From a virus (taxonomy: Duplodnaviria > Caudoviricetes): 64,000 nt of DNA. This document shows positions 1 through 64,000 of this stretch, in pieces (the first letter of the stretch is position 1; the number at the start of each line of letters is the position of its first letter). The translations under genes and the position numbers were made by a program. The notes under the pieces are model-generated. The model was not told the origin of the DNA, searched no databases, and was given only the letters and a program-made list of their open reading frames with translations. The stretch lies in the IMG/VR virus record IMGVR_UViG_3300024297_000001; one strand, given 5' to 3'.

Positions 1-632
1 CCACCAGCAGTAATATCAACAGCAAAACTATCTCCAAAACTTACTGGAATATCTCTTAATGCTTGTCTATATGTTGCCCATTCTGTTTTAATTCCCGTAG
101 GCATATCTGAAGTTGTTTTATCGTCTGACCAACCTAATAAAGATGTTCTGTGTCTACGTAAGTGAGCCCAAGTAATGTGTGGTTGTTTCCACGGATAGTG
201 TGGCATTCCACCTTTTGTACTACTTGCTACTTTAATAAATTCATCGTTGCTGTTACACTCGATGTCAAATTTTTCGTATGTATGATGTGGATCTGGATCA
301 ACGTATGTAACATACTCTACACCATTTGGTAATGTTTCTGTAATAGTTTCGTGTTCATCTTCTTCAACATCTGCTTCCATTAGTGAACAAATAATTGGAT
401 GCTCTCTACAATCTACTAAAACTTTTCTTAAGTTAATAGGTGCATTAAAGTCCATTCCTTGTTCTTCGTCCATGTATCCTGCAGGTGCAATCTTGTTTGT
501 TGCTTTATCAATGAACACCCACATAGTCTCAGGACCTTCGTAAGTGTGTGTACCTTGTAATTGTTCGTTATCAAACTGACCCAGGTATTCATCTGGTTTA
601 GGATAGTTAAATGTGTGTCTAATATTTGCCAT
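1..632 (-). CDS. Tail-fibre assembly chaperone-like protein, paralog of 2125..2829 (3' end runs off the window; absent from the ORF track)
   Basis: Hand translation from ATG at 632 (SD AAGGA upstream) gives MANIRHTFNYPKPDEYLGQ...TWAHLRRHRTSLLGWSDDKTTSDMPTGIKTEWATYRQALRDIP, open to position 1. The W..LR..R..LL..SD....DMP....W..YRQ.LRD.P pattern is the phage tail-fibre assembly chaperone motif. Confidence 0.75.
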   Translation of the reverse strand, partial: MANIRHTFNYPKPDEYLGQFDNEQLQGTHTYEGPETMWVFIDKATNKIAPAGYMDEEQGMDFNAPINLRKVLVDCREHPIICSLMEADVEEDEHETITETLPNGVEYVTYVDPDPHHTYEKFDIECNSNDEFIKVASSTKGGMPHYPWKQPHITWAHLRRHRTSLLGWSDDKTTSDMPTGIKTEWATYRQALRDIPVSFGDSFAVDITAG

Positions 633-644
633 GTTTTTTCCTTA

Positions 645-1367
645 TTAGTAGTAAACTACGTAAACTAAGCCTCCTGCTCCTGGTGAACCACAACAACAAA
701 CTTCTCCGTATGCTTGTGCAGACATACCGCCACCACCTGGAAATAATCCAAAGCCTTGCGATCCGCCCCAACCACAACATCCGTTTGGTCCGTTTCTAAA
801 TCCGCCTCTACCATATGTATCAGCAACCATCATGTTACCTCTATCATGGCAGTATTGACTTAATTGTGAAGTTGAATTCGTGCTACCAATACCAAAGTCC
901 ATTCCTGAGTGTCCGTGTACACAGTATCTCATTCTACAACATGAATAACATGTTCTGTACATGAAACATTCTGTACGCATAACTCTTCCTCCACATGCTC
1001 TTGCACACCAGTTACCTGATCTACATACATATGAATCACAACCTTGTTGACAGTTTCCTTTTTGTCTACAGCAAGTTGAACCTGCCGCACAAATTGTCAT
1101 TTGTTGTCCAGGCTCTGTTTCCACAGCCTTTTGACCATAACTTCCACCTGTTGATGGATATCCCATTTGACAACAGCAACCGCCGTCGCCAGCCGCGCCA
1201 CCGCCCCATATTTCGAAAGTTGCATATGATACGCCCGCCGGTACCGTCCACAAACAACATCTTCCGCCGTTGTTTGGAGAAGTAGTACTTGTGTTATAAA
1301 CTGCAAGTTCTGCTGGAACCGCTTTGCTTTCTTCATAACCGAATAAAAAATCTCTTAATGTTGACAT
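645..1367 (-). CDS. Cys/Gly-rich putative fibre-tip/adhesin protein (paralog 3)
   Basis: 240 aa with 24 Cys. It shares GGRCC.WTVP, FEIWGGG..G.G.CCCQ, TICA.GST.CC and FPGGGG with its two neighbours. Confidence 0.65.
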   Translation of the reverse strand: MSTLRDFLFGYEESKAVPAELAVYNTSTTSPNNGGRCCLWTVPAGVSYATFEIWGGGAAGDGGCCCQMGYPSTGGSYGQKAVETEPGQQMTICAAGSTCCRQKGNCQQGCDSYVCRSGNWCARACGGRVMRTECFMYRTCYSCCRMRYCVHGHSGMDFGIGSTNSTSQLSQYCHDRGNMMVADTYGRGGFRNGPNGCCGWGGSQGFGLFPGGGGMSAQAYGEVCCCGSPGAGGLVYVVYY

Positions 1368-1382
1368 ACTACTATATACTCC

Positions 1383-2123
1383 TTATGTTGCAGTGTAGTA
1401 AACTGTTACTAATCCGCCCATTCCTTTCGCTCCGCAATAACATGTTTCGTTGTGTGTTACTCCAGAAGCACCACCCCCTCCTGGGAATACTCCGTGGTCT
1501 CCTTGTCCTTGTCCATCTGTTTTGTAACAACCTGAACGTGACATTCTTGTAACTCCTGTAAATGGTGCACTTGGCATAAACTGGTGCATGTCTGATGCAC
1601 AGTGAGCTGAGCCATGTCCGCCACCTGTTGTACCACACATTGCCAATGTAGCACCGTTAACACAACCGCAGTTAAACATTTGACATCCACTGTATGAACA
1701 GTTTTGACTCCAAAAACATTTGGAAGCCGCTTCTGATCCACCTGATGAACACATACAAAATGCACTCGGTCCACATACGTAACTTGGGAATCCTCTACAA
1801 CTGTAACATCTTGAGTGACAGCATGTACTACCACCTGCACAAATTGTAAATGTTTCTCCCGCTGATACTGTTATAATTCGTCTACCATAAGAACCTGATC
1901 CACCTGACCAACCTTGTTGGCAACAGCACACTCCAGCACCTGGACCACCGCCACCCCAAACTTCAAAAGCCGCCCATTCAGCACCTGTTGGTACTGTCCA
2001 CTGGCAACATTTACCACCGTTGTTTTGATCGGTAACGTTTGTCGCGTATACTCTTAATGAAGTTAAAGGAGCAGATGCCCCTGAAGATGTTCCGTATTGT
2101 AATAAGGTTCTTAAACTTGACAT
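1383..2123 (-). CDS. Cys/Gly-rich putative fibre-tip/adhesin protein (paralog 2)
   Basis: 246 aa with 23 Cys and the same conserved framework. Confidence 0.65.
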   Translation of the reverse strand: MSSLRTLLQYGTSSGASAPLTSLRVYATNVTDQNNGGKCCQWTVPTGAEWAAFEVWGGGGPGAGVCCCQQGWSGGSGSYGRRIITVSAGETFTICAGGSTCCHSRCYSCRGFPSYVCGPSAFCMCSSGGSEAASKCFWSQNCSYSGCQMFNCGCVNGATLAMCGTTGGGHGSAHCASDMHQFMPSAPFTGVTRMSRSGCYKTDGQGQGDHGVFPGGGGASGVTHNETCYCGAKGMGGLVTVYYTAT

Positions 2124-2124
2124 A

Positions 2125-2829
2125 TTATTCGTCGTCCTCTACTGATGCAATATCTGCGCCTGGCTCTACTGGAAAGTTTACCATGTGTGCTGGAAACTCA
2201 TCTGCTTCGCCGTGTTTAAATAATGCTGGTAAATCACGTAATTTTTGTCTGTATGTAGTCCAAAGTGCTTTAGTAGCATCTGGCATATCATCAGCAATCT
2301 TACTATCTGAACCTGCTAACATATTGTTTCTTACAATAATTAACTGATCCCATGATGTCCAAGGTTGTTTCCATTTCATAGTCCATGTACCGCCAGTATA
2401 TTTTCCGTCAGTTAATGTACCATCTTTATTGTAAACACACTCGTCTAATTCATATGTATGATCAACATCAGTTGGGTCTGGTCTTTCGTATGTAGTACCA
2501 TCTGGTAAGTCTACAACAATGTTTGTTTGACCAACAACTGTATCCCATTCTGTTTGTGCATCAAATAATGAACACATAGTTGGATCAGTGTTGCAGTCTA
2601 CTTCAACTTTATATTGATCTTCTGGTACAGGAAAATCTGCACCGTTTTCTTCTTCTGTTAGTACAAGACGTGATGTATCACTACGCCCTGTATCTTTATC
2701 TATAAAAATCCAAATCTTGTCCGGCCCGTTGTATTTTGCATTTGCGGTTTTGCCGTCTGCATTTGTTTGGGCAAGATAGTCATCTGGAAGATTATAACTA
2801 AAGTCTTTTTGTATAATTGTATTTGGCAT
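2125..2829 (-). CDS. Tail-fibre assembly chaperone-like protein
   Basis: C-terminal WDQLIIVRNNMLAGSDSKIADDMP...WTTYRQKLRDLP motif; acidic N-terminal domain; located between Cys-rich genes. Confidence 0.75.
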   Translation of the reverse strand: MPNTIIQKDFSYNLPDDYLAQTNADGKTANAKYNGPDKIWIFIDKDTGRSDTSRLVLTEEENGADFPVPEDQYKVEVDCNTDPTMCSLFDAQTEWDTVVGQTNIVVDLPDGTTYERPDPTDVDHTYELDECVYNKDGTLTDGKYTGGTWTMKWKQPWTSWDQLIIVRNNMLAGSDSKIADDMPDATKALWTTYRQKLRDLPALFKHGEADEFPAHMVNFPVEPGADIASVEDDE

Positions 2830-2849
2830 TATATTTTCTCCATTATCCT

Positions 2850-3581
2850 TTAACTATAACTAACTTTCACCGCACCTGCTTGTCCCCAGCCGCCCCAGCA
2901 ACATGGTTCTCCGCAAGCCGCTCCACCGCCGCCGCCTCCTCCTGGGAAAGCCGCTAAACAGTTGAAACATGAACCAGTGTTTGTAAAGTTACCCGCACAC
3001 CAGTCTTTAGTTCTTCTTGACACACCAAAGTGAGCAGGACCTGTTACAAAGTTCCACATTTGGTTATGACAATACTGACTTCTTTTTGAACTTCCTGTAA
3101 TTTGTGGAAGTCCCCAATCACCTGTGCCACACTGCCATACAAATGATGGGTGACAAGTGTATGCATCAGTAAAGCAACATGCTTTACCTCCACAACCACC
3201 TGGTGCACAAGTTGTTGGAATACTTGAACCAGTAACAAAACTCGGATAGCCGTTTCCGCCTATACATCCGTGACAGCAACACGTAGTTGAACCGCCTGCA
3301 CAGATTGTATATTGACACCCTGCCGTACTTTGAATTGTTCTGATTGCGTAAGATCCGCCTGCCGCCGGTCTATTTGGAAACTGACAACAACATCCTCCAT
3401 GGCCTCCGCCACCTCCGCCCCATAACTCAAAAGTTATGTTGACTTTGTTTGCTGGTAAGGTCCAAAGACAACACCTACCACCGTTACCGATGCCCGTACT
3501 ATCATTCCATACCCAAAAGTTTCTTGTGACTCCTGCTTTCGCTGGTTCCACGTCTGAAAGAAAATTACGTAGTGTTGACAT
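2850..3581 (-). CDS. Cys/Gly-rich putative fibre-tip/adhesin protein (paralog 1)
   Basis: 243 aa with 24 Cys; WGGGGGGHGGCCCQ and FPGGGGGGG glycine tracts. Confidence 0.65.
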   Translation of the reverse strand: MSTLRNFLSDVEPAKAGVTRNFWVWNDSTGIGNGGRCCLWTLPANKVNITFELWGGGGGGHGGCCCQFPNRPAAGGSYAIRTIQSTAGCQYTICAGGSTTCCCHGCIGGNGYPSFVTGSSIPTTCAPGGCGGKACCFTDAYTCHPSFVWQCGTGDWGLPQITGSSKRSQYCHNQMWNFVTGPAHFGVSRRTKDWCAGNFTNTGSCFNCLAAFPGGGGGGGAACGEPCCWGGWGQAGAVKVSYS

Positions 3582-3601
3582 GTTATTCTTTTCCTATTAT
3601 C

Positions 3602-3928
3602 TTACGTTCCACTAATAATCCAGCCGTAAGTTGCACCTGTGTAAACAAGTGTTACTGCCGCATTATTAATATCTAATGTTAAATCTTCGCTTAAATTCTG
3701 GATTTTCGCGCCGTTACGTCCCACAGTTAAGTTTGAACTTGCAAACGCACCCGTTACGTCGACAATTTGAACTGTATCGTTTTCTAACAAACTTGTGCTA
3801 AGAGGTAGAGTTACCGTAAAGCCTCCACCTGTACACAAAATTCTGTCATTAACAACAGCATTATATGTCGTACTAACGGTTCTGAGTACAGTACCAGCGG
3901 TTCCAGTTGTAGTTATGTATCTTCCCAT
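3602..3928 (-). CDS. Small virion/fibre-associated protein
   Basis: 108 aa. The FTVTLP...DTVQIVD..G.FASSNLTVGRNG.KI..L.EDL.LD.N...VTLVY....GW pattern recurs in phage fibre proteins. A late promoter lies upstream. Confidence 0.6.
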   Translation of the reverse strand: MGRYITTTGTAGTVLRTVSTTYNAVVNDRILCTGGGFTVTLPLSTSLLENDTVQIVDVTGAFASSNLTVGRNGAKIQNLSEDLTLDINNAAVTLVYTGATYGWIISGT

Positions 3929-3950
3929 TGTTTTATCCTTCTATATGTAT

Positions 3951-4268
3951 TTATGCCGCAGTCTCAATACCGAACGCGACTGCACTAACATTTCCTGAAC
4001 TTGATCTAACGACCAACTTCTTCCCTGCGTCCATTACTATCCCCGATCTCTCAAGTACACCGTGTGCCAAGACTTCCGTCTCCCACTCTATATACTCTGC
4101 GCCTGTTGGGGTATCAGCCGCCGCAACTGCCATTTGCACACCAATTGCTTGATTTCCTCTATTACACACCGAACACGTTACAACTGCATAGTTGTCAGTT
4201 GGCACAGTATATACGGTAGTGTTAGTTCCAGCGACCAAATCGCTCGCTCCTAATCTTCCTGTTGCCAT
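3951..4268 (-). CDS. Small beta-rich virion protein (paralog of 18248..18577 and 25853..26209)
   Basis: 105 aa with the VYTVP..V..SVCN...LE.SGIV..AG..LVV pattern; directly downstream of the 1780-aa fibre gene. Confidence 0.65.
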   Translation of the reverse strand: MATGRLGASDLVAGTNTTVYTVPTDNYAVVTCSVCNRGNQAIGVQMAVAAADTPTGAEYIEWETEVLAHGVLERSGIVMDAGKKLVVRSSSGNVSAVAFGIETAA

Positions 4269-4281
4269 GGTTTAATCTCCT

Positions 4282-7200
4282 TTATCCCATCAAAAACATA
4301 TTTAGCGCCACAGGTGCACCATCAACTCCACCTTGGAAATTGAATTGTGCTTTTACGTTAATCGGAACTACTGTAGTTGTAGTAATTTCCTGTCCGGAAA
4401 TCTGTACAAGACCTGCAATAATTTGGTTAACGTTAAGAGTGGATGCACCACCACCAATCTGTGACGTGATATATGTTCTAATTGCTCTTTGTGTTGGTAC
4501 AATACTGTCGCTGTTTGCGGCAAATGTACCATCGGTGCTAAATTCGTTGACTGTTGCGCCTGTGTTACCAAGTGCAATGTTACCCAATGACAGTTCTTGC
4601 AATCCACTAATGTTAAATGCATCAGCGTTAAGTGTCGCAACACCTGTTGACTGTTCAACGTTAAACAGTCCACCTACTCTAAAGTTACCATCTTGGTCAG
4701 TTGACGTAAAGAATACTCTTCCGCCACCGCCCTCAACGGCTTCACTTGCTGGAACTGGGTCCTGCAATGGTAAGTTTGGATAATTTGTTGTAGTAAAGTT
4801 ACCTGTACCAATGTCTAAGAAGTCATGTCCTGTTAGACGTACTTGTGAGTATCTTAATCTAATCTCTGAACTTTCTGTATGCACTGGTGCATTGTCTACT
4901 GGAATGTCTGGACTTACTTGCAACTGTGCAGTAAATGGTCCTGACGCTCCGCCTAATAAATTTGTAACAGCAACAAGTTTGTAAAACACTGTTGGCTGAT
5001 TTGAAAACACAACGTTTGAACCTGCTCTTGGTGTTGTGGTTAATCCTGATACTTGTACAAACTTACCACTTTGTAAGTTGTCCATAAATCCACCACCATA
5101 TGTTACTTTACCACCAGTTGTATATGTACCTTGTGCTGTTGTATCAATTGTTTCTGTTAGTGTTGGATTTGAATATAGATCAAAATTGTCTGCGTCAATA
5201 ACTTTTACATAGAAAGTTGTTGGATCAAACAATCTAATCATTCCTAATACTTCTTTGATGTTTACTTTAGTTCCATCTAATGTAATACCATGTGCTGTTG
5301 CTGTAACTCTACATGGATTAGATTTAGCAACACCTGTAATATTTTTCTCAATAGTTGTTGCAGTAACAAGTGCAGTTGCAGTATCAAAGCCATCACCTCT
5401 ACCTGCGTTAGTTGCTCCAGCAAACGTTGGCTGACCTAATACACCGTCACCAACTCTAATTTCAAATGGTGCTTCGATAGTATTGTTTGGATCAGTAATT
5501 GTCATTGTTACTGAACTGTCATAACCTTGTCCTGGTTCAATAATTCTAACCTGATTAATTAATCCGTCTTGTACTCTACATCTACCAATTGCTTGTACAC
5601 TTGTACTTGAACCGTCACCAGTTGGTGTACTAAATGTTAGTCTTGGTTCAATTTCATAAGTTGTTGTACTGTCAAGTAATGGTACAATCGCTTCACCAAT
5701 AATGTTATCCCAACCAGGTGTACCATCACTGTATTTTCTTACAGTTGCAACTTTTGTACCTGCATTGAATGTATCAATGTAAGCATATTGTCCTGTACCT
5801 AATCCTGATACAATCCAAATAGCCATTCCAGCAAGTTCACCTGATGTATTTGTATCCGTGTTTGAAATTGTAATCTGTGTTGTGTTACCAATCTGTGCCG
5901 CGTTACCTGCTGTGTTATAATCCTTACCACCGAAGTTATCACTTGTGTTAAGCAATCTTACTTCCATGATTCCGCCTGTTCTGTATGTTGGTGTTACAGT
6001 TCCTAAACCAAAACCGTCGCCAGTAATAGTAATGACTGCATTACCGCCGTTAGTATCATAATCTCTACCAGCATTTAAATACTCCACTGCTATGACTCTT
6101 GATGCATCAGTCATTACCTGAGCAATTTGAGCCTGTTTATCTTTGTTATCTGTGTATGCAATAATTGGAACTTCTGTTGAGTCAACTCCTTCTGCTACAC
6201 AACCAAATGTACCATATGAACTGTTACCGTTCGTAGCACGTATCTTACCGCCGTTCTCTGCAAGGTATCCAATGTGTCCGTAGTATGAGAACACGGAAAC
6301 AAGTTCTGTTCTACCTAAGTTTGTACACCATACACCAATACCATCTGATAGTACTTGTGTAAAGTCGTTAGCAACGATCGAATCGTTACCACCTGCGTGT
6401 AAGTCACCGTCAATTTTTAATCCAACACAACCTGTACCAAAGTTTGTTACGTTTTGTACATAACAAGATTTGTTAATAATCCAAACATCTTTGTGTGCAG
6501 TACCCCAACCTGGATCCAACGATACATAAGCACCTGCACTTGGACGTTTAGTTCCATAAGTGTTTACTGAACCAAGTACACCACTTAATCCAGTTAGTGT
6601 CATGTTTCTAATACCTGTACCATTACGTACATAGTACATGTCATTTAGTGTTGAACCGTTTGCAGAGTTAATATATAATTCTGCGGCTCTTAAACCTTTG
6701 TAGTTTCCTGTGTAAATTATGTCATGTTGTATTGCTTCAATGTAACGTCTAACATCACGTTTACAAGAATTTTTAAGTGCAGTTGTAAAAGAGTAAGCAG
6801 GATAATCAATTGCAATCTTACTAACTACTTCTTCAACTAAGAATTCTTTATTTGCTTCAAGTCTAATAACTGCGTCAGTGTAACCTGCTGTCTTAACAGG
6901 ATCGTTAACACCTGCAAAAGCAACATCTGAACCGTTTGCATTTAATACAAAGTCAATTTTATTTTTAATTGCTGTAGCAACTGCCGCCGCCGCTGTTCCT
7001 GCCGCACCTGAACCTGCCGGTGCCGCTGTGTCTTGTGCTTTAACTGCTGGATATACTTTAGTACCTAATGAACAAGTCCAAGTAATGTTAGCAACCTGTA
7101 CAACGTTAGTTGCTACTGCACCATGTGCCGCATCTGTTGTTATTGAAACTATACCTGTAACATTATCGTAAGCGGCCGCTGTAACGTTTACAGTAGTTCC

Positions 7201-9624
7201 GCTAAATGTAACTGTACCTCCACTTGTATAAGTGTGAGCGTAACTGTTTGCACCTGTCATTATATCTAAAGTAGTTGCTGATGCATTCGATGAAAGTACA
7301 ACAAAACTGGTTTGAGTACTTGTTACTGCTGAGTTTGTAATAACATCATCTACAATACTTGCCAAGTGTGTAAGTCCTGCTAATGAATAAACACTATCGC
7401 CTGAATTTGTTAACTGTCCTGCTGGTGAAACTTTAGTTGAACGTAGTTCGTCACCAACCACAGCACAACCTTCTGGTACAACCATTGGAAGTACTTCGTT
7501 AAATTGTCCTGTCTTAAGGAAAAGCGTGTCGTTTGCAATTAATTGTGCTGGGACACCAGTTGTGTTACCTGCGGTCAAAGCCGCTGTAGCAATAGCTCTA
7601 AGAGCGTTTAAGATGCCTTGTGCTTCAGGTTCTTCAACTCTTGTAGAATCTGTTACACGTAAAGTTGGAGTAGCAACACTTCTTAATGCTTGGTAATCGC
7701 TTGATGGTGCATCTTGTGTAATTACATCATCAAGTAACGTTGTAACGAATGTAAGTGTCGCCGCAAATTCAGCAGTGATGCCATCATTACTTACATAGTA
7801 TTGATCTGCCGCACTGTCAAAATATGCAAGTGTTTCTAATCTTGTTTTCTTATTACCACCATGTGATAAATCCCAAATAAGTGCATCAACAAATGTACCT
7901 ATGTCTCTACGCCAGTTAGCCGCAGTGTATGTAAATGAACCTGTGAAAGGAGCAATTGATCCAACAATCTGTGTATCAACCCAACTTAACACTTCGTCTT
8001 GAATGAATGCTTTGTTAATTTTCATTAACTGTGTTGCGTTAGGTTTTCTTGCACCTTTTTCAATTTGCTGTAAACCAAATTGTACAGTTCTAAAAGGTTT
8101 GTCAAGTGTAACACCTGCCGCTGGAACATCTTTATCAACTCCATCAAGTGCAGTATAATAAACTGCATCAAGTTGACCAAAGAATGACCATTCTGGATCT
8201 GTTCCTGATTCGTTAACTTTTAATACTTGTCCTGGTTGACCAACTGGTAATCTTGTTGGACCTGATCCACCGTAGTAAACAAGGTCACCACGTGTAGTTA
8301 AGTTACCTGCTTCAGCACCACCGTTTAATAAATTCCAGTAGTTACCTGCTGTGTCTTGGTCTGGTCTATTTTGTCCTGCACCAACTTGCTCTGAAGTGTG
8401 TGGAGCAACACAAACATATGAGTTAACATCGTTAATACCTCTAACAACATCACCCTTGTCATAGTAAACTGCGTTTGTCCAAGCACCTTTCCAGTATAAA
8501 CCTTCATTAAGTTTATCCCAGTATACGTTGTCTGGTGGTCTGTTACCTGTACCATCTGCAAGTGCAATAAATGTCCAACCTCCAAGTCTAACTACATCGC
8601 CGATCTTATAAGCCGTTGCGTTATTGTAATCACCCTTGAAAGAAAATCCTGTTGTAAATAAATCCCAATCACTTGCGTTGTTGTATGGAATAATATTAAA
8701 GTTGTTTGTTTTTGAAACGTAAGTGTAACCACCATAAGTAACAACGTCACCTGGTTGGAAGTTTACATTGTTCTGCCAACTGTCTTCAAATTCTAATCCT
8801 GGAATAAAGATAGACCATTTTGCTTCATCAGCCGCAAGTGTTGCACCTGCTGTGTGGAACGTTCCACAAATCCATAAGTCTGAACCATACTTAACAACAT
8901 CATTGTTTTTGTATCTTGTTCCTGTAGTCCAGTCACCTAAGTATTCAATACCTTTGTGTAAGTAATCCCACTTGGCTTGATCTTCTTCAAGTCCTGCTGT
9001 GTTGTCAGCGCCTGCTGTATGTCCAGTGTTACAAACATAAACTTGTCCACCGTAACGTACAACGTCACCTTTCTTATATCTTGTTGTTGCAATCCAAGCG
9101 TTTAACCAAGTTAAACCGTTTGCAAATAAATCCCATTTACTTTGATCTAATTCTAATCCGTCACCTACTGATGCGCCAGATGTGTGTGCTTCTGTACACA
9201 AGTACATAACGCCACCATAACGGACAATGTCATTAACTTTATATCTTGTTGAAACACCCCAATCACCTAACCAGTCAAATCCTTCACAGAATAAATCCCA
9301 TTTAGATTGATCTAATTCTAAGCCATCTGATGTAGTTGTTGCAGAAGTGTGACCTGTGTTTGCAACATATAAGTACCCGCCGTACTTAACAATGTCATTA
9401 GGTTTGTAAACTGTTGATAATGCCCAGTTACCTTTCCACTCAGTACCATCTGCCATCTTGTCAAAGTTAGAGATGTCTGTGTCGAAGTTAGAACTTGTGT
9501 GGCCAGTATTAACAATATATGTACGACCACCGTAGCGGACTACATCGTCTTTAAAGTATTCTTTGGCTGAGACCCATGATCCCTTCCAAATAAACCTAAT
9601 TCTACCTAATTTAAACTCTGCCAT
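4282..9624 (-). CDS. Giant tail-fibre/virion structural protein: 8 N-terminal Trp-rich (CBM5/12-like) repeats, beta-helix region, conserved C-terminal domain
   Basis: 1780 aa. Repeated W.G.W....Y...D.V.YGG..Y; beta-helix-like YVQNVTNFG.GCVG.KIDG; C-terminal YSQVRLTGHDFLDIG...GGRVFFTSTDQDGNFRVG as seen in marine T4-like phage fibres. Confidence 0.75.
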   Translation of the reverse strand: MAEFKLGRIRFIWKGSWVSAKEYFKDDVVRYGGRTYIVNTGHTSSNFDTDISNFDKMADGTEWKGNWALSTVYKPNDIVKYGGYLYVANTGHTSATTTSDGLELDQSKWDLFCEGFDWLGDWGVSTRYKVNDIVRYGGVMYLCTEAHTSGASVGDGLELDQSKWDLFANGLTWLNAWIATTRYKKGDVVRYGGQVYVCNTGHTAGADNTAGLEEDQAKWDYLHKGIEYLGDWTTGTRYKNNDVVKYGSDLWICGTFHTAGATLAADEAKWSIFIPGLEFEDSWQNNVNFQPGDVVTYGGYTYVSKTNNFNIIPYNNASDWDLFTTGFSFKGDYNNATAYKIGDVVRLGGWTFIALADGTGNRPPDNVYWDKLNEGLYWKGAWTNAVYYDKGDVVRGINDVNSYVCVAPHTSEQVGAGQNRPDQDTAGNYWNLLNGGAEAGNLTTRGDLVYYGGSGPTRLPVGQPGQVLKVNESGTDPEWSFFGQLDAVYYTALDGVDKDVPAAGVTLDKPFRTVQFGLQQIEKGARKPNATQLMKINKAFIQDEVLSWVDTQIVGSIAPFTGSFTYTAANWRRDIGTFVDALIWDLSHGGNKKTRLETLAYFDSAADQYYVSNDGITAEFAATLTFVTTLLDDVITQDAPSSDYQALRSVATPTLRVTDSTRVEEPEAQGILNALRAIATAALTAGNTTGVPAQLIANDTLFLKTGQFNEVLPMVVPEGCAVVGDELRSTKVSPAGQLTNSGDSVYSLAGLTHLASIVDDVITNSAVTSTQTSFVVLSSNASATTLDIMTGANSYAHTYTSGGTVTFSGTTVNVTAAAYDNVTGIVSITTDAAHGAVATNVVQVANITWTCSLGTKVYPAVKAQDTAAPAGSGAAGTAAAAVATAIKNKIDFVLNANGSDVAFAGVNDPVKTAGYTDAVIRLEANKEFLVEEVVSKIAIDYPAYSFTTALKNSCKRDVRRYIEAIQHDIIYTGNYKGLRAAELYINSANGSTLNDMYYVRNGTGIRNMTLTGLSGVLGSVNTYGTKRPSAGAYVSLDPGWGTAHKDVWIINKSCYVQNVTNFGTGCVGLKIDGDLHAGGNDSIVANDFTQVLSDGIGVWCTNLGRTELVSVFSYYGHIGYLAENGGKIRATNGNSSYGTFGCVAEGVDSTEVPIIAYTDNKDKQAQIAQVMTDASRVIAVEYLNAGRDYDTNGGNAVITITGDGFGLGTVTPTYRTGGIMEVRLLNTSDNFGGKDYNTAGNAAQIGNTTQITISNTDTNTSGELAGMAIWIVSGLGTGQYAYIDTFNAGTKVATVRKYSDGTPGWDNIIGEAIVPLLDSTTTYEIEPRLTFSTPTGDGSSTSVQAIGRCRVQDGLINQVRIIEPGQGYDSSVTMTITDPNNTIEAPFEIRVGDGVLGQPTFAGATNAGRGDGFDTATALVTATTIEKNITGVAKSNPCRVTATAHGITLDGTKVNIKEVLGMIRLFDPTTFYVKVIDADNFDLYSNPTLTETIDTTAQGTYTTGGKVTYGGGFMDNLQSGKFVQVSGLTTTPRAGSNVVFSNQPTVFYKLVAVTNLLGGASGPFTAQLQVSPDIPVDNAPVHTESSEIRLRYSQVRLTGHDFLDIGTGNFTTTNYPNLPLQDPVPASEAVEGGGGRVFFTSTDQDGNFRVGGLFNVEQSTGVATLNADAFNISGLQELSLGNIALGNTGATVNEFSTDGTFAANSDSIVPTQRAIRTYITSQIGGGASTLNVNQIIAGLVQISGQEITTTTVVPINVKAQFNFQGGVDGAPVALNMFLMG

Positions 9625-9663
9625 TGTTATTTCCTAACGTTACATTTGTATTTATCATATCTG

Positions 9664-12600
9664 TTATTTCCCATGTCCCATTTCTTGTGGTGTAGTAGGA
9701 TCGATGAGATTCTCATCGTGATCAAGTCCGAAGTTTGTACCTGCTACAAACATACTGTGAGCCGCCATATCACCATCTATTGATTTTTGGAAGTTCATTT
9801 GGGTAGTAACATTGATTTTTCTACTTGCTTCAGAACTAATTGCTCTACCTTGTATTCTAACTTCACCAGCGATAACTGCGTTAACGTTAACGTTTGTGCC
9901 ACCGCCGCTAATTCTACTATCTACATATCCTGCAATAGCCCTTTGTGTAGGCACAATTTCGTTACTATTTGCTGTAAATGTTGTATCAGTACTAAATTCT
10001 CTAATAACAGCATTTGTACCACCAAGTGTAACTCCGCCTAATCGTAATTCACTTAACCCATCTAACTCAAAGTATGATGCGTTTAGTGTAACAATACCAG
10101 TTGCCTGTTCAACTGTAAACAATTCACCAACCCTAAAGTTACCATCTTGGTCAGTACTTGTGTAGAATACTCTACCACCGCCTTTGTTTTCAGTTTCTTG
10201 GAATTCTCTTATATCATAACCTTCAATTGGTGTTAGTAACGGATACTGTGAATTGTATAAGTTACCTTTACCAATTTCTAAGAAGTCGTGTCCTGTTAAT
10301 CTTACCTGTGAATATTTTTGTCTAATAGTTAAAGTAGTTTCATGTTCAGGAGATTCTGCTCTATCAATGTTTGGAGTAATACCAAGCGTTGCTGTAAAGT
10401 TTGGCGCACTTCCTGTAACATTTGTAATAGTTTGTACAGCATAGAACACATCATTAATACCATCAATGTATAAGTTGTCACCTGGTCCAGGTTCTCTTGT
10501 TAAATCTTTAACTGTAATGCTTGTACCAATTTGATACATGTCTGCATAACCATCACCTGATACTGTAACACCAATGTTAATATATCCTGTACCTCTGTTT
10601 GTAAATTCAACTTGTCCAACACAACCATCTGCCATTCTAACATCATAGTAAACATCTCTTGTGTTATCTGGATCAATAATTGTCATTGTTGGAGGTGTTG
10701 ATCCGTAACCTGATCCTGCTTCTTGTATGTAGAATGTAAGTAATTTACCACCACTTGCTCCTAACACAGTTGCTCTTGTTGTTGCACCTGTTTTTAAAGT
10801 TGCTAATGATGAAATAGATCCATTTGTTGTTGGATAAAATATTGGACCTGTTGATGTTGCACTTGGTATCATACCATTAAACGATCCGCCTAATGAAGTT
10901 TTACTTGTCCAGTAAACGCCATCGTCTGATTGAACAACTCCACCACTTGCTGAAATCCCTAAGAACACACCTTGATTGTATGCAATGTAAATGTTATCTG
11001 AAACGTCTGTGTTATTACCTGCAATCCATACAGTACTTGCAGTCGCTATCGAAGCGTCTGTGAAACTGTGGAAGAATTTATTATTTACAGTTGATAAATC
11101 GTTTGGTGAATCAAAAGTTGAAGCAACAAATTTACCTGCACCATACACAAGGTCACAAACATCATGTTGTACACCACCAATGTCTGGCCCAGCAGTCCAT
11201 GTAACACCATCGTCAACACTTTCCCAAGTGTCGCCTGCTTCGTTACAAATTACCCATTTGCCATTTCCATAAGCCATAAATTCTGCGTTACTTACACCTG
11301 CTGTAACTTCTGTCCAGTTAGCACCATCGTCTGCACTTCTATAAATTTTATCTGTTCCAGGACCAATAGCACATATAACATTGTTACCAACTTCTATCTT
11401 AGTAAATGTTTGACTGTAACTTAATAAGTTAGTTGCTGAATCGCCCCAACTTGTTCCGTCATTGGATTGTTTAACTCTACCATTACCGTCAACTGCAACA
11501 TATTGTGATGCGCCTCTAACAACTCCAATGTAAGTTAAATCTTGATATGAACTTGCTTCAGTAAATGAAGTTCCGTCATCAGTCCAAACAATGCTATTGT
11601 TACCAACAACAACTGTTCTTTTGTTATCACCAATCTTAGTAGTAGCACTCTGGACAGCCGCACTGTTACTTGGAAGTGTTGCACTATTCTGTGTGAAAGT
11701 TGGCGAAGTAAATGTAAGTCTTGGTGTAATCTCATAACGTGTTGTTTCATCTAACACTGTTGCAATAGGCTCACCTGGTAAATGATGTTGCCAACCTGGC
11801 AATCCATCTATAGGTCTTGCAACTGTCATTGTTTTGTCACCAGCAGTAACTGAATCAATAGTAAATGTAACGTTACTACCTGTTCCGCCAATTGCCGCCG
11901 CTTGTATTGTAATAATATCTCCAACTTGGTTTTTTGTACCTGGAGCAGTAATTGATATTCCTACAAGTCCTGTTGCGTCAATACTTACTGTAACTGTTGG
12001 TGGTGTTGTATCTGCTCTACTGCTTGTACCAACTTTATCTGTGTATACACCTTCAGTAAGTGTTGCATCTTGTCCACTTGTTACAGTTGATGTTACTGCA
12101 CCACCGTTGTTCCAGTCGTAACTTGTAATATAAGCGTATTGTCCTCTGCCTTCACCTTCAATAATTGTAATTAATTTGTTTAAGTAGTATTCTTCATTGT
12201 TAACATCTTGGTTAGCAATTTGTATGCTTGTTTCATTACCACTTTGTGCTCTGTTGTTTGCGTATGTATATCCGTCACCACCTGCAAAACTTGAGTCACC
12301 TGGATCAGTAACTCTAATTTCTTGTACTGCACCATCTCTAAATTCTGTTAATAAACCTGTCGCACCAGAACCTGAACCTGTAATGTTTACAGTACCAGTT
12401 GTGTAATGCGTACCTGTTGTAGTATATCCAACTGCAAATAATTTGTTTTCATCGTTGTATACTTTACCTACTGTTGCTTCTGTTGCGTAGTTGTCTACCT
12501 TAGCACTAATAGGTGTTTCGTTGTTGTCAAATCCTAATGCAACTGAACCGTATTCACCATATGAGTTGTTACCATTTGTTGCACGTACCTTACCACCGTC

Positions 12601-15600
12601 AGTACACAAGTAACCAATGTAACAATAATATGTAAACACTGATACAAGTTCTGACAACCCGTCTGCGTTACACCAGTAACCAATACCGTCTTGTATAATT
12701 TGTGTAAAGTCGTTAGCAACAATAGATTTGTTACCACCGTTGTGTAATGTTCCATCAACTTTCATACCAACACACTTGCTACCAAACGTTGAACAGTTTT
12801 GTACGTATGTTGATTTAGTTGTTACCCAAACAGATTGATCGTCTGGTCCTGCACCTGGATCAAGTGCAACAAAGGCGTTACCTGGAGTAACCCTTCTAAT
12901 TAAGTTTGCATCTGGATCTGTAAATTCACCTTCAAGTCCTGACATTGTTAAGTTTCTAATACCACAACCGTTTCTAACACGGAACATGTCATTGCCTTTA
13001 GTTTCAGCAGTTGCTACTACTGATGTTGAACGTAATTCGTCACCTACAATAGCAACATCTTTTGGAACAGTAATCGGACAAATTTCTTCGTAACGTCCTG
13101 TTTTAACAAGTATTGTTGCTGGTGCTCTTGTACCTTCATCTTCTAAAATATATTGTGTAGCATACTTAATTGATTTAAATGGAGACGTTGCTGATAGTCC
13201 TCTACCTGCACTGTTAGCGTCAACACCGTCTGGAGAAACAAAGTAAACTTTATCTGTTTGTTCTAATGATTCCCAATTTAAATCTGTGTCTGCTTTAACT
13301 TTAAGTGCATCACCTGGATTATTAATTCCTAATCTTGCAGTACTTGTTGAACCATGTGTTCTGATATCACCATAGTATTGAAGTACGTTTGTGTTACCAC
13401 CTTCAACAACTGTTTGCCAAAAATCTTGTTGTGTATAATCAATGTCTAAGTCTGGTCTTGAACCTGATGTACTTGCACTGTGTCTCTTAATACAACGATA
13501 AAGTGTTCCAACGTATGTTACAATATCACCTAACATATATTCGTTGGTTACTGGAGAAGCATTTACTAATACTGTTTCTGCCCAGTTACCTCTAAACTTA
13601 TCGCCGTCGATTAATGTTTGCCAGTAGTTGTCTGAATATTGTGTTGTCAGATAAGACTGATCATACATACCACTGTGTGCGTTACAAACAAGATAGTTTT
13701 TCTTGTATGCATCTCTTGGTACAATGTACTGTACATATCTTTCAGTTGCCGCGGCAAATCCTGAAACGTATGCCGCCAAGTCTGCAACTTGAGTACCATC
13801 TAACCACCATGTTTGACCATTGTCAACATAGTTGTATTGTCCACCTGTATGGTGACCATTTTCGCTTGTACTAATATACAATGCATGTGTAAGATTAGAT
13901 GAATCGTTTTGATAAAACTTATAAGTGTTACCTTCTTTTAATGTTAAGGCACCTATAAGTACACCGTTAACATAATATCTATTTCCACTGCCTGGATTAC
14001 CAACTGTAATTGTTACATTTTCAGTTGACTTTGCATCATCTGGTTCGTTACCTACATTATCTCTAAGTGCATGATACAACCAACCGCCGAATCTTACAAT
14101 GTCTCCTGTTCTGTAAGCGGTAGCGGAATTCCAATCTGTTGCAGTTTCTCTTAAGTCTGGGTTTTGATTATACTGTGAACCTAATCTGTAACCCTGTACA
14201 GTTAATTCCCAGTCACCTGTGTCTTGAGTAATTCCGTTTGCACTTGGTATGCTGTTAGTACTAATTTGTAATGCAGTATAAGTGTAACCACCGTAACGTA
14301 CAATGTCGCCTGGCTGATAAACTTCTGCTTCACTCCATTGTGTTTCATATTCATAACCTGGTAACCAGATACTAAAGAAACTTTCTGCGAATGTTACATC
14401 TGAATTGTGTCCTGTGGTACAATACCACATTGTAGGACCAAACCTTACAATGTCACCAACTTTATATTTTTCTCTTTTAGAAAGTGTTTGGTTTCCTGTT
14501 CCGCCTTCTGCAAGTCTATTGTTTCTATTTGCAAGAGCATCATCTTTTTCAAAGTATAATTTAACACTATTGCCGTCAACAAGTCTTACATAGTAATAAG
14601 TGTTGTCAACAAGATTGTCAGCCGCTGTTCCGTCTGATGTATATTGAACTAAATCACCATCTGATAGTCCATGACTTGTTGCTGTAACAACTCCGCCTGT
14701 AACACTTTCAACTGCTATATCTGCTTTACTAACCCAGTGTCCTTTATACTCAATACCTGAAAGGAAAATTTCCCATGACGTTTGATCTTCTTCAAGACCA
14801 AGTCCATCATCGTTAGCACTAAAATGTCCTGTAGTACAACGATAAGTTATACCACCATAGCGTACTAAATCATCTTCTACATATCTTACTCTTGGCTTCC
14901 AAGTATCTTTCCATTGATCTGCTCTTGTAACAATTTCCCATTTCGTTATGTCTGCTTCAAGACCTGCAATGGTAGTTGAACTTGTATGCTCCTGTGTTGC
15001 AATGTAAACTCTACCACCGTATTTTACTGTGTCTCCGATTGCATAGTTTACTTGAGGTAACCATTCGTATAACCAATTTTGGTCTGCTACCATTAACTTC
15101 CAGTTACCAAAGTCGCTTTCACCTAACTGACCTTGTTCTTGAATATTAATGTATGCACCTTTGTCTTCACTGTCTACAGTTCTGTCAAAGTAATAAATTT
15201 TGTCTGGAGCAGTTAAAGGAACTGTCCATCTAATTCTTCTGCTTGATGCTGATGCAAATCCACTTAGATAAGATGAAAGCGGTGCTTCAATACCATCAAG
15301 ATAATATGTAAATCCTTCTGTGTAATAATCTACTAATGCTGTTTCATGTTTGTCGCCATCTTCATACTTACTAAATGCAAGTGGATGAATTTGACTTCCA
15401 AACGTTGCGTTAGTTGCATCGTCTTGATTAAATTCGTATGTTGATCCTTTATTAAAAGTTAAAATATTTTTCTCAGTACCATTTAAATAAATTGTACCTG
15501 TAGCAGATTGTCCTCTACCTGTTGGAAAAATACTTCCAGAATCGTAATCTATTGTAACTGCAACTTCTGTTGCACCTTCTGGTACAGAGTATGCAGAAGA

Positions 15601-15897
15601 AGTATGTCCAATAATTGCCGCATATACTTGACCACCATAACGAACAATGTCATTAACTCTGTAGTAGTAATTAGGTTTCCACGCATCAAGCCATTCATAA
15701 CCATCAGACATTTGTGTCCATTTAGGTAATGTAGCATTTAAGTAGTCTACGTAAAAGTCTGGATCAGAGGTATGTCCGTTTAAGCAAACAAACGTTTTAC
15801 CACCATATGATACTATGTCGTCTTTAATATATTGCTTAGATGTTTGCCAAGGGCCTGTCCATCTAAAGCGGATTCTATCAAGTTTAAATTCAGCCAT
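9664..15897 (-). CDS. Giant tail-fibre/virion structural protein, paralog of 4282..9624 with inserted cupredoxin-like and Asp-box (BNR) domains
   Basis: 2077 aa. Same N-terminus (MAEFKL.RIRF.W) and C-terminal block as 4282..9624. Five S.D.G..W Asp-box motifs and two L.L..G.TY.F...H domains. Confidence 0.75.
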   Translation of the reverse strand: MAEFKLDRIRFRWTGPWQTSKQYIKDDIVSYGGKTFVCLNGHTSDPDFYVDYLNATLPKWTQMSDGYEWLDAWKPNYYYRVNDIVRYGGQVYAAIIGHTSSAYSVPEGATEVAVTIDYDSGSIFPTGRGQSATGTIYLNGTEKNILTFNKGSTYEFNQDDATNATFGSQIHPLAFSKYEDGDKHETALVDYYTEGFTYYLDGIEAPLSSYLSGFASASSRRIRWTVPLTAPDKIYYFDRTVDSEDKGAYINIQEQGQLGESDFGNWKLMVADQNWLYEWLPQVNYAIGDTVKYGGRVYIATQEHTSSTTIAGLEADITKWEIVTRADQWKDTWKPRVRYVEDDLVRYGGITYRCTTGHFSANDDGLGLEEDQTSWEIFLSGIEYKGHWVSKADIAVESVTGGVVTATSHGLSDGDLVQYTSDGTAADNLVDNTYYYVRLVDGNSVKLYFEKDDALANRNNRLAEGGTGNQTLSKREKYKVGDIVRFGPTMWYCTTGHNSDVTFAESFFSIWLPGYEYETQWSEAEVYQPGDIVRYGGYTYTALQISTNSIPSANGITQDTGDWELTVQGYRLGSQYNQNPDLRETATDWNSATAYRTGDIVRFGGWLYHALRDNVGNEPDDAKSTENVTITVGNPGSGNRYYVNGVLIGALTLKEGNTYKFYQNDSSNLTHALYISTSENGHHTGGQYNYVDNGQTWWLDGTQVADLAAYVSGFAAATERYVQYIVPRDAYKKNYLVCNAHSGMYDQSYLTTQYSDNYWQTLIDGDKFRGNWAETVLVNASPVTNEYMLGDIVTYVGTLYRCIKRHSASTSGSRPDLDIDYTQQDFWQTVVEGGNTNVLQYYGDIRTHGSTSTARLGINNPGDALKVKADTDLNWESLEQTDKVYFVSPDGVDANSAGRGLSATSPFKSIKYATQYILEDEGTRAPATILVKTGRYEEICPITVPKDVAIVGDELRSTSVVATAETKGNDMFRVRNGCGIRNLTMSGLEGEFTDPDANLIRRVTPGNAFVALDPGAGPDDQSVWVTTKSTYVQNCSTFGSKCVGMKVDGTLHNGGNKSIVANDFTQIIQDGIGYWCNADGLSELVSVFTYYCYIGYLCTDGGKVRATNGNNSYGEYGSVALGFDNNETPISAKVDNYATEATVGKVYNDENKLFAVGYTTTGTHYTTGTVNITGSGSGATGLLTEFRDGAVQEIRVTDPGDSSFAGGDGYTYANNRAQSGNETSIQIANQDVNNEEYYLNKLITIIEGEGRGQYAYITSYDWNNGGAVTSTVTSGQDATLTEGVYTDKVGTSSRADTTPPTVTVSIDATGLVGISITAPGTKNQVGDIITIQAAAIGGTGSNVTFTIDSVTAGDKTMTVARPIDGLPGWQHHLPGEPIATVLDETTRYEITPRLTFTSPTFTQNSATLPSNSAAVQSATTKIGDNKRTVVVGNNSIVWTDDGTSFTEASSYQDLTYIGVVRGASQYVAVDGNGRVKQSNDGTSWGDSATNLLSYSQTFTKIEVGNNVICAIGPGTDKIYRSADDGANWTEVTAGVSNAEFMAYGNGKWVICNEAGDTWESVDDGVTWTAGPDIGGVQHDVCDLVYGAGKFVASTFDSPNDLSTVNNKFFHSFTDASIATASTVWIAGNNTDVSDNIYIAYNQGVFLGISASGGVVQSDDGVYWTSKTSLGGSFNGMIPSATSTGPIFYPTTNGSISSLATLKTGATTRATVLGASGGKLLTFYIQEAGSGYGSTPPTMTIIDPDNTRDVYYDVRMADGCVGQVEFTNRGTGYINIGVTVSGDGYADMYQIGTSITVKDLTREPGPGDNLYIDGINDVFYAVQTITNVTGSAPNFTATLGITPNIDRAESPEHETTLTIRQKYSQVRLTGHDFLEIGKGNLYNSQYPLLTPIEGYDIREFQETENKGGGRVFYTSTDQDGNFRVGELFTVEQATGIVTLNASYFELDGLSELRLGGVTLGGTNAVIREFSTDTTFTANSNEIVPTQRAIAGYVDSRISGGGTNVNVNAVIAGEVRIQGRAISSEASRKINVTTQMNFQKSIDGDMAAHSMFVAGTNFGLDHDENLIDPTTPQEMGHGK

Positions 15898-15936
15898 TGT
15901 TTCTACTTTCCTGCGTGTTCATATTGTATTTAACCA

Positions 15937-16305
15937 TTATGGAGATGTCCCATTTGGAAAATCGTAATTCTGATTGATTCTAACAATTAAATTGCCTTCT
16001 TCGTCAACATAATATATTAGGTTTCTATCGTCCCATCTAAATTGTTCATATCTTAAGTTATCATATGATGTGTTATGTTCTTCATCTCTACCTTCAAAAA
16101 ACTCAATTCCTCTTTGAAAATCTGGATAATTTTCTGTTGGATCTCCAGGCTTGTTTAATTGTACACCGTCAGTTGCTTTCAACTGATCTGATTTAATCAG
16201 GTACAAATCACCCTCGTCTGTTCGACGTAATCCATAAAAGAATCTACTTCCTTTTACTGTTTTTAGTAGTGTTCCTACTTCTGTACCTTGATAAAAACTT
16301 GCCAT
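15937..16305 (-). CDS. Small hypothetical virion protein (paralog of 17788..18246)
   Basis: 122 aa. FYGLRRTD.G.L.L, EFFEGRD..HN..Y.NL.YEQFRWDD.NL.YYV..EG.L.VRINQ is shared with the paralog. Confidence 0.65.
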   Translation of the reverse strand: MASFYQGTEVGTLLKTVKGSRFFYGLRRTDEGDLYLIKSDQLKATDGVQLNKPGDPTENYPDFQRGIEFFEGRDEEHNTSYDNLRYEQFRWDDRNLIYYVDEEGNLIVRINQNYDFPNGTSP

Positions 16306-16314
16306 TATAAATCC

Positions 16315-17772
16315 TTACGCGATGTTAATTGTGTTCCCCATGTTACTGTGTGCAGTACATTGATAATACAATGTTGCTGGTGCGTCCATTGGTACTGTGA
16401 AAGTAATAACTCCACTTGATGCACCGTTGTTTGCTACGCCGCTTGAGTAAGCACCGCCACCGTTTGAAACTCTAATTTGTAAAGGGTGTCCGCCTCCACT
16501 GTTATTAATAAAGTAATAAGTTTGTCCTTTTTTCAAATACAAAACTGGATCATTAGTTGTGTTTGGAAAACCTGGACCAGTAAATGTGTAGTCTGATGTT
16601 CCGTTTGATCCAACGTTCCATGTTGTTGCAGGACCATTTTGCATAACATAACTTGTTCCGTTGTATGCAAGTGTGTAACCAACTGCTTGGTTAGCATTAC
16701 TTACATCTGTTAATGCGTTAAGTGTAGTTGCACCAACTGTACCGTTGTAGTTAATTGTTAGTGTATCGCCTACAACTTCAGTTGCAATACCTGTACCACC
16801 AGCAACTGTAAGTGTGTCAGTTAATCCTGATGCTGTTGTGCTACCAGTATCACCTGTAAATGTTGCAAACAAGTTTTGGTCTGTTGATTGATCAACAACA
16901 AATTCTAATGCGTTACCAGCACCGTTAACTTTAACAAATCTATTTGCCGCACCTGTAAAGTTTACTGGTGTATCAGATAAGTTTAAGAAAGCACCGCCAA
17001 ATAATGTTGGCTTGTTAGTAAAGTTTGTGTAATCTAAAAAGTATGCACTGTCAAATCCATCTAATGTATCAGCGTCAGTACCGCCACCACCTGATGCAAT
17101 ATCAGTTCCTGGTGCCCATTGTGCGCCGTCCCATTTAAGAACATCACCTGTACTTGCTGACGAACTTGATACATCACTTAATGAACCAATTGTAATTGCC
17201 GCAACTTCTGCCGCTGTAACTGCTGTTGAAAATTCTAATGCTGTTGCACCTGAGTTTACTCTTACAAGTTTGCCATTTGCTGATGAAAAGTTAGATGGCG
17301 TATCTGTTAATGCAGTGAATGTAGTAGAACCACCTCCACCACCGCCAGCGCCTGGTTGGAATCTTGAGTTAGAAGTATTCCAAACAAGAACTTCTCCATC
17401 GTTAATTCCTGCTGTGGTTACATCTGATAAACTGTTAATGCTTGAAGTAGTGTCTAACATTTTGACCCAAGCGTTACTGTGAGCATAGTAAACTGCCGCG
17501 TCTGCTGTAACTTTTGCTAACATGCCGTCGTAGGTTGTAGGACTTGGTAAACCGGCAAAGTTGTTATACAAGAAAGTTATTTTATTGCTTCCAGTTGCTG
17601 TACTTGGATATGAATTTAATACTCCGTTTTGGACAACGCTGAGTACTGATCCGTCTCCTAATGCTGTATATAACTCGTTAAAGTTATTATTTAATTTTGT
17701 AGCGCCTGCTCTAAGGTTATCACCTTGTCCATCATTTGGTAGAACACCTACATTTACTATTTGTTTTGCCAT
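16315..17772 (-). CDS. Virion protein with a T4 gp9/gp10-like N-terminal attachment motif and a C-terminal cupredoxin-like domain
   Basis: MAKQIVNVGVLPNDGQGDNLRAGATKLNNNFNELY matches the gp9/gp10 N-terminal motif. Short L..LSDV repeats follow. The C-terminus reads HPLQIR...LYYQCTAHSNMG. Confidence 0.7.
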   Translation of the reverse strand: MAKQIVNVGVLPNDGQGDNLRAGATKLNNNFNELYTALGDGSVLSVVQNGVLNSYPSTATGSNKITFLYNNFAGLPSPTTYDGMLAKVTADAAVYYAHSNAWVKMLDTTSSINSLSDVTTAGINDGEVLVWNTSNSRFQPGAGGGGGGSTTFTALTDTPSNFSSANGKLVRVNSGATALEFSTAVTAAEVAAITIGSLSDVSSSSASTGDVLKWDGAQWAPGTDIASGGGGTDADTLDGFDSAYFLDYTNFTNKPTLFGGAFLNLSDTPVNFTGAANRFVKVNGAGNALEFVVDQSTDQNLFATFTGDTGSTTASGLTDTLTVAGGTGIATEVVGDTLTINYNGTVGATTLNALTDVSNANQAVGYTLAYNGTSYVMQNGPATTWNVGSNGTSDYTFTGPGFPNTTNDPVLYLKKGQTYYFINNSGGGHPLQIRVSNGGGAYSSGVANNGASSGVITFTVPMDAPATLYYQCTAHSNMGNTINIA

Positions 17773-17787
17773 TTTTTGCTCCTACTC

Positions 17788-18246
17788 CTACGTTTGATCA
17801 AATGTAATGTTGTTGTTGTCCATTGTAAGGTTTGTGTTATCCCATTCCTTATCACTGTCAACGATTACAGTGTTGTCGCCTGCATATTCAACGGCACCAT
17901 CTGCTAATCCTTGGTTAATTCTTACAACAAGTTCGCCGTCATCATTTACATAATAAAATAAATTTGCATCGTCCCAACGAAATTGTTCATAATTTAAATT
18001 CTTGTACGTCAAGTTATGTGCTGAATCTCTTCCTTCAAAGAACTCTGCACCTTCATCAAAGTCTGGAAAGTTATCAACTACGTCACCTTCCTTGTTAATT
18101 TGAATAGTGTCTGTCAAACTTAATTGATCTAACTTACCTAAAAACAATTCTCCAGAGTCAGTTCTACGTAATCCGTAAAAGTATCTTTCTCCAAGATTGT
18201 CTTCAATGGTTTGTGTAATTGACTGACCTTCATAAAAAACTGACAT
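17788..18246 (-). CDS. Small hypothetical virion protein (paralog of 15937..16305)
   Basis: 152 aa with the shared FYGLRRTD and YEQFRWDD motifs. Confidence 0.65.
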   Translation of the reverse strand: MSVFYEGQSITQTIEDNLGERYFYGLRRTDSGELFLGKLDQLSLTDTIQINKEGDVVDNFPDFDEGAEFFEGRDSAHNLTYKNLNYEQFRWDDANLFYYVNDDGELVVRINQGLADGAVEYAGDNTVIVDSDKEWDNTNLTMDNNNITFDQT

Positions 18247-18247
18247 A

Positions 18248-18577
18248 CTACACTATCTCCACGTAACTCATAACTGCATCTAAACTTCCGTCAATGTCTG
18301 ATTGAATAGACAGTTCATTCTCTGATGCAAGAATAATTTTTTCACCACCGTTCAATACTTTTAAAGTTGCGTTCGGTGGAATCAAAACATTTTTTAAGTA
18401 AAATGCTTCAATTGATGTATCGTCTGCAATTAAAACGCTGGTACTTACAACGGATTCAGTTAAGTTGGCTAACGAAAGGCCAACGATCGTTGCTGTTGTA
18501 CTTGGACCAGCCTTGTAAACAGGAACTTTCACTGTTCCAATTTCTTTAATTGCTTTTGTTCTAAAAAATGTTGCCAT
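18248..18577 (-). CDS. Small beta-rich virion protein (paralog of 3951..4268)
   Basis: 109 aa with the VY....T.TIVGLSLAN...K..L..GEKIIL pattern; directly downstream of the 1236-aa fibre gene. Confidence 0.65.
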   Translation of the reverse strand: MATFFRTKAIKEIGTVKVPVYKAGPSTTATIVGLSLANLTESVVSTSVLIADDTSIEAFYLKNVLIPPNATLKVLNGGEKIILASENELSIQSDIDGSLDAVMSYVEIV

Positions 18578-18589
18578 CTTATTTCCTTA

Positions 18590-21500
18590 TTATCCTATTA
18601 CCACTGCCATTTTAATAGCAATTTCTTCTGCATCTTGTGCGGACACAGCACCTGAACTACCTGCAACTGAAACCCACTGACCTGCTTGATCGTAAATCTC
18701 AACCCTGTCATCCTGTGTATTAAAACGCATCATTCCTGTTTCTGGTGTTGGATGTCTATTTGACAAAGTACCAGTTGGAATAACAAATCCGCCAGTTCCT
18801 TCAATCTTGAAGTAACCAGTACCAGTTTGAGCAAGAGTAGTAATTGCGCCTGCTACAGTATTAGTTATCGAATTTTGATTGAATCCAAAATTTTCTACAA
18901 CAACTTTACCAGTTCCGTTCGCCAAAAGGTTCAAATCAGCGTTTGTAGTAATGGTTCTTACTGTATTTCCTTCGATTTCAATGTCATCGACTAATATTTT
19001 ATTTACATTAAACCTTGTTGCGTTTGCATCAGCAATCTGTGTTCCACCTGCGTAAAAACGTATAGTATCATCGTCTGCACCCGGTGTTGCTTCTGCTGTA
19101 ATATATGTATCTTGGTCAACATCACGCACACCATTTAATGTGATCCACTGTCCATCATAACCTTCAAACACATCTGTGTCTGTGTTATAACGTATCATAC
19201 CATTTACGCCTGTACCTGGACGTTGTGCTGTTGTACCTTTTGGTATTGTTAATGAACCTGTTGAATTAATCTCAACTGTTTCACTGCCTGGATCAAGAAC
19301 AATGTCTCCTGGTGCTGAAATAATGTTTGCTTTGAAACTTAAATCATCAACAACAATACTTCCTGTTCCACTTGCACGTAATTCTAAGTCTTGGTTTGTG
19401 TTAGTTGTTTGAATAACATTAGTATTAATGTTAATATCATCAATCTGTGCCTCACCTGTGTAAACTTTTTTCCATTCATGTGTTGAAATACCTAAGTCAA
19501 ATGTTCCGTCTTGGCTTGGTACAAGGTTACTTGCAATACCTGCAACAATTTGTATGCTATCACTTGCTTCATCACCAATGGTAATGTTACCACCTATTGT
19601 AACATCTCCTGTTACATCTAAGTTTCCTGTGATGTTTACATTGTCTGCAAAGTTAATAATACCGTCAGCACTGTCAATGTTCAAGTTTCCACTTAAACTT
19701 TCTACAGTGTTGCCACTTAATCTTGTGTTACCTGTTTGAATCTTGTCGCCGTCAATAATAGTTGTACTTGTGCCAGTGCTAAATCTAACACTTTGTAAAG
19801 TATCAACGTTAAAGTTTGCGTTAGTAAATGTAACAGTACCAGATGCTTGATCAACATGGAATACATCACCAACTCTAAAGTCACCTTTATGGTCAACTGA
19901 ACTAAAGTAAATGTTTGCGTCATTTAATTTTGTAACTTCTTGACTTTGTACAACTGTTGTTGAATCATTATCAACTGCTTTACCGTTACCAATGTATGCA
20001 AGGTTCTGAGAAATAAGGTACATAACAACGCCGTTACCGTCGCCGTATATTCCATAGTTACCATAAACACATGCACTACCAATTGATCTAATCTCACAAC
20101 CAAAGTCTGAGAAGTCAACCAGTTCCATTCCAGTTGCATAAGCACCGCCACCAAAGCCGATTGTCTGATCTAAAATAGTTTCGTCAGTAAGTGTTGTTGA
20201 AGTATCTGTACCGTTAAATCTTAATAATAATTTTGTGTTGTTATCATTTGAAACTTCGTTCAATGGTGGTGTGTATGAACCTGCTGTGTATCTTGCATTG
20301 TCTGAAATTCTAAAATCATCTACATAACCGTTGAAAGCATTTGAAGCATCATACACTGCACCAATAATAAACGGCTTACTTGTTCCAAGTGTGCTACTAA
20401 ATGCATTATCACTATCAACTCTTGCACCGTTAACATATAAATTAATTGTATTACTTGAACGTGATACTGCAATATGTGTCCATGTTGTTGCTGATAACGT
20501 TCCGCCGGATAATATCTCTGCACCATTGTAATAAACTTTTACTGTACCACCTACGTGATATATGTATAAGCCTGTGTCAGTTGCTGTACCGGCTCTCATA
20601 TCAACTAATGACTGTGTACCTGTTACGTTGTTTCCGTAGAACCAACCTTCAATAGTAAAGTTTGCTGTTCCTAAACCAAAGTCTGGATCATTTGCAATGC
20701 TGATATAGTCGCCGGTGCCGTCAAGTTGTAAACTACCAGTGCCGAATTTTTTAATTGTTGTATCTACTTGTGCTTGTCCTGAAACAACTACTGTCTTTCC
20801 ACCACGTTCAAATTTGGTTTCAAGTCCTGCCGCGTTACCGTTCAAGTAAATGTAGTTTCCATCTACTTCATTTACTGTTGCACTAATTACAGTTCCGCCT
20901 GCTTGTGTGTATTGAAACACTTCAGACGCTGTTGGTGTTCCAACAAGTCCGCTTAATTTAACTTTAGTACGTCCTGTACCTTTTAATCCTGTAGTACCAT
21001 TAACACCTTGTATCGCTTTGTCGGCAAAATATACAAAAGAGTTTAGCCATTCAATTCTTGCACCATTGGTTGCGTATAATCCAACTGCTCCAGGAACAAT
21101 AAATGTTACTGCATGGAATAACATACTTGCTTCTTTTGATCCTGTTACTGCTACAGAGCCATCTAAGTATGCACCACGTCCTGCATCTCCTTGATCAAAG
21201 CCTCTTGGATCACTTGCACTTGTTACACTACCTTTTGTTATTACAGTTACGTTTTTAACATAAGGTGATCTTGAAGTAACATTAAAGTTACTTGCAAATC
21301 TAAAAGCATATCCATTGTCATTAATGCTATCGTAGTAAAAATCTTTGATTGACAAGTTCATAACACTTGTTTCACCTTGCAATACAAAACAATCATTGTT
21401 GTTTGTTCCTGCTGTAGGTGTAATGTTTACTGATCTAATACCTTCACCTAAGATTGCAACACCCGCTGGTACTGTTAAAGGAAATACTTCTTCATAATCA

Positions 21501-22300
21501 CCTGGGTAAATGTGAATAGTGTCTCCTGCACTTGCAGAAGTTAATGCTTTTGTAATAGTTGTGTATGGTGCTTGTGGATGATTACCAGCATTTGTATCAT
21601 TACCATTCTTAGCAACATAATAAATGTTGCCTGGAGTTGCTGTTAAGTCCAAGTCTGATAATGTAATACTGTTTGCAACAACTGTTGTTGCTGTTACATC
21701 ATCAAAGTAACCATGATTCCACTTTTTAGTTGCGTCACCAATGGTGTATATGTTTGTTGCATCTGGTATTAGGTTACTGGCAATGTCTGCATTTATTGTA
21801 ATACTATCTGTATCGTCATCACCAATAGTAATATCACCGTCTGCACTGATGTTACCAGTTGCATGTAAGTTACCAGTAACGTTTGTATTACCTACAAAGT
21901 TAATAGTACCTGTCCCGTTAGGACGAAATTCTAAGTTTTGGTTAGTTCCTAATGTGCGAATTACACTACCGTCTATTTCAATATCATCAATTTGTAATCT
22001 ATCTTGGTAAATTACGCTGTTTGGTGTTGCAATATTGAACTGACTTGCTGTAGTAGAGATAGTATTAGTACCACCGTTGATTGTTATGTTACCAATCGGT
22101 AATGTAGTGTCTAAAATATCTAATGATTGTATTCTTGCTGAACCGTTTATATCGAGCTCGGCTGTAGGCGTTGATGTCTTAATTCCAATACGGCTATTAT
22201 TAACATCTAAATAAAGTAGGTCTGTTTCAAACGCTAAATCCACTCCTTGACGAAGCAAATTTGCCTTTAAAAGCGGACCAGATATACGACCAACTGCCAC
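18590..22300 (-). CDS. Tail-fibre/virion structural protein with beta-helix and LamG/concanavalin-A-like domain
   Basis: 1236 aa, GTG start with SD AGGAG. NIYYVAKNGNDTN; LamG-like GSLQLDGTGDY...FTIEGWFY...WTHIAVSR...FNGYVDDFRIS; G.IRYNTD...FEGY repeats. Confidence 0.75.
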   Translation of the reverse strand: MAVGRISGPLLKANLLRQGVDLAFETDLLYLDVNNSRIGIKTSTPTAELDINGSARIQSLDILDTTLPIGNITINGGTNTISTTASQFNIATPNSVIYQDRLQIDDIEIDGSVIRTLGTNQNLEFRPNGTGTINFVGNTNVTGNLHATGNISADGDITIGDDDTDSITINADIASNLIPDATNIYTIGDATKKWNHGYFDDVTATTVVANSITLSDLDLTATPGNIYYVAKNGNDTNAGNHPQAPYTTITKALTSASAGDTIHIYPGDYEEVFPLTVPAGVAILGEGIRSVNITPTAGTNNNDCFVLQGETSVMNLSIKDFYYDSINDNGYAFRFASNFNVTSRSPYVKNVTVITKGSVTSASDPRGFDQGDAGRGAYLDGSVAVTGSKEASMLFHAVTFIVPGAVGLYATNGARIEWLNSFVYFADKAIQGVNGTTGLKGTGRTKVKLSGLVGTPTASEVFQYTQAGGTVISATVNEVDGNYIYLNGNAAGLETKFERGGKTVVVSGQAQVDTTIKKFGTGSLQLDGTGDYISIANDPDFGLGTANFTIEGWFYGNNVTGTQSLVDMRAGTATDTGLYIYHVGGTVKVYYNGAEILSGGTLSATTWTHIAVSRSSNTINLYVNGARVDSDNAFSSTLGTSKPFIIGAVYDASNAFNGYVDDFRISDNARYTAGSYTPPLNEVSNDNNTKLLLRFNGTDTSTTLTDETILDQTIGFGGGAYATGMELVDFSDFGCEIRSIGSACVYGNYGIYGDGNGVVMYLISQNLAYIGNGKAVDNDSTTVVQSQEVTKLNDANIYFSSVDHKGDFRVGDVFHVDQASGTVTFTNANFNVDTLQSVRFSTGTSTTIIDGDKIQTGNTRLSGNTVESLSGNLNIDSADGIINFADNVNITGNLDVTGDVTIGGNITIGDEASDSIQIVAGIASNLVPSQDGTFDLGISTHEWKKVYTGEAQIDDININTNVIQTTNTNQDLELRASGTGSIVVDDLSFKANIISAPGDIVLDPGSETVEINSTGSLTIPKGTTAQRPGTGVNGMIRYNTDTDVFEGYDGQWITLNGVRDVDQDTYITAEATPGADDDTIRFYAGGTQIADANATRFNVNKILVDDIEIEGNTVRTITTNADLNLLANGTGKVVVENFGFNQNSITNTVAGAITTLAQTGTGYFKIEGTGGFVIPTGTLSNRHPTPETGMMRFNTQDDRVEIYDQAGQWVSVAGSSGAVSAQDAEEIAIKMAVVIG

Positions 22301-22429
22301 CTTTTTCTCCTATAAACGGGGATCCTGTCCCTCTACCCTGTTAGACAAAAACTTGCCTCTATCGCTGGATAACCACGGTTTGTCCTGCAATTGACTTGGC
22401 CAGCCCTTCATTGCATTAATAGTATTTAT
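22301..22429 (-). promoter_or_regulatory. Late promoter plus ~120-nt structured 5' leader
   Basis: ATAAATA at 22429-22423, then several GC-richer hairpins (TGCAAT/ATTGCA, AGGCAA/TTGTCT, GGGA/TCCC) before SD AGGAG. Confidence 0.5.
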
Positions 22430-22441
22430 CGTTTTTGGATA

Positions 22442-25294
22442 TTAGCCTAAGATAAGGTTCCAAAGGAAGTTAATTGACTCAGCGTATTCTTCAGTAACAG
22501 ATTCACCACCACCTGCCGCTAAAACCCACTGTGTTCCGTTCCAACTTTCAAGGTATCCTCGCTGTGTATTGAAACGTGTAAGACCCTGTTCTGGACTTGT
22601 GGGTCTTGCTGTATCATCACCATATGGAACAACAAGTCCCATAGTTTGATCAAACTTTAAGTAAGAATATATGTCTGCAAGACTAAATGTAAACGGTGTG
22701 TTAAGTGTATTAGTAATTGTGTTATTCTTAAACACAAGATCTTCCTGACTAATACTACCTAATCCGTTGGATAAAAACTGAATATCTGAATTAGGTGTAG
22801 CACTTGTTATTGTATTACCATCAATTGAGAAACTATTCTGCGAATCAAGTCTATTTGTTTGCAATGTTATGCCATTAATTGTAGTATTACTTGCATTTCC
22901 TGTAACTAACGTAAACTGATTGTTGTTTAGATCAATATATGTGTCTCTGTCAGTATCATATAATCCATCAAAACTAACATTACCTCCGCTATAACCTTCA
23001 AATATTCCTAAGTCTGTATTATAACGCAAATCACCCACGTTATCTTTACGTTGTGCGTTTGTACCTGTTGGCAAACCTAAGTTATTAGTTGCTGACATAG
23101 TAAGATTAGTAGTTGGTGCTAATGTTAAATTAGTTATATATGATCCTAATATATTACTTCTTGCAGTAACATTATCAAATACAACATTTCCAGTTCCATT
23201 TGCACGTAAATCTAAATTTTCGTTTGTATTACTAACACTAATAGTATTTGCATTGAAGTTAAAACTATCTAATGCTAATTCGTTAAAGTAACCTTTTCTC
23301 CAACGTCTTGTATTTGTACCTAAATCATATTTGTTTGTTGTGTCTGGATATAAGTCTTGTGCAAAAGATGTTGTAAAGTCAACAGTATCACTTGGTTGAT
23401 CTCCAAGTGTTACAAGATTTCCGCCAAGTGTTAAATTACCTGTAACATCTACACTTGCCATTCTTGTATTTGTAAGTAAGTTGTGTATGTTTGAAGGAGA
23501 TGCAAAGTTAATTGGACCTGCAACGGATCTAATTGTGTTAGGAGAAAGAATTCTTATTGCTCCTGTTTCAATAGTTCCACCATCAATAAAAGATGTATTT
23601 GCATTTGTGCTTACTCTTAAACTTGAAAGTCCTGTTGCATCAACTGTGTCAGCATCAATGCTTGTTGTTCCATCTTTAAGATTTACAAAAAATGTATCTC
23701 CAACTTTAAAGTTACCTTCTTGGTCTTGTGATTGATAGTAAACTTTTCCGTTGTTTAGTTTTGTAACTTCATTTGCAACAATAGTTTGTGTAACATCATT
23801 AGTTACGTTCTTACCTGAACCAATATAAGCAAAGTTGTGTGATATTAGATATGCTAAACAGTCTGCTCCATCTACTTCAATACCTTTATTTCCATAAACA
23901 CTTGCTGAACCAATGGATCTTATTTCACCGCCTTTTATTAATACGCTATCACTACGCCATCTACCAGCGCCATCCACCATGTACATTGCTCTATTAGCGA
24001 AATAAGCGAATGAATTCAACCACTCAACCCTAACACCGTTTGTCATTGTAATGGCATCAACACCTGGAGTAATAAAAGTTACACTGTGAAACAACATACT
24101 TGCTTCATTTGTATCATGATCACAAACACTACCATCTACAAGTGCGCCTTTACCAGCGTCTCCAGAATCAAAACCTCTTGGATCACTTGCACTTGTTGTT
24201 TGTCCTTGTGTAATAACTGTTACATTTCTAATATATGGACTACGTGATGTAACTTTCATGTCGCCTGCAAATCTAAAAGCATAACCTTTATCATTTGTGC
24301 TATCATAAAAGAAGTTTTTAACTGTTAAATCTTCAACAGTACTTTCGCCATTTAATAAAAATGCATCTTCACTTTGGTTATCAGTGGTCGGACGTATTTC
24401 AACATTACGCATGTCTTGTCCTTTTACTGTAACACCTGCTGGAACTTCTAATGGAAATTGTTCTTCATAATCACCTGCGGCAATAAGAACTGTATCTCCT
24501 GATGTTGCTCTGCTTAATGCATACTTGATTGTTGCAAGTCTACCTTGAGGTGTTGAACCTCTGTTAGTATTATCACCATTAACAGCAACATACCATATGT
24601 TACCTTGTGAAAGTGTAACTTCAATACCAGCAACTGTAACATTTTCTACGCTAACATTATTAGTTACTGTTAAATTTTCTGTTTGTAAATCAAAACGTTT
24701 AGCACTTGCACCTACATCGTAAGTTGAAGTAACATCAGGAATTAGATTACTGTCAATGTCACCTAAGAATCTAACATTATCTTCATCACCTGTACCACCA
24801 ATTAAAACATTTCCGTCAAATGTAATGTTACCTGTTGCATGAATGTTACCATCAACGCCAACAGTTTGTCCTGCTGTGATAAGTTCGTTAGTACCTGCGC
24901 CTGCTGGAATAAAATCTACATCAGCATTTGTAGTATGCGAGCCAATGTAATTGTTTTGTATGTCAACTGATGATGTTCTAATACCGCCAACAACTACTCC
25001 ACTACCAACACCGCCTGCATGATTAATATTGATGTTTCCTGATGGAACACTTATACCGTCTGGACCAATAGAAAAGTTACCAATGTTTAGATCATTAGTA
25101 ATTGTTAAGTCTTGTCCAGTGCTTCTTGCTTTTAAAGTACCATCAACTGTAAATTCTCTTGGTCTTGTTACAGTATTAATACCGATTTTTCCGTCAGTAT
25201 GACCTATATACAGTAGATCAGTTTCTACTGAAAGATCTGCTTCACGCTGTAGATTGGCCTTTAATAACGGACCGGATATTCTTCCAAGACTCAT
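22442..25294 (-). CDS. Tail-fibre/virion structural protein, paralog of 18590..22300 lacking the LamG domain
   Basis: 950 aa. MSLGRISGPLLKANL vs MAVGRISGPLLKANL; the beta-helix blocks are colinear. Confidence 0.75.
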   Translation of the reverse strand: MSLGRISGPLLKANLQREADLSVETDLLYIGHTDGKIGINTVTRPREFTVDGTLKARSTGQDLTITNDLNIGNFSIGPDGISVPSGNININHAGGVGSGVVVGGIRTSSVDIQNNYIGSHTTNADVDFIPAGAGTNELITAGQTVGVDGNIHATGNITFDGNVLIGGTGDEDNVRFLGDIDSNLIPDVTSTYDVGASAKRFDLQTENLTVTNNVSVENVTVAGIEVTLSQGNIWYVAVNGDNTNRGSTPQGRLATIKYALSRATSGDTVLIAAGDYEEQFPLEVPAGVTVKGQDMRNVEIRPTTDNQSEDAFLLNGESTVEDLTVKNFFYDSTNDKGYAFRFAGDMKVTSRSPYIRNVTVITQGQTTSASDPRGFDSGDAGKGALVDGSVCDHDTNEASMLFHSVTFITPGVDAITMTNGVRVEWLNSFAYFANRAMYMVDGAGRWRSDSVLIKGGEIRSIGSASVYGNKGIEVDGADCLAYLISHNFAYIGSGKNVTNDVTQTIVANEVTKLNNGKVYYQSQDQEGNFKVGDTFFVNLKDGTTSIDADTVDATGLSSLRVSTNANTSFIDGGTIETGAIRILSPNTIRSVAGPINFASPSNIHNLLTNTRMASVDVTGNLTLGGNLVTLGDQPSDTVDFTTSFAQDLYPDTTNKYDLGTNTRRWRKGYFNELALDSFNFNANTISVSNTNENLDLRANGTGNVVFDNVTARSNILGSYITNLTLAPTTNLTMSATNNLGLPTGTNAQRKDNVGDLRYNTDLGIFEGYSGGNVSFDGLYDTDRDTYIDLNNNQFTLVTGNASNTTINGITLQTNRLDSQNSFSIDGNTITSATPNSDIQFLSNGLGSISQEDLVFKNNTITNTLNTPFTFSLADIYSYLKFDQTMGLVVPYGDDTARPTSPEQGLTRFNTQRGYLESWNGTQWVLAAGGGESVTEEYAESINFLWNLILG

Positions 25295-25325
25295 AGTTAG
25301 TACTCCTTAACTATATTTATTGGAT

Positions 25326-25853
25326 TTACTTGTCGAAGTTATGTAGGACTGTTACGGCTTTGCCGTTTGGCACTGCTGAAAGGAATTTAATGTAATAACC
25401 GTCTGCGTATGGACTATTTGGCCCTGCAAGGTTACCACTTACACTTTGTTCTAATGTGTAGTTTGTTACAGATAACTGTAAAACGTTTTCTACAATTACT
25501 AATGCACTCTGTGCCGTTTGTGGCACTGGATATGAACTGTCGTTAGCATTAAGAGGCCCAAATACAGTTTCAGTACCATCTCCTGTACCTAAACTTTGCT
25601 GTGTTATTGGTGTTGGCTCTTTAAGTCTAATTTCTTTCCATACACCATTATCATAAAATTCAACACTGTTGTTTGTTGTGTTAAATCTCATTTGGCCTAA
25701 TGCTGGATATGACGGACGATCTGCGTCTGAACCTACAGGAACTTTCAAAGCACTTTTAGATCTAATGTCAACAGTTTGATCAGTATTATAAAAAATACCA
25801 ACGCCTCTGTCGATTCCTCTATTATTGGTTGTTTGTGCTTTTAGAAATTTCAT
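25326..25853 (-). CDS. Virion structural protein
   Basis: 175 aa. P.G..A.RP...GQMRFNT....E.Y..G.W motif shared with the C-termini of the neighbouring fibres. Confidence 0.6.
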   Translation of the reverse strand: MKFLKAQTTNNRGIDRGVGIFYNTDQTVDIRSKSALKVPVGSDADRPSYPALGQMRFNTTNNSVEFYDNGVWKEIRLKEPTPITQQSLGTGDGTETVFGPLNANDSSYPVPQTAQSALVIVENVLQLSVTNYTLEQSVSGNLAGPNSPYADGYYIKFLSAVPNGKAVTVLHNFDK

Positions 25854-26209
25854 TACACTTCCAAGTAACTTACTGTTGCTGATAGATTATAAGGAGTTTG
25901 TCCTTCTAATATAATTCTATCACCTGCTTCTAATACCATTTTTTCTGTATCAAACGTAAACGTATCTGAACCTGCTACTCTCACTCTTTTTGCAATTTGT
26001 GTTTGAGCACCAACTGCAATTGATCCTGTACCAGTTGGATTAGCAACTGCTGGAACAATATATAAGTCAAAAGTTGTATCGTTTGCACCGCTTAAATCTT
26101 CTGCCGCAGTATTACAAACCACTAAGGTTAAGATAGCGTACTGTTTACTCGCGGGTACAGTAACTATTGCTTTTTGTGTATTGTCAATTAATATGTTTGC
26201 TAATGCCAT
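25853..26209 (-). CDS. Small beta-rich virion protein (paralog of 3951..4268)
   Basis: 118 aa with VTVP...YA...LVVCN...EK.VLEAGD.I...VSYLEV. Confidence 0.6.
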   Translation of the reverse strand: MALANILIDNTQKAIVTVPASKQYAILTLVVCNTAAEDLSGANDTTFDLYIVPAVANPTGTGSIAVGAQTQIAKRVRVAGSDTFTFDTEKMVLEAGDRIILEGQTPYNLSATVSYLEV

Positions 26210-26223
26210 CGTAATATTTATCC

Positions 26224-27201
26224 TTACAATAGATACCCAAACATTAGGGCTCTATTTCTACTTATTAGTTCATCTCTCTCGTTGTTTGTATTTACATAAT
26301 ATACGCCTGTATTACCTGGACCTTCTGACTTAGAATAAAGATTTACACCGTCTGCTGGTGCTAATGGATCAACTGCAACATCATCAACTCCTGGTGTTGT
26401 TGCAATGTTTAGTACATCTTTAATTCTTACAGTACCTGTGCCTGGTGCTTCAAGTATCAAATCACCGTTACTAACTGTTCCTGAGATAGTTTGGTCTTTG
26501 ATGCGTACATCATTTAATTCAATTCTGTCTGGAAAGAATGTTGATATAACGGAACTATCCATCATAAAATCAACTCTACTTTGTCCACTAATATCAGAAG
26601 CATCAGTTACTTCTACTTGTGTGTTACCGTCTGCAATTTTTCTAATTGCTAAATCGTTTAGTGTTGCATCAATAACTTCATCAACATATAATTTATTTGT
26701 AAGTGCATGATCATCGTCATTGTTCTTAATGCTGTTACTATATGTTACTGCTGATCCAACTATTTTAACTGTTTCACCATTTGTGTCAAGATATAAACTA
26801 CTGCCGCCTGTTTGAATACTTGGCGCTCTAATACCTAAGTTGTTTCCAAGAACATCTCTAAATACAAATGTACCAAACACTTCTGTTGCTGGTGCGTTTG
26901 GATTTACATGTTCAATCGTTTCGTCAATTAAAAATAATGCATCTTCCTTTGTACCTCTATCAATTCTAATACCGGAAGTGCCTTCACCTACGCCAGCGCC
27001 TGTTTCACCTCTGTTTAATAAAATAATATTATCTTCAAGTTCTAAGTTTGTAGATTGTACCGTTACAGTATCACCTTCAACTATAAGATCACCAGTTACA
27101 CGTACTTCACCTGCGGCAACACCTGTGTCAAGACGTATAGTCCCACCACTTTGTGTTGTTACTGTATAATTTCCGTTTGGTACACTTACAAATTTTGACA
27201 T
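26224..27201 (-). CDS. Virion structural (fibre-like) protein
   Basis: 325 aa. V.GDL.V.G.T.TV.ST.L..EDNII.LN.G pattern typical of phage fibre shafts; hydrophobic C-terminus. Confidence 0.6.
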   Translation of the reverse strand: MSKFVSVPNGNYTVTTQSGGTIRLDTGVAAGEVRVTGDLIVEGDTVTVQSTNLELEDNIILLNRGETGAGVGEGTSGIRIDRGTKEDALFLIDETIEHVNPNAPATEVFGTFVFRDVLGNNLGIRAPSIQTGGSSLYLDTNGETVKIVGSAVTYSNSIKNNDDDHALTNKLYVDEVIDATLNDLAIRKIADGNTQVEVTDASDISGQSRVDFMMDSSVISTFFPDRIELNDVRIKDQTISGTVSNGDLILEAPGTGTVRIKDVLNIATTPGVDDVAVDPLAPADGVNLYSKSEGPGNTGVYYVNTNNERDELISRNRALMFGYLL

Positions 27202-27219
27202 TTTAAAATCCTAAAGTAC

Positions 27220-27241
27220 TGTAGGGGATTGCTCCCCTACA
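27220..27241 (-). terminator. Strong hairpin (9-bp stem, GCAA tetraloop on the minus strand); terminator or processing/stability element
   Basis: TGTAGGGGA-GCAA-TCCCCTACA between 27254..27703 and 26224..27201. There is no long U-tract. Confidence 0.45.
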
Positions 27242-27253
27242 ATATATTCTATA

Positions 27254-27703
27254 TTATGCGTTAGCGAAATCGTCATCATCAGTACCTGATAATGTATCGT
27301 CATCACCTGCTTCTTCAATTTGAACAGCACTGTCATTGTTTGCAGTACTAAAGTTCCATGCAATTGATGTTCCGCCTAAAGCGTTTGAACCTGTAGCATC
27401 TGGTGCAATGATTGTTGCTTTTCTTCCAGAAATCTTAGAAATCTGATAAGTTTCTGCGTCATCACCTTTAACAGTGATAGCCATTTCAGTACCAGTCAAT
27501 GCTGATGCTAATTTTGCTGTTGTTAAGAAACGATCGTAAGTTGTTCCTGGTGTACCGATTGCCGCTACACGAAACTTCTTCGCACCTAATTGCTTAACAA
27601 TATAACCTTCAGTAACAGCAGAGCCGTTATGAAAGTCAACTTTGATTTCGTTGCCACCTGCTGTAGGTACTCCGAAAAACTTTTTATTAATTGGTCTTCC
27701 CAT
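27254..27703 (-). CDS. Hypothetical, probably virion-associated protein
   Basis: 149 aa (MGRPINKKFFG...) with strong SD AGGAG and a late promoter upstream. Confidence 0.65.
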   Translation of the reverse strand: MGRPINKKFFGVPTAGGNEIKVDFHNGSAVTEGYIVKQLGAKKFRVAAIGTPGTTYDRFLTTAKLASALTGTEMAITVKGDDAETYQISKISGRKATIIAPDATGSNALGGTSIAWNFSTANNDSAVQIEEAGDDDTLSGTDDDDFANA

Positions 27704-27807
27704 TTGTTTTCTCCTATATAAGTAGTCCTATCCGGGTTCTATCCGGTACGCAGTTGGTATTCTGCATAAGTCCGCCTTGCGGCACACTATCTGACACAAG
27801 TATTTAT
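27704..27807 (-). promoter_or_regulatory. Late promoter plus ~95-nt structured 5' leader
   Basis: ATAAATA at 27807-27801; hairpins GCC-GCAA-GGC, TATGCAG/CTGCGTA and CCGG/CCGG precede the SD. Confidence 0.5.
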
Positions 27808-28223
27808 CTAATAGACAGAACTGGAGAATATTTTGGCTTTGTTGCTATATTGATAAATTCACGTACAAAGTCAAATCTTAGTGCTAATAATTCGAATATT
27901 TCAATGTCTAAATTGGTTGTAGCAAGGTTGTAACTGCTTTTTCCAATATTGGAATAGTAGTCAATGCTCATACCATAATCAGGAAATACGCCTGTAACAA
28001 AAAGACACGTGTCACCCAGTTCTTTTGCTGTTAATCTATAAGGCTGTTTTAATGATAGATATGCTTCTGCGAATGTTTTTTCTGGAAGGAAATTTGGCTT
28101 GTCTAATTTGTCTGCAAGAAGCATTACTACATACGCTTCAACTTCTAATGGAAGTTCGTAACCTGTAGTTGACTGTGCGTCTTTGACCAAGTCGTAAAAG
28201 GCCGTTGTGTATTCGTCCTTCAT
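27804..28223 (-). CDS. Hypothetical protein (139 aa; probable start ATG 28223 rather than 28247)
   Basis: MKDEYTTAFYDLV...KELGDTCLFVTGVFPDY...DYYSNIGKSSY. The late promoter at 28235-28229 lies inside the longer ORF-track version, which favours the downstream ATG. Confidence 0.65.
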   Translation of the reverse strand: MKDEYTTAFYDLVKDAQSTTGYELPLEVEAYVVMLLADKLDKPNFLPEKTFAEAYLSLKQPYRLTAKELGDTCLFVTGVFPDYGMSIDYYSNIGKSSYNLATTNLDIEIFELLALRFDFVREFINIATKPKYSPVLSIR

Positions 28224-28249
28224 ACAAGTATTTATCGGGGAAAACAACT

Positions 28250-28475
28250 ATAACACTACTCGGGAGGCCTTGCTGTGAACTCACCTCCAACTTTCGATAA
28301 GCAGATCACATCTGAATTTTGCAAGGTTTAGATATGATACCTACTTCCAACCACCTCCATCTAAACCGAGCCACTTGGCCGCTTAAAAGACTTTAGTGTG
28401 CATTACGCCCCTGCCGAAGCGTTATTCTGCCACAAGTGCTAAGAGCTTATAACTCTCTTAGTTTGTGTTAAAGTT
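28250..28475 (-). ncRNA. Candidate small structured RNA (element A)
   Basis: No credible ORF; GC-richer than its flanks. Upstream sigma70-type promoter TTGCTT-17-TATATT; multiple stems including CTAAGAG/CTCTTAG, GGTTTAGAT/ATCTAAACC and CCTTGC/GCAAGG; G-U pairs favour the minus strand. Confidence 0.5.
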
Positions 28476-28481
28476 AATATT

Positions 28482-28539
28482 AATATAACATTGTTTGCAG
28501 AAAAAAGCAAGAGGTAGGTTTACCAAAATATATATTTTG
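28482..28539 (-). promoter_or_regulatory. Sigma70-type promoter with an upstream 16-bp perfect palindrome
   Basis: -35 TTGCTT (28510-28505), 17-nt spacer, -10 TATATT (28487-28482); CAAAATATATATTTTG at 28524-28539. Confidence 0.55.
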
Positions 28540-28549
28540 ATTTAGTCAT

Positions 28550-28579
28550 AAAAAAAGGGCGACCAAAGCCGCCCTTTTT
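28550..28579 (-). terminator. Rho-independent terminator after the major capsid gene
   Basis: GGGCGGC-TTTG-GTCGCCC followed by a run of 7 T on the minus strand. Confidence 0.85.
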
Positions 28580-28602
28580 CGTGTTTCTATTAATTCTAAG
28601 AA

Positions 28603-29766
28603 TTAACTGAATGTTACACCTGTTACAGATACACGTGCCAAGTAGTCAGCCGCATTACCAAGAGATGATGCAGTGTTGTTTAACTCTACATAACCATATC
28701 TTGTCATGAAACTTACTACTGGTTCGAATGAACCTGGATCCAACACAACGCCTGAAGACATTAGCGGAATGTATGGGCAATAGAATGCCGCCGCATCTGC
28801 TTCTGATGTTCCTTTGTATCCAACAAGTACGTCTGTACTGTCTGATGCATAAGCGTCTACGTATACTTTCATAGCACTGTTTAATGTACCAACAAGTTTA
28901 GTGTTAGTAGGTGCTTCAAAAGTTCCTTCAGTTGTTCTTGCGAACGCTGAAGTTGTAGCAGACTGAAGTACTGTTAACGTATGCGGTGATACCACTGCAA
29001 AGTTACCAGCGCCACGTCTTGTACGCTGTGCGATCTTGTTAGCCGCTCTGTTAATCATTACAGCAAGTGCCGCATGTTCGTCACCGACGAATGTAGCAGT
29101 TCCTGATACAGCAGTTTGATCGTACTGTACATCTGATTCAGCCGCGCCAGCCAAGTTACGTAAAGAAGCAAGAACTTCTTGGTCGATTTCAGCAGTAATT
29201 TCTTGTGCTAAAGCCGCCATAATTTCCGCTTCAACGTCGATACCCTGTTGTGCTTGTGCATCTTGTGCAGATTCAAAAGTCCAACGAGCACTTAACTTAC
29301 GTGTTTTCGCTTCAACTGTTTGTTTTAAGATCTGAATTGACAATCTCTTACCTGCTTCACCTTCAAGTGCCGCTGTAGCAGATGCCTTATCAGTAGATCC
29401 ACCACCTGAATAGCCTAAGCCAATCTTGAACGGTGATAGAGCCTCTTCGCCTGCAGTCACATCATCTAATGTGTCTGAGTAACGAACTCTTAATGTGTGG
29501 ATTTGACCCACTGGTCCTGTCATAGGTTGAACACCAACGATTTCGTTAGCGATCACTGTAGGCATGACCCTTCTTATTACTGGTAGGATAACTCTATTTA
29601 AAGTTGCAACATTACCGGCAGAAGTTGCTCCTGCTGTAGCCGACTCAGCCAAGTATTTCTTGGTGTTGTCAAGCGTAGCAGACATAACAGACTTCTTATT
29701 GCCTTGTAGGCCTTCAAGTAATGCGCTCTTAGTTTCCTGCCATCTACTTTCTAATAGTTCTGACAT
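28603..29766 (-). CDS. gp23: Major capsid protein (T4 gp23-like)
   Basis: VIRRVMPTVIANEIVGVQPMTGPVGQIHTLR, VEAKTRKLSARWTFE..QD, LAQEITAEIDQE, FYCPYIPL, FMTRYG motifs. Confidence 0.95.
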   Translation of the reverse strand: MSELLESRWQETKSALLEGLQGNKKSVMSATLDNTKKYLAESATAGATSAGNVATLNRVILPVIRRVMPTVIANEIVGVQPMTGPVGQIHTLRVRYSDTLDDVTAGEEALSPFKIGLGYSGGGSTDKASATAALEGEAGKRLSIQILKQTVEAKTRKLSARWTFESAQDAQAQQGIDVEAEIMAALAQEITAEIDQEVLASLRNLAGAAESDVQYDQTAVSGTATFVGDEHAALAVMINRAANKIAQRTRRGAGNFAVVSPHTLTVLQSATTSAFARTTEGTFEAPTNTKLVGTLNSAMKVYVDAYASDSTDVLVGYKGTSEADAAAFYCPYIPLMSSGVVLDPGSFEPVVSFMTRYGYVELNNTASSLGNAADYLARVSVTGVTFS

Positions 29767-29776
29767 TGATTTCTCC

Positions 29777-30883
29777 TTATTTTAATCCTGCAAGTCTTCT
29801 AATATCTACGACATTATCTGTTGCAGAATTACTTGCGCCATTTCTAACGTTAGATTCTTCTTTATTGCCTGTTACTTCTTTTGCCTCGGTAAGTGTCGCC
29901 TTCTTCTTCTCTGGAGTGTTACCATCAATAACGGACGGTAAGTACTTGTCAAACTGTTTTTGGATATTAGCAGTTTGTACAGACTCCAGTAAGTCTGACA
30001 TAATTTCTTTCTGTTCCTTGCTCAATGGAGCAGTTAACTCGGAAATTACTTCTTTTCTTTTTGCAGTATCTTGTGCTTTTTTGAACTCAAGATCCTTAGA
30101 CTCAACTAATTTAGTTGTTTTCTCAACAGTTGCTTTCGCTTCTGCTAATTGCTTGTCTTTCACCTCTACAACTTTTAAAAGTTTAGCAGTTTCTGATTTC
30201 TCATTCAAGTAAGAATTAGTGTACTCTTCTTGGAATGTTTCAAACAGTTTTCTACCAAAATCGTTTTTACGTGCTGAGTCGATGTCTTCTTTAAGTTGCC
30301 CAATCTCTTTTGTAAGAGTTTTTGCAACTGTGTTTTCAACAACTTTCGCTCCGTTTTTAACGAATTTTTCTTTTACAGTATCAAGATGCTTCTTAGCCTC
30401 TCTAATTAGTCGAACTTTAGTTTCTGCAAGATCCTTTTTGTCTTCGTGGAACTCTGCAATTTCTTTAGCCAAAGCCTCTACCACAAATTCCTCAAGTTTG
30501 CCAAATTTAGTTGACATTGCTTTTTGGTCTTCGTGTAACTCTGAAACTTCCTTGCCTAATTGTGCAACAACAAAGTTTTTAAGTAGGTCTGCGTTTTCAC
30601 GCATTGCTACATGGTACTTTGCTCTTGCTTCAGCAAGTTTTGTGCGGTCATCAGCAAATTCCGTAATCTCTGCACCAAGTCTATCCTCAACCATTTTTTC
30701 CACTGCTTCAGCCATTACTGACTTATCGTGGTCATATTTTTGAGCAAATTCTTCGCGAAGTTCTGCGGTTACTTCCTGACGGTTCTCTGTAATCTTAGCC
30801 GCCCATGCTTCTTCAATAGATGCTTTGATGTCTTCCGAAATTACGTTATTCTCAAAAAGTGATTTCAGTGCTTCCAACATCAT
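29777..30883 (-). CDS. gp22: Prohead core scaffolding protein (T4 gp22-like)
   Basis: 368 aa, Glu/Lys-rich predicted coiled coil, located between the protease and MCP genes. Confidence 0.8.
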   Translation of the reverse strand: MMLEALKSLFENNVISEDIKASIEEAWAAKITENRQEVTAELREEFAQKYDHDKSVMAEAVEKMVEDRLGAEITEFADDRTKLAEARAKYHVAMRENADLLKNFVVAQLGKEVSELHEDQKAMSTKFGKLEEFVVEALAKEIAEFHEDKKDLAETKVRLIREAKKHLDTVKEKFVKNGAKVVENTVAKTLTKEIGQLKEDIDSARKNDFGRKLFETFQEEYTNSYLNEKSETAKLLKVVEVKDKQLAEAKATVEKTTKLVESKDLEFKKAQDTAKRKEVISELTAPLSKEQKEIMSDLLESVQTANIQKQFDKYLPSVIDGNTPEKKKATLTEAKEVTGNKEESNVRNGASNSATDNVVDIRRLAGLK

Positions 30884-30890
30884 GTTCTCC

Positions 30891-31511
30891 TTATTTTAAA
30901 CCTTGGATAATGTTAACCAAAGATTCTTTCAAATACTTCTGTGCCTTTGTGTCTTCTTTTACTTCGCGAGCCATATTAAATGCCTTATACCCACCTGTGG
31001 TATTCATCAAGTGCTCGTATATTGGAGTTGGATATGCTCCTGGAGCCGATGGTTGAGCAACTATATCAACTGTGATAATTTCAAAGTCGCTTACGTTACT
31101 GTCTTCATTTACGTTACCTGAACCACGCGATGAAACACCAAGTTTAACTCCGCTTTCCAGCATTGTTTTAACAAGTTGTCCCATCGGCGTAGGTAATACT
31201 TTTAACTTTCCATAACCGTTTGGTCCATCCATCCACATTTCTTTAATCATGTGCGAACAACGGTCAAGGTTAATGTTAAGGCCTTCTGGATGATCAACTT
31301 CACCAAGAACTGAATATCCTCCTTGAATCTGATCGTTAAGAGTGTTGACAGCCCTACTAATTTCACTTACGGGGTATATACGTTGGTTCGCATTGCGAAC
31401 GCCACCCTGTATACAAATACCTTTTAAATGAAGGTCTTTGCCGTCCTCAGTAGATTCCAGAACAATCTGAGCCTGGTCGAATGTCAAGTTCTCACGTAAT
31501 AAGTTCATCAA
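30891..31511 (-). CDS. gp21: Prohead protease (T4 gp21-like)
   Basis: NANQRIYP, LGEVDHP, LGVSSRGSG, D.VAQPSAPGAY motifs. Confidence 0.92.
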   Translation of the reverse strand: MMNLLRENLTFDQAQIVLESTEDGKDLHLKGICIQGGVRNANQRIYPVSEISRAVNTLNDQIQGGYSVLGEVDHPEGLNINLDRCSHMIKEMWMDGPNGYGKLKVLPTPMGQLVKTMLESGVKLGVSSRGSGNVNEDSNVSDFEIITVDIVAQPSAPGAYPTPIYEHLMNTTGGYKAFNMAREVKEDTKAQKYLKESLVNIIQGLK

Positions 31512-31525
31512 CTATTCCCTAACAA

Positions 31526-32497
31526 TTAAGAACCGATAACACTATTGCTATCTGCTCCTGCTTCGCCTGCGCCTTTTTTCTCAGCGCCGTGGCCTTTAGC
31601 GTTTGACATAGACTTAGATGCTTTACCGCCTGGTACGTTTACATTACCATGATCTTCAGTTTTAGGAGCACTTACAGTACCACCTTTTTCTTCTGCAGAT
31701 CCTTTTGCGATATTAGCCGCTGAACCGCCCATATCATTTTTACCAGCAACTGGAGATTTTGCTTTGTTATCTTCGCCTTTTGGCTCAGCAACTTTTTCAA
31801 CATACTCTCTCATTTGCTCAGTTTGTGATTTAGTACCTTCAAATGCTGGTACTTCATCTTCTACGCTAAGATCGGAAGATATTGCTTCATCTTCCTTTTC
31901 TTCTTCGTCGTCACCCATGTCGTCCATTGGTGCTTCCTCAGAATCTTCATCGTCACCTTCTTCCTTATCGCCCATCATTTTTTCAAATTCTGCTTTAAGG
32001 TCGTCAAGTGCATCTTCTAAATCAACAACACGGTCTTCCATATCTTCGTCGCCCTTGTCGTCGTCACCTTCTTCGCCATCTGCATCTGCTTCGATATCAG
32101 CCATCATGTCGTCTGCTGGATCGCCGCCCATGTCATCATCTGCTTCTGGTGTAATTTCTGCAAAGTTTTCGTCAACTTCTTCGTCCTTAGACTCATCAGT
32201 TTTTTCGTCTTCGTCTTTTGCTTCGTCAACGTTTTCATCTTTAGACTCATCTGTTTTTTCATCTTCGTCTTTTGCTTCGTCAACTTCTTCGTCTTTTGAA
32301 GATTCATCAACTTCTTCGTCAGTTGCTTCGTTAGTGTCTTCGTCTTTAGACTCGTCTGCTAACTCATCTTCTAATAAATTTTCATAAATTGTTCTTGATT
32401 TTTCAACGACGATTTCATGGAACAGTTCTTCTGCACCTTTCTTATCTTCGTTAACTAATTTTTCAAGCATTTGCTCGAATTTGTTACGGTCTGCCAT
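31526..32497 (-). CDS. Highly acidic prohead core protein (position of T4 gp67/gp68)
   Basis: 323 aa, very D/E-rich, immediately upstream of gp21. Confidence 0.6.
   Translation of the reverse strand: MADRNKFEQMLEKLVNEDKKGAEELFHEIVVEKSRTIYENLLEDELADESKDEDTNEATDEEVDESSKDEEVDEAKDEDEKTDESKDENVDEAKDEDEKTDESKDEEVDENFAEITPEADDDMGGDPADDMMADIEADADGEEGDDDKGDEDMEDRVVDLEDALDDLKAEFEKMMGDKEEGDDEDSEEAPMDDMGDDEEEKEDEAISSDLSVEDEVPAFEGTKSQTEQMREYVEKVAEPKGEDNKAKSPVAGKNDMGGSAANIAKGSAEEKGGTVSAPKTEDHGNVNVPGGKASKSMSNAKGHGAEKKGAGEAGADSNSVIGS
32170..32330 (-). repeat. In-frame tandem coding repeat (~54-nt unit, ESKDE.VDEAKDEDEKTD)
   Basis: Two near-identical 18-aa units plus partial copies within 31526..32497. Confidence 0.75.
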
Positions 32498-32611
32498 TGT
32501 AGTACCTCCTATAAGTTTACGTTTGGTAAGGCTGTCAATAATATTTACATATAATAGGGAAAATACGTGGAATATAGGCTCAAAACGCAGGATTTTGAAA
32601 CCTTAATGAAA

Positions 32612-33208
32612 TTAACCGAAGATTTTCTGAAATTCTTCGATATTTACATGGGATAAATTTGTAAAGTTTTTTAGACTTCCTGGTAGGAATTTATCTCCTT
32701 CTGCTACTACTCTTATATATCTCTTTCTATGATTTCTTTGGCATATTATGCCTACTTGACGCTCCCAGTTACCAAAATATGTTGCAGGGTCGTTTTCTCG
32801 CTTGTAATTAAATGTACCAGCGTATAAGTTGTTTACCTTATCATCGCCTTTTCCGGTGCCTGTAGTGCCTTTAAAGTCAAATCCTAACAAATATATAGGA
32901 TCGTGTCCGTGGTCTGAAGCAAGATCTAATGCTGTAGGACCACTACTCCAGCCTTTACTGGGGTTTAAAATGTTGAGTCCTTGTATGTCGTTTAACTGTT
33001 TATTGTGATTAGTGTATACTTTGTTGTGCTTTTGCCAGCCTGTTTTGCAAATTTCAAGCACCATCTTGGCATCTACTGCTACAAGATAGTCTGGCCTAAA
33101 GTCTCTATAAACTGCGTTACAGGCATAGATAGGACCGTACTGTTTTAATGCTTCTAAACTTATGGGTTTGCGACTTGTGCCGTTACCAACAACGAATGCT
33201 GTTGACAT
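32612..33208 (-). CDS. Rossmann-like protein resembling the DUF115/MptE-like family
   Basis: AFVVGNGTSR, YACNAVYRD..PDYLVAVD, SSG..AL.LA, IYLLGFD motifs. Confidence 0.55.
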   Translation of the reverse strand: MSTAFVVGNGTSRKPISLEALKQYGPIYACNAVYRDFRPDYLVAVDAKMVLEICKTGWQKHNKVYTNHNKQLNDIQGLNILNPSKGWSSGPTALDLASDHGHDPIYLLGFDFKGTTGTGKGDDKVNNLYAGTFNYKRENDPATYFGNWERQVGIICQRNHRKRYIRVVAEGDKFLPGSLKNFTNLSHVNIEEFQKIFG

Positions 33209-33216
33209 ATCATCTC

Positions 33217-33456
33217 CTATGCTTCAGGTTGTGATGCCAATCCGTACATCTGTCTTACAAAATGTAACTCTTTCTGTTGTTCTTCGTTATGAAATTCGCC
33301 AGCTCTACGTGCTTTGTTGATTTGACGTAGGCTTAGTCTTGTTTTTCTTGTGTCGTCTCTTGATACAACACCTTCATCGTCAGCAGAATCATATGACTTG
33401 TCTTCTGTTGGTTCAAGTGTTTCTTTGTCAAAATAAAATAATTCTCTTAGTATCAT
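33217..33456 (-). CDS. Small hypothetical late protein
   Basis: 79 aa; late promoter ATAAATA 5 nt upstream of the ATG. Confidence 0.6.
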   Translation of the reverse strand: MILRELFYFDKETLEPTEDKSYDSADDEGVVSRDDTRKTRLSLRQINKARRAGEFHNEEQQKELHFVRQMYGLASQPEA

Positions 33457-33471
33457 GTAACTATTTATTCC

Positions 33472-35235
33472 TTATGCTGGTGGTACTTCAGGAGCAGGTG
33501 CTCCGCCTGCGCCACCGCCTGTTGTTGTGTCAGGTGCTGTCGCTTCTCCTCCTGCAACTGGATCAGGCTCTGCATTAGGATCAATGTCTTCTGCTCCGCC
33601 TATGTCTGCATCCATTGCCGCGCCACTAATACCTACGCCACGCATTTCACCTGCGGCGTCTGTTGGTGGTGGAGTAATATTTTCATCATTCTCTTCTTTC
33701 CAATAACGTTCATTCTCAGCCATGTCTTCTTCACTTAATCCTAAGAAACGTTTCATTGCATATCTGTTACTAATGAATGGCACAGCCATAATTTGTGTAA
33801 ACGTTGGAATTCTTACATTGTCAAGTTCTGATTGTCTGTAACTTGCAAAGTTCATTGGTGGTTCAAGTTTTAAATCAAACATTGAAACATCAAGATTCAT
33901 ACCTTTTTCTAATAGGTAACGTTTAAACTCTTGATTAAATTCTTCTGTTACAAGTGCTTGTAAACGTTCACAGTACTTGTTAAAGCGTAGTTCTTGTATG
34001 TATGCAGTACCTACTCTACCATCGTTGCTTTGTGTTTGTGCATCATCTTGTGCCGCTGTTGGCAAGTAACTACTTGGAATACGTAAACCTCTAATAAGTT
34101 TATTAGTAAAGTATTTTAAGTCGTCAATCTCACCTAAGTTAGTACCGCCTGGTAATGTTTCAACTTTAGATCCACGTCCTTCTGCTGTTTGCGGAAAGAA
34201 GTAATCTTCATTTGTTGATAATGGATTGTATGCACTATCAATAACGCTTGTTGATCCACCTGTTGCACTTGGAATACGTCTTTGGTGTATTTCTGTTTTT
34301 ACACGCTCAACAAATTGCATTGCAAGGTGTGATGGCATATTACCTACGTCAATGTAAAACACTCTACGTTCAGGTGCTCTTTGCGTTCTGTAAATAATAA
34401 TTGCGTCTTCTAATAATTCTTTTTGCTTGTATACTTTAAATATACTTTCTAACAAACTATTACCAAATGGATAGTTGTTGTCTAATCCTTCACTTAAACT
34501 TAAATGTACAACATGTTCTGCATTAATAGCAACTTCTCTATTGTTTACATTAAATCTTGAACCTGATTGTGATGTTCCTGTGTTACCAACTGCACCTTGT
34601 GCGCCACCTGATTGATAACCTTGTGAACCTGACGATGTTCCACCGCCTGTAATATTTCCGCTTGTAATATGCGGATCAGTAATAATTTGATCTCTAAAAT
34701 TAAAGTTAATATCTTTAATAATATATTGTTCTGGCTTTTTGCCTTCTGATTCGTTTACAATAATACGTACAACTTTTGCAGGATCAATGTAAAACCATTT
34801 TTTAGTTTCAGGATCTCTTACAAAAAATGCGTCACCATACTTAAATGTATTACGCACAATTTTAAACATTTTAGTTTCAAACTTTTGTAGTTTAGACCAT
34901 TGCTTTAGGTATTGTCCTAAAATGTTAACTTCACTGTTTGTTGCTGTTTTATTAAAATGTAAATTAAATGATGTTCTGTTACGTGCATTTTGTTGTGAAC
35001 AAAATTCTGCTAAAATGTCTAACGCCGCATTTACTTCTGAGTCGTTGTCCATAGTATTGTATTGACCATAACGCTCTACTCTATTTGGAGAGCCTACATA
35101 TACGTCTGGTAGATATGAAGAATAATTAGATCTTGCCGGACCCGGTTCGTTTCCGCCACGTCCACTGAACGGGCTCATGTTACCACCGTCGTTGTTACCT
35201 ACAGGCGCATTTGTAAAATATCTTTTCCAGCTCAT
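33472..35235 (-). CDS. gp20: Portal protein (T4 gp20-like)
   Basis: LLEDAIIIYRTQRAPERRVFYIDVGNMP, EDYFFPQ..EGRGSKVETLPGG, L..LRIPSSYL, ELRFNKY motifs. Confidence 0.95.
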   Translation of the reverse strand: MSWKRYFTNAPVGNNDGGNMSPFSGRGGNEPGPARSNYSSYLPDVYVGSPNRVERYGQYNTMDNDSEVNAALDILAEFCSQQNARNRTSFNLHFNKTATNSEVNILGQYLKQWSKLQKFETKMFKIVRNTFKYGDAFFVRDPETKKWFYIDPAKVVRIIVNESEGKKPEQYIIKDINFNFRDQIITDPHITSGNITGGGTSSGSQGYQSGGAQGAVGNTGTSQSGSRFNVNNREVAINAEHVVHLSLSEGLDNNYPFGNSLLESIFKVYKQKELLEDAIIIYRTQRAPERRVFYIDVGNMPSHLAMQFVERVKTEIHQRRIPSATGGSTSVIDSAYNPLSTNEDYFFPQTAEGRGSKVETLPGGTNLGEIDDLKYFTNKLIRGLRIPSSYLPTAAQDDAQTQSNDGRVGTAYIQELRFNKYCERLQALVTEEFNQEFKRYLLEKGMNLDVSMFDLKLEPPMNFASYRQSELDNVRIPTFTQIMAVPFISNRYAMKRFLGLSEEDMAENERYWKEENDENITPPPTDAAGEMRGVGISGAAMDADIGGAEDIDPNAEPDPVAGGEATAPDTTTGGGAGGAPAPEVPPA

Positions 35236-35238
35236 GTG

Positions 35239-37488
35239 TTACGCAGTTCCTTTCAACATATTCCCCTGTAACCCGTTTGTTGCACGGAGAATCTGTTTTA
35301 AAATTTTATTTTGCTCTACCAAAGTAGCAGTTGCTAAATCTGTGCTATTTGTATTTACCGCGGCTTCGCTCTCTTGGAGTTTCTTTGTGACTCCAGAGTC
35401 GGCAACAATTTTGGTTGTATCAATTTCTGGTGTTGTAACTGTTGGCATTTCATAGTCTGGCATTACACCTGCGTTGGCTATTTTGATTTTTGGATCTTCA
35501 ATTTCTGTCTTTTTCAAATTCTCGGCGATCTTTTGATTTGGATCGTCTTCTTCGTCATCTCCACCAAACCAACTAAACGGATTAAGTTTTTTAAGTTTAT
35601 CAACTAAGCCAGTAAAGATTTTCCCAATAAACTCAAACATTGTAGAGAATACATCAAGAATCGGTTGTACCCAACTTTTAATTTTTTCCCAACCAAATAT
35701 AGCAAGTAGTGCCACTCCAATTGCAAGGAATGGTGCAATAATTGGACCAAGTATGATTCCAAATATTGTTGGTAATAATGATGTTATAAATCCTGTAAGT
35801 AGTAGTCCTGCAAGTCCGCCAAGTACACCAACAATTAATGTTCCAATATGTTCTTTAAAGAAAGCACCAAACCAAGCACCAAATATTTCTCCAACTTTAT
35901 CAAATCCTTTTTTAATCATAGGTTTAAATTTTTTATCCCAAACTTCGCTAAAGAATTTACCTAAGTCGCCTCCTGCCGCTTCCCAGGTATCTTTTAAGAA
36001 CTTGGCCATCTCTTCACCGTACTTTAGGATTCCGTCTAAGAAACCATCTAATTTTGACACGCCATCTTTACCTGTGGAAGTAAACCATTCTGTAAATGTA
36101 CCAATACCTTCCATGAACATATCAAACAATCCACTGTCAAGAATAGTTGTTTTAATCTTGTTACGCATTTCAGTCATTGCTACTTCAAAAGCGGCCGTTG
36201 TTTTAGTAGTCTTATCTCTTTCTTGTTGTTCTGCTTTCATTGCCGCAATATCTGCATCAGTGTATTTTGCTGACATCTTTTTGTATTCAGCCAAGCCACT
36301 GGTTAATCCTTCAAAGCCTTCTTTACCCATCAATGATTGTACCATTGCAGGATCCATGCTTTTAATAAACGCATCCATCTCTGGACCAAAGCCTGCCATC
36401 TGCTTAATGTATTCTTCTTGACTGATAGCACCATCACCAAGTTGTTTCTGTAATTCTGCAAAGCCTGGTATAGTTGCCGCAAGTTTTTGTGCTAATGGAG
36501 TTTGTGCAACACCGTCTGCTAAGTCTTTAATAGCACCACTAAATCCTGGTAATTCTGAATCAACAAATGCAAGTCCGTCTTGGAAGTTAGTTAATGCTTC
36601 TCCTGACAATCTACTTGCCATAACCATAACGTTTGCTTCTGAGGCTTGTTTCTTTAATAATGCTTCTGCTTCTTTACGTGATTTACCTGTTACTTTAGCA
36701 AGTCTATCAATCTGCATTAAGTATTGTTCTGAACCTGCACGTAATGATGCTTGACTTCTTCCAGCAAGTTTACCTTGCATTGCTTGTAGTTCAATGTAAC
36801 CTGCTGTATGTTCTGCAAGAGATTCCATAGTAAAACCCATTCCCATAAGTTCTTCTCTTGGTAAACTTTTAGTTAATCTTCCAAATGCCTTAGCACCTTC
36901 TGTTGTTGTGCCTCCTAATAGCATCATGTTCTGTGCGTTGCTACCAACAAACTCAGCAAACTGTTCCATGCTTAATCCTGCATCAGCCGCCGCCAAATTC
37001 ATTTCAACAATGTTGTTACCGAAAGAAGCACCTACTTCAGATAGACTTCTAAATGTTTGAACGTTTTCTTCAACCATTCCTAATATACTACTGAGTGCAC
37101 CACCTACTAATGGTAAGTGTGATGCAAAGTCACTCATCTTAACACTTGTGCCTAAGAATTCAGTTGCTAATCCCATAGCAGTATCTGTGACCATACCTAA
37201 ACCTTTGGTCACCATACCGGTCATCATGCTTAGACCTCTACCAAAATCTCCAAGTACAGAAGTGGTGTTTTGTATCTCATCACCAAATTTACCCAATTTA
37301 TTTGATGTTTTATTAAGAACACCTTCCATACCACCAGCAGGTCCACCAGCACCTCCGGCTCCGCCACCAGAACCACCACCTTTTGCGCCTTTTTTCAAGG
37401 CATCAAGGATTTTCTTTAGTGTAGCCTCCGATGCGGCATCTTCGGCTTGTACTTTACCAATTCCTGGAATATCAACTGTTACTGCCAT
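35239..37488 (-). CDS. Tape-measure-like protein
   Basis: 749 aa, helical Ala/Gly/Met-rich, with a hydrophobic segment (IGTLIVGVLGGLAGLLL...LLAIFGW); adjacent to the gp26-like chaperone gene. Confidence 0.7.
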   Translation of the reverse strand: MAVTVDIPGIGKVQAEDAASEATLKKILDALKKGAKGGGSGGGAGGAGGPAGGMEGVLNKTSNKLGKFGDEIQNTTSVLGDFGRGLSMMTGMVTKGLGMVTDTAMGLATEFLGTSVKMSDFASHLPLVGGALSSILGMVEENVQTFRSLSEVGASFGNNIVEMNLAAADAGLSMEQFAEFVGSNAQNMMLLGGTTTEGAKAFGRLTKSLPREELMGMGFTMESLAEHTAGYIELQAMQGKLAGRSQASLRAGSEQYLMQIDRLAKVTGKSRKEAEALLKKQASEANVMVMASRLSGEALTNFQDGLAFVDSELPGFSGAIKDLADGVAQTPLAQKLAATIPGFAELQKQLGDGAISQEEYIKQMAGFGPEMDAFIKSMDPAMVQSLMGKEGFEGLTSGLAEYKKMSAKYTDADIAAMKAEQQERDKTTKTTAAFEVAMTEMRNKIKTTILDSGLFDMFMEGIGTFTEWFTSTGKDGVSKLDGFLDGILKYGEEMAKFLKDTWEAAGGDLGKFFSEVWDKKFKPMIKKGFDKVGEIFGAWFGAFFKEHIGTLIVGVLGGLAGLLLTGFITSLLPTIFGIILGPIIAPFLAIGVALLAIFGWEKIKSWVQPILDVFSTMFEFIGKIFTGLVDKLKKLNPFSWFGGDDEEDDPNQKIAENLKKTEIEDPKIKIANAGVMPDYEMPTVTTPEIDTTKIVADSGVTKKLQESEAAVNTNSTDLATATLVEQNKILKQILRATNGLQGNMLKGTA

Positions 37489-37515
37489 TTATTATATACT
37501 CACTTTATTGCAACT

Positions 37516-37544
37516 TATAAATACTTGTGCTATAACTTATTTAG
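37516..37544. promoter_or_regulatory. Pair of late-type promoters in the divergent intergenic gap
   Basis: TATAAATA (+) at 37516-37523 serving 37557; CTAAATA (-) at 37544-37538 as the only late-like motif ahead of the tape-measure gene. Confidence 0.5.
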
Positions 37545-37556
37545 CAGGAGAAAAAT

Positions 37557-43949: not shown

Positions 43950-45718
43950 TGTACAATATCAATGTCGTTTGCGTAACTTGTAAATCCATTTTCTTTTACA
44001 ACCTTAAGTACGTTCTGTACACGACCTTGCAATTCATCCTTGTGCGATATTAGATAGATATTCTTTTTACGCTCTCTACCCATTTTCTTAAGTATTGCAA
44101 GACTTTGTTCAACACCAGCAGTATCCATACCACTGTCAATCAATTCATCAATGAACATCAAGTTAATATTTTGATATAAACTTTCCCATACATCACGGAA
44201 AGCAAAACTCATACCAAGTATAAGTCTATTACGTTCACCTCTACTCAAGTTGTCAAAGTCTAAGTCCTGTCCAAGTTGTGTAATTAGTACACTTAGATCG
44301 TTTTGGAATACAACACTGTGCGGCAATCCAATCTTATCTAAGTAATTTGTTAGTCTGTTGTTTAGATATGCAAGATTCTGTTCAATAATTTTCTTACGAA
44401 TAAAACTATCTTTGTTTGTTAATAGTTTGTACAAGAAGTCTTGATGTTCTTTCATAGAAGTTAAATCATTAACTGAATTCCAATCAACTTCTTGTATAGC
44501 ACTGTTCTTTAATTCTTCAATTTGATCAATGTAAGGATCTGATTCTGTTTCTTTTGCCTTTAGTGCTTGTTTTAAGTTATCAACATTGCTTCTGTGTTCA
44601 TATGCTTCTTTTGCAGTTTCATAAAACGTATTAGGTTTTACACTTTCTTCGCCTAACTCAGAAAGTTTAGTCTGTACCTTTTGAAACTTTGTATCAATCT
44701 CCATCAAGTAAGACATAGTGTCAGCATATTCTTCTTCTAATTTCTTTTGTATTTCATCAATTTTTTCATCAGGCAGATCTTGTCCACAAGCATGACACGT
44801 TGCTTCATCAAGATGCTCAAGTTCCTTGCTTGTTTTTGCAACCTGTCTATCTGTTTGCGATAATGCACTTTCAAGTGTTGCCTTTTCCTTAGTCAAGTTT
44901 CTTCTTGACGCATCAACTTCTTCCCACTTAGAAAGCAATTCATGATTAGAAAGTTCTTTTTCAATGTCTAAGTGTTCTAATTCATCAATACCTGTTTGTA
45001 AACGATCACAGTCTTTTGCATTTTGCGTTTTCCAAGCAGTACTTTTAATTTGCAAACTGTTAATAGTTTCGCCTATCTTATCATTACTTGTTTGTATAGC
45101 ATTAATACGTGCAGTTTCTTCCGTGATTGCATCACGTACTTCTTTTTGTTTGACTTTTAGTTCTTCTGCTTTTTCAGAAAGTATAGTAATACCAAGTAAC
45201 TGTTCAATGATAGCACGTTGATCGTTTGCTTTTAGACTTAAGAAAGGTTCTGTGTAAGTGTTTAACGCAACCAAGTGCTTAAACATCTCATGACTCATTT
45301 GTAGTAGTTCGCCAATGTCTGCTTGAGTCTTACGACTATCTCCTTGACTCATATCCTCAATGTCTTGTTCTTGCTCATCGATAAAGAACTTCAACAAGTT
45401 AGGACCACGTCCTCTTTCAATTCTATAATTTACTCCTGCCTTTTCAAAGTTAAGAGTAACTAACATACCTTTGCCGTTAGTTTTATTAATAAGGTTGTTG
45501 CGTTTAATATTTGTTAGTGCCACACCATATAACGCATAGCTCAATGCGTTAATGATTGTGGTCTTACCTGTACCGTTACGTGACCCACTGTCGTCACCAC
45601 CTTGATCCAAGTTTTCTCCAAGGACTAAGGTTAATTGTTTATTATTAAAGTTAACTGCTTGAGTCTGGTTACCCACACTCATAAAGTTCTTAACTGTTAG
45701 GTCTTTAATTAGTATCAT
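43946..45718 (-). CDS. gp46: Recombination endonuclease ATPase subunit (T4 gp46 / Rad50-SbcC-like)
   Basis: Walker A NGTGKTT, zinc hook CHAC, signature LSRGE, Walker B FIDELID, ISH. Confidence 0.95.
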   Translation of the reverse strand: MILIKDLTVKNFMSVGNQTQAVNFNNKQLTLVLGENLDQGGDDSGSRNGTGKTTIINALSYALYGVALTNIKRNNLINKTNGKGMLVTLNFEKAGVNYRIERGRGPNLLKFFIDEQEQDIEDMSQGDSRKTQADIGELLQMSHEMFKHLVALNTYTEPFLSLKANDQRAIIEQLLGITILSEKAEELKVKQKEVRDAITEETARINAIQTSNDKIGETINSLQIKSTAWKTQNAKDCDRLQTGIDELEHLDIEKELSNHELLSKWEEVDASRRNLTKEKATLESALSQTDRQVAKTSKELEHLDEATCHACGQDLPDEKIDEIQKKLEEEYADTMSYLMEIDTKFQKVQTKLSELGEESVKPNTFYETAKEAYEHRSNVDNLKQALKAKETESDPYIDQIEELKNSAIQEVDWNSVNDLTSMKEHQDFLYKLLTNKDSFIRKKIIEQNLAYLNNRLTNYLDKIGLPHSVVFQNDLSVLITQLGQDLDFDNLSRGERNRLILGMSFAFRDVWESLYQNINLMFIDELIDSGMDTAGVEQSLAILKKMGRERKKNIYLISHKDELQGRVQNVLKVVKENGFTSYANDIDIVQ

Positions 45719-45719
45719 T

Positions 45720-46724
45720 CTATAACTCGTTGTAAATGTTCAATAACGTTTGCTTATTATAGTTGTCTGAATCAATAGCATTAATTTCTTCTGCAACAAT
45801 TTGATCTACACTTTCAAACTTTGTAATATCAATATCACTGTTTATTTCGTCATCTTGTTGACTTGGAATTAATGTAAGTTCTCTACAACTGTAGTTTCTC
45901 ATAAATTCTTCTTTAATAAAACTTGCTTCTTCATAACTAATTGGAATATCAAGTGTAACTCTAAGATACATTTTACTTTTTAATAGTGTATCTTTTTGAT
46001 CAATTAGTTGACTCAGTTTTACTGTTCTATACTTAGGACAATCTTCCCAATCAAGATACTGTGGCTCTCCGCCATGTTCTAATATCATCATACCACGTTT
46101 ATCGTCCCATGCATCTGCATAGTTGTGCGGAAACGCATTTCCGATATATGTTACATTACCTTGTGTTTGTCTTTTATGAAAGTGTCCACTAAACACATAC
46201 TCTTGATGTACAAAATGTTTAGATTGTAATTCGCCTGTGTCAGGCATCTGTACCATTGCGTTCATGTAAAAGTTTGGAAGTTCAAAGTGTCCAAACATAT
46301 ATTTTGTTTCAATCTTAGGAATCTTTTTCCATTCTTCACCAACAAGCCACGGCACCATTGTGCTATCGCCTATTGTTGTAATTTCATCAATCACAGTTAC
46401 ACCGTCGATGTGTTTTGCAAATTCTACACTCTGGATATCTCTTTTGTCTTTGTAATATAAGTCGTGGTTACCAGGAAAGTAAAAGAACTGTTCAAATGCT
46501 TTACCGAGTTTTTCAAGACAACGGATTGAATAATCCATTGTAACAATGTTTAGACTATTTCTATTGTGATGCCAGTCACCCATAAAGATACCTGTTTCAC
46601 AACCTTCTTCTTTTGCCTTGGCAATATACCAATCTACAAAATCTTCACAGTCTTGATTATGAGCCACTGAATTGGACTTTAGTCCAAAGTGGATATCCGT
46701 GAATACTGCACATTTTTTAAACAA
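45720..46724 (-). CDS. gp47: Recombination endonuclease nuclease subunit (T4 gp47 / Mre11-SbcD-like)
   Basis: DIHFG, GDWHH, GNHD, GHFE, SGHFH metallophosphoesterase motifs; TTG start. Confidence 0.95.
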   Translation of the reverse strand: MFKKCAVFTDIHFGLKSNSVAHNQDCEDFVDWYIAKAKEEGCETGIFMGDWHHNRNSLNIVTMDYSIRCLEKLGKAFEQFFYFPGNHDLYYKDKRDIQSVEFAKHIDGVTVIDEITTIGDSTMVPWLVGEEWKKIPKIETKYMFGHFELPNFYMNAMVQMPDTGELQSKHFVHQEYVFSGHFHKRQTQGNVTYIGNAFPHNYADAWDDKRGMMILEHGGEPQYLDWEDCPKYRTVKLSQLIDQKDTLLKSKMYLRVTLDIPISYEEASFIKEEFMRNYSCRELTLIPSQQDDEINSDIDITKFESVDQIVAEEINAIDSDNYNKQTLLNIYNEL

Positions 46725-46755
46725 AATATATCCTTCTAATTACTATACTCTTTAT

Positions 46756-46784
46756 ATTGTACTGCATTTGTTAAGCAAAGTCAA
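46756..46784 (-). promoter_or_regulatory. Sigma70-type promoter for gp47-gp46
   Basis: TTGACT (46784-46779), 17 nt, TACAAT (46761-46756). Confidence 0.75.
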
Positions 46785-46794
46785 CCTTAATTGG

Positions 46795-47688
46795 CTACCT
46801 TGGTGCTTTGGCTTTGACTGTTGGTGGAACAAAAGATTTCTTAGATGCTTTTTCGGCTTCTTGCTTTGCCATAAGTTTTCTTTGGTCTTCAACTTGTCTC
46901 TCCCATTCGCCCTGTTGCTGTCTTGTAAAGGACGGAGTCATATCATTCATTTCTAAAATATCATCTCTAATATTTTGATTGCGTTTTTCGATATTAATAA
47001 CTCTAACAAATGAATTAGTTACTGCCGCAGTATAATATGCAAACGGATTTTGTGATTTACTTTCATCAAACTGCAATCCAATCTGTGTTAATTGTAAGAT
47101 TGCTTGTCCACGCATTTCATCATTATAAGTGTAACCACGTACATTACCACGTGTTGCATATCTATCACATAACTTCATCCACATACGAGCAAGTTTTTCT
47201 GTAGTCTTGCCATGCTTCAAACTAAAGTTACCGTTAGACATACCGCCTTCCCAATGTGATTTACCTACAACTTGTAGTTCATCATTTTCATCAAACTTGT
47301 AATGTTGGAATGGTGGAAAGTTTAATTTAACTCTTGTGTCTGCTACTGTCTTTGGATTCTTTTTACGACCCTTTTCTTCTGGAATATGATCAAATGTCAT
47401 AATACGGAAGATTAGTTCTTCTTTTGTAATTTTTCTGTAATCAATAGCACATTCGGCTTGTTTTACTTTTTCACCGTTTGCCTTACGTGCTTCATAGTCT
47501 GCTGTACCTAATTTTTTTGCTTTGTTCCTTTTTGCTTCTGCTATAGTTCTTACGTTAATTTTGTCAATACTTGGTAGAATAATATCAAAGTCAGCATACG
47601 TGTCGTCTGTATAACTACAATACGTGCTTTTTGACTTATGTATTTCCTTTAACAAGTCCTTATTGTTTAAATAATTTACTTTTTTCAA
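46795..47688 (-). CDS. gp55: Late-transcription sigma factor (T4 gp55-like)
   Basis: NYLNNKDLL..I, YTYNDEM...A, F...KSQNPFAYYT....NSF.R.I..EK; adjacent to gp47/gp46; TTG start with SD AGGAG. Confidence 0.85.
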   Translation of the reverse strand: MKKVNYLNNKDLLKEIHKSKSTYCSYTDDTYADFDIILPSIDKINVRTIAEAKRNKAKKLGTADYEARKANGEKVKQAECAIDYRKITKEELIFRIMTFDHIPEEKGRKKNPKTVADTRVKLNFPPFQHYKFDENDELQVVGKSHWEGGMSNGNFSLKHGKTTEKLARMWMKLCDRYATRGNVRGYTYNDEMRGQAILQLTQIGLQFDESKSQNPFAYYTAAVTNSFVRVINIEKRNQNIRDDILEMNDMTPSFTRQQQGEWERQVEDQRKLMAKQEAEKASKKSFVPPTVKAKAPR

Positions 47689-47711
47689 TGAATTCTCCTA
47701 TTTGAACTCTT

Positions 47712-47746
47712 ATTATAAACTACTCTGATAAAAAAGTCAATAAATA
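47712..47746. promoter_or_regulatory. Back-to-back promoters: sigma70-type (-) for gp55 and late-type (+) for the baseplate operon
   Basis: Minus: TTGACT (47740-47735), 17 nt, TATAAT (47717-47712). Plus: ATAAATA at 47740-47746. Confidence 0.75.
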
Positions 47747-47772
47747 CTTTATAGTTAGGACACCAAAATAAT

Positions 47773-48618
47773 ATGAGCGTTGATAATAAGAAAGATGGAA
47801 ATATAGTCAATACAGCCGTGAACTTGGCTCGTGACAGTGTACAAAGTTTTAAAGACTCTGCTGAAGGGTTTATGAAAGGTATACGTTCACGAACAATTCC
47901 AGTTGATGGGGAAGCCGATGACCAAATATCGGTTAGTAGTGCTAAATGGGCGACAGACCCAAATGGTAAAGATTGGCGTGTAAAATTAAGTATTCCTAAC
48001 ATTCCTTCTTTTCAAAAAAGTTCACTGCTTAAACCGTTAGTTGACACAGGCGGTCTTGCGTTTCCATATACACCAACAATTATTATGAGTCATGCCGCAT
48101 CTTATAGTGCTATAACCCCTGTACATAGTAATTATCCGTTCTTTGCGTACCAGAACTCACAAGTGGACGCAATGACACTAACAGGTCAGTTTTATGCTCA
48201 AAACTCTACAGAAGGTATGTATTGGCTTGGTGCATTACATTATTTGAGATCAATTACAAAAATGTTTTACGGTGAAGGTTCTAATCAAGGTGCTCCACCT
48301 CCAGTAGTAAAATTAAATGGTTATGGAGATTATGTATTCAAAGATGTTCCTGTGATCGTAACAAACTTTACACTTGATATGCCTACTGATGTTGACTACA
48401 TTGCAGTTGATATGGCAGACCTTGGAGAAAAATATGAAGACGACGAAGCCGAAGAGCAGTATTCTACAACAGACGGTGAAAAATCATATGTTCCAACAGA
48501 GAGTCAGATGACGGTAACCATACAACCAATCTACTCAAGAGCACTTGTTGAGAAATTTAGTTTAGACAAATTTGCTAAAGGCGGATACCTTGGCTCAAAC
48601 AATAAAGGATTTATCTAA
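47773..48618 (+). CDS. Baseplate tail-tube initiator-like protein (gp48/gp54-type tube fold)
   Basis: FPYTPTI...GAPPPVVKL.GYG...FKDVPVIVTNF; first gene of the baseplate operon. Confidence 0.6.
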   Translation: MSVDNKKDGNIVNTAVNLARDSVQSFKDSAEGFMKGIRSRTIPVDGEADDQISVSSAKWATDPNGKDWRVKLSIPNIPSFQKSSLLKPLVDTGGLAFPYTPTIIMSHAASYSAITPVHSNYPFFAYQNSQVDAMTLTGQFYAQNSTEGMYWLGALHYLRSITKMFYGEGSNQGAPPPVVKLNGYGDYVFKDVPVIVTNFTLDMPTDVDYIAVDMADLGEKYEDDEAEEQYSTTDGEKSYVPTESQMTVTIQPIYSRALVEKFSLDKFAKGGYLGSNNKGFI

Positions 48619-48917
48619 TGGCAGTTACAAGTTCACCTTGGGGTAAAACAGGAATTAATAGAAGTGGAAAATATTTAAACATTCTAAATATTAGACCAGT
48701 GCCAGCAGATCCAGATGATGTGGTGTATGAAATACAATCACAGTATCATCAACGTCCGGACTTACTTGCATATGACATGTATGGTAATCCAAAGTTGTGG
48801 TGGGTTTATGCACAACGTAACATGGACATTCTAAAAGATCCAGTATTTGATTTTAGAGTTGGTACTGAGATACGTGTTCCAAAGGGTAGTAGATTACGAA
48901 CGTTGTTAGGGATTTAA
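48618..48917 (+). CDS. gp53: LysM-like baseplate wedge protein (T4 gp53-like)
   Basis: RPDLLAYDMYGNPKLWWV...N..I..P..DF..G..I.VP. Confidence 0.7.
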   Translation: MAVTSSPWGKTGINRSGKYLNILNIRPVPADPDDVVYEIQSQYHQRPDLLAYDMYGNPKLWWVYAQRNMDILKDPVFDFRVGTEIRVPKGSRLRTLLGI

Positions 48918-48920
48918 TCC

Positions 48921-51551
48921 ATGGCTAAACCAACAGCACCTCCAGGTAAAGACGCAACCGCGTTAATGAAGGAATACACAGCAGAGAACAAAGACGAACT
49001 CAATGCCAATGCGGCAGGTTCATCTGAGAATGAAGGCACGGAAGTAATTCAAGATACAAATGTTGATACCAATGCTTCATCAACTGACACCACTAAAGAT
49101 AAAGAAAAAGAAAATACTGCAACATCTAATCCCGACAATGATGCAATGAATAACAGGGCGAAGTATGCCACAGCAGACAAATACACTGCAAGAACAGCGG
49201 ATGGTAGAACTTTACAATTACCATTGCACAATTCATTAAGAAACTATTCAAGTTTTAATTACAAGATTGGTTTGTATGCATTAACCAATGACGAACTTAA
49301 TAATCCTGATGAATCATACAAAATTAAAAAACCTCAATTTGCTATTTTACAAAGTGGCGGTGGATTAGGCGCCAAAAAAGTTTTAACAGCATATGAAACT
49401 GCAAACAAAAAAGCAGAATACTTTATTAATGCATTAGAGATCGAAACAGTTATTGCACCTACACGTAAAAAAGGTTCAACTAATGCTGTAGGTTTTAGAC
49501 TTGAAATTACAGAACCTTACAGCATGGGATTGTTTTTACAAACATTGCAAATGGCGTCATACCAAGCAGGACATGAAAACTATTTAGAATCTCCGTTCTT
49601 GCTTACTATTGATTTTATAGGATACGACGATAACGGAAAAGTTTATGTGGTTCCTGAAGCATCTAAAAATATGCCATTTAAACTTGTTGGTAGTGATTTA
49701 AGTGTAACAGCAGGAGGAAGTTCTTATGTTGTTGAAGGTGTTGCATATAACGAAGGTGCATTAATGGATGAAACACAGCGTATTCCAGTTGATGTTACAC
49801 TAATGGGTAGAACGTTAGAAGAAATGTTACAAAGTAACATAAAAAGTTTATCCAATGAACTTAACAAACACGAAGGTAAAAAAGCACAAGACAAACAAGT
49901 TTATACAGCAGATCAATATTTTGTAGTATTTCCAAAAGAACGTGCAAGTAAAGGAAAATTAAGCAGTAGCGGCGCCGCTGGCCAAAGTGCCACTGATGCA
50001 GGTAACGACTCAGAATCAATAGGTGTAACAACAACTTCAAAAGGAAAAACTGCGGCACAAGAAGCAAGTCTTGACGAACTATATGCACAGGTTGCCGCGA
50101 TGGGTGATGTCAACGTAGATGAAGCGGTATTTGAAGCATGGGTTGAGCAAGTTAAAAGTTTAATTACACAAACAGCACTTGGCGAAGAAATCAAAGCAAA
50201 GCAAACAGGCGAAAGTAATAGTAATGTAATAGGACTTTCGAAAATGTTTGCTCTTGAAAAACTTGGTACAAACAATCAACCGTTTGGTGATGCGTCATTT
50301 ACATATGACAAGGATAAAAAAGTTTGGCACAGAGCAAACGGACAATTACAAATTGATCCAGGACTTGGTGCAATTAAATTTATTCAAGGAACAAGGATAC
50401 AGGATATTATTGAAGAACTTGTAATCCTAAGCGAATACGGTAGAAACATTATTAGTGCACCAGCAGAAAAAGGTATGCGTCCTTGGTTTAAAATTGATAC
50501 ACAAGTTTTTAATATCACAGATAGAAAAACAGAAAAGAAATTAGGTAGACCTCCAAGAATTTATGTGTTTAGAATTTTACCATACATGGTACACGAAAGT
50601 AAATTTATTGCACCAGACGAAACACCATACGGTCTAAGAGAACTTAAAAAACAATGTGTAAAACGTTACAATTACATTTACAGTGGCGCAAACGAAGATA
50701 TATTAGATCTTGAAATTAATCTTGATAACACATTCTTTAAAAGCATGAGTCCAGGTACACTGCCAAAGAATAACTTGGCAGACGGTTCTAAAGAAGGAGA
50801 AGATCCAAAACAAAAAATTAAAGCAACAGCAGTAAACAATGATTCGCAGGTTAGCAACAAAGCAGGAATAGTACAAAAGAACAATGCCAAAGCCGCAGGT
50901 GCGGTTAGTCTTGATGACATGCAGGTTGAAATTGCACGTAGATTTAATGAAGCAATCGTAAACAGTGATGCTGACTTGCTAACACTTGACATGACAATCA
51001 TGGGCGATCCTTATTATATTGCTGACAGTGGTGTAGGTAACTATAACTCAGAGAACACACAATATATTAACATTGATGCAGACGGCACGATAGATTACCA
51101 ATACGGTGAAGTGGATGTTGAAGTATTATTTAGAACACCAATAGATTATAGAGAAAACGGTATCATGGGATTCCCTAATGATACTGTGCCAGTTGATTTC
51201 TTTAGCGGATTATATATGGTAATTACTGTTAAGAACGAGTTTGCTTCAGGGGAATTTAAACAAACACTTGAACTTGTAAGACGTCCGCAACAGTCACCTA
51301 AGCCAACAGCACAGGCAGGTGAAAAAGGCAACCAAGAAATTGTTGATGAGAAAGCAGACGTAAACAAACAGGATGATGTAAAAAATTCTGGTATAGGCGG
51401 CGAGGACGACGCGGCGGCGAACCAGGCGGCATTTGAAAAGAATATTGCAGATGCAGAAGCCGCAGACGCCGCAGAAGCAAAAGCAAAAAATCAAAAAGAC
51501 GTTAATAACAGATTAGCGGCTCGTAACCAAGGTGCAAACATAGGATTTTAA
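48921..51551 (+). CDS. Baseplate hub protein (gp27/late-control-D-like)
   Basis: 876 aa between the LysM-like and spike genes; L..D.TI.GDP and FFSGLY.V..V.N.F..G.F.Q.L.L.R motifs. Confidence 0.6.
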   Translation: MAKPTAPPGKDATALMKEYTAENKDELNANAAGSSENEGTEVIQDTNVDTNASSTDTTKDKEKENTATSNPDNDAMNNRAKYATADKYTARTADGRTLQLPLHNSLRNYSSFNYKIGLYALTNDELNNPDESYKIKKPQFAILQSGGGLGAKKVLTAYETANKKAEYFINALEIETVIAPTRKKGSTNAVGFRLEITEPYSMGLFLQTLQMASYQAGHENYLESPFLLTIDFIGYDDNGKVYVVPEASKNMPFKLVGSDLSVTAGGSSYVVEGVAYNEGALMDETQRIPVDVTLMGRTLEEMLQSNIKSLSNELNKHEGKKAQDKQVYTADQYFVVFPKERASKGKLSSSGAAGQSATDAGNDSESIGVTTTSKGKTAAQEASLDELYAQVAAMGDVNVDEAVFEAWVEQVKSLITQTALGEEIKAKQTGESNSNVIGLSKMFALEKLGTNNQPFGDASFTYDKDKKVWHRANGQLQIDPGLGAIKFIQGTRIQDIIEELVILSEYGRNIISAPAEKGMRPWFKIDTQVFNITDRKTEKKLGRPPRIYVFRILPYMVHESKFIAPDETPYGLRELKKQCVKRYNYIYSGANEDILDLEINLDNTFFKSMSPGTLPKNNLADGSKEGEDPKQKIKATAVNNDSQVSNKAGIVQKNNAKAAGAVSLDDMQVEIARRFNEAIVNSDADLLTLDMTIMGDPYYIADSGVGNYNSENTQYINIDADGTIDYQYGEVDVEVLFRTPIDYRENGIMGFPNDTVPVDFFSGLYMVITVKNEFASGEFKQTLELVRRPQQSPKPTAQAGEKGNQEIVDEKADVNKQDDVKNSGIGGEDDAAANQAAFEKNIADAEAADAAEAKAKNQKDVNNRLAARNQGANIGF

Positions 51552-53081
51552 ATGGCTAACGAAAAAAGAACGGTAGGACAAGAAGCATTAATGGACGCAG
51601 GTCCATACGTTGGACGTGTGGTTGGCCATCTTGATCCAAACTATATGGGTGCATTGGAAGTACAACTGCTCAAAGGCACAACAGGTAACAATGACGACAG
51701 TGAAGGTCAAACGTTCAAGGTAAGTTATGCAAGTCCATTCTGGGGACAAACACCAGTTAATGGTATCAGTGCAAACACAGACTTTGCATACACACAATCC
51801 GCTTATGGTATGTGGATGACACCGCCGGACGTTGGCAGTAGAGTAATTGTTGTGTTTGCGGAAGGCGCGGCCAACATGGGTTTCTGGATTGGTTGTATAC
51901 CTGACAACTATGTTAACCTAAACGTACCAGACAAGGTTGCATCAACTTTCTTTACAGGTAGTCCCAAAGGCGAAGGTGCCAAGGAAGCCAAGAAGCGTAC
52001 TGGTAAGGTTGTTGTTGGAGAAATTAACAAAAAGAATCTCGCAGACAACAAAGGTAACGACCCTACAAAATTTAAAAAGCCTATCAATGAAGAATGGATG
52101 GACTTACTGCACAAAGCAGGACTTGCCTCAGATGGCACAAGAGCATTAACAACAAGCAGTGCAAGGCGTGAACTGCCAAGCATGGTGTTTGGTATAAACA
52201 CACCTGGACCTTATGACAAGCGTCCTGGTAGTCCTAAAGCAGGATACGGACCGGGCGGTACAGCGGCACAGGTTCCTTTCAATAGACTTGGCGGCACTGT
52301 GTTTGTAATGGACGACGGAGATGACAAGATTTTACGTAAAGGTCCGGCGTCAACTACAAAGAAAGAATATGTCAATGTTGAAAAGGGTGAAAAGGGTGGA
52401 GATGTAACGCTACCACACAACGAACTTATGCGTATCAGAACACGCACAGGACATCAAATATTATTCCATAACACGGAAGACTTGGTACGTATAGATCATG
52501 GCAGTGGTAACAGTTGGATAGAAATGACTGCTAATGGTAAAATTGATGTGTATTCAAAAGACAGTATTAGTATGCACACTGAAAACGATTTCAATCTGAC
52601 AGCGGATAGAGACATTAACCTAAACGCAGGACGCAACTTTAACGTGTTATCAAAAGAAGACATACAAGTTGAAACTAATGCAAACATGACAACATACGTT
52701 GCAATGAACAATCAAGTTACAACACTGTTAGATTATGATGTAAACACAACTGGAGCAAACAAGTTTACAGCAGGAGGCACAACGGACATCAACTCAGGAG
52801 GCAACCATACAGAAACTGCTCCACAGATCCATATGAATGGACCGCAGGCGGCCACCGCTACCGCAGTAACTCCGTTATACACACACGTCTTGCCCGGCGC
52901 TACCGCTACCGCTACAACTTCGTTGCATCGACGCTTGCCACAGCATGAGCCGTGGTCACATCACGAAAACGTTGACCCTGAAGTGTATACACCAATTAAA
53001 ACTGATAGGAACCTTGAATTAATAATGACGTCAGCATTTGATTATGATAATGCTCCAGATACGTTCAAGAAAGGTGTATAA
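51552..53081 (+). CDS. gp5: Baseplate central spike (gp5/VgrG-like, OB domain plus beta-helix, no lysozyme domain)
   Basis: GRV....DP..MG.L.V, YGMW..PPDVG..V.V.F, RIRTRTGHQI, SWIEMTANGKIDVY. Confidence 0.75.
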   Translation: MANEKRTVGQEALMDAGPYVGRVVGHLDPNYMGALEVQLLKGTTGNNDDSEGQTFKVSYASPFWGQTPVNGISANTDFAYTQSAYGMWMTPPDVGSRVIVVFAEGAANMGFWIGCIPDNYVNLNVPDKVASTFFTGSPKGEGAKEAKKRTGKVVVGEINKKNLADNKGNDPTKFKKPINEEWMDLLHKAGLASDGTRALTTSSARRELPSMVFGINTPGPYDKRPGSPKAGYGPGGTAAQVPFNRLGGTVFVMDDGDDKILRKGPASTTKKEYVNVEKGEKGGDVTLPHNELMRIRTRTGHQILFHNTEDLVRIDHGSGNSWIEMTANGKIDVYSKDSISMHTENDFNLTADRDINLNAGRNFNVLSKEDIQVETNANMTTYVAMNNQVTTLLDYDVNTTGANKFTAGGTTDINSGGNHTETAPQIHMNGPQAATATAVTPLYTHVLPGATATATTSLHRRLPQHEPWSHHENVDPEVYTPIKTDRNLELIMTSAFDYDNAPDTFKKGV

Positions 53082-53089
53082 ATATTGAT

Positions 53090-53536
53090 ATGAGCAGTTT
53101 AGAAAAAAATACAGTAAGAAATGTTAAAGTATCATCAAACGTCAAAGAAAGACCTCCTGTAAAAAGCAGAGCATACAAAGGTCTTAGCACAGTCAATTCT
53201 GACAATACTTCTTATGCATTGTATGACATTGGCTTGATTAAACAAGATTTACTGAATCACTTTCATATTAGACAAGGCGAAAAACTTGAAAATCCTGAGT
53301 TTGGGACTATCATTTGGGACGTTTTGTTTGAGCCTATGACTGATTCATTAAAAGAAGCAATTATAAACAATGTAACAGAGATTGTAAACGGTGATCCAAG
53401 AGTAACTGCATCCGCAATAGTTGTTGACCAGTATGAAAGTGGTATTCAAATTGAGTGCGAACTTACGTACTTGCCATACAACATATCTGAGAAACTGAAG
53501 TTTGAATTCGATCAGAACTCAGGCTTTGGCGTGTAA
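53090..53536 (+). CDS. gp25: Baseplate wedge protein (T4 gp25-like)
   Basis: IKQDLLNHF.IRQGEKLENPEFG..IWD.LFEP...DPRV. Confidence 0.85.
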   Translation: MSSLEKNTVRNVKVSSNVKERPPVKSRAYKGLSTVNSDNTSYALYDIGLIKQDLLNHFHIRQGEKLENPEFGTIIWDVLFEPMTDSLKEAIINNVTEIVNGDPRVTASAIVVDQYESGIQIECELTYLPYNISEKLKFEFDQNSGFGV

Positions 53537-53592
53537 CAGAATTAAGTACTCAGATATCTCGTTTAAATAAATACATTGTAAGAGGAAAATAG

Positions 53593-64000: not shown

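Follow-up and report, generated by a model that had tools for sequence, protein, structure and literature searches.

What is transcribed from the gap behind a phage capsid gene, when that gap holds a promoter resembling those of early genes, is flanked by late structural genes, and carries some 225–230 nt without a credible reading frame? The question arises for Element A, an intergenic segment in a 64,000-nucleotide stretch of DNA from a Caudoviricetes virus (IMG/VR record IMGVR_UViG_3300024297_000001), which we call the window. A preliminary description, made from the sequence of the window, read Element A as an independently promoted small RNA under transcription-factor control, displaying two Shine-Dalgarno-like motifs in hairpin loops and acting in trans as a ribosome decoy, a sponge or a guide with exposed loops. 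We followed up this reading with homologue searches, covariation analysis, metatranscriptome contigs and comparison with known phage RNAs.

The gap behind the capsid gene

The genes surrounding Element A are all on the minus strand, as are the RNA and the features of it described below. Its upstream neighbour is a gp23-like major capsid protein gene (28603–29766; PHROG 138, E = 1.4e-100). The capsid protein has 66–71% amino acid sequence identity to those of the jumbo myoviruses Vibrio 2.275.O, Serratia BF, GAP32 and PA5oct, which are its closest cultured relatives. Prohead protease and baseplate genes are found near the capsid gene. Genomes of approximately 300–350 kb are indicated for this phage group by CheckV estimates on related contigs (124 kb corresponds to 35% completeness) and by one metagenome contig of 306 kb.

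A terminator scan places the intrinsic terminator of the capsid gene at 28545–28579 (stem 28579–28552, then a T run), and this terminator is kept behind the capsid gene in many relatives. It is followed by a 16-bp AT palindrome, CAAAATATATATTTTG, which we located by direct reading at 28524–28539, approximately 50–65 nt upstream of the predicted transcription start. Next comes a sigma70-type promoter (28482–28510), with the −35 element TTGCTT (28510–28505), a 17-nt spacer, and the extended −10 element TGtTATATT (28490–28482). The preliminary description had reported the same succession of terminator, palindrome and promoter, and we confirmed each of them at these coordinates. The promoter is kept in every homologue of Element A. 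A simple promoter scan missed it because its −35 element matches at only three of six positions; in the three other genomic contexts in which the RNA occurs, the −35 element is TTGACA or TTGACT, the spacer is again 17 nt, and the −10 element is TATATT or TATAAT. We infer that in this marine jumbo myovirus, a T4-like phage, the promoter is of early type, read by the host sigma70 polymerase, and stands between late structural genes.

We found no support for the transcription-factor control proposed earlier. Close relatives keep only the outer arms of the palindrome (CAAAAT..ATTTTG), and it is missing in the other genomic contexts, so it is likely to be an AT-rich upstream (UP-like) element rather than an operator.

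On the other side of Element A, 20 nt downstream of it, is the ATG (28223) of an ORF of 139 amino acids (27804–28223; MKDEYT...), whose start is fixed by conservation in contig L019 and some 20 others. This ORF lacks a Shine-Dalgarno sequence. A conserved, late-promoter-like box, GATAAATA, lies 5 nt before its ATG and could by itself drive the ORF. Searches of PHROGs and Pfam gave no match for this ORF or for a second downstream ORF of 149 amino acids. Among relatives, the gap downstream of the capsid gene is a hotspot where we found a glutamine riboswitch, manA RNAs, the freshwater-2 RNA and a tRNA.

Homologues, fold and the GGAGG motifs

We gathered homologues from the loci around capsid homologues and by three pattern scans with different seeds, two in IMG/VR and one in metagenomes. 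The result was about 50 copies of Element A, comprising 34 distinct sequences that are 80–97% identical to the copy in the window. All of them are on marine virus or metagenome contigs, with a T4-like capsid, gp32 or ClpP gene as neighbour. A covariance model built from Element A (R1) delimits an RNA of approximately 230 nt at 28243–28475, with a score of 275.9 bits and a single copy in the window. There was no BLASTN match to Element A among 50,697 GenBank phage records, and the locus is absent from the nearest virus record (G001, a 19.7-kb fragment). In 185,000 bacterial and archaeal genomes, a scan with an 18-mer from the invariant loop of hairpin P5 (described below) found no real copy of Element A: its three matches are chance hits of 18–22 nt with nothing more aligned, and none of them is a host copy. 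A tRNA/tmRNA search found none in the 64-kb window or in the related loci examined.

We also considered a segment at approximately 42943–43025 ("Element B") as a partner of Element A. It is undetected by R1, or by the manA-based model R2 described below, even with filters off. The 12-mer TTGGAAGTAGGT, common to 43010–43021 on the plus strand and 28350–28339 on the minus strand, is no more than chance would give a 230-nt query against 128 kb.

The fold was obtained from RNAalifold and pair counts, which gave ten helices, and the controls were made by sliding the pairing partners by 1–3 columns. In a set of 17 sequences, 99.8% of cells in the helices are paired and there are 17 compensatory pairs, compared to 0–3 in the slid controls; in the 34 distinct sequences, 99.6% are paired and there are 18 compensatory pairs, compared to 0–4. 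Covariation among homologues had been suggested as a check in the preliminary description, and it bears out a folded molecule: Element A is a real structured RNA. The minimum-free-energy fold of the single sequence (z = −2.3) departs from the covariation fold and was set aside.

The RNA is closed by an eleventh helix, P0, in which the first bases after the promoter (AACUUUAACAC, 28465–28475) pair with GUGUUAUAGUU (28256–28246), which is then followed by a U-rich tail. There are U-rich tracts behind P0 in most homologues. P0 takes the form of six different cognate pairs among the homologues, with a mean of −11.8 kcal/mol for cognate compared to −6.5 for non-cognate combinations. Inside it is the P1 hairpin (28439–28461), which has 7 bp, five of them with compensatory changes, and a 9-nt loop, AGUUAUAAG, containing the self-complementary sequence UUAUAA. 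A long-range helix (ACUUG, 28433–28437, with CGAGU, 28262–28258) then encloses the rest; three of its five pairs show compensatory changes (AU/CG/GC, CG/UA and UA/GC). The next part, at 28400–28430, is a module of the form GC - AGAAUAA - P2 - UAAU - GC, in which the P2 hairpin (28422–28416 with 28411–28405, loop GGCA) has three compensatory pairs. The sequence of the module is conserved. Its flanking GC/GC pairs are candidates that do not vary among the homologues, and the RNAalifold structure has a competing helix, GGCAGA/UCUGCU.

The centre of the molecule consists of an arm of three helices and a hairpin. The arm (28350–28401) is made up of a basal helix (28401–28395 with 28355–28350; one compensatory pair), a second helix (28391–28388 with 28362–28359; three compensatory pairs) and the P3 hairpin (28380–28377 with 28372–28369; two compensatory pairs). 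The hairpin (28306–28337) has 8 bp (28337–28330 with 28313–28306), of which three vary one-sidedly, and nearly all its cells are paired (99.6%). Its 17-nt loop contains AAACC (28329–28325), complementary to GGUUU at 28367–28363, and CCUUGC (28326–28321), complementary to GCAAGG at 28273–28268. All four of these segments are invariant, and the AAACC/GGUUU pairing is a candidate pseudoknot, which entered the pair counts of the 17-sequence set as helix 8. A candidate helix between 28431–28426 and 28305–28300 is invariant too. The terminal hairpin, P5 (28263–28288), has the stem GGAGGU/GCCUCC and an invariant 14-nt loop.

A hypervariable hotspot behind a capsid gene is a place where a DNA-level element, such as an origin, a packaging site or a recombination site, or a small protein-coding gene might be expected, and we give almost no credence to either for Element A. 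Many G-U pairs are conserved in the fold, and because of them the transcript strand is fixed; on the other strand they would be A-C mismatches. The promoter is conserved in register with the RNA, and a discrete contig is present in RNA libraries (see below). As the preliminary description had it, there is no credible ORF over the 225–230 nt: no ORF is conserved among the homologues, because 1-nt insertions and deletions break every frame.

The preliminary description drew attention to two copies of the word TGGAGGTG, which are exact, at 28352–28359 and 28282–28289, and placed them in the loops of large-looped hairpins. The covariation fold puts them elsewhere. In the second copy, GGAGGU (28288–28283) is the 5' strand of P5 and pairs with GCCUCC (28268–28263). 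An A-U pair of this stem is replaced by G-C in 12 of 32 distinct sequences (GGGGG/CCCUCC), and in the related type-2 RNAs of contigs L019, L017 and L030 (see below) the stem is GUAGG/CCUAC. The first copy is mostly paired: its T and its GGTG are in helices and only GGA (28358–28356) is unpaired. T28359 closes the second helix of the central arm, and GGUGGU (28355–28350) pairs with GCACACU (28401–28395) in the basal helix, where L159 and L176 have a double change from C-G to U-A. The part GAGGUGGUU of this copy is near-invariant: L159 and L176 are the sole exceptions, and in both the pairing partner is altered as well. The first G of the copy is A in L146 and L132.

This arrangement bears on the proposal that Element A is a ribosome or anti-Shine-Dalgarno decoy, or a sponge, that offers GGAGGUG to the 3' end of 16S rRNA. 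The two exact copies, the enrichment of the word in the window (7 occurrences compared to 1.2 expected), the near-invariance of GAGGUGGUU and the unpaired GGA of the first copy all speak for it. However, the second copy lies within a helix and varies in step with the opposite strand, to GGGGG or GUAGG. In the first copy 4–5 of the 8 letters are in pairs, and one compensatory change is seen there. Moreover, the terminal hairpin that contains the second copy is a generic feature of manA RNAs. We agree with the preliminary description that in the window neither motif has a start codon at a usable distance; the one short frame nearby, from a UUG three bases past the first motif, is broken by indels. 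We therefore consider a decoy very improbable, and conclude that both GGAGG motifs serve for the most part to build Element A's own stems and are not ribosome bait. What stands of the earlier interpretation is an independently promoted, structured, non-coding RNA; the Shine-Dalgarno decoy and the exposed guide loops are not supported, since the motifs are largely helical and the second covaries. The case is a caution that GGAGG-rich words in phage intergenic regions may be plain stem strands.

Transcripts and downstream genes

In each of three metatranscriptome runs we found Element A as one whole contig, 191–206 nt long, which extends from 28253, 28255 or 28259 to 28449 or 28457 with zero mismatches; these are contigs, which give no true ends, strand or level, from three 2018 seawater runs that have three study records and may come from one campaign. 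Contig depth is 58–65 in two of the runs and 10 in the third. The flanking bins (28184–28227 and 28492–28535) have depths of only 0–3, and the drop in depth over the 139-aa ORF is approximately 20-fold. An oligo-dT run had a flat depth of 2–3.5 across genes and spacers alike, and was uninformative. Because of the limits of contig data, and because a single campaign may be involved, we give this evidence for a discrete RNA moderate weight. The contigs are consistent with the predicted RNA from 28475 to about 28243, and Element A is probably a discrete molecule, since the promoter and the 5' strand of P0 both agree with a start near 28475. At the level of contigs, then, the mapping that had been proposed as a check gave a discrete sequence of about 200 nt (28253–28457) in three runs, compatible with the start near 28475 that the preliminary description expected.

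Element A, with its own promoter, occurs in four genomic contexts. The first is the arrangement in the window, with the RNA between the capsid gene and the MKDEYT ORF. In the second, the RNA is followed by a second promoter and a gp32-like gene for a single-strand-binding protein; in the third, by a second promoter and a ClpP-like gene; and in the fourth, by an ORF of 80 amino acids.

These contexts can be set against the possibility that Element A is a cis-acting, riboswitch-like 5' leader that controls the 139-aa ORF. In the window there is no canonical terminator between Element A and the ORF, whose ATG is so close and lacks a Shine-Dalgarno sequence, so read-through of the RNA as a leader is possible. 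Moreover, the 2010 discovery of manA placed it among the candidates for cis-regulatory riboswitches (Weinberg et al., PMC2864571). On the other hand, four unrelated genes follow the same RNA, a separate promoter is interposed in the gp32 and ClpP contexts, and contig L132 keeps the RNA where the MKDEYT ORF is missing. The RNA contigs end at 28253–28259 and depth falls over the ORF as described above. Neither GGAGG stem sequesters a start codon, and the conserved GATAAATA box could drive the ORF alone. On balance we think that a leader function is improbable.

Comparison with manA and other phage RNAs

By the Rfam criterion, Element A is not a manA RNA. In a 251-nt search the manA model RF01745 matches it over 28253–28461 with a score of 19.4 bits (E = 0.0039), compared to a gathering cut-off of 55.2, and in searches of 1.5 kb and 64 kb there is no match to RF01745. 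Four modules are spanned by the 251-nt alignment, namely the hairpin at the 5' end, the long-range helix, the module of GAAUAA, hairpin and UAA, and the terminal hairpin. P1 and the long-range helix align to model positions 1–33 and 183–187, the module at 28400–28430 to positions 36–71, and P5, the last hairpin, to positions 162–183. The centre of manA, about 90 positions (approximately 75–160), is unaligned to Element A.

Canonical manA RNAs, scoring 75–80 bits, are present at the same site downstream of the capsid gene in contigs L002, L052 and L060. The L060 copy has its own promoter (TTGACA-16-TATTAT, 8 nt upstream) and its own terminator, and so is a stand-alone unit; its version of the module is GCGC-UAAUAA-hairpin-UAA-GCGC. 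The same locus also contains sub-threshold RNAs that we call type-2 manA variants (L019, L017, L030, L067, L041, L011, L047 and L049). They are like Element A in their promoter, position, P0, terminal hairpin and P1, which has a UAAUUA or UAGCUA loop. Unlike Element A, they keep the manA centre (for example, the GGG-GUGGUA-CCC hairpin) and score 45 bits with RF01745, as in L019. One of them, L030, ends in a clear terminator. Between Element A and the type-2 variants the match is only about 19 bits, which is the score at which R1 finds L019 and L017. In the converse direction we used R2, a model made from the canonical and intermediate manA RNAs of the capsid-downstream locus. With filters off, the best match to R2 in 9 kb is Element A (13.7 bits, E = 2e-4; the next is 7.1), and the Element A homologue in L159 scores 18.2 bits. 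With default filters R2 misses most Element A copies and detects one of nine sources. Because the RF01745 score is far under the cut-off and the centre is unaligned, the kinship rests on weak reciprocal hits together with the common locus, promoter and modules.

The resemblance is one of plan. Both manA and Element A are RNAs of approximately 200 nt from marine T4-like phages, and at this locus both sit behind the capsid gene with a promoter of their own. In both, a hairpin at the 5' end comes first and a long-range helix then encloses what remains. Inside this helix is a hairpin between GAAUAA and UAA sequences, which in Element A would form an internal loop as in manA. The last hairpin, UUGGNGGU..CCNCC, immediately precedes the 3' strand of the long-range helix in both (it reads UUGGAGGU in L060, L011 and L049). 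They differ in the centre, which in manA is a 6-bp helix enclosing three hairpins (one with a GUGGUG loop, a variable one, and one with an ACCA loop) followed by a long penultimate hairpin. In Element A, the one long three-helix arm, which cannot be aligned to the three-hairpin centre, and the hairpin with a 17-nt loop take this place. Element A also has the extra closing helix P0, and its P1 loop is self-complementary and 9 nt long, whereas that of canonical manA in L060 is GACG. In the window it is without a terminator hairpin, whereas the L060 manA has a terminator.

Some of these differences could mean that Element A is a real, free-standing RNA of an independent new class, whose likeness to manA is due to convergence or to exchange of modules at a recombination hotspot. 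The low RF01745 score, the unalignable central half, the failure of R2 with default filters to detect more than one of nine sources, and the lack of P0 and of a large palindromic P1 loop in canonical manA favour this reading. It is countered by reciprocal hits over background in three directions, by the intermediate RNA in L019, whose promoter, P0 and P1 loop agree with those of Element A, and by the same order of modules and topology at the same locus. We consider an independent origin unlikely, and conclude from these comparisons that Element A is a distant manA variant in which the central domain appears to have been replaced. In the manA literature that we compared (the 2010 discovery, a cyanophage genome note and a 2026 preprint) there is no description of an Element A variant; the comparison was with these papers and not with the 10,006 candidate viral RNAs catalogued in 2023 (PMC10690425).

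The P1 loop suggests what such an RNA might do. A strict palindrome of at least 6 nt is present in 13 of 17 distinct P1 loops, compared to 2.6 expected from shuffles, a test that overstates significance because the sequences share ancestry and their loop palindromes are rich in A and U. Allowing G-U pairs, the loop is self-complementary over at least 6 nt in 14 of 15 distinct hairpins. The palindrome itself varies: it can be UUAUAA, UAAUUA, UUUAUAAA or UUAAUUAA, and it is UAGCUA in type-2 RNAs. A self-complementary loop that changes its sequence in this way hints at the interface of a kissing-loop dimer, of which it is the expected signature. In vitro, manA is reported to form octamers, decamers and a 60-mer cage via kissing loops (bioRxiv 10.64898/2026.07.01.735769).

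Taking the evidence together, we think it reasonably probable that Element A is a gene in its own right, transcribed from an early-type sigma70 promoter into a structured non-coding RNA of approximately 230 nt, that it is a distant variant of manA, and that its GGAGG motifs are structural. The host sigma70 RNA polymerase would transcribe it early in infection, and the RNA may act in trans as a folded particle; the adjacent gene is probably not regulated by it. By analogy with the multimers of manA in vitro, and because the apical P1 loop is kept self-complementary, it probably also self-associates, at least into dimers; self-association is our best guess at its role. A more far-reaching proposal, against which we would sooner bet, is that Element A represents a new architectural class in a wider manA superfamily: an RNA made early from a strong promoter of host type, which would dimerise through P1 and build higher-order, RNA-only particles through AAACC/GGUUU and CCUUGC/GCAAGG contacts between molecules. 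When a jumbo phage infects, such particles could scaffold or sequester a factor of the host or the phage. If this is true, the cages formed by manA in vitro reflect a biological role in trans and not a riboswitch function.

The favoured reading, of Element A as a distant manA variant, also has consequences for manA. Put forward in 2010 as a riboswitch candidate, manA has remained an orphan, and RNA cages in vitro were reported for it only in 2026. In marine jumbo phages, manA-type RNAs would be transcribed as units of their own, consisting of promoter and RNA in the window and of promoter, RNA and terminator in L060, and would be interchangeable cassettes at the hotspot behind the capsid gene. 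The family would extend far past the Rfam model and include Element A, whose centre is rebuilt and which is seen as a probably discrete RNA in ocean metatranscriptomes. The question about manA would then move from which ligand it senses to what the particle does in trans.

Two other RNAs share the region downstream of the capsid gene in this phage group, namely the freshwater-2 RNA (RF02980) and the glutamine riboswitch (RF01739). Both are short, reach up to a start codon or stop just ahead of one, and so are cis-regulatory, whereas Element A has no fixed downstream gene. ROOL and GOLLD, which assemble into multimers of RNA alone, resemble Element A in being highly structured RNAs of unknown function carried by phages. 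They are much larger than Element A, which gave no sequence or model match to either. Element A resembles the manA cages (bioRxiv 10.64898/2026.07.01.735769) in having loop sequences suited to loop-loop contacts, and with its different centre it could provide a natural second architecture for asking which parts of these RNAs are needed for assembly and function.

Terminators and possible exchange of manA units

Among the related virus and metagenome loci that we compared with the window, clear intrinsic terminators end both a canonical manA copy (L060, 4712-4745) and a type-2 copy, one of the manA variants scoring below the RF01745 cut-off (L030, 5480-5530). In both loci the terminator is followed by the word TTTTTTAATGAC/TTTTTTTATGAC, which is also the word found after the terminator of the gp23-like capsid gene. 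Because the manA and capsid terminators precede the same word, the sequences suggest that terminator-promoter-RNA units have been duplicated or exchanged like cassettes.

Element A, the manA-like structured RNA of the window, shares an identical 12-mer, TTGGAAGTAGGT, with a region near position 43,000 (28350-28339, minus strand, and 43010-43021, plus strand, respectively). Covariance models gave no kinship between Element A and the region around the second site, and the 12-mer is within chance expectation.

Structured RNAs downstream of the capsid gene

The gap 3' of the capsid gene, up to 600 nt long, is a hotspot in which structured RNAs cluster (L002, L009, L038, L060, L052, L021 and L139). 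Its contents are glutamine riboswitch aptamers, manA, freshwater-2 and a tRNA, arranged in tandem and in combinations that differ between loci; parts of some gaps have no RNA assigned (for example L009 5281-5702; also L012, L023, L027 and L041).

The window has a freshwater-2 RNA (RF02980) at 27701-27786 on the minus strand (73.8 bits; cut-off 49.9), whose 3' boundary is the Shine-Dalgarno sequence and ATG of a 149-aa ORF (27254-27703). Homologues of this ORF (MGRPINKRFFG...) in many relatives likewise have the motif upstream.

Gene leaders and start codons

In L089 (2696-2883), and likewise in L156, L155, L127, L151 and L193, the gp32-like gene is separated from the second promoter by a conserved leader, about 100 nt long, with the pattern UUAGCA...UUGCUAUC..GGCAAU...AGGCAA. 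This leader may serve gp32 autoregulation, like the candidates that PMC10690425 lists as GP32-associated.

Several window genes carry a box, (G/A/T)ATAAATA, 5-6 nt upstream of the ATG (28236-28221, 26222-26207, 22430-22414 and 33469-33454, minus strand; 53077-53092, plus strand). The 139-aa ORF downstream of Element A lacks any Shine-Dalgarno sequence, and its box and the spacing to the ATG are kept in relatives. Genes with the box may give late leaderless transcripts, with the 5' end at or beside the start codon; the box resembles the T4 late promoter, TATAAATA.
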